A program made the translations under genes and the position numbers. A stretch of DNA of 63,274 nt, the filler included, from Reticulomyxa filosa (taxonomy: Eukaryota; Protista; Foraminifera): assembly GCA_000512085.1 (NCBI GenBank). It is 26 parts of 26 records of this genome, joined end to end, with 100 filler letters (N's around TTAATTAATTAA, not from the genome) between each part and the next. Parts side by side here need not be neighbours in the genome. Positions count along the whole stretch, not along the records: positions 43,342 to 45,686 come from ASPP01017186.1; positions 45,787 to 49,493 come from ASPP01010616.1; 24 more parts are not named here. One strand, 5' to 3'. This document shows positions 1 to 63,274 of this stretch, in pieces; within the stretch, counting starts at the first letter, position 1, and the number at the start of each line of letters is the position of its first letter. Under the pieces are notes generated by a model, which was not told the DNA's origin, searched no databases, and was given only the letters and a program-made list of their open reading frames with translations.

Positions 1-1981
1 CTGTCGCAAAATGTGTGATACCGATGAAACGCCATGCCATTGATCAATTCCACAGTTTCACCAACTTTAAGATGTTAGTTGTCATTTTCTTTGTTCTGTC
101 CATTTTGGACTTTTTCGAGCTGTGCTGCTGTCTTGATCGAACTCGGGCAGCGCATTGGCTACAATGCTGAAGTGTGAGCGAGTTATACTATGTTCGTGCA
201 TCACACTGAAGCGTCTTGTTCGTTCCATCCAGCGTTTATTGAGTTTCAGATCCACATACCATACATTTCTCCTTCATCCATTTCTTCAATATATTTTATA
301 TGCCCATGATGTTCAAAGTTCAATTTCACTCGGCCTCTTACATTGTATTTTTAAACGTCGTCTTTGTCGATTGCCATTTGGCCACACTTTCCGCGCAACT
401 ATACCACCATCCATGTCTTTTTTTTTTTAAATAAAAAAAAGATATTGAATTTTGTTCTCAATGAGCAGTTTTATAAACAATAACAAACCTACATGTACAC
501 TATGTACTGTCCGTCGGTCATTCAGGTATTTTTCATTCAATTTAATGGCGTATACCTACTATCATTTGGTATCCTTTTCCAATGTATTATGTTGTCTATT
601 TTTTCAAATTTCAAAGTTCAATATTGCACATCGTTTGAAAAAAAAAAAAAATAGTCAGATGAACTCTTTTTTTTTCCAGTTTCAATTTGCATCCATTGTC
701 CAATACTTTATTTACTTCACTTTCGTTATCGCTGTCATCTATTGCTCTGGTTTCCATTTTCGAAATCGATTGAATCACGATAATTGATTTTCGTTCTTCG
801 GGACACTATATGAATTGGTAGTGACTTTGGTTCGAATGTAAAATGTACTTCTTTTTGACTTCAAATAAATACTACACAACAAAAAAAAGATTAAAAAAAC
901 ACCTGAAAATAGCGATATCGACATCATGAGCACCAGGAGTCTATATGTCTACAAAGAAAATACAACATAGCATTATATATTTAATAAAATTATTTCTGAA
1001 AGAACAAATCTAGTTCAATGCAAATAACTTCACTCTCAACAAAAGGAGGATAACCAATATACTTGAGATAACTGTCGCCCCTCCTTGAGAAATTGAGTCT
1101 TTCGAGTGAAATTGCCACGACATACATTGGCCTCAAAATGTTTTTTTCCTCACGATGTGCCATTGTACCGCAAGGGTTCCATGTGCTCAACTCCAAGTCG
1201 GTTTCCTTTCATCAAATCTGTTTCTCCAATACATTTCGCCACTCCTGCTTTGCATCGAAAAAATTTCACGTAGTTTCTGATCTTGAATTGCACTTTCGGT
1301 TATGACGCTTGTGGAGGTGGTGTTGTCTAGTCTTCGTCATCATTGCCGCCATCAGTCTGCTTTCTAACATTGAAACAAAATTCAACACTAATCAAGGACT
1401 TTTTCTTCTCAAAGCGAATAAATAAATCATACCATTTGCCATAAATTCTCTTCATTGGAAAACTCCACACAAGATAGGACATGACACATGTTTTATTTTC
1501 CAATATTTGAACTCGATCGCCGACAACCACGCCAAAGAAATTCGCCACTGTGCTTTTTGCGTGTCCATGCCCGACTTTATCGTCTTTATTTTTATTCACT
1601 TCTGCTTCTTCCTCGCGTTCTCGTTTTGCATCTTCGATCGTTTTTTTGATCTCGTCCAAGGTATTTCGCCATTGCTTCTGTTCACTGGCCGGGTATCTTC
1701 CTCGTATTGTCTTTCACGAGTTTTCACTGTTTTCGGTGACTGTATTGAAACACGCACAAATATGATAACACAAGATAAGTAGATTATTTTTTTACTATTG
1801 TTGTGAACTTGGAGTATTTCTTCCACCATGATCATTGATCTACCAGTTATCGAGTTCGGGTCCCGTTTCTCGCTGCTACTAAAGTCAGTCCACCGACCAA
1901 TTTCACAGCACCTTTACGAACACTGTCGCCAACTTTGACGCTTTTCCTTCTTGGTCCTACCACGCTCGCCGTTGGTAACCC
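1..1981 (-). pseudogene. Degenerate multi-CAP-Gly-domain protein gene fragment
   Basis: Several broken CAP-Gly-like units on the minus strand: VKVGDSVRKGAVKLVG..ELDNW (1830-1960), LKYIGYPPFVESEVICIELD (1000-1070), RVKLNFEHHGHIKYIEEMDEGEMYGM (255-335). Many stops and frameshifts. Confidence 0.6.
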
Positions 1982-2081
1982 NNNNNNNNNNNNNNNNNNN
2001 NNNNNNNNNNNNNNNNNNNNNNNNNTTAATTAATTAANNNNNNNNNNNNNNNNNNNNNNNNNNNNNNNNNNNNNNNNNNNN
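1982..2081. other. Artificial contig linker N44-TTAATTAATTAA-N44 (first of 25; others start at 4359, 5867, 7876, 9255, 11424, 13816, 15162, 18023, 20984, 26860, 29474, 31295, 34561, 36638, 38150, 40227, 41707, 43242, 45687, 49494, 56200, 57911, 59599, 61409)
   Basis: Identical 100-bp spacer with stop codons in all six frames, repeated throughout the window. Confidence 0.99.
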
Positions 2082-3570
2082 ACAAATACAATCCAGCTGT
2101 ACAATGTTTGAATGTAGAAGATGTTTAATTGTTTTTTGAAGCAGTTCCTTCAGGTGAAGATTGTTTGAAAGTGAAGTGAGTGTGAGAATATTAGGAAAAG
2201 CATAAATTTTCATTGATTTATTTTCATTTAGTGAAAGAAAGTGCATTGATTTTTTATAGAATCAAGCAATTTGTTTTCTTTTCCAATAGCACTAACAATT
2301 GAATATTTCATTTATAGAATAATTAAATCAGAAGAACTTCATACACTTTTCAAATACGACAATAAAATAATGAATTGATGATAAAAATATTGAGTCTCTG
2401 CATAAAGCTTGTTAAAGATATCATCAGCACAAAATTACATTTTTAAATAAACATCTAATGTCGTTGGTAATCTTGCTAATAATTTATTCAACCAACTATA
2501 AAAATTTGTCAAAATGTTTAATCTTGACATTTCTGATTTCAGTAATATATTGCATTTCAGTCTTCCTGCTTCCTATTTTGATGGTTTCAAAGTGCATTCC
2601 ATCCTTGCTATCTTTGCAACTATAATATTACTCTTTCTACTGTCAATTCATATTATATACATTCTGGAAATGCATTGGATACACACAAAGCGTTGCAAAG
2701 CTTTTTTAATAAAAATAATGATAATAAAACTGTAGTTTCTGAACGTTTGAGACGTTCGGGGCTATCCCATCAGATAATCAATGTCATTTTTTGATCCATT
2801 TCATACAACGGTTGTGATCTCGCTATTTGTTTCTTTACAAATTTGATCAATGTTTGTCTTGTTTTTTATGTTTTTTGCATTTGCATTTGTGGCCTTGTTA
2901 TATTCGCTTACGTCTTTGCTGTGCCAACGCTACAATATCCCGCTTATAATAATACTTAAATTATCACGGTTTGTGTAATTTAAGTATAACTTATGAAAAA
3001 TTATTTACAATTTATATAACGAATTTAATTTAAATACATTTCAATGCATCAATCGTAGCACTTTTCAACTGAAGAAAACTGGACATCTTATTGTTGAAAA
3101 AAAAAGGGCAAATGCGTACATGACAGATATTGCCTCGTGTTGTGTATGTGACTTTTTAAGGTTAACATAGGAAAAAGAGGCAAAATTGGCATGAGGCAAG
3201 GATAGCAAAAAAGAAGTCTGCTGTTTGAACTTTTTCATAAAGGAAAAGAACCTCCCAGGGCAGATACCCTACTCCGCCAGCTTAGAATAGCATTGATGAA
3301 ACATTAAACTGTAAACCAAAAAAATATTTTAATTTCAACATAAAAATAAAATATGCAACTGTCAATGCTGTTCTCACTCTGCTTTTTTCTAACAAAAATA
3401 TACTCCAAAAGCTTGATAAAAAATTGGAGTGGAGCATTCTCTTGAAAAAAAATGATTTATAATTTTAATTTTAAAAAAATTTTACCTTTTTGGAAATTGA
3501 AATTAAAACAAAAAGTTTCACTTCAACTTGAGGGGAAAAAAAAGGAGAAAGAAAAAAAACAGAGTTTACC

Positions 3571-4358
3571 ATGTCAATATTGCAATCAGAAAAAAAGAAA
3601 CAAGCTTAAAAGCTTTGTCACTCGATGGCTGTTATGACAAAAATTGGGTGGCTGCTTCGAATAAACAAAGCACGCTAAGACCTCTACAATGTCTATTATG
3701 TGGCCAAGTTGCAAACAATGCAATGGAATTGACTTGCGATGAGCACGATGATTACAAAGATACAGTGATAGTTGGTGAACAATGTCTGATAAAATATTTG
3801 AAAGAGAATAATGATCAATGTCCTATCGGAGAACATGGCACTTGCAAACACACGAAAGGGAGAACTGCAAGGAATTTTGTTTGTGAATTAAAAGTGATTT
3901 GTCCAAGACAATTTATGAAACACTTCAATCAAAGAGAAGAAAATGAAGCAAAAGAAGGTGACACACCTATGGAAGATAGCTGTGCATTTAAGGGAAAGAT
4001 TAATGAAGTGAAAGAACATTTGGAAAATACATGTTCTTTGAAAACTTTGGAGTGTATATTTAAGAAATTTGGATGTAATGAAAGCTTATATGGTTCGAAT
4101 TTTGAAGAGCACATGGAATTGCAAATGAAGAGGCATTTGGATTTGTTGTTGGGTTGCATTTCCGATCGAACTGTAACACTTGCATTAGAATTTTTTTGTT
4201 TATTGATTTTATATTTTAAAAAAAAAACAAAAAACAAGTGTATTGCATAAAAATGGAATATTTAGGAAGAAATAGAACAATCAAAATTGAAAATGAAAGA
4301 ACAAGAAGATGAAATTCAATTGTCGAAATTGGATAGTGAAAACAAAAATATACAAATT
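3571..4358 (+). CDS. Atypical RING + TRAF-type zinc finger protein, N-terminal part (3' truncated)
   Basis: CLLCGQV..CDEH..GEQCL..CPIGEHGTC followed by CPRQF..CAFKGKINEVKEHLENTC..CIFKKFGC..HM..HL. Coiled-coil exon at about 4266-4358. The ATG at 3571 needs a 1-nt correction in an A run. Confidence 0.8.
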
Positions 4359-4544
4359 NNNNNNNNNNNNNNNNNNNNNNNNNNNNNNNNNNNNNNNNNN
4401 NNTTAATTAATTAANNNNNNNNNNNNNNNNNNNNNNNNNNNNNNNNNNNNNNNNNNNNTGTCAAACATGAAGATATTATATATCTATGTTAAATAATTTA
4501 CAATGTTTTGATTGACATTTAAAAAAAGAAAGAGTAAATGAACT

Positions 4545-4650
4545 AACATAATTGACAATAAATTTGTCAAAATCTTTTATCCACCCTAATTTGATTTTCA
4601 ATATTCGAATCCAATGTTGTATGATTACTTGAACCTTTTCTTCTTTAGAC
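4545..4650 (-). pseudogene. N-terminal leader exon of the expanded WD40 family
   Basis: VQVIIQHWIRILKIKLGWIKDFDKFIVNY, homologous to 7055-7135 and 13785-13815. Confidence 0.6.
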
Positions 4651-5797
4651 TGTTTGAATCACAATTTACATACTATATAAACAAAACACTAAAAAAGCAA
4701 TAGATTTTCTGATAGCTTGTAATAAAGCTTACCAACGCTAGTTGTGTTGAATTTTGCTTCTTATTGCTTAGAGTTGTCATTTTTTTTTAAGGTCGTTTTT
4801 GATGATGTAAAATGGAAGATATTGAACTTTTTTCTTCTCAAGAGCAGTCAAAGGGGTTTTCAAAAATATTTTTGGTGACATGAAAAATGGATTTTAACAA
4901 TACATGTTATTTTCTTTTGCAATGAAGACAAGAATTAAAAAAAACTTGTCCAAAACTGAGTGAGAGTATGCAAGGTTTTTTTAAAAGATTTTCAACAAAA
5001 TCTTTGAAAATAGTTTTCAATTTTTTTGTAGTTTAAAGAATGTTTGAAAACAAAAAAGGAACTTCGATGTTGAAACAAAAGGTGTAATTTAACACTTTTT
5101 TAACTTTAAATGTATTTATGCCTTGTTTTTAAATTGACTATTGCTTTGCTAATCTGGAAGAGTAAAATTTAATATTCATGAATTACTTTGAAATACATGC
5201 CATAATATCCAAAAAAATTATAAGGTCTAAACAGTTAACGCAAAGGAAATTTTTAAAATGATTCCTCATGCACGTTAAGTCAACTGTTGTTGTTTTTCAA
5301 TTAATATGTTAACTTTATCTCATAATTTGAGTTTAGTTTCTCAATTCTATAATGGCCAGTAGCAAAGGCTATGTTATATTTTATTTAAGCTTTCTAAAAA
5401 GTTATAAATATTAATCTTTGATTAAAAATTTATTTGTTAAAAAAAATCTTTATAAAAATATTCATAACATATTTATTAAATAATTTATTGTTGCCTTTTT
5501 TTTATTCATTTTTTGATAAATAATTCCTAAAGATACAGTCAAAAAATTGTAAATGATATATTTGATTATGTATTGCCAAAGACAATCTTGGTTACTTTTT
5601 TGAAACATTGAAAAAAAAATTAGAAAAAATTATCTATTCTCTTTTATAATTCATCAAAGTGATATATCATATTATCAATTCACATGAAGACTAAAGTGCG
5701 TAATATGATATTGTTCACTGTTGGTAATGATTTTTTTATTTATTATTTATTTTGATGAAACAAATAAATCGTATTGTATAAAGCTGACTGACAACTA

Positions 5798-5866
5798 CAG
5801 TAGAATCCAAATTAAAGTTGATACCTAAAACGGCACCTTATAGAGATTATTGATTTTCTTCATGAA
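5798..5866 (+). mobile_element. Diverged half-copy of the TA-flanked foldback MITE (see 52251-52378); the contig ends at the hairpin centre
   Basis: TA|CAGTAG...CCTAAAACG...ATTGATTTTCTTCATGAA aligns by eye with the left arm and loop of 52251-52320. Confidence 0.55.
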
Positions 5867-6329
5867 NNNNNNNNNNNNNNNNNNNNNNNNNNNNNNNNNN
5901 NNNNNNNNNNTTAATTAATTAANNNNNNNNNNNNNNNNNNNNNNNNNNNNNNNNNNNNNNNNNNNNTTTTTTTACCGAAATGCATTTTGGCGAATAAAAT
6001 GGTCAAAAATGCATATTCTTCAAACTATAACCACTGACGATAAAAAAAGCAAAAAAAACTTAATTTTTAAAAAAGAAATAGCCCCCTTGAACATAGTTTG
6101 TTTCGTTTTAAAGAATTGATGTTTTATGCTTGAAAACAGATATATATGTTTAAGAAAAGACAATCACATAAGGGAAATCAAATTGTTGTCTTGAATAAAA
6201 ACTAGTTTTAGTCACATCCCCAAATTTGAGTCATACCTTTAGAAGAACCTGACACAAATTGACTTCTATCTGACAAAATATCTATACACGACACTATGTT
6301 GTTAACTTCTATTTTTTATTTTTAATTAC

Positions 6330-7140
6330 CTGATTTTACATCCCACAGACGAATAGTTTTATCACTTGAGCAAGACAAGATGGTTTCACCTTCTGGAAAT
6401 ATTTCACATCATTAATAACATCCGAATGTCCTTCTAATTGTTTCAATTTTTTTCTTAATTCGATATCTCATACTTGAATTATGTTATCTAATGAAGATGA
6501 AACAATATATTGACCATCTGGAGAAAATCTTGAGCGTATTACATCATCTATTTTTATTTCTTTTAATCTTTCACATGTTTTTACACTCCAAAAACTGATT
6601 GTATTCACAGATGTTGATACCATCATTTGACGATCTGGCGAAAATTGAACCTTTCTATGCGATCTGAATTATCAGTCAACGTTTGTATCATATTCATAGT
6701 ATTTATATTACATAATCTTACATCAGTTGAACATGATACAATATATTTACCATCTGGAGAAAAGTTTACGTCTGATATTTAGCCATCGTTTCCTTCGAAT
6801 TTTTTTATGCCTTTTCCTGGTGACAGTTTTTTCAAACATGAAAATTTTGTAAAATCGATGAAGTCATTCTATCCCGAATTTCTCCCTGATTGCACATTCT
6901 AAATTTGAATTATTCTAAAACCTGTTGATGTAACAGTCATATCACCCTCATTGAAAATCCAATACTAGTTACAGGCCCCTCTTGTGCTTGTAACTTTTTT
7001 AACAATTGAAAATCTCTAATCTGTATTTTGTGTATTACTATTGTTTAACGTATTTGACAACAATTGGTCAAAATCTTTGACCCATCCCAATTTAATATTC
7101 AAAATTCGAATCCAATTTTGAATTATTATTTTTATGCTGT
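6330..7140 (-). pseudogene. WD40 repeat protein pseudogene
   Basis: FSPDG-type repeats (VNFSPDGKYIVSCS, RFSPDGQYIVSSS, KLEGHSD) interrupted by stops and frameshifts; family leader exon at about 7055-7135. Confidence 0.8.
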
Positions 7141-8324
7141 TTTCCGACTAATTTTATCACATCCAACACAATTCAGTATGTTTGATACAAGTTCAAAGAA
7201 GGCTTGCCAAAGATGATTTTGCAACAGCTGTTTCGTTGGTAGCAGTATTCATTCGTTTACTTTTTATTTTCCTTCCATTTAATTTTGATATTGGAACAAC
7301 AATACAAAAGTGAAAGAAAAAATAAACAAATAAAACTAAAGAAACAATGAATGGAATTATTACAGAAATTCTTAAAAAAGAGTTTGTGTTTGTGCGATAC
7401 ACATTGAGAGCAAGAAAGTGGAGAGGGCAAAGCCTTCAGAGCTTGAAAGTGCTTAATAAGAGACTGATTTTGTTCAGTTTATCTTTCAGGAGATTTTTGT
7501 GTTGTATTTGATTAGCAATATTGTTGATGTTGCTGAAGTTTTTAAGAAGGACCCTTTCAAAAAAAAAAAAATGGCAGTAAGTATTTTATGTGAACGTTTT
7601 TGTTTGATTAATGAAACAAAAAATTGCAAGAAATCTTGCAGTTTAGAACATGACCTCATTTTATTTATTAGTATAATAAAAAACACACATACGCATATAT
7701 GCAATATATTTGAACAAAAAAGCAGATAGCTTTGGGACCAAATGTGATTGGTGGTGTGAAAGCTGGATCACTTGGAACATTGTTTAATATCGATTCTTTG
7801 TTATCAGAAAACGGATGTACTGGAGGCATTGTGCACACTATTTCATCACGAGGTAAATAAAAATCAAAGTTGCAANNNNNNNNNNNNNNNNNNNNNNNNN
7901 NNNNNNNNNNNNNNNNNNNTTAATTAATTAANNNNNNNNNNNNNNNNNNNNNNNNNNNNNNNNNNNNNNNNNNNNTTTGCACGTTTCTTTTAAAGGCTGG
8001 AACAAATCATTTATTTGATGTATATAGCAGGAAGAAAAAAAAATGATGTCAAAAATAATTTTTTCACTAAAAAAAATTGTTAGTTGTACAAAATGTTTTC
8101 CAATTCAGAGACTTGCTTCATTTTTTTTACAACACAAACTTGCTCTGTCTCTTTTATTCGCAAACTTTAGAGCCTTATAAAAATATATGTGGATATAAGC
8201 TATTTTTGATATTTACTTGACATCCGATTACAATGCTTAGCCCCTCCAAGTATCACTTGAAAAGAGTGAAACAGAAAAAGCAAAGCATTCTTCGTTTTTG
8301 TCCCTTTTGCTCAATGTTCGAGTG

Positions 8325-9198
8325 ATCAACCCCACAGACGAATGGTTGTGTCATAAGAAGACGACACAATTGCACCACTGTCTGGTGAAATATCCACTCC
8401 TGTCACAATATCAGAATGTCCCTCCAACTTTTGTACTATTTTTCCATCTTTGATGTCCCAAAGTGAATAGTGAAATTCCTGGAGCATGACACAATAGTTT
8501 GACTGTCAGGGAAAATTTGTATATCAGTTAGGCCGGGATGTCCTTGCAGACGCTTCACTTCTGTTCCTGATTTAAAATCCCAAATCTGAATTTCATCACT
8601 TGCAAAAGAGACAATGAAAAGACCATTTGGAGAAAATTGCGATTTCCGAATTCCATTCTGGTGATAACCTAGTTTGCGTAATTTCCCATCCATTTTAAAA
8701 ATCCCAAATTGCGGTTTTGTTATGAAAAGCAATTGCAACCAACTGACCATCTGGTGAAAATTGTGCATCGTGTATTGCATACAAACGTCCCTCCAATTTT
8801 TTCAACTCCATTCCATGGACCGCATCCCACAATCGCACGGTATCATCTGTCGAGCAAGTCAAAATGGTGAGACCATCTGGTGAAAATTGTGCTCTTATTA
8901 CCGTCTTTGCATGTCCATATAATTGCTTTATTATCATTCCAGAATTCGCATTCCATAGTCGGACAATGCGGTCTGCTGAACATGACACAATCATATTACC
9001 ATCCGGTGAAAAGTCTGCATCGTTTGCTATACCTTTATGGTCCAACACATGAATCACTTGTGTCGTCTTGACATTCCATATCCGAATTGTCCCATCACTC
9101 GATGATGAAACTATCTTTGTCCCGTCTGGTGAAAATCTCACACTATTTACACTTTTGGAATGTCCTTGAAAGATTGCTGACATTTTGAATTGTTTCAA
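8325..9198 (-). CDS. WD40 repeat protein (frameshifted; sequencing error or pseudogene; 5' truncated)
   Basis: ORFs 8695-9198 and 8436-8780 carry successive GH...FSPDG...IRIWN/WD repeats. Confidence 0.85.
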
Positions 9199-9354
9199 CT
9201 ATATATAAACATATATATATATATATGTATATGTATATATGTATATATATATTANNNNNNNNNNNNNNNNNNNNNNNNNNNNNNNNNNNNNNNNNNNNTT
9301 AATTAATTAANNNNNNNNNNNNNNNNNNNNNNNNNNNNNNNNNNNNNNNNNNNN

Positions 9355-11423
9355 TAAGACATAAATGCACAACTCATAAATGTTTATAAAAAAGATGAAA
9401 ATTTGCAATTTTTTGGAATATTTTGACAAAATAAATTGGAAAAAAAGAATTGTTAAAACCTTTGTTTATTATTTCATTTGTGATTTTACATTTGGTTCCA
9501 AAAACAGATAATTGAACATTAACAATTTTTTTTTTGGAATAGATGATTACTTTTTTTAATTAATAATTTTTCTCTTTCAGAGAAAAAGTTTCCCTTTTTA
9601 GAAAAAGTTCTCTTGAACATTACAAATGTGGTTTGGTTATTCTCTCTTCAAACAGCCTAACAAGCCAAAAATATACAACATGAAGCTCGCTTTTGAGGAT
9701 TCCTTCTCCAATGCACTCCTCTGTAAAACTAAAACAATTGCCGAAAAAGAAAAAAGCTCCTCTTTTTCGGAATTATAATCAATGTGAGAAATGTTTGATA
9801 TCAAACACAAGAAAATAGATGAAAAATCACATGTAGGTGTACAATACAATCAACCATATATGGAACAAGCCAGCACGCTGATGTGTCAATTGTGGGATTG
9901 AAACCACTTGAACCTATTGCAAATGGTAGCAATGTAAGATTTGAAGGACCAAGGTACAAATACTGAAAAGTTTTCATTTTGTTTTGAAAAAAAAAGAGAA
10001 GAGAAATGTGAATGTAGGATGTATTGACAAGACAATATTATTTGATGACTGAATGGAAAAAAAAGATATTTTGAATGCAAACCAGTGGCAAAGGTCTTTT
10101 TTACCGTCACTTGACGATCGCTGGCATTTTACAAAGCGCTCCGAAATCGTCGAAATTGTCGAAAATCGACGATATGATCAGACGCGTGGGTCGAACACGA
10201 CACTGAGTACCCCCTCCTCGAATGTGCCACCTGCGACGCAAATAAGCCCCAGCTGTGAAAGTCAGTGATAAAGGAATTCTCGACACAGGCGATATTGGCA
10301 AAATTGTGTTTGTGGAATCAGTCAGCTTTGACGACCTTGAGAAATCTTTTCCATTTTGTTGGATAATTTTTGTCTAATGGTCACATGCTTGCTTTGAGTC
10401 CGTGAAGGAGAATGTGAAAAGCGACCAGCGACGGAAGTTGGTGGAATTGAAACCCGTTAATGAAGACGAACCAAAGTCCGTCCAAACATATCAATGTGAT
10501 AATTGAATGTATCCTGATTTGCCATCCAAATACCATCACATAAGAAACACTCATCTCATGATGTATAAAAACAAAAAAAAAAGTGGCACAGCTGTCGATA
10601 GAACAGATTGAAAAGAAATCAAAAAGCTTGCCACCACAACAATACGAACAATATGAATAGTCTCTCTTCCTCCTTTTCATCGCAGTGTTCACATGGAACT
10701 TTGATCAGTGTGTTGAAACACTGTGTCACTCCAAATACATTGATTTTGAAAGTTTGGAGTCCATGTTTAAAGATATGTGTACTTGGTCCATATTCTTGAT
10801 TATGCATTGTTCATTTGTTGGTGAAAAAGTTTATAGATACAAGTGCCTCTGGGAAAATATATTGATCACTGGGAAGAATTGATTATATATGAATACGAAG
10901 AAATAATGGAGGTAAATAAATCTCAGGGGATGAATGCGCATTTGTCTGAAAACAATAACAAGTATCAAGACAATGCATTGATGAACATATTGTTGTAAAT
11001 GATCCCAGATTTGCACAAGCGTATCCAAAACAATGCATTGACATTAGAGTAGTAGATGCAAATGCTGCCTCCACACATGAATGCATTCAATCTCATAACG
11101 ACACCCGAATTAACCCATCGTATGGATCGTCAAGCGACGGATTGATAGTGTTTGGCAAATCTTAACAACAACAATATCATGCGTAGGGAGTGTTTTATTA
11201 TCTGCCATTGCTCCTTCACACCATTGCAATACGCCGACAAAATTTGTTACATTTGATTCAACCAAGAAAAGAAATCGAACGAATATTGGATTGTTGTAGA
11301 AATTTGGTTGGGACCTCATGCACCACTTGACACAACTGTGGAGTTGTGATGCTTTGATCTTATCGTCCTCTTTGCTCAACTTTTTTAAGGCTGGAAAATT
11401 TTGAAATCGATATTGTGAAATAT
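9355..11423 (+). pseudogene. Degenerate copy of the CAP-Gly-containing multicopy gene family, with its upstream region
   Basis: 9355-9770 matches the reverse complement of about 23560-23935. 9855-10070 matches 19820-20000. A CAP-Gly-like 'GKKRYFEC' remnant is present. No long ORF. Confidence 0.55.
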
Positions 11424-11824
11424 NNNNNNNNNNNNNNNNNNNNNNNNNNNNNNNNNNNNNNNNNNNNTTAATTAATTAANNNNNNNNNNNNNNNNNNNNN
11501 NNNNNNNNNNNNNNNNNNNNNNNTGACCTCATTTGATGAGTGCAAACCATTGGGTATGTCTAAAAAAAAAATTTTCATATGATAATAATGACTTTATTGT
11601 ATTTTATTATCATCATTATTATAGGACGAATGGCTGCAATGGACGCGAACTCGTTGATTATGTTGGGAAAAGTTGCATCAGTAGAATACAATTGAGAGAA
11701 CAAAATAATTGACACAAAAACTTTTAAATGAATGAATAATCATTTTGTTTTAATAATTTCACATTATTTTTTAATAAAAATATTTTTATTTTATTTTTTT
11801 TATCGTGAAATACTACTATCACGT

Positions 11825-12060
11825 TATATAAGCAGCAAATCAAAAAATTGACAGTGTAAATCTCCACACACGGTAATTGAATCTTTCAGACGCAATAAGT
11901 TTGGCTCTTTTTTAAATAGCTCCGTGCATGTTTTCACTAAATAAAATGCGTCTTCCAATCGAAGTCGATCTTCCTTGTTTAAATGCTTTCCCAAACACTC
12001 CAAATCTACGTTTCATCCGCTCGAAACAATTTGTTGTGTGCCAACGGGAAACGCGTCGTA
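11825..12060 (-). pseudogene. Calcineurin A (PP2B catalytic subunit)-like N-terminal fragment, truncated
   Basis: Manual translation gives FPLAHNKLFRADET/VDLECLGKHLNKEDRLRLEDAFYLVKTCTELFKKEPNLLRLKDSITVCGDLHCQFFDLLLI*. This is the PPP motif GDxHGQ with G->C, one frameshift and an early stop. Not in the ORF track. Confidence 0.8.
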
Positions 12061-13070
12061 TTAGTATTGGTGCACTAACTGTAATACGAGAGGTGTTTAC
12101 TTAAAAGAGAATCGGAGTTTCGTAAAACGAAAGTAATTTAAATAATAAAACAAAATAACAAAAGGAAAGTAAAGAAAAGTAACAAAGTAAGAAGTAGGCT
12201 GTTGGATTCATCCGTTCCCTTGACATTCAGATACTTATAATATGGACTTACCCTACATAACAAAACACAAATTTGGAAATAATTAAGCTTCTACGAACAG
12301 TAAAAAGGTATTCTGTTACAAAAATGCAGATGTGTTTCAAAATGCGAAGAGCTGTCGTGAAAAAATATTTTTAACTGAATTGTTGTTAGTTTAAATTTGA
12401 TCAAAAAAAGTAAGAGATACATGGCAATGCACAAAGCTGGCAAACATTAGTGCTAATTTGAACAACACAAAATATTGGTAAAAACCCGGAATAATCGCGC
12501 TATTTCGGTTAGTAAAAAATTTTAAAAATTTGTGGAAAATTCCGTCAACTACTTCAACACAACAAGCATTGGTATGTATCAATTTAATCTTGAGAAACTG
12601 CTTGGCTTTAGATTATTATTATTTGTAATTGTTGATTGAAAAATGTTGAGCGTTTTTTTAATTGATACGCATTTCTTGCTTCCTCATATATCTTATTAAA
12701 AGGGCACAAAAATATTATGAAATACAAATCATTTTAATATTTGGACACAATTTTCATTCGCTATGCTTTGAATTTTTTAAAAAATATTGAATGCAGCTTT
12801 TTCAATTTTTTTTTAACAACAAAGTAAGATAAAACGTATCGTTCAGTGCATAATCAAATCAAACAGTTTAACATCGTTTTACTTTTCTTTTAATCAAAAT
12901 TTTCAAACAAAAACTTTCATTTCTTATTGACAAAAAAGTAAATTATCACCTAATACGAATGTGACCTTTGTGTAAACCATAACACAAATTCAAATCATAT
13001 ATACATTCTTTGCCTTCTCTTTTTTTTCAATACAATAAATTTAAGTCAAAATATTCCATCGTTTTCTTTC

Positions 13071-13815
13071 TCATCTCTTTAATAACATACAATGATTCTT
13101 ATTTGATTGAATATCCAATAAACGAACAATTTTATCAAATGATCCAGATAATATTGTATTAAATAATTCATTTGATCCATATTTTACACTCATCACAATA
13201 CTTGTATGTCCTTTGAATACATTCAGTTGTTTGGTCGTTTCAATATCCCATATTCGAATGGTATTATCCAATGATCCACCAATCACACCGATATTATTCA
13301 TTTTATTATTACTATCATTTTTATTATTGCTTTGTAATGGTGAAATGTCAACACCAAACATAGTCTGTATGTCCATTGAAAACATGTAATGCTTTTGATG
13401 TTTCAACATCCCATAAATGAACTGTATTGTCAGTTGATCCAGAATACAAATATTTACCACCATTAAATGGTGAAAATTCAATTCCATTAATATAATTAGC
13501 ATGTCCATTGAATATTTGTAATTGTTTGTTATGTTTGAAATCACAAAAACGAATGGTTTTATCATATGGTGAAACAAATGACATTTTGACGATGATTATG
13601 ATAATGATATGATGAAAATTTCAATCATCAAATGTTGAGCAATCAATACTATACACCAATTTAGTGTGTCCAGTGAATGTATTGATTAATTTGGATAAAC
13701 GAAATATAAAATAATATATGCCTATGTTAAATACACATTTAAATATTTGATTATTATTTAAAGAAAGAAAAAACAAAAAACTAACATAATTGACAACAAG
13801 TTTGTCAAGACCTTT
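13071..13815 (-). pseudogene. WD40 repeat protein pseudogene (Reticulomyxa-type)
   Basis: FNGHANYINGIEFSPFNGGKYLYSGSTDNTVHLWDVET; DISPLQSNNKNDSNNKMNNIGVIGG; KGHTSIVMSVKYGS. Frameshifts and internal deletions. Confidence 0.85.
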
Positions 13816-14285
13816 NNNNNNNNNNNNNNNNNNNNNNNNNNNNNNNNNNNNNNNNNNNNTTAATTAATTAANNNNNNNNNNNNNNNNNNNNNNNNNNNNN
13901 NNNNNNNNNNNNNNNGGGGTGGTTGCTACCCCACTTTCTTTTTTTCTTTTTTTCATTCAAGTTTATTGTTCTATTAAATATAAACACACAATACACAGTT
14001 ATCATTTGAACATAAAGAAAAAGCAAAAGAATTAACTGTTGCATTGTAATTGCAATGCGCCGCTCGCAATGCAAGCCACAAAGTGGCTATAATATTATCG
14101 TCGTTGGTTTCTCCAGTTCCAACACAAGCTGCTTCCAATCGCATTGCTCCACAATTACTTTCTATAAACAAACAAATGACATCTATTATTCAACAACAAC
14201 AAAGAAAAAAAATAAGAATAACTTGTCAATGTCAATGATATTGTTGATGGCCTCAATTGACAGCAAATGGAATTGATGATTAAAT

Positions 14286-14995
14286 TCATTGTCGCCCGCT
14301 GATAATTTGAGTGGTTGACTGCGAGTGTGTGTGGACAATAGATGGATAAATGCTCAAGATAAAAAAATTTGCAATGCGAGCTCGTCCATTGCGTGCGATA
14401 TCTTGTGTTGAGGCTAAGCGCCTTATGAGAATACGCATTTGTGAATATAGCGCTTGTTTGCTTAAATGAGGATGGGTACCACGACCAACTTGTTCGTCGG
14501 CTGCGTTGTAGCCCATTTTCCACATTTGCGCTAACAGCGCTTCTATTACACAAAAGGCATATCTGCGCCATGGAAAAGAAATGACGAACTTTTTGTCAAA
14601 GTTTGCCCCAGCAATTGCAGCTGGTTGGATAATCATTACAAGTATGCGTTGTCCTTCTTTTTTTCCATTTAGTGACGGCACATCGTATTCGCACAATCTA
14701 ATTTTTTTTATTTGTTTGCTTGCTTGTTTTTTAAACAAAAAAAAGGAAGTAAAAGGACTTAACATTACAGCATTGGACAAAATAGTTGGTGAAGTTGCAC
14801 AATACGATTTGGACGTGAAATTGTGCTTTGAGTAAGTTTTGGACAGCTGGACATTGAAGATAAATCTGTCGTGGCTGCAGATAGTGTTGGTGGTTTGCCT
14901 CTCGTTTGTTGCCATGTTGTGACCAGAATTGTTGATAACAGACATAGTCTCCAATACATACTCGATACTCGCTGTTGCACGATCTATTGGACGAT
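14286..14995 (-). CDS. Unidentified protein-coding fragment (possibly degenerate)
   Basis: 222-aa ORF of higher GC with an AT-rich intron-like segment at about 14700-14760; no recognisable motif. Confidence 0.3.
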
Positions 14996-15368
14996 GGCGT
15001 GCTTATCATTAACTCCACTTTGCAAATTTTCAACAACCTGTTATTTTTGTTTTTTTAAAAAAATTATTTTTAAATAAAATTCATACACAATACACACAAT
15101 CAATACTATCCACTTCATATCTCTTGATATACGTAATACTCCCTTTTTTTTTCATGATCATNNNNNNNNNNNNNNNNNNNNNNNNNNNNNNNNNNNNNNN
15201 NNNNNTTAATTAATTAANNNNNNNNNNNNNNNNNNNNNNNNNNNNNNNNNNNNNNNNNNNNTACATGTGTGTATTATATACTACGTTTTTTTTTTTTTTT
15301 TTAATATACAATATATTCATTTATGTATATATTGTATATTTTAAATAAAAACTTTTAAAAAAAAAAAA

Positions 15369-16155
15369 TTACAGTTTTTTAAACTGTGAAGAACAAATTG
15401 CTGGATGATATCGTATTACTGCTTCCTTGATATCTGCTCCTCCTGCTTCACTAATGATACACAGAATCAAATCCTCCAAATGTGCACCACCAGTTTTGCT
15501 AACCGTATCTGTGCTCGATATTGTACGTAATGGCGGAGGCGTTATCTTTGGAATCTCAAACTTTGCTGGAATATGCAACTCATCCGTCACATCTGTAGTT
15601 ACCTTTGTTATCACTATCGCTGGCATCTCGTGTTCCACTTTTTCCTCTTTTTTTCTACTTGCTCTACGTTTTCCACTTTTTCTTCTATTTCCAATTGTCC
15701 TAATTTTGCTAATTGTTTCTTTTTTCTATTTTTTCTGTTTTGTCTACTTTTTCTACTTTTTCTGTTTTTTCTACTTTTTCTACTTTTTCTGTTTTGTCTG
15801 CTTTTTCCACTTTGTTTGCTTTTTCCACTTTGTTTGCTTTTTCTATTTTTTCTACTTTTCCTGTTTTTTCTGCTTTTTCCACTTTTTCTTCTTTGTTCTC
15901 TACTTTTTCTGCTTTTGCTGGTTTTTCTACCTTTTCTCCTTTTTCTGTTTTTGCTGCTTTTGTTCCCTTTTCTACTTTGTCTGCTTTTTCTACTTTTGCC
16001 ACTTTTGCAACTTTTTCTACTTTTCCAGTCTTTTCTACTTTGTCAATCTTTTCCGCTTTGTCAGTCCTTTCTACTTTTTTCACCGGTTTCTTCTTTGGAC
16101 CTGCGCCTTGTCCAGACAACGCAGATTTATTATTTTTTTGGCCTGCATTGTGCAT
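15369..16155 (-). CDS. Protein with a long (x-E/D-K) tripeptide repeat region followed by a globular segment
   Basis: ORF 15709-16155 (KVEKAEKTEK...) joins ORF 15369-15638 if two A-run indels are corrected (..IEKKKQLAKLGQLEIEEKVENVEQVEK/EEKVEHEMPAIV..). Confidence 0.6.
15720..16080. repeat. Degenerate 9-bp coding tandem repeat (about 40 units, TTTTTCTAC-like)
   Basis: Visible periodicity that produces open frames on both strands. Confidence 0.85.
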
Positions 16156-17230
16156 GTTTTATTGGAATGAGCAGTGCTCACGATATCGATAGAAGGTTTC
16201 AGAATTTCAATAAGGTCCTTCGAGAAATTCTTCACGTTCAAAGAGTTTTCAACAAATCAATTGTTAATGCAATAAACAAAATATCTCGTTTTTGTTCAAT
16301 TTTTTCGTACGAAAAAATCAATCATCAATCTTTTCTTCTTTTTGAAAAACCAAAACAAAGTACTTTTCTTTATATTCAAAAAAGGATTGATAATACAAAA
16401 AACCGTTGACATGTTTTTGCAAAGATAGTTTTGCACGTTATCTAAGATGTCAGGATACACTGTTCTCAGAAACTTGTCGTTGCCCATCCAATTGTTACAT
16501 TATTTCAATATCAGTGTCAATATTTACATGTCAGAAAAACAATGTGTATTTCGTATTCATGCAAATTTTCTTTTGGAAAAAAGTTTTTCTTTTTGCAAGA
16601 AGAAGCTGGAGCAATCAAAAATTGTATCACTAGGGAAAAAATTGGATTGGTGGTGTTGAAAACACCTGGGTTTTTTTTTCCCATTTAAATTTATTCGTTG
16701 AGTGCTGCCCCATAGCACAACAAACCCCAAATTTCATTTATTTTCAACTTTCAATTTACGCGGGATCTTTGGAAGGGCAGCATCTCGAACGAAAATAAGG
16801 AGAGGAGCCATATTATCCACTGCTTGCGTCTCCTCCCCTGAAAAGCAAAGTTTGATTTTTCTTTGTTTTCCTTTTATAACAACTTTTTTTTTTTCTGCAC
16901 TTTTTTTTTTTGGAACGATGTTTTTATTGGTCGGTCTAAAAAAGTTTTAAAAAATCTTTCAACATTTCTGACTTTTTGCAATCATGACTTGTTTGATGAA
17001 GAGTTTTTAAGATTTTATCTGCTTGATTAATTTCTATCAAATTTTTAAGGAATTGTTTCGCAGATCATTTGTCAATTTGTTTTTTTTTTCAATACAATTT
17101 TAGTGAAAAGATGTCCGACACTGACAGGCTCCAAAAAGTATCGGCGTTTTAGAGTAAGTCCGGCTTAAAGAGAAACTTTTTTACAAAAAAAAATTGGGGT
17201 TAAAAAAAATATCACACCAAGACAATAAAT

Positions 17231-17973
17231 ATGACATTTCATCGACCAAATCTAGGGTCACAAGATAGCAATAATGTTCAATCTTCGACAACTGGGCTGG
17301 ATCGGCCACTTAATTTGGACTCGATAAATTCGTGGGACAAGCCGTGGGACTTGGGCGGATGGCAATATCACTCGCCGCACAAAAGTGATTTGAGTGCGAG
17401 TACGGACAGTCTGTTGAACAGTACAACGTACTATTACTCAGTGCCGGGGAGACAAAACACATTGTTGGCAAACAGCAGCAGCCAGAGGCCAAGCCCACTG
17501 GACCGAGGTCACGTGGACGTGCATAATTGCACAGTGTATTACCACAGCGAAGAGGATATATTTCAAAAGTACCAATCTTTTCGCAACAAACTGCTCCAAC
17601 CAAAAGAAGAAGAAGAAGAAGAAGAAGAACATAATAATAAAGATGATGGTGGTAATGACAAAAAAGAACAAGAACAACAACAGCAACAACGACAACAAAA
17701 CGACAACGACAAGACAAGAGCGACAGTGACTATAGCCAAGCCTACGTGCTATCACCAATTCCCAATGTTTGCATTCGCATGTGCGCCAAGTCGGAGCGCG
17801 TGACGAATCTTGAAAGCGTAGATCGCAGCGAGTTTACTCCAGAAGGTATCAATACCTTGATCGACATGCTGCGTCTGTTGTCCACGAAGATTGTGCGTTT
17901 CCAATGGGAAGACTATATCCCCCCTTCCAACCCCCTCTTCGAGTTCCGGGTCCAACAACTCACGAGAGTTTAA
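17231..17973 (+). CDS. Hypothetical protein fragment with E/Q/N/D-rich low-complexity region
   Basis: GC-richer coding-like sequence; overlapping ORFs 17231-17803 and 17746-17973; possible upstream exon at about 17112-17153 ending in GTAAGT. Confidence 0.5.
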
Positions 17974-19819
17974 GTTGTTTTGAGTTTCGATATTGCGTGA
18001 AAAAAAAAAAAAAAAAAAAAAANNNNNNNNNNNNNNNNNNNNNNNNNNNNNNNNNNNNNNNNNNNNTTAATTAATTAANNNNNNNNNNNNNNNNNNNNNN
18101 NNNNNNNNNNNNNNNNNNNNNNAAAAAAAAAAGGTGCTATCATCATGACTTAAACAAATATATTTGTCTATTGTGGCTTTCTCCTGACATTGGCAACATT
18201 CAGGTTGACGTTATGTATCTATCTTCACAGTCAAGCAAGGATACTTTTTTTGTTGTTGTTTATTTTGAAAGTGCATAATACATGAAATTGTTAATAGCTA
18301 AATAAAAAAACCCAGACATTTGATCGTATACCATTTTCGAAATCAAAAATAAATTTGGCAATACGATCTTTTCTTCATCGATTGAAATTGATGATATATA
18401 TAATAATCAGTTTGTAGAATTACAAAAAATGACCACAAAAATGGAAGCTTCTCAATATTACTGTACACTTTATTTTATTTTTTGTTTTTGTGGGACTTTT
18501 TTTATTATTACATTCAATCTGTTTAACAGGATCATATTTTTATCAGTTTATAGTAACTAAACAAGCTAAAAACTTACTTCAAAACATTTCAAATCAAATA
18601 TTTTACTTGCTATCTTATAAAATAGGATTATGAAAAACAAAGCATAACAAAGTTAGACATGGTTCAGTTTGGGGTGAAGTTAAAAAGTTTTTCTTTTTTC
18701 GAAATTATCATCAGTGGAAAAAATGTCTGGTATCAAAAACGAGAAAACAGAGGAAAAACCACAGGTAGGTGTATACACAATCAACATAATAATACATTAT
18801 CAAGACATGTAAATTTTCACCTAAAAAAAAAAAGTAACTTGCTACCATTGCAACAAAAATATTAAAATCATAATTTCTGAACATTGCGAGAGAGGGGTGG
18901 GGATCAGATTAGCAAATATAATTTATTTATTTATTAAAGCTGTGGACTCTTTTATCGAAAAGATATAATTAAAAAAAAAAAGGACTTTCTTAAGAATCCT
19001 CAATAATGGAGATAAGTCAATTTGAAATCAAGATCCTCCAAAGTAGATTTGATGAAAAAAGGGATCCTCGAAAAGAAAAAGATGACACCACAATTGCGAT
19101 CAGTGATAGATACGCTACAGCGACGGCTGGATGTGTGCATCAAGACCGCAGAGTACTTCAAGCGAGAGATATCTTGAAATTAACAATGATAACAAATTTT
19201 AAAAATTTTGCGCAGCTGGACGAACAGAATGAAGATAACATTGCAACAAAGAGACACTACGAACCAGTCCCTTAATATATATCTTTTCAAATAAATTTGT
19301 AAACAAAGTCATATTGGATCAAATAACAAAAGAATATTCCACCGTTCACAATCGTCTATTCATCAACTTTGACAACGATAGCACACCTGTAGACAACAAT
19401 GATGTGAACCAGCAATCGATGATTTTGCAAGTGCTAATAGCATTATTCGTGACTATATCGTTAATAATAGAAAAGGTAATACGTACATATTATGTACACA
19501 TACACGTATCTATGTTATATTGTAAACTCTTTTTAATTTGTTGACTTATATGTCGATTTTTGACATTTTTTTTTTTAAAAAAAAACAATCTGTTGAATTT
19601 TTGCAGATGTGATCAAATAAATTGAGAAAGACGATTGGACGAATTCAATATGAAAAATTACAATGGTAACAACTATTTTATCATCAAAGAGGATCATGAC
19701 TTGTTTGCTTAAAGACAAGATCATTGGTCAGTCTCAATTTTTTTTTTTCTAAACATTTTATTAGCTTTAAGCGTTTCAAATTTGAGCATATCCAAAATAT
19801 ACACATATATGTATATCCA

Positions 19820-20983
19820 CATTGAACAAATCAACATGTTAGATATGCCAATTGTAGGATTGAAGCTACTTGAGCCTATTGCAAATGGTTTGGATGAAAA
19901 GTCTTTGTTTTATTTTGAAAGGAAGAAAAGAAAGAAATATGAATGTAAAATGTATTGATAAAATAATCTTATTTGATGAGTGAATGAAAAAAAAAAAATA
20001 CTTTACATGTATCGGCAATGTGGACTCAATAGTGAAAAATGTGTGCCGAAGTGAGAAACAATCAGAGACAGTCCCTGAAGAACTGGAAATGGAATCTCCT
20101 TCGAATTATCAGTCGATTGATAGATCAATCGTGGTGATTACGGAAGTCAAGTTGAATCAGAACTAGTTATTGATTTGAACAATGTTATCATGTTGAAGAA
20201 TGAATTTGAAGAAGTAGTTGAGATATTATTATTATTTTTTTTTTTGGAGGGGGAGACACATTATTTTATAAGAACATTTTGGATTGAACTGCTTTTGGAT
20301 TTTTGGATTGTCAGACACTCTAGCACTTCTGACTTTGGCAAAGATGGAGTTGTAAAAGGAGAAATTAAGAAAAATGATTGAAAAATTGCAAGTGAATGAT
20401 CGAACAGGTTTTTTTTAATAATCATTTATCACTTATCATTTTGTTTTGTTTATTCAAATGAACAAATGACATAATAATAATAAAAATATATATATATGTA
20501 TATGTATATGAAAGGAATCAATAGAAATGAAAGTATTGGATAAATCACTCGCTCAAGACCATGATGGCAAAGACAAGTTTTCAACGAGACGTGGCTACGG
20601 ACTATTTGTGACGGCGAAAGACATTGACAAAGTGTTATTACATTTATCCAAACTAGGCTTGTATGCAGCGATGCAGTCGAATCGCTCTTCATTAGAGTGG
20701 AGTTGGACACGTGTGACTTCAATGTCAATGACGGAACATTTCATGGACAGGCCCTATTTCAAGCCAATGATGGGAAGAGGCTTGTTCACTTGACGACAGT
20801 CAATGTTGCAAGGTTGTCATTCAAGTCCGAGACAGAGTCATTGTTCAAAGAAGGAGATCACATTTTGTTACATTTGAATAAAAAAAAGAGTTGTCACATT
20901 GATCGGAAGCAGAACAAGAATTACTGAAACATCTAAAGATCGACGATCATGTACTGTTGATACGAGAGGACGAATTGGCATCT
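19820..20983 (+). pseudogene. Degenerate CAP-Gly repeat gene copy
   Basis: LDKSLAQDHDGKDKFSTRRGYGLFV and ELDTCDFNVNDGTFHGQALFQANDGK (CAP-Gly-like), in broken frames. Confidence 0.65.
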
Positions 20984-22063
20984 NNNNNNNNNNNNNNNNN
21001 NNNNNNNNNNNNNNNNNNNNNNNNNNNTTAATTAATTAANNNNNNNNNNNNNNNNNNNNNNNNNNNNNNNNNNNNNNNNNNNNACATACACATAATACAT
21101 ATATGTATGTACATATATAACTCTGAACTTTAAAAAAAAAATAGAAATATTGTCCGAATATGAATACTCTCGTGTCCAAAGAACTTGATCGAAATGGAAC
21201 AAACAAGTGGACAAATTCATGTTTGAGTTTGATTGGCTGACGATGCTGCGATACAAACAATATAAAGGAAAACACACCGAATTGCATGCGTGACTGGATT
21301 CAAACGAAAGAGGAAGACAAGTTCAAAACGATTCATTACCCATCCAAATTTTTGTGGAAGAAGTATCGCAGTATCGACTTGCTTAACAGCAAAGAGCCGG
21401 CCGATGTATATATAATGATCAACATGTTCCCAATACTTATAACAAAGAGAAACATAAGGACCACTATCAATTGAATAATATTAAAAAATTCGTGTGATGT
21501 GGCAGAAAAATAAGTTGAAAAGTACTGGAGATAGCCAAATTTGGCCAATGCAAGTGGACAAAGGCCACGGGCGAAAATGTAGGACATCATAGTCCAGATC
21601 AATTCCGGCCCAAAAAAACCTTGGTCACGATCTTTTCATCCTTCGCGCTCGGCCGCTTCAATAGGTTACATCAAAAAATTAAACATTCAATCCAAAAACT
21701 ACTTTGCTTCGAAAAAAGAGAAATTTCAAACTTACTTAAGCCATTCCGCTTTTATGTTGATTTTTTGTTTGCTTGTTTGTTATTTTGGAATTGATTGCAT
21801 ATTATCCATGTGTGATTGCAATCTTTCGTAATACAAACAAACAAAAATGTGACACAAACAATAATTTTACTGTTTATTCGTAAATGATAATCTTCGAATA
21901 CAGTTTTTATCATCTTTCATTACAAATTCTTAAAAAGCATCTTCAAATGATAATTGCAATTACTATTTAGGACAAAATAAAATGAACAAATGAAAATATG
22001 ATTAACGCAATGTAAAACATGCAGATAATAGATAAATTATAAATATAAAATTAAATATTAACA

Positions 22064-23935
22064 ATGTTTCGACAACAGTCAGTGTTGCAAATGCTGTCAT
22101 CCAACTCTGAACAGAGTCATTGTTCAAAGAAGAAGAAAAAGCAGGAAGAGAAGCGGAAGGAAGTGAAGAAATACATCAAGAAGGATATTCTTATTGTTAC
22201 ATTGATCGAAGAGAAAAAACCCAAACTAATTAAACTGGCCGATGGAAGCAAAACTTGGGCAAACATCTAAAGGTCGACAATCATGTGAGATTGATGCAAG
22301 GGCGTATGGGCAAGATAAAGTATATTGGCGCTGTGAGCAACGAATCCTGAAATTATTGGTATCGAAATGACTCATGGAATCTCAATGGCTTTTTACCGCC
22401 ACTAACGATCGCGGGTATTTTGCAAAGCTTTCCAAAATTGTCGAATCATTAAGCACACCGCCGGTTTAGAGCAATCACAAATCCAACTACAGTGACATGA
22501 GTAAATCCTCAGTCTGCGACAATTACATAATTCAAATGTTGATAACAAAAAATATCATTAACCGACAAATCAGTCAATGTAATATTATCAAAATCAAAAA
22601 ATCGTGGTGAAATAATTTTTGCCATTTATATTTCCATCACCTTCATTGACCCGCCAAAGTTTCCACTTCAATCCGATAATTTCGCCGTCGCTGAGTACAA
22701 GGTCAGTTTGGACAACTATGGGAACACTTTGTGAATATCTTTCGTGGTTACAAACAGTCCATAGCAATGTCTGATCGAAAACTTGTATTTGCCATCATGG
22801 CCTTGAGCGAGTGATTTTATCCAACTCGATTTCAATACTTTCATTCCTATTGACTCCATTTTGTGAAATATATAGAACCGATCCTTTCATATATGTGTAC
22901 ATGTATTATATGTGTACATATTTTTGTATGTCATCTACGTAAAAAAAAAATTTTTGTCAATCCGATTCCCACCCTTGGAATGTTTAGAAATTAGAATTTT
23001 GTTGAAATGTCTTTGTTGCAATGGTAACAATTAACTTTTTTTTTAGGTGCTGGCAGAAGATGTACATGCCAAATATCATTGGGTTGATAGTATGTACTTT
23101 TTACCTGTGGTTTTTCCTCATTTTCTCGTATTCGGTACCAGACCTTTTTCCCATCAATAATAATTCCAAAAAAGAGGGGCTTTTAAACTTCATCTCAAAT
23201 GAATCATTGCTACCTTTGCTATACCTTGTTTTTCAGAATCCTTTTAATAAGATAGTGAGCATTCTGGATAGTCAATGTATTAAAATATTAGATTTCAAAT
23301 GTTTTGAAAGGAGATTGGCTACAACAGTATGATAATAAAATACATAAAAATGTGACCTGCTAAAAAGATTGAATGAAACAAAAAAATTAATATCCTCTCT
23401 TGACGGTGATGATAGATTTACAACGTCAATCTGAATGTTGCCAATGTCAGAAGAGGTCAGAATAGACAAGCGTGTTTGTTTGCACCGTGATGATAGCACC
23501 TTTTTTTGAATAGTGTTATTTTTGGTGTATTGGGTTTACACAAATTGTTCTCTTTCTTTTTCGGCAGCTGTTGTACTTTACAGAGGAGAGCATTGGTGAA
23601 GGAACTCTTAAGAGCGAATTCCATGTTGTTGCTTTGTTAGGTTGTTTGAAGAGCCAAAACCGCATTGTAATGTTCAAGAGAGTTTTTTCTAAAAAGGGAA
23701 AAATTTTTCTCTTCAATTGAAAGATCATTACTCAAGGAAAAATAACAAATGATTCCAAAAAAACATTTTAATTTTTAATTATTTATAATTAATTCATTTT
23801 TTTTGAATTACAATTGTAGAAATACAATACAAAAATTTTAACAATTATTTTTTAAAGTTTTTTTGTCAAAATATTCAAAAAAATTACAAATTTATATCTT
23901 TTTTGTTAATATTTATGAATTGTGCATTATGTCTT
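22064..23935. pseudogene. Rearranged, degenerate CAP-Gly family copy with pieces on both strands
   Basis: 22075-22450 (+) reads LKVDNHVRLMQGRMGKIKYIGAV..EIIGIE and matches 20795-20983. 22700-22890 (-) matches 20505-20660. 23560-23935 (-) matches 9355-9770. Confidence 0.65.
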
Positions 23936-24680
23936 AATTAAGAAAAAAAGGTCTTTTTTTTTTGTTGTTGTCGTGTCTCTCTGTCGTACCAACTCGTAAT
24001 TAGGGTGATTACACCCTCTTTCACTTGTATGTCTTTTTTGTTTTGTTTTTTTAAATAATTTCAAGTTAAAAAAGAAAAGTGGTTTGTTGTTTAACAGTCT
24101 TCCACTTTTTTTAAAAATGTCTTTCTTATTCGGGTGCTGTGCATCCTTTAACAAAAGAAAAAAGAAAATGGGCAAGGCCCCCCGTCTCCGCAAGGATAAA
24201 TCATGGTTTGTTAAATCTATTTTTTTTTTTTTTGCATAATGACATTGTGTGTTTTTTCAATTACAGCTGCAGCCCTATTCAAAAAAACAAAAAAATTTAT
24301 ACGTCCCCTACATCCAAAGAAAACTTTAGGGTGAAGCCGCTCCTGTGTTCCAAAAAAAAACGAAAAGGTTTAATTTTTTTTTTTTTTTAATTTTTTTTTT
24401 TTTAATAAAATTTATGTATGCGTTTGAATAGGCATGCCCCATCAAAAAAAAAAGTGTTTGTCCTCCTCCCTCATCGGTGCGAAGAAAAAATATATATGAT
24501 ATTGGAATTCGAGCTTGTAGCTCGAAGGCAAAAGTATTTTTTTGTTCTTTTAAATGAAAAAATCTGGTTTGTGAATGTACAAACATGAGTCGATAGCAAT
24601 CAAGATTGGAAATTTTTTGTTTTTATTGTTTATTTTATTTTTCTATTGGGATAATGTTGAAAAAAGGGGTTGCAAAGTGA

Positions 24681-24760
24681 TGGGAAAAGATTGGGAAATT
24701 GTTGGGAAAAGATTGGGAAATTGTTGGGAAAAAATTGGGGAAAAAATTGGGGAAAAAATC
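24681..24760 (+). repeat. G-tract tandem repeat (TGGGAAAAGATTGGGAAATTGT x2, then TTGGGGAAAAAA units), followed by an A-rich low-complexity tract to about 25030
   Basis: Seen directly in the sequence. Confidence 0.8.
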
Positions 24761-26998
24761 AAAAAATAAATGGAAAAAATTTTTATTTGAAAAAGATTGA
24801 GAAATGGAAAAAAATAAAAAGAATGATAAATGGAAAAATATAAAGAATTAGAAAAAAAAAATGAAAAATGTTGAAAAATGAAAAAAAAAGTTTGCAATTG
24901 GAAAAAGTAAAAAAGATTAAAAAGAGAATAAATGAAAAAGTTAAAAAGATAAAATGATAAAAAGTAAAAGGGAAAAAGAAGGGAAAAATGAAAAGAAGAA
25001 TGGAGTAAAATAAGAAAAAGGAGAAGATGAAGAGCGAAGACTGTTTGCTATAAAGTCTTAATTTGGTGGAAGGTGAGCGAAATTCAAGAAACAACTGGTC
25101 GCTTATCGAAAAGTATCGTATACGTGAGTTATGAGCAATTTTGGCGTTAGATCGTGATTATGTCAATGGGATAAATCTTAACAACGAACCAGCTCAAGAA
25201 TGAATAAAAGTGGTACTCACTAAATCATCAAATCGCAAATAGAAATATTATATACGAAATACCGCTCAAAATGTGTCTTATCAAAAGGTAGAAGATTTTT
25301 CTTAATTACTAAGTCAATCTACTATAGTCACCAAGAAGAAAAAGAAAGATATTGCGATACGCTCAAGGTAGAAAAGATGGTGTCGCAGCGAAAATTGGAA
25401 ATAATTGGCAATTGAGAAGACATGAGACGTTCAATGTGCTAGTGTTCAACTTGGAGAGATTGTGCGAAATTTCGTCAGTATACTGACAATCGAGAAAATG
25501 AATAGAAAAAAAAGGATGATGATAATGAAGAAAAGAAAGCAATATCGAAAGGTTATCGAGTTGGGTCTGTTTTTTTAAAAAAATGTTTGCAGATTTACTG
25601 AGTGTGAACATGCACTGGATCTTCACGTCCGCGAGTGTAGATTTCGTGTTTCTAGGCTTTACTACCTTCACACAGAACGCCCCGACTAAGACAATGGAGA
25701 AGTGTGTGGAAATATCTAGAAGTGATACCGGACATTTGAAAAGAACTTGGCAATCATATGTGCACGCAAGTATCTGTGCCACCGCAAAGAGTGAATCAAG
25801 CTGCGATTTATATGTCCTAACAAGCAAATGAAGAGCAAGTTATAAAAATGACTCTAACTACTAGTGTCAAAACTGGCCGTTACGTACGCAAATTCGCAAC
25901 ATTGGTTTTTTATTCGTCCGTGTGCTGATGTGGGAATGGTAAGATCGCGAGTGGCATAAACATGAATGATGATAAATAGAAAGATAGAACTGGCTCAGCT
26001 TGGCAAAGATCATTGACATTTATTCGACCGACACAAGGCATTCTATTCTTGCAGCGATGATCTCGTATATACTGTGAACAACAGACAGCGTGTTGGATGC
26101 GATACAATACTTTGTATTGTTGCATTATCACAGTACTTGGAGGACAACGAAAGACAGGTCCCAAATTGAGTGGATTCGAATCGAAGTGGTTTTAACTTGA
26201 GAATCGCATAGCGAGCTCAAAAATCGTTGAACCTTGTTACTCAGTCAAATAATGAAGAAAAAAATAAGAATTGTATTTATTCATGCCATTAAATCTCTCA
26301 TCCAAATATTATCGAATGGATGCACGGCGATGGATGCAAACATTTTTAAGAACGGCCATTATGACTCCAATGTGTCTCTTCTCATAAGAACAGCAAGACT
26401 GGAAGAGCCTCGTATTTTGAAAATATCCATCACAAGATGGCATTGGAATAGTTGTCCACAGTTCAATCGTGGACAATACTTCCGGTAAGTTTGCTTTCGT
26501 AGTTGGGCAGCACCAAGATCTAGAAAGAAAAATTTGAAAATATCACGCAAAACGAAAACGATATGAACATCACCGTGTCCACATTGCATCAGCGATTGTA
26601 TTAATAGAAGAAATGGAAAAGATGGAAGGTAAAGAAAAAAAGAGATCCTGACGTTGTATGAAATAATCACATATGGCGGTCAAGTAAGCCACTTTCACAT
26701 GGAATTATTATTCTGGTGTTGTTATGGCTCCAATTTAGTGGATTATTTTTGCGATTCTCAAGTCAAGACCATTGGCAAATCAAAAGAAGAGGATGATTTC
26801 GAAAAAGAGGATTACAAGGCCATACAGTCGTTGGATTTATTTTAAAATGAAAAAAAAAANNNNNNNNNNNNNNNNNNNNNNNNNNNNNNNNNNNNNNNNN
26901 NNNTTAATTAATTAANNNNNNNNNNNNNNNNNNNNNNNNNNNNNNNNNNNNNNNNNNNNTTTATTGGTTTTTTTTTTTTTTTTTTTTTTAAGTTGAAA

Positions 26999-27607
26999 TC
27001 AGTCAATTTCCATAAAAAAAGTATCTTTGGCATCGTCATCTTTCTTATCATTATTGTCATCATCTCTGTCATGTTCATGTATGTCATTGTCGCTACCTTC
27101 ATCAATATTACAAGTAGTACTAGCAACGGTAGAAGTAGAAGTGTGAGAACGAGAGAGAGATGTGTCTTTAGTGCAAGAATGATGCAAGAGTTGGTGGAGC
27201 CAACAGTCTTTCCATACAAAAGCAAGTTGTTTGACATGAACAGGGAGATGACAATTTTCAAGACATTGTGTAAAAAAGATATCTTTAAGCAAAGGGTTGG
27301 CCCTTTGCCACAAGTGAAAAGCTTGTTTGAGAATATGTGTATAAGGATTCCACCGAATCGAAAGTGAGATACTTTGGTGTTGGCACTCAATTTGATGCCA
27401 CCACCCAAAAGGAATATACAAAGCGTCATTTGCATGAATGATACCTTGTTGACAAACAACATCGTCAAACAGAGGATACTTCTCCAAGTCCGGTTTGTGT
27501 ACATTGTCGACCATTGATTGTCGTCGATGTTTGGACTCAATAGGATAGGGGTAGCATTTGTTCATTGACCCATCATTCCATTCACAAACAAGTTACATTT
27601 TTGCTTA

Positions 27608-27650
<43 letters not shown>

Positions 27651-28390
27651 TTGACAAAACAATTTTTTTATAATTTTTAAAAATACAATTACTGACCGGC
27701 GATTTGAAAAAGTAATCCCTCACACAAGTCAAAGTGCAGTGGTGAGCACGTTGGCTTAGTAGAAATCCAAAGCAAGACGTCGTCGGAAGACAATTGCGTA
27801 GACGCGAGTTGATTTTTGAGGAAATTGGGCTTTTCAATGAAAGGCAACAATGCTGGTGGCATGGGCTGGCCATAGAGATAGTAGGACTCTTTTGCACTTA
27901 ACACACACTTTTTTTTTTTATTTGTGATGCTTTCTTCTTCTTCGGTTGCTGCTGCTGTTGACACATGTGTAACAAAGTCGTGCCACTCCATTGATGTTCG
28001 CACTTGTATTGCTTGTGTCAAGGGGGTAGTTGATGGCATCTTTTTTTCTTCTTTTTCTTTTTCCTTTTCTTTTTCTTCATTCGATTTCGGCTTCTGATTG
28101 TCTGAATCCTCGTAATATAAAAAATGATTTTCTGGATGTGTCGTTACAAATACATTCGACAACTTGTAGGCTGAGGGTATATGCTGAGATAAAAAATTTA
28201 ATGCGCTTCTCACGTCTTCACCATCACTGTTGTCTTTTTTTAGAGGCTTCCATAAATTCATATTCCGAAGTATCGCTGGCTTGTTTGACCCAACTAATGA
28301 ATCAAACATTTCACAAGTGCATTCAGATGCATCGATTTCTGATATAAATGTGTCTTTCGATTTCACTGCTCTCTTGGACCATAGTGACAT
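26999..28390 (-). CDS. JmjC (Cupin_8-type) Fe(II)/2OG dioxygenase
   Basis: NKPAILRN...LWIS...SPLHFDLCEGLLFQIAG, intron at about 27610-27696, then ALYIPFGWWHQIEC (HxD...H triad). One apparent frameshift near 27575. Confidence 0.88.
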
Positions 28391-29448
28391 CTTTTTTTAT
28401 TTGTTCTTTCAGGTTATGAACCGCTTTTTTTTCAAGCGAAACGTCTCCCTTTTTAAAAAACCAAAACCGTTGCGAATACTTTGTGTCTTGATTAGAAATG
28501 ACATCCTTTTCAATCAAAAATTGAAATATTAATTGACAAGCTTAAAAAAAATTTGGAATAGTGTTAATCAAAAAGTTGTTTAACAAGAATATACAATGAA
28601 TTGACAGATATCTCATTACAATATTTTCTTGCTTACTGTGCAAGAAGGATAGCAAAAACTCTTCATCTAGGAATTCTTTTTGTTAAATTTTTCTTTATTC
28701 TATGCCGTATAATAGTACGATAAGAATAAGGATAAATCACCCGAATAAGAGAATGCCCTCTTCTGGATCATATGAGCAAGTGTTTAAATCTTATGCACTG
28801 ATGAATAAAATACCACAATTTTAATTATATCAAAAGACGACATTGTAATAAATAGCACTTATTTATGTACAAAAGGTGCAACGTTTACCAAAGGCTCGTT
28901 TTTGCTGTTTTCTGGAGTGTGTAAGAAAAAAGATTTGCTGACTCAATTTGCTGCTCAAACTAATGTAACAAAAAGATGAAGCAATAATAGTAGGGGAAAA
29001 TACCAATGATTGTAAAAAAAAAAGTGATAAAATAAAATACAATTTGAAATAAATAAATTAAATGTAGTTAAAAAAATAAAGTAAGAACAAAATAAATAAT
29101 GAAAAAAATAATAATAAATAGTTAAAAAAGGTATTGAAATAAATAATAAATATTGAGAAAATAAGAGGAAATAGACTAAAATACAATAGTTTGCAAAAAA
29201 ATACTAAATCTAAAATGCTACTATATTAATATCTTAAAAAATTTTTTCACTTTTCAGTTTTTGAATTTTGTAATGTCTATTTTTATTTTGATTTTTTTTA
29301 AGAAGGAGCAAACATTTGAAACATTTTATTAAAGGTGTTGTTGCATATGTATTATTTCGTGATATGTAGAAAAGCTAAATATTTGAAAAAATTATTAAGT
29401 GTCGAAAACGAAATTAAAGTTTATTATTTGTTAATTAGATTCAATTTG

Positions 29449-29473
29449 AAGAAAACTGAACGCCTAAAACGAT
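29449..29473 (+). mobile_element. Fragment of the foldback MITE at a contig end
   Basis: 25 bp (AAGAAAACTGAACGCCTAAAACGAT) identical to the reverse complement of the right arm of 52251-52378. Confidence 0.6.
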
Positions 29474-30987
29474 NNNNNNNNNNNNNNNNNNNNNNNNNNN
29501 NNNNNNNNNNNNNNNNNTTAATTAATTAANNNNNNNNNNNNNNNNNNNNNNNNNNNNNNNNNNNNNNNNNNNNATCTCCAGGTGAAGATTGTTTGAGAGT
29601 GAAGTGAAAATGTATTGGATGTGAGGACTTTTGGAAAAGAATTATTTGTCATTGATTTATTTTTATTTAGCCAATGATATGTTTGAAATTATTTTATTTC
29701 AAAAATTTTGTTGGTTTTTTCGTTTATTTGACAAACTATTTGGGAATATTTCTTTAAAAAGGTAATTTCATTCATTGTATCAAGCGTTAAGATTGATCTT
29801 TTTTTTAAAATGAGATTTATTGGTTCCAAAATGAATCAAACCAAATGCATTTCCCTTTTTCGAAAGTGAATCTGACCTCTACATGTGGATGTGATCCAAT
29901 TCATGTCTGGTATAAAAATATTTAAATGTGTTTGAATTATTTTAAATCGTTGTGAAATATGTGAAAATCAAGGAGATAGAAATTTGAATAGCACAAAACT
30001 TTTTTTATCATTTAAAAAGAAAGAATTTTTAAAATAGAGAATGATGTTTAAAAAAGAAATTCTACATTTTGTTTGTTATTGAAAAATACAATATAACAAA
30101 TATTGTTTTTCAAAGCAAATATTTATAATAATTATGATATTTGTAATATTTATTTTCCAAGATAATGACGTCTATTTTTTGCAATTGTTAGCAATAAGAA
30201 AATGATATTATGCTTCAAAATATTCTATAATATTCATTAATAATATTTTTGATCCAAAAAATACACTTGACAAATTTGTTGAAATGTATTTCATGAATAA
30301 AATCAAGAAAATTCTTTGTCTATGCAACAAAATTCTCTGTGTAAAATGAATTTATTATTATGTATAAAGTGCATCATATTTCTATTGCAATTATCCTTGC
30401 GTTCTTTTTTTGGAAATACCTTGTGAATAACAACAAAGAGTAGAATCAAATGTTTGTTTGTAAATCACATTTGTTTAACATAAACAAATATCTATTTTAA
30501 ACTTCTCGTCATACAACTCAGCAATTTTAGTAGACATAAAAGAGAATAAGCAACTGAATTGCACACGGTTACTACTCAAACGGCAGCAGGACTCTTTGCT
30601 TTAGAATTTGTTATCTGCTTTGACTATTTATTTCAATATTGTTAGAGAAAGAAGTACGTCAAGCAGGATAGATGATAATTGAACTCCATGACAAAAGGGG
30701 GTTTGAGGATTGTATGTTTAGGAACAGTTCAGTGTAAAAGTTTTCCAACTCCCCGCAAGTGTAAACAGGACAAAAAAAACAAGGAATAATTGTAATTGAT
30801 TTTTGTGAACTTGTATTATCTTTGAATAAAAATTCTGTGCTTATTTGTTTTTAAACTAACCTCCTTTCTCCATTTTTGTAAACTAAAATAAAAGGTTTTT
30901 TTTTGACAGAAATTCAACTACAAAAATTTTTTTTTGAAGTTTCAATTGCATATTATTAATAAAACAAAAAAAAGACATCAAAAGAAA

Positions 30988-31294
30988 ATGAAGCAAGCAA
31001 AGGAAGAAAACGCAAAAGATGACGTAAAGACTGAAATAGATTCGCTTTTACTCGAACATTCTTGCTTTAACAAAGACTGGATTTTACGATCCAACCAACA
31101 AGAATACATCAAACATTTTATTTGTTTGATTTGCAAACAAATTGTAAACAATCCTGTGGATATCGATTGTCCACAACACGAAAATACGGATGAAGTGCTA
31201 ATTGCTGGAGAGCATTGTCTAAAATTATTTCTTAAAAACAATTACAACTATTGTCCAATTCAACTACATGACAATTGTCAGTATTCAAGAAGCA
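30988..31294 (+). CDS. Atypical RING/TRAF-family protein N-terminus (paralog of 3571-4358; truncated)
   Basis: CFNKDWI...CLICKQIVNN...CPQH...GEHCL...CPIQLHDNC. Confidence 0.8.
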
Positions 31295-31431
31295 NNNNNN
31301 NNNNNNNNNNNNNNNNNNNNNNNNNNNNNNNNNNNNNNTTAATTAATTAANNNNNNNNNNNNNNNNNNNNNNNNNNNNNNNNNNNNNNNNNNNNCCGAAA
31401 ACATTTTTATATTGTCAACGTCATCAAATAT

Positions 31432-31608
31432 TAAAACGGAAAAAATGTCAACAAATTGCAATCATTAAAAAAAAAAGAAGACAAAAACAGTTAAACAATG
31501 GTATGTTTCAGTCGGCGCATCGCGCCGACTGAGATATACCATTGTTTACCTGTTTTTCCCTTCTTTTTTTTTAAATGATTGCAATTTGTTGACATTTTTT
31601 CCGTTTTA
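31432..31608. repeat. 177-bp imperfect palindrome (foldback element) with GC-rich apex CAGTCGGCGC-ATC-GCGCCGACTG
   Basis: Arms of about 87 bp are reverse complements with a few mismatches; centre at 31520. Confidence 0.9.
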
Positions 31609-32306
31609 TCTTTTGTATTTTTTTGTTTGCTTTGTTTGTTTTGTTTTTATTTTGTTGTTTTTTTTTGTTTGTTTTGTTATTTTATGTTTTTGTTGTGTTT
31701 TTTGTAAGTGTGCTGATTTTTTTTTTGTGTGTTGTGATTTATTTGTAAGTGTATTGTCGAATTATTTGTAGTTTTTTGCAAGCGTTCAAACATAGAAATA
31801 TATTATCTTAAGAGAGTATTTTCAATGTGTGCTTTATAAAATTTTGTGTGTTTTATTTGCGTGAAGCAATGCTGTAAATTAAGTTTTGTTATGAGTGGTA
31901 AAGTCTAAGGGAGATGTGGAAACCGTAGTGTGCTATGCTTTTCTCACAAGCATAGCTCACTTTTTTTTTGTTTACTTTAATGTTTGTTATCAATTTACTT
32001 TTTTTTGTTGAGCTTTGTTTTCTAACTAAGTTTCTACAATGCAACACTTAAGGTTTTTTTTAAAATTTTATCAATCTTGTTACATTTTAGATGCAATTTT
32101 TTTAATAAGAACTTATCTGTTCACTTTTGCTCTGCTGCAATTTATTGAAAAAAGCTAAAAACAAAAGCAAGCAATTATCAATATAAAGAGTACACAAGTG
32201 GTTTTTAAACGTACATAAGGATAATAGAAACTAATGAAAAAAGTTTAGAATATGAACTAGGTCTTAAACTTTTTTGTTAGTAAAAAACTCATTAAACTAA
32301 TTTGTC

Positions 32307-33099
32307 ATGTACTCACAGCAGTTTAAAATTTGGACACTTTCACATGTGATTGTTGGCTCTTCAGGTCATTTTTTGTGATATATTACATGGACTCCTGCTA
32401 TTGTTGAACATGAAAATTTTGGAAGGAAAGGGAGAACAAAAAATGTGCTAATAACAAAAAAAAGAAGTGGGAAAGACATCGCTTTTCAAAATTTTTGATG
32501 AGGGAATTCGAAGAGACACAGAAGCTGAAACCAAGAAGAGCAAAGCACGGCGGGGTGGTTCACTTCATGGTTCGCATGGTGGCCAAAGTACAGATTATAC
32601 AAGAAGAAGGGTTGAAATCAACGGCATCCCCGTGCTTGTGTCAATATGGGATACGGTTGGATTGAGCAAATATGAAACATTAACAACAAGGCATTTTACA
32701 CAAGCAGACGTGCTTTGGATCTTGTTTGATTTGACGAATACGGAATCATTGCAACGTGTGAAAGACTATTATTTGGTATGAAGGTATTGTGTCCCCTTTT
32801 TTTTTTTTTTCGAAAAAAAAAAAGAAAAAAAATAAATGACAATAAAAATGACAAAAATGATAACATAGCCAAAAACAAAAGACTATCTGTCTAGAAAACA
32901 TGCACAAGCGATAATCGTTGGAATGAAACTTGATTTGATCGATGACAAAAGTAGCAATAATCATAAATATACCAAAATCCACGAGGAAGCGATGACGTTA
33001 GCACAGAATAGTAAATCGGCATATTACGAAATGTCCATTTTTGATTCGTCAGCTATCTTGGAAAATTTTGATGCTGTCAATGAAGCCTTAATTGCATAG
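32307..33099 (+). CDS. Divergent Rab/Ras-superfamily small GTPase, 3 exons
   Basis: Predicted splicing gives G1 GSSEVGKTS, G3 WDTVGL, LFDLTNTESL, G4 VGMKLD, G5 YEMSI. Introns at about 32365-32464 and 32776-32868. Confidence 0.8.
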
Positions 33100-33768
33100 T
33101 TTTATATTGAGCCTGTTCTTATCTCAATTTTGCTGTTGGTTTTTTTTTTTTTTTGTATATTAATTTCTTATGGAAAGAAAAAAATTTTTTTATGTGTGTT
33201 TCGTTCCCTTTCCTCTTTCCTCCAGTGTCACAAATCACGGAAATAAAGATGATGATGAGTCAACTACCATTAGCCTACCGGAACATACAAAGCACAGCGC
33301 AAAAAAAAATTCGGGCTCGAGATGTTGTTAGTCGTATCTGTCGATCTTCTTGTTTTTCTCACTTTGCTTTATACAACTAAAATTATTTGCTATTTTTTTC
33401 TTAATATGTCCATTCTTTTTAAAGAGACAAAGATTATAACCTTAAAATAAAAATAGTCATTTTTTTCTTGCTCCTGTTATTGTCGCATATTTTCTTGATT
33501 TCGTTTGATGTTGTTATATTCATTGTTCCACCATTTATACAAACAAGCTGCTCCATATATTCTGGATTAAATATTTTTGAATTGGAAGCATTACTTTTTT
33601 GCTGAATTGAACTGTCATTGCTTTCATATAAACTACTTTCAGTAATAGTATTCATCATACTGTAACCTGTTCCACATCACATGGAAGCATTTTTAAGAGG
33701 TTCTTCACGGACAAAAAAAATTAAAGAATAACAATCAAATACCATCAGATGTCCCTATTTCCCACCAA

Positions 33769-34440
33769 TTGGTATGCTTTGTGTCTATAAGATGTATCTA
33801 TATTACATCGATTTGTTGGTTTGATGAACATGGATTGGGAAGCAGGATAAACCGCTATGCAGTGTACTGGACGATCAGCTTCATGTTGGTATATTTCACG
33901 TTCGTAATCTATAAAATCAATAGCTTCCGTACATTAGAAGTGCCATTTGCACGTACGGGTTCCTCGCACTTGCATCCGGAGGTTGTATTACAGCTTCCAA
34001 AGCGTAGCAGCTTAGTGCTTCCGCCTTTTACGCCGTCGGTATTGGCCTCGGGTTATTACGTGGAATACGTAAAAAAAACAACATAACATTTTCGAATAAA
34101 GTGGACGAATATATTACGCGTTGGCAGGACCTGATCCCAGTGGATCATTCGAAACGCTTCCAAGCACTTAATCGCGAACGAGAAGAGTGGGTTTTAAAAG
34201 CCCTCAAACATCGCAAGTCAGATTTGTCTTATACCGACCCGAGTTTCAATATGCCATGTCAGCCACAAAACTATCCCTTTTTGCGAACGTTTGGAAGGCA
34301 CGAATACTTGAGACTGCAAGAGGTGATGTCTTTCAACAATGGCACCGCCGTGTGGTTATTTTTGACACCAGCCGACAATTATTTCCCTGAAGAGCAAATG
34401 CCTTTGTATGAAAAAGAAAACGCCAATTCGATGTACTCAT
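33769..34440 (+). CDS. Putative type II membrane protein, N-terminal part
   Basis: Hydrophobic segment YAVYWTISFMLVYFTFVIY. ORFs 33769-34086 and 34101 onward join with a 1-nt A-run correction. Confidence 0.45.
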
Positions 34441-35911
34441 TATTTTTAAGCCGATTTATTTGTGTTTTCAACGATGGTTATCATTCTCAAAAAAATATTT
34501 TTTTTTTTTTTTCTTTTGTTTATTTGCTTTGTCCTTTTTATGGGGACGCTTACAACTCAGNNNNNNNNNNNNNNNNNNNNNNNNNNNNNNNNNNNNNNNN
34601 NNNNTTAATTAATTAANNNNNNNNNNNNNNNNNNNNNNNNNNNNNNNNNNNNNNNNNNNNATTCAGACATCTTCACAAAAAAAAGTTTCCAACTATATCA
34701 ATTAGTTAAAATGCAAAAAAAATATTTCAAAAAAAGTTTTGTAAAGGTTGATATATGAACATTTCAGAATACACACTTTTAATTGGTACTTATTTTCGTT
34801 TTTCGATTTGCTGTTTTGGATTGGTACATTATCTATGAATAATTGTTGCAATAACCTTTTTTGATTGAATACATTATTTTTGCTTCAAGTAGAATTATGT
34901 ACTATTTTACATTTAAATGCTGAAGTAATCGCTTTGGCTGGTATAACAAGTTTATGAAAATATATAGTACATAAATCAAGTAGAACAATAACAAATCTAA
35001 TAAATGAACGTAAAAAAATAAAAAATTTTAAACGTGGGTATCTAAAAAATTGACTAAATGTTAGTTTTACAGGTGTGGTCCGCTCTTTGGAAGCAGATTC
35101 AGTTTTTTCTTCAAGGATTTACACAAAACGAACTTTTATGTTGTTCGCCACAAATAGTGGAACATCACAATTGATAACAGTTGCAGTTGGCTCATCTAGA
35201 GTTTATTGGTTTATTGACTAATAATAGAAATTTGTTGCTATTTTATGATTTTTTTTTTAACCGCGTACTTGTACAAGCTTACTTGGCCGTGACACATCTA
35301 CGAAGTATAAACTAAGAAATGATGTTGGTATTGTGTATAATATGGAATAAATTATTTAATTCATTACAACTACAGGCAATTTGTATACTTTAGGCTCATA
35401 TTTTTTAATAGAGTTTTGGCATATGCATATGCCAAAGACATTCCATATACTATCGAGCCTAAAAAAAAAATAAGTGAAACTTATGAATAAAATTATATGA
35501 TGATGTAATGACAAGAACATTATAATATGAATTTTGTCTTCTAAGCAAATTTCAATAAAACATAAAAGTGGATCAAACAAAAGATATTTAAAAAAATGAC
35601 TCTTTCATTTAATGAGTAACATTTGATTGCTCTTTGTGAATACATACAATTACGTATTATCACAAGTGTTATATTTTTAAACAGTATTATCTAAAACTGT
35701 TTTATTTTATTAGCTATTCATTTTTTTTCTTAAAAATGTTGCGATCACCCGATGACACTAATGAGGCATCTACCTTTGATCCCTAACAGGAGAAAAAAAA
35801 ACGGAAGCTACTGCTTTTTTTTTTTTTTTTGCAACTTCTAGGTTTTGTACAAGAACAGCACGTAGTTTTTTTCCCGTTCCCGCTTTCTACGAAACACAAC
35901 CACAGTATAGA

Positions 35912-36221
35912 ATGACTAAATACGAAAGACCAACAAAGCGACCAGAAGGCCGTTTCTACGGTTTCCATCATTGTGAGTTTTTGGTATCCAATGCCAGACA
36001 AGCAGCCGACTGGATGTGCTTGCGCTATGGGTTTACCCGAGTCGGGTTTTTGGGTCTTGAGACAAGTGCCGCCGTGGAGAACGCAGGCACGAACGGCAAA
36101 AAGCCCGGAAAGACGTTCAACCCAGTGTTGAACGGACGAAACTACGCCTCACACGTGGTGAGACAAGGCAGAGTTAAGTGTAAACTATTCTACCATTGGG
36201 GGTTTGGGTGGGAGTGTCAAG

Positions 36222-36253
<32 letters not shown>

Positions 36254-36612
36254 GCAAATGCGCGATAAATTTTTTTTTTTTTTGAACGAATGCAGATAGT
36301 ACTGACGTATACTTCACCCTTACTTCCAGTTTCAAATGAAGATACATTATTTATTGCGAAACATGGTGATGCTGTAAAAGATGTTGCATTTGAGGTGGAC
36401 GATGCAAAAGGAATCTGGAAGAAGGCAGTCGAGAGAGGAGCGGTGAGCATAAAAGCTCCTGCTGTGTATGAGGATGAGCACGGCCAAGTGATAATGGCAT
36501 CCTTGAAAACATATGGTGACTGTATCCACACTTTGATTCAACGTACAACCTATTCTGGTCCTTTCTTGCCTGGTTATGTGGCCGTTCAGTCTGGTGATGA
36601 CCCTTTGAACGT
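35912..36612 (+). CDS. HPD: 4-hydroxyphenylpyruvate dioxygenase, N-terminal half (3' truncated)
   Basis: FHHCEFLVSNARQAA, GLET, ASHVVRQG, KHGDAVKDVAFEVDD, YGDCIHTLIQR, GPFLPGY; intron at about 36172-36295. Confidence 0.95.
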
Positions 36613-36764
36613 TGAGTTTTTTTTTTTTTTTTTTTTTNNNNNNNNNNNNNNNNNNNNNNNNNNNNNNNNNNNNNNNNNNNNTTAATTAATTAANNNNNNN
36701 NNNNNNNNNNNNNNNNNNNNNNNNNNNNNNNNNNNNNATATATATTTATATAAAAGTTAATAAA

Positions 36765-37250
36765 TACCTTTTCCTAAAACTCGACGGGCAAAACGATCAA
36801 GAACTTGCACGTTTGTGCTATATGCTTTGATGAGCAAATCCCAATTGCTTTCTAGGTCATCCTTGCTGAGCTTCAAATCCTTCAAACTTGCTGCTTCGGA
36901 CGACGGATCGGTTGCTTGATTTTTGGCCTCGGACTGCTCTTCGTCCAGACGATACAACACTTGCAATTGCGTGTGCAGCTCTTCATAGTAGAGAAACACA
37001 TTTTTCGCGCTGATTCGCTTGTTCGGTTTCTCCGACCCTTTTTGAATCGGCGTATCAATACTCGTGACCTTGCTGCTCTTCGCGGAAGCGCTTTCCAATG
37101 GCTCCGGCACTTTCTGTTCCAATCTGTCAAGTTTCTCGTCGCTCTCTTCTTTCTTTGGCGCTTCGTCACCACTTACCAAACTTTGCTTCTTATTCTTGTA
37201 TGACTCCATATCCAATGGCTTACCTTCCAATGTTAGCGACGCCCGTTTTT
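36765..37250 (-). CDS. Hypothetical protein exon (charged)
   Basis: 157-aa ORF with coding-like composition, flanked by AT-rich intron-like sequence. Confidence 0.55.
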
Positions 37251-37949
37251 GAAACTTTTTTTTGTTTTTGGAATATAAATATGTGTGGAAAAATTTTTAA
37301 CTTGATCATCCTTTATAATCGATCACTGACCCCCTTATCTTTTAAAAAAATTTTCCAGAAGGGGGGGTAGCAAAAAAAAAAAAAAAAACTCTCAACATAT
37401 GCAAACTCACTTTTCGGTAACGCGTGTACTGATAATAAGTTGCCATTCCGACAGCACATAGACATGTCGAGACAATACCAGCAATTATTAGATACATCAC
37501 TACATATGGTCCGTTTGTGTTTTATTTAGTTGCGCTTTTCATCTTTTTTTTGTTTTTTTCAAGAGGGAAAAAAATTTTGGGGTATGAAAACTTGCCAAGG
37601 CTCCATGAGAAATGAAAAAAGCTCCATTTCAGCACAGTCCATGTTCCTTTTTCGACAGGATTCAGTTCAATATGAATTTTCACCATGTATCAGGACAAAA
37701 TTGCTAATGAAGGATTTTTTTTTTTTTTAGTTTGTTTAAAAGACACTTTCTAGATTTTTGATTCATTAAGCAAAAGAACATGTAAAGACTATAACTTTTT
37801 TTTGTGTTTAACATTTTTAAATTAAAGTTAGTTATCTGACTTCAAATTATTTACAATCGAAACTGAAAAAAGGTTCCCTTGTGACGGTGTCATAGTTTAT
37901 ATTACCGAACTAATAATAATTTTGTTCAATATTTCCTTTACATTAACAG

Positions 37950-38149
37950 TTTGATTGATGGATTTCAAAAATAAATGGACATAATGGTTAGATATCTAGT
38001 TGGTTACTTGAAGGAATTGCAATGAAATTGAATGAAACACAAATCGATTCTGTTTTCACATATTTAATCAATGGACTCAAAGGTAACAGTAAATGGAATC
38101 GTAACTTGTATGCAAAGTATATTGGATATCTTTCAATGAAATTAAACAA
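37950..38149 (+). pseudogene. HEAT/armadillo-like helical repeat fragment
   Basis: EGIAMKLNETQIDSVFTYLINGLKGNSKWNRNLYAKYIGYLSMKLN; repeat unit (xMKLN) of about 39 aa; a stop lies upstream. Confidence 0.5.
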
Positions 38150-39003
38150 NNNNNNNNNNNNNNNNNNNNNNNNNNNNNNNNNNNNNNNNNNNNTTAATTA
38201 ATTAANNNNNNNNNNNNNNNNNNNNNNNNNNNNNNNNNNNNNNNNNNNNAATATTTTATTGATTTTTGAAAATTTTCGAAAAAAGTTTACAATATGTATT
38301 TGTCGTAACAATGAAATTTGACAATTTTTTTAAGTATTTTTGATGATGACATTCAATCGATTTTTTTTCTTCAATGATTTTATTGTATTGATTTATTTTT
38401 AACCAATGAAAATTGAAATTTCTTGTAAATTCAATTTATTCTATTTTTTTCTAATTCGATATATTTCTATACGATTCTGATTTTATTCAATCAATTTTTG
38501 TAATTTATCGTTCAATTCAATACTTTGTCATTAAAGGCATTAGTCCTTTTGTTGTTTTTCAATTAATATGTCTCTTTCGATAGCGCAAAGATTGTTATAT
38601 TGTTATGATTAAGAGATTTTTTGAATGATGATTTTGCGAATATAAATGTATTTATTGTTTCCAAAAATAGCAACGATTTTTGTTTTGATTTGCGAACGCC
38701 CAATGTTTTCAAGTTATCAATTGTGTTTGTTTCAACTCGAAAATTAGAAGCAAAAAACAAAAAGAAACAAAAAATCATCACGCCAATCAACAAATCTCCC
38801 TTTGTTTTTTATTCAGGTTAAAAATTTGTTGGTTCAATAATGATTCTTTTCACCAACCAAACAAACAAAAAAAAAACAAAAAGGTAAAATAAAGCAAAGC
38901 AAAACAGACTATAATAGCATTGACGTTGAAAGAATGAAAATAGTGAAAAACAATAGGAACATGATCAAATGATTAAGACATATATGTCTATATGTGTATA
39001 TAA

Positions 39004-40200
39004 TCAATCAGTTTTTTTCTTTCGACAGCAATTGACGCATCTTTCAAAAGCAGAATAGATGGTATTTGCAATGGAGTCTAAAGTTTGTTCAACCCAGCCT
39101 TTGGGAGTGTTGTCATCATTGTTGCTTTTGTCTTTGTACAAATGCACTTTATTTTGCAGCATGAAGCCGCCAAACGTTTGTTTTTCTTTGCGTTTGGCCT
39201 CTCGAAGTGTTTTTTTTATACTGTTTAATTGCTTCTTTGTGGTCTAACAACAACAACAACAACAACAACAACAATAACAAATAATATTATTTCAAACAGT
39301 AAGGACACATTTGCAAATGAAAAAGACAAGTCGATAATATGTTACACAACCTCAATGGCTTGTGGCTCCACATTGGGTAATGCCAAAATGGCCTCTAAAT
39401 CGACGACGGCATCTTCAAGCCTATGTAGCACTTTGTACGCAAACGCTCGTCGCATTAAGGCTTTGGGCGCTTGCGGATTGATCTGCAACGCGTTGTTGGC
39501 ATATTCAATGGCTTTGTGTGGATTGTTCATCTGCAAGGCACAAGCGCTGCAGTTCATATAGCACTTCAATTGTTCCTCTTTAAATTCCTCGTCGCTTATT
39601 CGATGTTCTGCTCTTATTTTTTCCTCGGGTATTACTTCTCTGTCGCTCATTGCTTTAAACGTTTGCACTGCCTTTTTTTTTTTAAATGTTGAATTATTAT
39701 TTAAACTGAATTAAATTGAATCGAATCGAATTGAATTAAATTGAATTAAATTGAATTGAATTGAATTGAATTGAAACAAATGATTCCAAAAAAAAAAAAA
39801 AAAAACTCAACTTTTTCATACAATCTCATCGCCGTTTGATATCTCTTGTTTTCATAACGTTGGTTGCCTTTGTTTCGAAAAGATTGAACCAATTCCAATT
39901 GCTCTCGAAAAGTCATGTCAAAAGAGTTTTTCAATGGCGGCATGCAGTCAATGAGCTTGACGTCAAAGACCAAAGGGAAGTCCATGCTGTCGTTGTTGGC
40001 AGGACACTTTTCGGGCAACTTTGCCGCGCCGTAGCTGTACTCTGGAGAGTGGATCTCAATGCGACAGTAGTCGCCGACGTTCATTGTCGCCAGCGACATT
40101 TCCACCCCTTTGCAATGTCCCGCTTGTCCAAGCACAAAATCCCGTTCTTCAAATAGGTGCTCTTCAAACACCACGCCTTTGCTCGTGCTACCTTTCACGT
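39004..40200 (-). CDS. FKBP-type PPIase domain + TPR co-chaperone (FKBP4/5/8/ROF-like), 5' truncated
   Basis: FVLGQ..CKGVEMSLATMNVGD..YSYG..LVFDVKL, then TPRs KGNQRY..., MNCSACAL..., KALMRRAFAY. Last exon ends CVNCCRKKKTD*. Confidence 0.88.
39706..39775. repeat. Intronic (AATTG)n pentanucleotide microsatellite
   Basis: About 14 units seen directly. Confidence 0.9.
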
Positions 40201-40344
40201 TGTACTTTTTTTTTTTTATTTTTTTTNNNNNNNNNNNNNNNNNNNNNNNNNNNNNNNNNNNNNNNNNNNNTTAATTAATTAANNNNNNNNNNNNNNNNNN
40301 NNNNNNNNNNNNNNNNNNNNNNNNNNTTTTTTTCCTCCTCCTTA

Positions 40345-41004
40345 CGTAGCCCAAGTAGCCAACAGCTGGATAGTGACTGGCGACCATCATGATCATTGGA
40401 GATCCACTTTGGCTGCCATTGAATCCGTAGCTGGGCCCAAATGTTACGGCTATGTCGACTACGTATAATTGGGCGTATAATGATTTTTTAATGACAGGTG
40501 GACAAGAAAGTCCGTCCATCAATTCTGATGTCCCTGCTGGACATTGTCCTAGACAAACCCACTCCAAGTATCGCTCTGAGTTTGCCATTTGGGGTATCAC
40601 TGCTTCCCCCTTTGATCGTCTTCACTGATGTGCGCAATATGACCAATATCATGGATCAAGTGCTGCTCAATCAGGAAATCATCACCATCAATCCACAGAA
40701 TGAAACCCCTGCTGGCGTTCGCTTGGGCACCAACTTCTGCGCTCAGAACCAAACGGATACAAGCTGTCAGGTGTGAACCAGGACACTGTTTGATGGCAGC
40801 GTCGCCGTTTGCTTGTTCAATACTGACAATCAACAACAGTCCATTCGCGTTCTGTTGAGTCAGGTCAACCCTTCGTGGAATAATCAAACCACGGTCGCAG
40901 TCAGAGACTTGTGGGCACACCAAGATCTTGGAATGTTCACTGGACAGTTCCAAGCTAATGTCGATTGGCATGACAATGCCTTTGTCGTTATGAAAAACCA
41001 ATAA
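40345..41004 (+). pseudogene. GH27 alpha-galactosidase / alpha-N-acetylgalactosaminidase C-terminal half, disrupted
   Basis: VANSWIVTGDHHDHW, DFLMTGG, YRSEFAIWGITASPL..TDVRNMT..LLNQEII, VRDLWAHQDLG. Two frameshifts plus an in-frame TGA at 40774-40776. Confidence 0.85.
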
Positions 41005-43437
41005 ATGTATAGATTATTGTTTTTTTCCCCAGATAAAATGTAAAAATAAAAATATTAAGATATCGACAAATAAATATGTTTTTAAATTAGCAAAAAATAT
41101 TTTTGAAAGAAAAACATCGTTAAAACGTCATCAATTACTTTTTTTTTAATCAAAGCAAAAAAAATATTCTTATTTACGAGATTTCACAGGTCGGCCACAA
41201 GGGCGTTACGAGCAATATCCCAAATTCTGAGACTGCTGAGGCAGTTAGTGTATGTCACAAACAAGAAATTTTTCTTATTTTGTAGCTACCTTTTTGAGGT
41301 AGTTACAAACCTCATTATGGTCCTGGTCCCTTACCTTTTACAAAATTTCATGCACCACTTTTTTTTTTGCCACAAAATTGGTTAGAAATTTAAACTTCGT
41401 GTTTTGATTCGAATATCTTTATTCAAATACAATTTTGAAATTTCTTATCATTGTGATATTTGCATCTCAAAAGGAAAAAATTGCCTTGTTTCAAATATTA
41501 TTTATTTGAGATGAACAAAAAGAATGCAGGCAAAAAGTCTGCTTTACAAACAACGGAGCATTTTGTGTTTTGTTTAAATTATGAAATAAAACATGATCTA
41601 AAAAAAAGGGGGCGATTGCCTCAAAAAAAAAATGACAAAAATTAAAACACTTTCGTAAAATAGCGTTTCCTTTACTTTCAGAAAATTCCATTTTATCAAT
41701 CCAAAGNNNNNNNNNNNNNNNNNNNNNNNNNNNNNNNNNNNNNNNNNNNNTTAATTAATTAANNNNNNNNNNNNNNNNNNNNNNNNNNNNNNNNNNNNNN
41801 NNNNNNTTGTTCGTGCACAAGTGGTTGTCCTCTTTTGCGTGAATCTATTGTAATCACATACATTAGTTTCCCTAATTCAAGAAAAATATCTTCAGGAATT
41901 CCTAAAAAATCTATACAAAACCGAAAAATTACTTTTAATTTCAATAATCAGTATTTTTTAATAAAAATGTGGTAATATTTAAAATTGTGGGTCATTTTTT
42001 AATTTTTTTGAATCTGTTTTTGAAAATAACACTGTTTTTGTTTGTGTAAATAGAAAATTGTTTTTTAATTCAGCAATTATAGTTTAAGTCTATTATTGTG
42101 TTATTGATCTGTTTTCTCAAAAGTATCAAATATAAAATTCAATTTTAGTGCAAATATTTTTCACGTATCTTTATCAAATTGACAAAAATTCCAAAATAAA
42201 TCAAACAACAATTCAAAGCATAAATTGAATAAATTAAAAAAAGAAAATCAAAATAAACTTTATTCACGAATTGGACCTTTATATGAACCATAATATAAAT
42301 GAACACCACAATAATCTTTTACAAAATTGCTAATTCAGATAATTGTCAGCACGTGTTACCTAAAATGGCCATGTACTACAGACAAGGTATAATCCATCAT
42401 TTGACTGAATTAGAAGAACTTTTGTTAAATGATAATTAGTTTAATTTTATAACACAATATAGAAAATTTTCCAAAAAGCTTGTCTAGTTCCATACTCAAA
42501 AATAATATTATAATCTGAAAAAATAGTACAAATACATCTATCCTTATCTCAATGATTTCCAACTAATTTGATATTCACAAACTAATCCAAATGAGATTTT
42601 AAAAAAACTAACTCCAATTGGGATTTAATGTGTATTTGTTCAAATTTCTACTTGATTAAATGAAATAAAAGAAGATTTATTTTTTTAGATCCAAACTTTA
42701 CAATGAGAATAGTAACAAATGGATATTGGTGATAATCGAAGATTTTTTGATCACGTCCTAACCTTGAGATAAAAAGTCCATAGAAGCTATAAACAAATAA
42801 ATTTGAACATCGTTATTTTTTTCTTTTTTTCAACAGTGTAAATGAAACTTCTTTGTATTTAAAATGCATACTACATTAGGTTACAAAAAAAACCTGCAGC
42901 ATAAAATGCCACCAATTGATGTGATTATGTTAAAAGTTCTCTTTTTAGTTTTGTCTTTGTTTGATTTGAATTTTTTTGTATCCATTTTACTGGGCTACAT
43001 TGACACTGCGGCAATTAGTAAGTGATATAATTTTCATTTAGCAGTAACAATTCTTTAATATCGTATTGAATAAATTCTGTCATATTTTGAACAGTTAATT
43101 GATAATTATTAAATGTAAAGTACATGAAATCAACAATACTGACACTTCCAAAGTAATATTATGATACAATAATTTGAAAAGCAATTAATTGTTATGATCT
43201 TTTATTAAAATACAAAAAAAAATACCCCCTAAAATAGAACTNNNNNNNNNNNNNNNNNNNNNNNNNNNNNNNNNNNNNNNNNNNNTTAATTAATTAANNN
43301 NNNNNNNNNNNNNNNNNNNNNNNNNNNNNNNNNNNNNNNNNTTCATGGAAAAAAAAAAAAAAAAAAGAATATAAATTTTTTTTTTTCCACGGTAGTCTTC
43401 AGAAATGATAGAATTTAAAAAAAAATAAAAATAAAAA

Positions 43438-44121
43438 ATGCATAGCTTTTTACACGCAGACGAGTGGAATGAAGGATCGAAAACAGAAATGTCAGAGACT
43501 GCTCGTGGCGCAAATAGTCCCATAAGACAATTGCATTCGAATGCGTTGCCATCGGTGCATTCGCATAACTTGTCTCAGATGGAAATACTAAATGTGTGGC
43601 TGTGCGTAATGAACTGTACGTACTTCTTCACGCATTTGTTTCATATAATGACGCACGAACAAGCAGTGATTCAGTCGTATTACGTGAGGGTAAAAGATCC
43701 CAGTTTTGTGCCTTCTTCAGTGTCCATACAGATTGACAAATTGTATGATGCTACCAACTACTTTGATATCATTCAACGCGAAGATATCAATCCTATGAAT
43801 ATCTTAATCACTAAACTGTCCAAAGATCAATGGTACGATTTAAGCTCGAAAAAAGACAAATTCAATTTCCCAAAACGTCATGTCTTTTATGTTCGATATG
43901 CAATTATGTCTTTCTCTGGCTTCATAAAACGATTATTGCTTAAATTGATCCCCTCGTCTATACAACTTCTTTTTGGAAATCTTTATCATCGCTTTGACAG
44001 CTCCAAACCTTCTCAGGAGAAACTCTTGTCTGGACTCTTGGCTGGAACCAGTTTCATAGCTGTCACTATAGTATACAATTTATCAACTAAAATCATTATA
44101 GATGATATGAAATATATTTGA
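43438..44121 (+). CDS. Hypothetical protein, C-terminal part, with a hydrophobic tail
   Basis: 227-aa ORF, no recognised domain. Confidence 0.45.
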   Translation: MHSFLHADEWNEGSKTEMSETARGANSPIRQLHSNALPSVHSHNLSQMEILNVWLCVMNCTYFFTHLFHIMTHEQAVIQSYYVRVKDPSFVPSSVSIQIDKLYDATNYFDIIQREDINPMNILITKLSKDQWYDLSSKKDKFNFPKRHVFYVRYAIMSFSGFIKRLLLKLIPSSIQLLFGNLYHRFDSSKPSQEKLLSGLLAGTSFIAVTIVYNLSTKIIIDDMKYI

Positions 44122-44659
44122 GTCAATCACGCTTCGTGTATGCATGTTTTACTAATTCCGTTTGAGTTGTGCTTTCTTTTTTTTTTCCTTCACTAATTAT
44201 CTATCTGACAAATCGATGGAAAAGCAATAAAATAAACAAAATTAGTGCAAAGGTGTTTTCAATTTTTGTAAACTCTTTTTTTTTTTGAAACATAAACAAA
44301 TCAAAATTGGCAAAAAGTTGTAACTATAAAAAAAGCAAAATCAAGACAAAATTTAAAAAAATAAACAGACTAAACCTTTCTACTTTAATCAATGTCAGTA
44401 ATAAAAAAAATTCTAAAAAATGTAATCATAATTACCAGCGAGTCAAAAGGAGGAGAGGCAAAGTCAAAAGGAAACAACAGTAATTCATCACTGATAACGA
44501 TGTATGAGCACATTGACAAACTGCTACATTGCATGAACGACGTCACGCCACTGACAGTGTCAAGAAAATATAAGTCTCCAACAACAACAAAGTCTCTTAA
44601 ATAATGTTTGTTACATTACAAGACGTTTGTATATTTTAATGTAATGCATTTGCGGTATA

Positions 44660-45070
44660 GACGTCCACACGTGAAAAGTATTGCACCAGTGCATACCAAA
44701 CCATCTAAAACGCGCAAAAGGTCTCGAGGACGGCGGATGTGGGAATTTAATGTTAATATTTCATGTGTGCAAGATCGGAATATTACTTATAATAAACCGA
44801 GTCTATTGCTTATTTCGGTTTTTTTTTTTTTTTTATGTTTCTTTCTTGGTTTTGATGTTCTAATGGGCACATATATATATGAAGATGACGCGTTACAAAG
44901 GGGAATCAAAAAGTATGGAAAAGGTTCATGGGCTTTGATTATGAAAGATAAAGAGTTTGCTTACATGCTGTGCCACAGAAATGCTGTAATGCTTAAGGAC
45001 AGATTACCCTTTTTTCTGTCACTATGAAAGAAATTATAATCAGACGAGACTAGAAGTTGCAAGCGAATAA
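44660..45070 (+). CDS. Telobox-type (TRF/TRB-like) Myb domain protein fragment, possibly degenerate
   Basis: RKRSRGRRMWE...EDDALQRGIKKYGKGSWALIMKDKEFAYMLCHRNAVMLKDR matches the telobox Myb pattern ending LKD(K/R). Confidence 0.7.
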
Positions 45071-45799
45071 TTTTCCAAACATTTTCTTTATCACATAGTC
45101 TCTATCTTTTACGAATCACACTGTATAATACTTATTTCACAAAGAATATCTTGTCAGTAAAATTTTTGTAATTTCTCGAGTATATTAGTCACACTCACAC
45201 AACCGTATACTTGGACTAACTTTTGATAACTGCAGCATCATGAGAACTAGTAGAAGAGAATTTAGTAGGTACTTTCAGTAACATGATCACCAACGAGGTC
45301 AAATTTTCCATATTCAGTTAGACTGCGACATTGGGTTTTTTTTTTCAAAGAAAGGAAGAAAAAAATTCAACTTCCTTTAGATGAAAAAAAATAATAATGG
45401 TTTGGTAAGTATTGAATACTTACATGATTGATTTTTTTTAATAATTGTATTATGGGCAACAAAAATTTGTTCCACTTGTATTTATCATTTATTATATTTT
45501 TGTAAATAATGTGTACTATATTTACACTTTTTAAATAAAATTTATATATAATATGTTCAAAATTTTTCTTTAAGTTGTCCAATGAAAAATGAAGATGGAT
45601 GAAAGACAAAAGGTAAGTCACTTTTTAATATAAGAATCTTGTGTGAAATCAATGAAATTTGAAAATAAATTTTATAGCTTAACAAANNNNNNNNNNNNNN
45701 NNNNNNNNNNNNNNNNNNNNNNNNNNNNNNTTAATTAATTAANNNNNNNNNNNNNNNNNNNNNNNNNNNNNNNNNNNNNNNNNNNNTTTTTTTTTTTTT

Positions 45800-45833
<34 letters not shown>

Positions 45834-45859
45834 CATAAAATGTGAGATAAACATAACAC

Positions 45860-48800
45860 ATGATATTAGTCCATCCATTTTGAAGCAACATTTGAAACAA
45901 CGACATCAAAGAGTTGCCCATATCGTCAAAGTTAGCATCTGAACCTCCGTCGTATACTTCGGGCAAAACAATCGAGGACTTGCCTGCAAACAAAGTAGTC
46001 CCTAGCCTTGCAAAGCAAAAGATGGTGATAGCAATGAAGACCACAAACCACCCAAATTTGGGGACAATATCGTATAATGAGGCGAGTACAATCCGAATAC
46101 TTGGCAGTACGGTGAACATTCGCATTAATGACACCTGCAAAAATATTATCACCGATCGATATCGTCCAAACACCAGTGATAGCACGATTCCAATCAATGC
46201 ACCAATAAACAAAATCGCCTCCAGTCGATTGATCAAGATCCATTCTTTACGATCAAACTTGGACCTTTTTTTTTTTTTTTTTTTTTGCTATTTTTTATTA
46301 TAATGTTAACATACATCAAATAATATTTTTATTTTACAGATTCGTGTCATACCAAAAAGGTACTGCTTTCAAATGTCTTCCTTGCTTTTCCATAATTTTC
46401 CATTTCAGATTATCATAGCTTGGATCATCAGTGTCCAGTTTCTGTTCTTTCAGCCATTTTGCAACTGCATGTTGTATCAACGGAGGATCAGGGAGGGCTG
46501 TTCAAGTGGATTATTAATGTTATGTATTATCAATTTTTTTTTTTTTTTTTAAACAAAGATGTGACATTGTTTATCTCAATTCATTGTTCTTTTTTCGTTG
46601 TAAAGAATTGCAAAAACAAACCAATCAAGTCTAAAAAGCGTCGAAAACCAAATGCAAACCAACGGAGAAGGATCTCTGCTAAATTGAATCCAAAGCAAAA
46701 CCACAATGTCGTTTCCACCGTTTTGCCAGAAATCCCACCAAACCCAGTTATGCATGCAGAGATTATTGCAGGGGCTACTCCCAATGTAAGTACCCAATGA
46801 TGATACCGTTCATGTCGAAATACTATTTTTTTTTTTCCTTCTTTGCAATCAAAAAAAAAAAAAGAAAAATTTAAATATACGTATATATTGCAACATAACG
46901 CCGTGTCTCCAGCCATGGTTGAATTTGGTATCTGTTGGATGGACGATAAGCAATAGTAGTGGATGGTTGTGCATCTCCATAAGTGTCTTTGAATTGTTTC
47001 ATAGTAATTGGGAATGTGTCTGCGTTTGAGCGATCCCAAATTTCCTTTATTTTATTTGTTTATTTGTTTGTGAGTGATTTTATTTATAAATCCCAAAAAA
47101 AAAAAAAATAAAAAAAAAAAATGGACAAATCAATATTTTTTCACAAAACCTTTTCGGATAAAAAGTGACACCAACGAACAAGATTGTACATTTCTTTTTT
47201 GAAAATTTTTTTATCGCCATTGGTGTCAATCATAAGAAAGGTGGCCTCCAAGGCTTCATTTTTCTGAGTTTCCATTTTTTCTTCATAAAACTCTCGACTT
47301 TGTCCAAACGACTCCTGAAAGCGATTGATGACAATTGGGATCAAGACAAACAGACCAATGACCACCAGTGTCATCGAATACAATAAGATTTCGAGCGTGG
47401 GTCTCCCACTTTTTTCGCCATAGATTAGATCCGGATAGTTTTCACCAGTTGTCACAAATGCAAAGCTTGTCAACAGCGCAGGTGCAAGTTCCACAAAATT
47501 GTTGGTCAATTTATCGGCATTGATTGCTTTCCGAAGCAACGCAACACCTTTATATATATGTTATGTGTATATATATACATACATATATATATATATTTTT
47601 TTTTTTTTAAAAAAAAAAAGAAATGAAAATTTATGATTTTGGAATTGTGAAGGAAAGTATGGAATGCAAAAAAAAAAAAAAAAGAGTAGTAACATACCCA
47701 CACAAGCAGCAAATAACACAACGCAAAACCAAACCAAAAGTACGTCCCTCGCTTTGAAGATAGCCTTTGCAAAATCTTGAACGAATTGATACAGCTGATC
47801 GACTCGAATGATCAGCAGCAGTCCTTCCAAGGGGACATACGAACTCAGTCTCAATCCACTGGTTAGTGCACACGCGCAGTCGGCGGCAAAGAAAATCAGC
47901 AATGATAAGTATACTGCCAAGCGCTCCCACTCTGGGAAGTTGTACCATTGACAAGTGCATCGCTGACATCGTAGGGTCGCCATAGGGGTCTTTGGCAATA
48001 ACACGACCACGATTACTTGGATAATGATATCGGCCCATAAAAACGCCAACAGTGCACTTCTCGTCCACCACACCCAGGGGGCGTCCCAAGCGCCTGTGAC
48101 CAAGAACGCCAACATGGCTGTCTTGACGGCCATGTTAAAGTACTCTTTGAGCGAGAATAAGTCCAACTCCTTCACACAAAAGATCTGTCCCATTTGAATG
48201 TGCACCTCGCAATCCTCCACTATCGAACGCGTATTATACCTTTCCTTGGCTCGCAGAAATAGCACTGCACAACGTCCGAAATACTCGTTCACGCTATCCA
48301 CTGCAATGGGGCCACGATGTCTCTTTCGTATTCGAATCCATTCTGTCGTCATCGCACCTGAAGTTGTACATATACGTATACACATACACATACGTATAAT
48401 GACAAAAGTGCTTTGGACATACACATTATATATATATATATATATATAATGTGTATGTCCAAAGCAGTTTTTGATATCAAAACTTCGAATGGTTTCAAAT
48501 TTAACATTTCGATTAGCAGATTCGTCATCCATGAAAGACTCTTTTGTGGGTTCCGTTTGTTGTTCTTTTTGCTGTTGAGTGATTTGTATCAACAGCATTC
48601 GCAGTCCGACGGGTAGTCCCAACGCGAATATCAAAGCCGCAATTGCGCCCAGAGAGATCTCCAACCCAGCTGTTGGCACTTGCAACAATCCCACTGTCAT
48701 CGTGAGCAAGCAGGCCAAAGCGATGACAAAGCCCAGCTGTTCCACGGTGACCGGTTGTTCTTTCAGCATTTCCAGCACGTATACGAAGATGATGATGACA

Positions 48801-49418
48801 ATGGCATTAATGAAGAAGGTCATCACGGTATCGTCTCGAACGGGATTGGATAACTCGTCAACGTCCACAGATGTGACAATGGTCCAATCTAAAAAGCCTT
48901 TGCTTGACAAACGTCCTGCAACGACCCAAGGATATGATAGAGGCACGTGGATGCGACGAGGTGCTCCGTTTTTGTTCAATCGATCCAGTCCATGCACCGA
49001 TATCACCTCCTTTGAAATCACAGCTATTTCCTTGTTGCTATGATTGACCGCTGCCAAACTTGTGTACACTTTTGATGAAGAGAACGACTCCGTTATCGAC
49101 TGCGGGCAGTCCTGAGACTGCTCTGTCTCCTCCAATGCACCTCCGACGGACGTTGCCGTCAAATAGTTGGGCGACTGCGTTTCAAAAATCCATGAATATA
49201 TCGTATTGTTCTTCTTCAAGCGAGAATCCAACTCAGAGGTTAAGATCAAATCATAGCTTAAATCCTTTTTTTTTGTTTGTTTGTTTGTCCATAAACACAT
49301 AAAGATACATTACATAATATATATATATATATATGTAATGTAGACTAACACTAAAGTCGTAATCCACATTGAATATTGTAAACAATGTTCCGTTACTATT
49401 TTGAATGGCTGCGGAGGC
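45860..49418 (-). CDS. Two-pore channel (TPC)-like cation channel with N-terminal Cache-like domain and 3 extra TM helices; multi-exon, truncated at both ends
   Basis: Domain I pore FAFVTTGENYPDLIY plus S6. Inter-domain EF-hand FLMIDTNGDKKIFKKE. Domain II NFDDMGNSLMSLFQMLLQNGWTNIM. TPC-like pre-S1 CAVLFLRAKERYNTRSI. Upstream Cache-like motifs NSNGTLFTIFNVDYDFS, WIFET..YLTATS and GFLDWTIVTSV. Confidence 0.8.
48409..48466. repeat. Perfect palindrome centred on (TA)n, in a probable intron
   Basis: TGCTTTGGACATACACATTA-(TA)n-TAATGTGTATGTCCAAAGCA. Confidence 0.9.
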
Positions 49419-50149
49419 CTGTAGCATAAATAATAAAGTTATTGTTCGAACATATAAAACAATGTACAGTTATGCATATGCATGTGTGTGTGTNNNNNNN
49501 NNNNNNNNNNNNNNNNNNNNNNNNNNNNNNNNNNNNNTTAATTAATTAANNNNNNNNNNNNNNNNNNNNNNNNNNNNNNNNNNNNNNNNNNNNGGTTTCG
49601 GTTTTGCCCGAGGTTCAGTAGAGGTTACCGACCCTCGGGGTTCTGCCAAAAACAAAAAACTGGTATTTGCCTCGAAATTGCCAATTTCTCAAAGGCGCCG
49701 AACACTCCTCCCGTTTCCGTAAAAAGGTTACTATCCCAGTTACCAGGAGTTTGCACCTTGTTACTCTTAAAGCAACTTAATACAAGATACGTGTAGTTTA
49801 AAATGCACTTCCACCTCAAAGTACACAACACACTAGATGCTGAGCCGACAATAATCCCTCGAATGAATTTTAACGAAAAACATTGCCAAAAACAAGGTAA
49901 AAAGCCTCACTCCACTCACAATGTTAGAAAATCCAACTACTATAAAAATTTTATATCACTATTAAAAATTTTCTAGTTATAATTTTCTTTCTTTCTTTCT
50001 TGGTCAGTGGACTAGACGACTTTGGAAATTTTTTTTTTAATTATTTATTTGTAACGTATTATATTATTTATTACTGTATTCATGTTTGAGTGATTTGCTT
50101 GTTTTACAATATTTTCCTTATATCAATTCAACAATTACATTCTTCCACG

Positions 50150-51300
50150 CTAAAAAAAAAGATACTTCATACGATTGCATTCCTTTAGACTTAATTGCTG
50201 CAATGTCAATTGCATCTTTGGAAATTTCCTCTTATTCTGATGTCTGGATGTGATACACTGCGTCTTATCAGCTGCAAGTATCATCTTCCATTTATTCGAC
50301 CAAATGGATACTTCATCCAGACTTTGCTGCAATAATTGCAATTGATCATTCATTTCATCAATGTCATCTGTAAATATCGAGTCCAAACTGCCACGTCATA
50401 AGCAAACATTCCACATTGAATAGGTTGATGAATCACTGTTGGTAAATCGTTAACAGTAATAATATTGAGGATAAAGCAGATCCTTGGGACTCCAGTATTA
50501 AATTCCATCCAATTTGAATTTTTCATTTAATACAACTTTTCCAAGTCGATCTGACAAGATCCACCAATAATCTTCCATCTAATTTAAATTTATTTTTCAT
50601 GAATGTTATCAGGACCTTGAGCTTTGTACGCTTTGATGAATATCGGATCGCCTTCACAAGCCTTGTTATCAACTGTAGGTTTTGGCTTTGCCATAGATTC
50701 AGTGTTTCCATCATATACATGGCGAGCAGCAATCAAGACTTTGTTGCAGTAATTTCAATTCAACACATCGAACCTAATTGGTGACAAGACATGAGAATCG
50801 GAAACCAGAACAAAAGTTGAATTTCATTTAACAAGTTTTTCTTTTGAGATTTTGAAACATTAAATTTTCTTTTTAAAACTGTTTTAGATAAACACCTAAT
50901 TGTTCGATTAACAATTTGTACTTTTGTTTCGCATTATTTAGTGCCATGTCCTATTTTGGACCAGGTGCTTTTTCAACTTGCTTTTGTTTGCACTTTATTT
51001 CCTTTCCAAATGGTCCTTATTCCAATACTTTTCCATAACTAGTCCAAGATTCTACAGGAAAATATAATAATTGTTGATTATCTTGATTCCACCATAGTGT
51101 AGTTTTCCATTCTCCAAGTATTTGTCGATACAAACTCCATTTATCACTTCTTAAATTTTTTGTTTTAATTCTTTGTTTCTTAACGACAGTTATGCTTTAA
51201 TATTAAATGAATTGGAAGATCTGCTCTCCAGTCGCTGCATCATCTGTAATTGATTCAAACATAGTGTTTGCTGTTTCAAAGAGTCTAAGCGTGATCCCAA
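50150..51300 (-). mobile_element. Decayed non-LTR (LINE) retrotransposon, reverse transcriptase region
   Basis: KAPGP, GVP(Q)GSALS, VNDLP, MFAYDVAVW (YADD/FADD mutated), LQQSLDEVSIWSNKWKMILAADKTQCI, KYL; many stops and frameshifts. Confidence 0.85.
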
Positions 51301-52250
51301 AGTGATCATTTGATCCCCTCTTAGCTCCGCGGATTAGATACAAAAGCCATCAACCCAAAAAGCTTTGAAGAATAAATTGAAATTATCTTATAATGATCAT
51401 TTGATACATTTTGTCTTTATCCATACAATTTAAATTAGAATTATAGCTGCAAAGCTAAAGTTATGTTTTTTGTTGTTACTTTTGTATTTAGTACTGTATT
51501 CAAGTTTGAGTGATGTGCTTGTTTTACAATATTTTCAATTTGAATTTAACATAAAACATTCTTTCCATGAAAAAATTGTTGTCTCAATTCTATTTTCTGT
51601 AATAACATTCATTTCAGAATGTATTATTTTTTTGTTTAGTAATGTTATTATCAACAACTTCAGAAAATCTTCTCTTTCGATTTGATAAATTGTAAGATAA
51701 TAGTCTTCTATAATTTGAAAATGATTTCCCATTGTCCATATCTTTGATTGATTCTCAATTTAATTCTTCAAATTCTTGATCAATAAAATTCTTTTAAGAG
51801 CATCTAAATGATGTTATCCACTATACGTTAATTAGACTTTCTTGTTAGCACTTTCATCTATTAAAAGACTCTTTCTTTAACAGCATGTGTCTTAATTTAG
51901 TAAATTTGAATTTTTGCAGAAAAACCGACGCATATCATACCCAACAGAATTTCAATAAAAATTGACAAAATATGATCTTACAATGTCAAAAATCTATTAA
52001 AAATTTTATACAGATATAAAAAAATTTCAAGAAGTTTCTATTTGATCTTTCGCTTCTAGACTTTTTTCGATCGTTCTCGATATTTCGAAATTTCAAATAC
52101 CAATTTTTCAAAATTTCTTTAAAAAACTTTAAAATGACGAAGTATCTTGCTACTTCAAACTTTATTTCCTTCAAAATAAAACTTTTTTAACAAATGTTAA
52201 TGTACATAATGAAGTGTGCTAAAATGAAATATCAATATGCAAACTATATA

Positions 52251-52378
52251 CAGTAGGTTGCAAAGAAAACTGAATGCCTAAAACGATATCCTATGATGAT
52301 AATTGATTTTCTCCATGAAAAATCAATTATCATCATATGATATCGTTTTAGGCGTTCAGTTTTCTTTGCAACCTACTG
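52251..52378. mobile_element. 128-bp foldback MITE, Tc1/mariner-like (CAGT...ACTG ends, TA flanks)
   Basis: 60-bp inverted arms with 2 mismatches, short loop, TATA on both sides; related pieces at 5798-5866 and 29449-29473. Confidence 0.8.
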
Positions 52379-54183
52379 TATAAGTAAGTCTAAACTTGAC
52401 GGTGCAAATGTTTAAAGTCTTTAGAGTTAGAAGTAATTGAGAAAATGTTATAATGATTATAGTTTTCATTAGCAATGTGAAATTTATTCAGACTTTTCTT
52501 AGTTAACAAACTAACAACAAAACTGACAAATAGCAAACATTTTTTAGATTCTAGTAAAAATTTTTTTTGCAAATCAGACAAATATTGGACCTTTTTGGTG
52601 CGTTCTTCACAAAGAGACACTATTAAATGCACATATTCAATTGTAATTGAAAAAAGTTTTCATATGAAAGAAAAAATGCATTGCGTATATCGAGGCAACT
52701 GGGTAGTTAAATGACTGTCTGTTCTTTTACAAAATAAACTAAATGTTTGAACTGAGAATTATGAAAATGACGTGGAAAAATGTCATGTCCAAATATTGAA
52801 AAAAAATCTAATGATATCTTTATGTTGTAAACCTGAAAGATTTATTTAAGTGCCCCAATGACACAATTTATCTAACCACTGTACTTAATTACTTTTCAAA
52901 AAGGGAAAAAACATAAAATGGAATTAACACTTTTTGAGGAACTGCCACGATTTTGTTTACTTGTTTCCGAATAAAGAAGGATATTACTTTCCTTTGCAAC
53001 AATACAATAATGTTTCAAAAGGTTTTTGACATGCATTGAATAATTTCCTTTTTTTTAACTAATATTATTATGATTTCTTCTTTGAATATCTTCAAAAAAA
53101 GAAATGCAGTGATACGAAAGTTGGTCAAACAGGTAAAAGCTTATGAGTCAATTTGGAGTGGAAAAAACAGATATCATTACAATTTGTTCAGACAATAGTT
53201 CACTCACGAATACTCAACAAAGAAATTTGCCAGAGCAGGCTCAACAGGAAAAACAGAAAAATTAAAAAATGGAATAGACCCCTTTTTAACAGTAGTTTTG
53301 AGGACACAATTTTTCTTTTCATTCGGATGATTCGACGACTTTTGAATCGTCAAATTACAATGAAATGTTCAAAAAAGTTTAATTAATTTCGTTTTTCCAA
53401 AGGGATTTGTGGAATACAAATATTTTTATTTCTTTTTCATTTTGTTAATGTCTTTAAAATAGTACCATATAAAAACAAAAATCTGAAACAGGGGGTTACA
53501 AAGGATGTAGTTCAATTTTTTTTATTTTCGTAGCTGTAATGTTTTTTTTTTGTAACAAACTAAAAAATTTTTTTCCTTGACTACTCTTGTTAGTGAACAT
53601 GTATAATGCCTTCTTGTGACCAAAAGTAAAGTTTTTAGTTTTTCTTTGTTCAACTTAAGTTAACAGTACAACACTGTTGAAAATAATTATACAGCTACAA
53701 TAGATTCACAAACAGAAGACAATAATTTATAAACAAAGCTTGATTTGATGTATTTTGTCAATAGTAACGATCAAACCTAATTATAACCCATATCACAGAA
53801 ATCTTTTTTTGAAGATGAATTTTTGAAATGTTAGTGCGACTTTACGTCACAAAGAGAAAACGATTATTTTTTTATTGCACGTAAATTAGCACTTCACTTA
53901 TATTAATAAAAATAGCAATCAACTCAAAACAAATAAAAAACAGCTTCGGAGCTTATTGATATGTTCTGCAAATATTTGTGTTTTTGGCAATAAAAATTTA
54001 TATTTCAATAAACTAAATTATTTTTCACTCCAATAAAACTTCATTTGGCCAATGTCACAAAATAATGCGTAGAAATTTCAACAATATTTTTCAATAAATG
54101 TTTCAGATTTATTTCTTTTTTTTTCCAATTCGAAAGGTAAAAGCAAAAATCGGCAATGTTCAATATACGCTCGCAGAGTGCAA

Positions 54184-55032
54184 TTACAATGCATACTGAT
54201 ACAAACGATTGCCGATTTGAACATGAATTGCATTAACAACAACAGAGAACACACTGTTTAGATCGGCATTGGTACAATCTTTATTAGAAGGAGTGTTCAG
54301 CAACAAAGATATTGGATGTATACTCCATGCAAACGATAAGTGTGGCATAGCATCTTGATAATACGTTTGTAATTGAAATTTTTCCATTACTTGGTTAACA
54401 AGTTCAATAATTTCTACAATTTTTAGCTTGTCTTTTTCACGCACTAGTATACTTGCAAAATGGCGAGTCTTTTCATCATTACTGAATATCTTTAATCCAC
54501 TCAGTTCAATTTGTTGCAAGGTTGTTAATATTTTCTGCTTCTGAAGCACGTCAACCACAAATTTTATGAATGTATCAATAAATGTATTTATTTGATGAGT
54601 TCGAATAGGTTGCGAACGTGATACACTGATATGAAGAAGATTGTCATCCATTGGCTCGTCCAATAGAAAATGAATTGTTTGTGAATCAACTGATTTTGAC
54701 AAATTATTATTGCAAATACTTTTCAAAAAAGGATAAAAGTTATTACTCGCATTTATTTTTATTGGCAAGAATACATGAACATTCCAATTTCCTTCTTTGT
54801 GTCCAAAGGATCTGATTTTTCCTTGATGATCTGTGTTATCACTTTTTGGCTTGTGTGTCTCTGCTTCTTGTATCCCATTCAAAACACTCGACAAAGATGG
54901 TAACGCCATTTTTTTACGGCGTTTGGTTGGGACATTATTCGTTCCTTTTTCTTCGGTATTTTTGTTCAATAACCCTTTCTCTTCGTTATCTTCAGCAAGA
55001 AAATTTGTGAAATTTCGCTTGACGGACGACAT
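54184..55032 (-). CDS. USB1: U6 snRNA phosphodiesterase (2H family), intronless
   Basis: HQGKIRSFGHKEGNWNVHVF, two HxS motifs (LHISVSR, PHLSFAW), FSNDEKTRHF; first ATG at 55032. Confidence 0.92.
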   Translation of the reverse strand: MSSVKRNFTNFLAEDNEEKGLLNKNTEEKGTNNVPTKRRKKMALPSLSSVLNGIQEAETHKPKSDNTDHQGKIRSFGHKEGNWNVHVFLPIKINASNNFYPFLKSICNNNLSKSVDSQTIHFLLDEPMDDNLLHISVSRSQPIRTHQINTFIDTFIKFVVDVLQKQKILTTLQQIELSGLKIFSNDEKTRHFASILVREKDKLKIVEIIELVNQVMEKFQLQTYYQDAMPHLSFAWSIHPISLLLNTPSNKDCTNADLNSVFSVVVNAIHVQIGNRLYQYAL

Positions 55033-55391
55033 GAGAGAGCCACAAATTTTTCCGAGAAAGGGACTTTGTTTTACCGGATGAATTTGGACACCGCAGTGCA
55101 ACGAGTAGTCTCAATCAAAGAATATTTCAAACACCAAAGAACAGCTCAAATTTCACATAAATGTTGATTGAAACCATTTAAGTGAATCACACCAGTCAAT
55201 TTATTATTGAAATGAACTAAATCTTATTTGTGCATACACTTTAAAAAAAGAGAAAATAGTTTTTCACTTAGAAAACCCAATTGCAAATCTGACCATGAAT
55301 TATGCAAAAACAAGGAATACCAAAGGATAAAAGAAAAAAATCACCAACAATACTTTTTCATGTTTTACGTCATTTCATTTTTCTTCGTATG

Positions 55392-56090
55392 TTATGACTT
55401 GCCATTGACAACACGATTATCAGTGTCGTCAGGAGCAAGGAGACGAGCAATTTCATTCATAATTCGTCTACGAGCACGTTTGCAGTTTGATTGAATAAAA
55501 TCTAATGCACTAAAGGCCTCTTGACGGGTACGCTTATCATTTTCAGACTGACTGACATTTTTTTCAGAAGAAGAATCAAAAAATAGAGCCAACTGCCACT
55601 TGTCCTTATGATTTGGAAGGGGCAAACAACATTCATGAGGACAAACAGTGGATCGAATAGTAAGTTGGAGAATGCGGGGATCTTGTTTGCTTTGACCGAC
55701 TTGGATACAATGAATTGGAAAAGCCATAAAAATGCTGGCAAAACCGGAGTTATCTTGCGTTCGTACAAACAAAAGCAACCAATCCGGTTCTCGAACGCTA
55801 AACCAGACAGGTTTAGGTTTGGATTCATTGATTAAAACGAAACAACTGAGACAACCTGGCGCAATGTTGGCTAAAGAGACTTGTAATCGAGAATAGTATT
55901 TCCATTCGCTACGACTTTCGAATGGAAAAGAAACCAATCCTCCCAACAATTCCGACTTTAATCGAGAAATATGCAATACACTTTGGATTGACCGTCGTAT
56001 TTTTTCGACTTTTTTCAATAATTCTTTTTTTTCTTTTCGAGATAACTCTGTTACATTTCCTTCTTGTTGTGAGCTTTCGTCCATTTCCAT
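55392..56090 (-). CDS. CLEC16A/TT9/Ema-like protein, C-terminal exon
   Basis: EPD..GFASI..DPRILQLTI..LFFD..RARRRIMNEIARLL resembles the CLEC16A C-terminal region (DSRALNITI..FIFSD..QARRMKMQRIAALL). Confidence 0.6.
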   Translation of the reverse strand: MEMDESSQQEGNVTELSRKEKKELLKKVEKIRRSIQSVLHISRLKSELLGGLVSFPFESRSEWKYYSRLQVSLANIAPGCLSCFVLINESKPKPVWFSVREPDWLLLFVRTQDNSGFASIFMAFPIHCIQVGQSKQDPRILQLTIRSTVCPHECCLPLPNHKDKWQLALFFDSSSEKNVSQSENDKRTRQEAFSALDFIQSNCKRARRRIMNEIARLLAPDDTDNRVVNGKS

Positions 56091-57023
56091 TCTCTTTGAT
56101 GTTTTTTCTTTTTCTTTCTCTTTATTTCCTTTATTGTCAACTATATCGTTGTCTCTTTGTCCTTCTCTTTCTGTCTCACTTGTTTGTGTTTGTGTTTGTN
56201 NNNNNNNNNNNNNNNNNNNNNNNNNNNNNNNNNNNNNNNNNNNTTAATTAATTAANNNNNNNNNNNNNNNNNNNNNNNNNNNNNNNNNNNNNNNNNNNNA
56301 AAAAACAGAAGAAACTTAAAGCTTTTCTCAGTTTTTTTCCTTGCATTACAGTAAAATCAGGAAGGTTTCAACGTTGTCAACACGTTCTCCAACAGAAAAA
56401 GGAGAATTTAAAAAAACAACATTATGACAAAAAAAAAAGGTTGACCTTGCAAATTTCACAAAAGGAATAAATAATGAAAAAAGTTTCCATTCAATCTGTC
56501 CTTTTCCGCCATGAGGCAACATGAAAACTGCCTCCACTTCAATGGCATGAACAACAAAGACAAAACAATATTGCACCTTTCCGAACAAAATTGAAAAGGG
56601 TTGAGAAAAACAGAAGAAAAAAAAAAAAGTGTGACTCGAAAAAAAAAAATTTCCGGCAAAAATCGTACATCTTTTTCGTCATAGCCAATTTTGCTTTATG
56701 TTCAAAAAAAAAAAGGAGGGTATCATGTAGCACACATATAAAAGCATCTCCCAAATCAAAAACAAAACAAAACAAAAGCCTCACCATATACATACACACA
56801 TTTCTTTTCATACGTGCACAGCATTTACATCAAAGAGACCCAGCTCAATTGTTTTTTTTTTGTTTTTTTTTTTTTGCAATGTATTAGCCCTTTGTATTTC
56901 GACTTGAATCATTCCGACTGATTTTATTATTATTATTATTAATTACTAATTATTATTTTAAAGTGTTGTGTTAAAAAGTGACACAGAGAAGGGGGGGGGG
57001 GACCACGTGCGATCGCAACACGT

Positions 57024-57758
57024 TTACAATGTCAATGGGTCATTGCTGTCACGATTCTTGTCACATCGACGCGTGTTATCGGCCTGTTTGCACGAAGCGT
57101 TAACCGTTTGTGTTTGCACATCCACATCGGTGGTGGTGGTGGTGGTGGTGGTGGTGGAAGAGGGTGTAGTTGTTGTGGCAAGGCCAACAGCAGCAACGTC
57201 ACACTTCTTTATAGTTTGTTCCTCCAAAGAAATTTGCTGGAGTATTTTTTGCGCTTCTTCGTCATTGGTATCACTGAACATACTAATGTCTGCTTTTTCA
57301 AAGCGATCTTGCGCTTCGATTCGTTGCAACGCATTTTCATATTGCAAATCTTCTTCTTCTGCTTCTGCTTCTGCTTCTGCTTCTTCTTTTTGCTTTTGTT
57401 CTGCAACTTGTGACAATGCGATTTTTTTCATAATGTGACTAATGTGCAAGTCATTGTACGATTTGCTGTGTCCCTTATCTGACGCTATTTCCACCAGTTC
57501 CAACGGGAACGACGACGCCTGCTTAATGCCGATGCGCGAGATGCGTGCACAGCACAAAATCCTCTCGGGCAGCTCGTCGTCCGAGTGTCCTTCGATTACA
57601 AATCCGATATCGTACACCATATTGTCGATCAAGTCTTTTATGTACGACAGGCCCTTCCTCGCCGGGAACCCGAACAAATGCGAGTCAATGTCCGCCGCAA
57701 AGTATTTCCCCGGCTCGTGATAAAACGTGCTCGACGTCCGCGCCAAAAATGGTTTCCC
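57024..57758 (-). CDS. DUF1336 / EDR2 C-terminal-like domain protein, last exon
   Basis: KPFLARTSSTFY..YFAADIDSHLFGFPARKGL..DIGFVIEGHSDDELPERILCCARI. Confidence 0.8.
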   Translation of the reverse strand, partial: GKPFLARTSSTFYHEPGKYFAADIDSHLFGFPARKGLSYIKDLIDNMVYDIGFVIEGHSDDELPERILCCARISRIGIKQASSFPLELVEIASDKGHSKSYNDLHISHIMKKIALSQVAEQKQKEEAEAEAEAEEEDLQYENALQRIEAQDRFEKADISMFSDTNDEEAQKILQQISLEEQTIKKCDVAAVGLATTTTPSSTTTTTTTTTDVDVQTQTVNASCKQADNTRRCDKNRDSNDPLTL

Positions 57759-58089
57759 TGGATTATTGTTGCATTTGTTTCAAACATATATAATAATAAT
57801 AATAATAATAATAATGAGGTCCCCACATAAACACCAAAATAATTATTTCACTTCAAACATGTGTGTGTGTGTGTGGAGACCCCTTTTTTTTTTTTTTTTT
57901 TTTTTTTGTTNNNNNNNNNNNNNNNNNNNNNNNNNNNNNNNNNNNNNNNNNNNNTTAATTAATTAANNNNNNNNNNNNNNNNNNNNNNNNNNNNNNNNNN
58001 NNNNNNNNNNATATATATACATATATACATATATATATATATATGTATATATATCATATATATGTATATATATATAAAGTGTGCTAATT

Positions 58090-58910
58090 GCAAACCTCAT
58101 CTGGTTTCAATGGAGGATATTTCCAAGAACGTGATAAATGCATTTGAGATTCTCGAGTGGAGTTGGTGATCAGCACAAACGCCGATGTCTGTGTGCTGGC
58201 ATTGGTTGAATTCATTGCAGCTGCAAGTTGTTGGATTTGTACAGGAAACACCCACCTGGGCGTCAATCCTTTCACACTGCTACTGTCGCACAGTCGATTG
58301 CAAGCGTCTGAAAAATTGCTCAATGTTGAAAGTGTAAAGTTACTTTCAGTCTTGTTTTTCGTTCGATTTGTCCATTTTATTGTGCTGTCATCCATTATTA
58401 TCTTTTTTATTTATTTGTTTGTTTCTTTGTTTGTTTCTTTGTTTGTTTATTTGTTTGCCCCCCCCCCCCCCCTTTTTTTGCCACGGACAATGACAATTAA
58501 CAAACCAAGTCCATTTCTCCAGTTTGTGTTTCGGCGATTTTGAGAAATACAAGACCTGTTTGACTGAAGGACGACAGTAGAAACCTAGTTTCAAAAATTG
58601 CATTTTTTTTTGAAAAAATAAAAATAAAATTAAATTTATAAAAATGAACAATAAAGAGCTTTGATATGTATGATGCCAATGTGTAAAATGGTGAAGAACG
58701 TAACGCGATGAAGCTGACAATAATGATTACTGTTGTCCCTCCGAGCACGACCGATTGTATTCGTCTTTTTATTTCGGCTTGCACAAATGTCCATGTAAAC
58801 GCTAGTAACGCTTTCCAAGACTTCAGTGCAAGATATATTGCATGACAAAAAGACGATCTTACGGGAGAATTCGACTCGTTTGATTCTGAATCCGTGTCGT
58901 GAAACGTCAT
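58090..58910 (-). CDS. FtsX/MacB-like permease family membrane protein, N-terminal exons
   Basis: EIKRR..VLGGTTVIIIVSFIAL; FLKIAETQTGEMDL; GLTPRW; LSRSWKYPPL. Resembles protist FtsX-like permeases. Confidence 0.6.
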
Positions 58911-60707
58911 TATATACAGATTTTGCACTTTGGAACTGATTCTTGCGTCACTACAAAAAAGTTCACGACGCATAACCCGTCTGTGGTTTGATGTACTACA
59001 CAAACACAGCACTTCCGTAGGAATAGAGAAATTTCGAGTATTTGTGTAAATTTATCTGTCGCACAAGATAGTTATGCGTCAAGAGTAATTCATCAATGAT
59101 TGCAAAGAAAATCTTCGATCTGTGAAACTATGAGAAGGAAATACTTACAATTGGGACATAGATTTTAAATTGTTCACGCAATTGTGAAATAATTTATTTC
59201 GAGAGTATTTGTTAAAAAATAAAAGGCATTACATTTATCCAAATAGTGAACATATAAACACTTCAAAGCAATCTAAAGAAAACGTTTTTTTTTTGTTTTT
59301 TCCGGTCAAAAATGTGTTCTCGAAGAGAGATTATTTTCAGTTTGCAAAACAAATTAAGTCCTTTGCAAAGTTGTCGAAGGGAGGGTCAAGACGGTGTTGT
59401 TGATGTGTGAATTAACTTAAAATAAGTTCAAATGCAATTAAAAAGGTCTTGTTGGTCGCGGGTTATCAACAAACAGCCTTTATTAAATGCGCGATTTCAA
59501 TTTCTCCAGCGCAAAAACCTTAGTTTTCATGTTCGACTCTCTCAACAAAGGGTCTAGAAAGGAAAAGAAAAGAGAAGGGGGGAGGGAGAGGAAGAAAGNN
59601 NNNNNNNNNNNNNNNNNNNNNNNNNNNNNNNNNNNNNNNNNNTTAATTAATTAANNNNNNNNNNNNNNNNNNNNNNNNNNNNNNNNNNNNNNNNNNNNAA
59701 AAACATTACATTAAAAAAAAAAATTACTAGTATTGTCATTTGTTTTTCTCTATTCAACAATAGTATACGTGTTTTGAGTAAAAGCTATTCAAAGCCTAAT
59801 TGGTTTTTTTTTTTTGTCAACGCAATACCCATCAAAAAGAAACTCTGGTGGTCAAAAAAAAAGGGCAAAAGTGCATTACTTGTATTGTTTTCATTTTATT
59901 TTATTTTTTTTTAGGACTTTTTTATATTCAAACAATATCCGCAAAAATTGTTCCATTTTAACGTGGAGCATGTGTGTAAACAGACACGATAACAATAAAA
60001 AAATTTCAAGGGAAAAATATATAGGTGTACATGCACATATTTAATTGTTTCATTTTTTGTTTTTTTTTTTTAAGACAAACTTTGACTAATTCTGCCAGGA
60101 GTGGATAGTTGTATTGTGCCTTGATCATTTTTTTCTGGAGCTGAAGCTCCGGATGCTTGATTATCGTCGGACGTGGTGACTGAAGATTGACTGAGACTAA
60201 AACAAAAAACGAGAAAGAAGAATGATGTATATATTATCGAAAATTCTTATTGATTCCCACAATTAGCATGGGCTATGCTTGAACCTTTTCGGACCCCTTT
60301 TTCCCTTACTTTTTAAAGTTGCTCTGGGAATATCCGCTTTGTATTTGGAGGACTAACTTTTATCCACTGCATTATAATTTTTGTTCTAAAGGCTAACGAA
60401 GCAAAAAATTTTCCTTTTTAAATTAAGACGATGAAAAAAACACAGAATTTTGTAAGATATACTATTGCTTACAAACAGTTTGATTTTTGTTTTTTGAATG
60501 TAAGTCAGATATCATATTTTTTTGTAATGTTTTTTTTATCAGAATGTTTTTGTTTTAGTTTGACCAAAGCAAAAGGTAGTTTCTTTTTAAAAAAGAAGAA
60601 CCGGTTGGACGGTTAGTTAAAAGGAGTTGCTATATAAAAAAAAATGGGAGAAAAGCAATTTTTGGAGTGCAGTAGCAGCATACAAATAGAAGGAACATTG
60701 AAGAGAA

Positions 60708-61304
60708 ATGGCAAAATTTTCTAGTTTGCGATCATTTGTTGACGATTTGAATATCTATGATTGGCTCTCCTTGGTTTGTATGTTGGTGAATTTGGTTGTG
60801 TACACTCCGTTAATGTTATATTATACAAAGAAGTATATGGAACGAAGAAAAAACCCAAAACTGAATAGCTTTTATAAAAGCCGAGGGTTTAAGTTATTAT
60901 TAGTTTGGTTGCTGTCAAACTACTTTTGGATCTGTGTAAACATTCCAATTGTGTCAATGTTGGTGTTGCTAACGAATGAGTCGACAAAGAGAGCGTTGCG
61001 TTTGGTTCCAGTGGATCATAAACACGGCAACACAATGGCTGAATTTTCGTATATGATGTTTATTTCATTTTTGTTTATCAGTGGAATAGTGACCATCTTA
61101 GGAGTGAGAGTGTGGAAATTGTATTTCGACCAATGTCACTTGAGAAGTATGTTGGACTGTTTGTGGAAACAAAAGATCAATGCTGGTTTTTCCAATTGGT
61201 TTTTGTCTACCAAAACGAGTTTTGGTAGTACCTATTATGTTGTCACGCGTATTGCCATACCTGCTTATCTTATTGTCAATTGTTTCTCATTGTTATGCTC
61301 GTGA
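60708..61304 (+). CDS. Multi-pass membrane protein (possible 7TM-RGS-type N-terminus), 3' truncated
   Basis: Four hydrophobic helices and RVWKLYFD...W...NWF...FG pattern; the RGS domain itself is not in the contig. Confidence 0.5.
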   Translation: MAKFSSLRSFVDDLNIYDWLSLVCMLVNLVVYTPLMLYYTKKYMERRKNPKLNSFYKSRGFKLLLVWLLSNYFWICVNIPIVSMLVLLTNESTKRALRLVPVDHKHGNTMAEFSYMMFISFLFISGIVTILGVRVWKLYFDQCHLRSMLDCLWKQKINAGFSNWFLSTKTSFGSTYYVVTRIAIPAYLIVNCFSLLCS

Positions 61305-61508
61305 ATACACATATGCACATTGCATGTGTATATGTATATATATACATATATACATATATATGTGTATATGTGTATATATATGTATATATATGTATATATA
61401 TGTATATANNNNNNNNNNNNNNNNNNNNNNNNNNNNNNNNNNNNNNNNNNNNTTAATTAATTAANNNNNNNNNNNNNNNNNNNNNNNNNNNNNNNNNNNN
61501 NNNNNNNN

Positions 61509-63019
61509 TCACCACCACGAACAGCAACGCATTCCACTCCCGCCAAAACCTCTTCACACACGTAATTGCCATTGGCGTTCAAACACATGTACTTTGCGAA
61601 TTGGTAGATCTTAAATGCCTCTTTAAACTCACCTTTGCGTATTTTGATCAACATAAACTCAGCCAAATAACGCACGTCCACCGCCTTACTCCCATCCTTA
61701 TCGTGGTACGATAGGCCTGGCAAAGACTTGAGATTTGGCTGATTCAGCGAAATCGCCTGCGCAATGTATAGCTCGGCTTTATCGTACTCTTGTTTTTCCT
61801 CCAGCATTATGCCGTACAACAGTACACACTTTTCTTGAAACTCTTTGCATTTATTTTCCATTTCTATCGACTTTTGCATTTGTTCCGGATTGGTGGCTAC
61901 GAGTAAGCAACGCTTCAACTCCATAATCGCCTCCTCGTACTCTTGCTTTGTCCACAACACGTTGGCATGCTCGTAGCGCAAGTCCATGTCATTTGGATTC
62001 ATTTCCAATGCATTGCGAAACACAATGTGCGCCTCTTGGAATCGCCGACTGCGACTCAACAGCACGCCATACTTTAGCATCGTCTTCACGTGATCGGGCT
62101 TCATTTCCAATGCTTTTTTGAAGTGCCTTTCGCTCTCTTCAAATTCCACGCCGCATTCCATCAGCGCCTCGGCGTAGTTCAAGTGATCGGTATACGTCGT
62201 CTCTAACAATTTATTGTTATTGTTATTATCTTGTTGAGGGTTTTCTTCTAATTATTCGTATCTGCATTATCACTATCATTATTTCAATCTTGTTCATCCT
62301 TGTCCTCGTCCTCGTCCTCATTCTCAGGATCATCATCGTCATTGTCATCTTTTTTTTCGTTGTCATTTTCATCATCCCTTTCTCCTTCTCCTCTTCTTCT
62401 TCTCCTGTTTCTTCTTTTTCTTTTGCATTTCCATGTCCACCATCAACCTTTTGTTGTGGTCATTGATCAAGCGAAACAAGGCGACGTAGTAGTTCTTGCA
62501 ATCTTCATAACGCTTCATAATCGACAGCAGCTGACAGTAATGCCTCAAAATGTCTGGATGCGAGGTCTGACTTCGACGGACACTTTGCTTGAAGTACTTT
62601 TCTGCGCCATCATAGTTCATAAATCCGTACTGCAATACCATCGCCATATTGTGCTGGTAGTTGACATTATGCGGGGTTGTGTACAGCAGCTGCAAAAACT
62701 CCAAACACGCAATGCTCCAGTTGCGATTCCGATACGAGTTCACGGCCGCGAAATGCAGCTCTTCCTCGGACATGGACGCTTCTCGCTCCAGATACTTGGC
62801 CAAGCGTTGTCCGAACGCGTAATACCCGTTTTGAATTACAGGGATGTTTGGATTCATCTTTTGCGCTTTGCTCAAAAAGTACATTGATGCTTTGTATAGT
62901 CGCAATTGATACAGCACGCAGCCCAAATAGTAATGTGCAATCGACCAATTGTTCTCACAAATTATCGCAAATATATATTGCATCATCGCTTCTTCGTGTT
63001 GTTGGCATGCGTAATGCAA
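61509..63019 (-). CDS. TPR repeat protein (two blocks separated by an acidic low-complexity linker or intron)
   Basis: AHYYLGCVL, AEKYFKQS, HLNYAEAL..HFKKALEMKPDH, ALEMNPND. Confidence 0.8.
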
Positions 63020-63274
63020 ACTAGTTTTATTCAGTTTTTTTTTTTTTAATAAATCAAATAAATAATTATTATATCTTCACATTTTTAATTACAACAATAT
63101 GTATATATGTATGTATATGTTTATAGTGTATATATTTATATTTAGTGTAATATATAGGGTTGTAAACTGAAGAGCATAAAAATAATGGACTTCAAAATAT
63201 TCATATTTGGAAATTTGATTTATTTCGTTAAACACTTCCTGCGCTTCTCTATTTCCATTGCGTTTTTTTTTTTT

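What the first reader, a model, noticed from the sequence alone, without database searches (positions are those of the whole stretch)
45787..49418. Candidate sensor-gated channel: Cache-like domain fused to a two-pore channel
Seen in sequence: one minus-strand gene with four parts in order. (1) A GT-AG exon at 49350-49418 (ASAAIQNSNGTLFTIFNVDYDFS), absent from the ORF track, splices in phase to a region containing YSWIFET..YLTATS, LAAVNHSNKEIAVIS and VAGRLSSKGFLDWTIVTSVDVDEL. (2) Three hydrophobic helices. (3) A charged linker. (4) A 6TM + EF-hand + second-repeat TPC layout. Parts 1 (second exon) to 4 (domain I S1-S5) lie in one stop-free frame, 47561-49300. Established: these N-terminal motifs resemble dCache sensors of bacterial receptors (..G.L.GV.G.D..L, FI.E..G.LVASS, GLDW.IVV..P); canonical TPCs have only a short cytosolic N-terminus; Cav channels get their Cache domains in trans from alpha2delta subunits. 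Inference: an odd number of linker helices would put the Cache domain outside or luminal and the channel N-terminus in the cytosol. That topology fits a small-molecule-sensing channel, an architecture I do not recognise as described.
Basis: partly seen in the sequence, partly recalled or inferred. Interest (0 to 1): 0.9.

Follow-up and report, generated by a model that had tools for sequence, protein, structure and literature searches.

The report
Cache-like sensor fused to calcium-type channel
This fragment of a Reticulomyxa filosa (foraminifer) gene encodes the inner half of a bacterial-type extracellular "double Cache" sensor joined in one protein to a two-repeat calcium-channel-like pore. 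I found no description of this design in the literature, and it may be a new kind of chemically gated channel.

Summary
The piece is a whole 3,707-bp R. filosa contig (RFI_14613) with one minus-strand gene cut at both ends: 8 exons, all introns GT-AG, no stop in the model frame.

Exon A is a real 69-nt exon. A paralogue conserves its size and both boundaries.

The channel part is confirmed: Ion_trans hits in repeats I and II, with a weak EF-hand between them. Its nearest solved relatives are Cav alpha1 repeats I and II, not two-pore channels (TPCs).

The N-terminal part scores with no Pfam Cache model. Six indirect lines still point to a dCache_1-type ectodomain:
- language-model neighbours;
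- sub-threshold Cache hits that rank first in four relatives;
- an AlphaFold model (pLDDT 73.5) whose nearest shapes are dCache_1 sensors and the PctD proximal module;
- the amino-acid-binding motif in relatives;
- TM-ectodomain-TM topology;
- enrichment of glycosylation sites.

The window holds only the last strands of the distal module plus the proximal module.

The same fusion recurs in at least 10 other proteins: R. filosa paralogues, Nonionella stella, a Tara metagenome and other uncharacterised metagenome sources. A Bolivina fragment carries the ectodomain only. A misjoin or two separate genes is therefore unlikely.

Ligand gating is inference. I found no published description of this fusion.

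The parts
49350..49418 (-). Exon A (23 codons): last beta-strands of the membrane-distal Cache module. It includes the conserved Asp that aligns with the final D of the amino-acid motif.
   Evidence: AG/GT boundaries, phase 0. Same 69-nt exon in paralogue L004. Aligns to P0004 and P0012.
49265..49349 (-). Intron 1 (85 nt, GT..AG, GC 20%, TA and TTTG repeats)
   Evidence: position conserved in the paralogue
48830..49264 (-). Exon B residues 1-145: membrane-proximal PAS/PDC-like module of the Cache-like ectodomain, with two N-x-S/T sites
   Evidence: AF2 model pLDDT 73.5. PctD proximal module Z 7.2 and CzcS sensor Z 7.6. dCache_1 sensors are the nearest Atlas shapes. Atlas feature neighbours are all Cache clan.
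48587..48829 (-). Three hydrophobic helices: 48773-48829, 48677-48733, 48587-48643
   Evidence: Kyte-Doolittle scan. The first is a continuous helix out of the PDC module in the model. Paralogue P0004 also has three; other relatives have one.
48484..48586 (-). Charged Q/E/K-rich linker at the end of exon B
   Evidence: translation
48358..48483 (-). Intron 2 (126 nt, in frame, GT..AG, GC 27%) with TACACA and TA repeats and a 68-nt palindrome at 48404-48471. The public model reads through it.
   Evidence: gap in the alignment to P0004
47698..48357 (-). Exon C: cytosolic linker and repeat I S1-S5. S4 has a single Arg.
   Evidence: hydropathy; collinear with P0012, P0006 and P0004
47150..47547 (-). 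Exon D: repeat I pore loop (T-T-G-E-N), S6 and the first EF-hand (loop about 47174-47251)
   Evidence: Ion_trans 2e-5, EF-hand_6 0.014. Cav1/Cav2 repeat I pore-S6 7e-5; AtTPC1 0.05.
46900..47044 (-). Exon E: remainder of the I-II linker after the EF-hand
   Evidence: frame and splice sites; reading
46622..46822 (-). Exon F: repeat II S1-S2
   Evidence: tblastn to P0004 (3e-14) and P0012 (7e-8)
46353..46497 (-). Exon G: S2-S3 loop of repeat II
   Evidence: tblastn to P0012 at E 0.051, weak; splice sites
45858..46264 (-). Exon H: repeat II S3-S5 and pore helix (filter Q-N-G-W). It is followed by a GT donor and the contig end, so S6 is missing.
   Evidence: Ion_trans 5e-13. Cav3 repeat II 3e-11, with alignment.

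Best explanation
The piece is the middle of one R. filosa gene for a membrane protein. From N to C it has:
- an extracellular or luminal double-Cache (dCache_1-like) sensor. Only its last distal strands and its whole membrane-proximal module lie on this contig;
- one to three anchoring helices (three here);
- a charged cytosolic linker;
- a Cav-like 6-TM repeat I;
- an EF-hand linker;
- a second 6-TM repeat.

Shown: the order of the parts, their presence in one reading frame or one transcript in relatives, and the PAS/PDC-like fold prediction.

Inferred:
- The protein dimerises, as two-repeat channels and dCache receptors both do, to make a four-repeat pore under a dimeric sensor.
- A small molecule binds the ectodomain. 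An amino acid or similar is likely where the motif Y-x4-R-x-W-Y...Y-x29-D is intact.
- Binding moves the helix that runs from the proximal module into the membrane and so biases pore opening.
- Ca2+ feeds back through the EF-hands.
- Voltage plays little role, because repeat II S4 keeps one of four Cav gating charges and repeat I S4 has one Arg.
For: Fusion:
- Exon B has eight real relatives in 1.84 billion representatives (two further rows, P0003 and P0009, look spurious). Three of these eight score Ion_trans in Pfam (P0004, P0006, and P0012 of the P0007 cluster). Three more carry repeat I by sequence reading (P0005, P0008, P0010).
- P0012 (Tara) is a single 1,611-aa ORF: TM, ectodomain, TM, Ion_trans, EF-hand, Ion_trans.
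- N. stella P0013 has the same order.
- Ectodomain-only fragments exist in N. stella (P0014) and Bolivina argentea (P0015).

Cache identity:
- Atlas feature neighbours of exon B residues 1-150 are all Cache clan, 0.86-0.89. For the whole P0012 ectodomain they score 0.93-0.97, with 12 hits in the dCache_1-only family set and other Cache-clan sets beside it.
- Cache-clan hits rank first although sub-threshold: dCache_1 1.7e-4 (P0012); MCP-like_PDC_1 4.2e-4 (P0015), 2.1e-4 (P0013 first ectodomain) and 8e-4 (L001 upstream ORF).
- Window model pLDDT 73.5. Its PDB neighbours are CzcS Z 7.6 and PctD residues 226-328 Z 7.2. Six of ten nearest Atlas shape rows carry a Cache-clan label, five of them dCache_1; TM 0.51-0.53.
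- The best hit of the P0012 model is the PctD dCache domain, Z 9.2.
- The strict motif Y-x4-R-x-W-Y occurs 5 times in relatives against 0.015 expected. It also occurs in unannotated upstream exons of the R. filosa paralogue. The motif definition is from PMC8915833.
- N-x-S/T sites are 2-5 times denser in the ectodomain than elsewhere.

Pore: Cav alpha1 repeats I and II are the best solved relatives.
Against: - No Pfam Cache family reaches its gathering score in any member, and the window itself gives no Cache hit even at E 1.
- Family profiles find no Cache chain among PDB sequences.
- Foldseek gives nothing better than E 0.067.
- The structural Z values (7.2-9.2) are in or just above the range the tool calls common. 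PAS, LOV and Roadblock folds score almost as well.
- The distal module of P0012 was modelled poorly (pLDDT under 50).
- The ligand pocket of this particular gene lies off the contig. One R. filosa paralogue (P0008) has a degenerate motif.
- No expression data for R. filosa could be obtained.
- Gating by the ectodomain has no direct evidence.
Confidence: 0.75

Rival explanations
1. The ectodomain is Cache-derived but works as a built-in auxiliary module, like alpha2delta in cis. It would serve folding, trafficking, surface anchoring or matrix and test contact, and would not gate the pore in response to a ligand.
For: In animals the dCache proteins alpha2delta and CACHD1 mainly modulate trafficking and gating of Cav channels (PMC8915833). 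The motif is degenerate in R. filosa P0008, and the third Tyr is Phe in the RFI_39045 locus. A long cytosolic linker, plus two extra helices in R. filosa, separates the sensor from S1.
Against: The full amino-acid motif is kept in several marine members and in both tandem ectodomains of some, which suggests selection on a binding pocket. Both S4 segments have lost most gating charges, so some other stimulus has to open the pore.
Confidence: 0.17
2. The N-terminal region is a lineage-specific PAS-like ectodomain that is not homologous to bacterial Cache domains. The resemblance reflects the commonness of the fold.
For: All sequence-model hits are below threshold. PAS, LOV, GAF and Roadblock chains score within 1-2 Z units of the Cache chains.
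Against: Four different sequences give Cache-clan families as their top Pfam hit at the equivalent place. Feature search reaches 0.96-0.97 for dCache_1 clusters. The motif has the spacing defined for dCache_1AA. The TM-ectodomain-TM layout is that of bacterial receptors.
Confidence: 0.06
3. Assembly or annotation artefact: the sensor-like part and the channel are two neighbouring genes, or two loci misjoined at the TA palindrome.
For: The junction region 48358-48483 is a low-complexity palindrome. The contig is short. No reads could be laid.
Against: The same order is found on an independent 10.3-kb R. filosa contig (P0004/L004), in intron-free single ORFs of a Tara metagenome and in an N. stella EukProt entry. 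The 126-nt stretch has GT..AG ends, matching phase and intron-like GC.
Confidence: 0.02

Closest known systems
Bacterial dCache_1 receptors (e.g. Pseudomonas PctA/PctD chemoreceptors, dCache_1 histidine kinases and cyclases)
   Same: TM, about 400-aa ectodomain, TM topology. The proximal module is PAS/PDC-like and runs into a membrane helix. Relatives carry Y-x4-R-x-W-Y...Y-x29-D, the amino-acid-binding motif. The best structural neighbours belong to this group.
   Different: The output is an ion-channel pore, not a HAMP domain with a kinase, MCP or cyclase. An insertion of about 85 residues with conserved Cys splits the motif in the channel-proximal ectodomain. Pfam thresholds are not reached.
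Animal Cav alpha1 with its alpha2delta/CACHD1 subunit
   Same: It pairs a dCache_1-type ectodomain with a Cav-type pore. Repeats I and II here match Cav repeats I and II best. The insertion sits where alpha2delta carries its VWA domain, between the two halves of the motif.
   Different: The fusion is in cis rather than a separate subunit. There is no VWA domain (no Pfam hit), whereas PMC8915833 reports VWA in all eukaryotic dCache_1 proteins it found. It has two repeats instead of four, most S4 charges are lost, and the repeat II filter has Asn in place of Glu.
Two-pore channels, especially plant TPC1
   Same: Two 6-TM repeats in one chain with EF-hands in the I-II linker. A dimeric pore is expected.
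   Different: AtTPC1 matches only at E 0.05, and only to exon D. No TPC chain appears for repeat II. TPCs have a short cytosolic N-terminus and no ectodomain (established knowledge).
Ionotropic glutamate receptors (functional analogy only)
   Same: The principle is the same: a bacterial-type extracellular small-molecule-binding domain fused to a cation pore.
   Different: The sensor fold is unrelated (periplasmic-binding-protein clamshell), and so is the pore class (inverted 2-TM P-loop). This rests on established knowledge and was not tested here.

Membership tests
dCache_1 (Pfam PF02743, Cache clan) | Score at or above the Pfam gathering threshold | tested here: not met
   The window exons give no Cache hit at E up to 1. 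Relatives score 15.6-21.7 bits against a cutoff of 45. MCP-like_PDC_1 scores 19-22 bits against 27.
dCache_1 (Pfam PF02743, Cache clan) | Membrane-proximal PAS/PDC-like alpha/beta module ending in a helix that enters the membrane | tested here: met
   Model pLDDT 73.5 with order H-E-E-E-E-H-E-E-E-H(TM). PctD 226-328 Z 7.2, rmsd 2.9, 101 residues aligned. dCache_1 sensors are the nearest Atlas shapes. The Z values are moderate.
dCache_1 (Pfam PF02743, Cache clan) | Second (distal) PDC module on a long stalk helix, with the whole domain bracketed by two TM helices | tested here: inconclusive
   The window is cut after the last distal strands. Relatives have a TM before and after an ectodomain of about 400 aa. 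Their distal module was modelled at pLDDT under 50. Feature search of the whole ectodomain gives dCache_1 clusters at 0.93-0.97.
dCache_1AA subclass (PMC8915833) | Motif Y-x4-R-x-W-Y ... Y-x(27-34)-D | tested here: inconclusive
   The window holds only the final Asp (exon A). The whole motif is present in P0012, P0013, P0014 and P0015. The strict N-terminal part is also present in the first ectodomains of P0013 and L001 and in the R. filosa paralogue locus L004. It is degenerate in P0008.
Two-pore channel (TPC) family | Two Ion_trans repeats, and only two, in one polypeptide | tested here: met
   Window: Ion_trans in exons D and H, but the chain is cut. Full-length relatives P0012, P0006, P0004 and P0013 end after repeat II.
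Two-pore channel (TPC) family | Sequence closer to TPCs than to other voltage-gated-like channels | tested here: not met
   The best PDB sequences are Cav3 repeat II (3e-11 for the window, 3e-21 for P0012) and Cav1/Cav2 repeat I (7e-5). AtTPC1 scores only 0.05. No animal TPC is listed.
Four-domain Cav alpha1 | Four repeats, positively charged S4 helices, Glu/Asp ring in the filter | tested here: not met
   Relatives have two repeats. Repeat II S4 keeps one of four Cav3 charge positions, and the filter Glu is Asn in repeat II of the window. Repeat I keeps Glu (and the exon D reading).
EF-hand | Pfam EF-hand model above threshold in the I-II linker | tested here: inconclusive
   Window EF-hand_6 15.5 bits against 25. 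P0013 scores 23.3 bits and P0012 18.2 bits at the same place.

The most novel reading that the evidence does not exclude
Foraminifera have a previously unrecognised class of ligand-gated cation channel. A dimeric bacterial-type dCache_1 sensor, amino-acid-binding in the members that keep the motif, directly gates a dimeric two-repeat Cav-like pore. The fusion is also a 'Rosetta stone' for the ancient pairing of Cache ectodomains with Cav pores that animals keep in trans as alpha2delta and alpha1.
Probability: 0.3. Interest if true: 0.9.

Novelty: new variant of a known kind. Interest (0 to 1): 0.74.

Why it matters
Cache domains are the commonest extracellular sensors of bacteria. The two surveys I read record no pore-forming channel among their outputs; the only "ion channel" category is the alpha2delta subunit (PMC4822843). 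PMC8915833 reports a VWA insertion in every eukaryotic dCache_1 protein it found.

A VWA-less dCache-like sensor joined covalently to a Cav-like half-channel would therefore:
- add a new output class for Cache signalling;
- add a new way of gating voltage-gated-like channels;
- give an independent hint that Cache ectodomains and Cav pores are functionally coupled.

It also offers a testable molecular candidate for chemosensing by foraminiferal pseudopodia. The intron-free marine genes can be expressed directly.

The public annotation hides the architecture. It lists a hypothetical or EF-hand protein with Ion_trans only, truncated before repeat II.

Tried and rejected
- Pfam on each exon found no Cache hit.
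- Family profiles A1 and A2 against PDB sequences gave only chance-level rows.
- Foldseek against PDB gave no match at E 0.001 or better. The list is PAS, LOV and GAF.
- A word-indexed homologue search with the ectodomain profile found only foraminiferal proteins and no bacterial Cache protein.
- tblastn of the P0012 ectodomain against plasmids, meant to fetch bacterial Cache sequences for a profile-profile test, gave only chance Spiroplasma rows. No hhalign against a real Cache alignment could be run.
It found nothing for A3 in JGI metagenomes.
- No RNA runs were listed. The junction and the palindrome could not be checked with reads.
- Rfam found nothing on either strand.
- The bacterial rows P0003 and P0009 are giant repeat proteins matched in many short stretches, with no sensor domain. 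I treat them as spurious.

The joined spliced protein was never sent to a search or fold tool; every search was exon by exon, by reference. One script concatenated the exons only to count stops, and printed and saved nothing.
Full report
**What the piece is.** A region search with the 579-aa ORF 47561-49300 returned one protein at 100% identity. It is hypothetical protein RFI_14613 of Reticulomyxa filosa, 669 aa, on a 3,707-bp contig. The piece is therefore that whole contig. No RNA run was listed for it, so every statement about splicing rests on sequence and on relatives.

**Gene model.**
- Reading the minus strand and checking by script gives eight exons: 49418-49350, 49264-48484, 48357-47698, 47547-47150, 47044-46900, 46822-46622, 46497-46353 and 46264-45858.
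- Every intron begins GT and ends AG. Introns have 16-27% GC against 38-49% in exons. The concatenated frame has 935 codons and no stop. The concatenation was used only to count stops. It was not printed, saved, searched or folded. All searches were exon by exon, by reference.
- All homopolymer and microsatellite runs fall in the proposed introns. The only exceptions are two trivial two-copy matches.
- The gene runs off both contig ends. Intron sequence lies 5' of exon A, and a GT donor follows exon H.

**Exon A.**
- The paralogue locus L004 (RFI_39045) has an exon of exactly 23 codons at the same place. It has an AG acceptor and a GT donor. The next exon starts after a poly-A...AG at the equivalent residue.
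- tblastn with P0004 and P0012 aligns exon A to the strands that precede the conserved S-W-I-F-E block.

**The 126 nt at 48358-48483.**
- The public model reads through this stretch.
- It has GT..AG ends and matching phase. Its GC is 27%. It contains TACACA and TA repeats and a 68-nt palindrome.
- It corresponds to a gap against P0004. I read it as an intron.
- The public model also starts at an ATG inside intron 1 and stops inside intron 4. It therefore lacks exon A and all of repeat II.

**The channel half.**
- Pfam gives Ion_trans for exon D (2e-5) and exon H (5e-13), and a weak EF-hand after repeat I S6.
- Hydropathy places S2-S5 of repeat I in exon C and S3-S5 plus the pore helix of repeat II in exon H.
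- Against PDB sequences, exon H matches repeat II of Cav3 channels best (3e-11). Exon D matches the repeat I pore-S6 of Cav1/Cav2 (7e-5). Arabidopsis TPC1 appears only at E 0.05.
- The full-length relative P0012 behaves the same way: 3e-21 to Cav3.2 and no TPC chain listed.
- In the HMMER alignment, repeat II S4 keeps a basic residue at one of the four Cav3 charge positions. The filter Glu is Asn (Q-N-G-W).
- Repeat I S4 has a single Arg, and its filter keeps Glu (T-T-G-E-N).
- Full-length relatives end after two repeats.
- The layout is therefore TPC-like, with two repeats and EF-hands between them. By sequence it is a Cav-like half-channel with degenerate voltage sensors.

**The sensor half: direct sequence tests fail.**
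- No Cache family hits exon B even at E 1.
- Family profiles find no Cache chain among PDB sequences.

**The sensor half: indirect evidence converges.**
1. Language-model features of exon B residues 1-150 have only Cache-clan families among their named neighbours, at 0.86-0.89, which is a lead only. For the whole ectodomain of P0012 the scores are 0.93-0.97. Twelve of those hits fall in the dCache_1-only family set. The tool says shuffled proteins reach 0.95 about once in 100.
2. The top Pfam hit, though sub-threshold, is a Cache-clan family in four different sequences at the equivalent place. These are dCache_1 1.7e-4 in P0012; MCP-like_PDC_1 4.2e-4 plus dCache_1 7e-3 in Bolivina P0015; MCP-like_PDC_1 2.1e-4 in the first ectodomain of Nonionella P0013; and 8e-4 in the ORF upstream of P0012.
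3. An AlphaFold2 model of exon B residues 1-180, built with an 11-sequence alignment, has mean pLDDT 73.5. It shows a helix, a five-strand PAS-like sheet with an inserted helix, and a long helix into the membrane.
   - Exhaustive alignment to PDB representatives gives the CzcS periplasmic sensor (Z 7.6). Next is residues 226-328 of the PctD dCache domain, which I read as its membrane-proximal half (Z 7.2, 101 residues, rmsd 2.9).
   - PAS and LOV domains follow, and an alpha2delta chain scores Z 6.1.
   - The shape search of the ESM Atlas returns bacterial transmembrane sensors. Six of ten rows carry a Cache-clan label, five of them dCache_1, at TM 0.51-0.53.
   - The poorer model of the whole P0012 ectodomain (pLDDT 47.5) still has PctD as its single hit above Z 8, at 9.2.
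   - Foldseek found nothing significant.
4. Gumerov et al. define an amino-acid-binding motif of dCache_1: Y-x4-R-x-W-Y, then Y-x(27-34)-D (PMC8915833).
   - The strict first part occurs five times in the relatives against 0.015 expected. In P0012, P0013, P0014 and P0015 it is followed by a Tyr and, 29-32 residues later, an Asp.
   - It is also present in unannotated exons upstream of the R. filosa paralogue (L004 808-1302) and in the first ectodomain on the Tara contig.
   - Exon A of the window carries the Asp.
5. Relatives have a TM helix on each side of an ectodomain of about 400 aa.
6. N-x-S/T sites are 2-5 times denser inside the ectodomain than outside.

I put the Cache origin of the family at roughly 0.9. 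The window contains only the last distal strands and the proximal module. The ligand pocket of this gene is off the contig.

**Are the two halves one gene?**
- A HMMER scan of 1.84 billion representatives with exon B listed ten rows. One is the protein itself. Seven are real relatives and two are repeat proteins that I treat as spurious. P0012, a longer member of the P0007 cluster, brings the real relatives to eight.
- The relatives are three R. filosa paralogues, four ENA or JGI metagenome proteins and P0012. Three come from one Tara sample: P0012, its cluster-mate P0007 and P0006.
- Later searches added Nonionella stella P0013 and P0014 and Bolivina argentea P0015 from EukProt.
- P0004, P0006, P0012 and P0013 carry Ion_trans after the ectodomain. 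P0005, P0008 and P0010 carry repeat I by sequence reading.
- P0012 and P0006 are uninterrupted ORFs.
- From my own knowledge, the two EukProt foraminiferal sets are transcriptomes. If so, P0013 shows the fusion on one transcript.
- A misjoin at the palindrome or two adjacent genes is therefore very unlikely.
- The number of helices between sensor and S1 is three in RFI_14613 and RFI_39045 and one elsewhere.

**Mechanism (inference).**
- dCache receptors signal as dimers through the helix that leaves the proximal module. Two-repeat channels form pores as dimers. The stoichiometries therefore match.
- With S4 charges largely lost, opening is more likely driven by the ectodomain and by Ca2+ at the EF-hands than by voltage.
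- The main rival is an alpha2delta-like structural or trafficking role in cis.

**Comparison and novelty.**
- The two Cache surveys I read list no pore-forming channel among Cache outputs. Their "ion channel" class is alpha2delta (PMC4822843).
- PMC8915833 states that every eukaryotic dCache_1 protein it found has a VWA insertion.
- This family has no VWA. Its channel-proximal ectodomain has an insertion of about 85 residues at the place where alpha2delta carries VWA.
- Six full-text searches found no paper linking Cache domains to Ion_trans fusions, TPCs or foraminifera.
- I class it as a new variant of known kinds: a Cache receptor with a new output, and a voltage-gated-like channel with a new input.
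- This particular protein is already in public databases as an uncharacterised, mis-modelled entry.

Noticed in passing
window 47141-49300 (public model RFI_14613, P0001): The deposited protein model starts at an ATG inside intron 1, reads through the 126-nt intron 2 and ends at a stop inside intron 4. It therefore lacks exon A and the whole second channel repeat, and is named only as an EF-hand or hypothetical protein.
   Followed up: yes
L004 808-1302 and 1427-1573 (R. filosa contig ASPP01046645.1): Exons homologous to the distal Cache module, including Y-D-P-R-C-R-P-W-Y, lie upstream of the annotated start of paralogue RFI_39045. They overlap a separately annotated 174-aa gene. The paralogue's gene model is probably split in two.
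   Followed up: partly
L001 2865-5981 and 6001-10836 (Tara scaffold_2434): The ORF just upstream of P0012 is separated from it by 19 nt. It has a DEP domain plus another Cache-like ectodomain with an uninterrupted amino-acid motif. It is collinear with the N-terminal 1,000 residues of Nonionella P0013. Some members therefore carry two tandem Cache-like ectodomains before the channel. The Tara pair may be one gene broken by a stop or a tiny intron.
   Followed up: partly
window 48404-48471: A 68-nt near-perfect palindrome (34-nt arms, no spacer) is centred on a (TA)11 run inside intron 2. All other simple repeats and homopolymers of the piece also lie in introns.
   Followed up: yes
window 45870-45890 (exon H pore helix) versus relatives: The repeat II filter is Q-N-G-W in both R. 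filosa paralogues with that region. R. filosa is a freshwater species (my own knowledge). The filter is G-E-G-W or G-E-S-W in the Tara-metagenome and Nonionella members. This could mean a difference in ion selectivity.
   Followed up: no
P0003 (Omnitrophota, 5,558 aa) and P0009 (Arundinibacter, 1,788 aa): Two giant bacterial repeat proteins matched short parts of exon B in 13-16 stretches each. Pfam shows no sensor domain there. The matches are probably summed chance hits to a repeat.
   Followed up: partly
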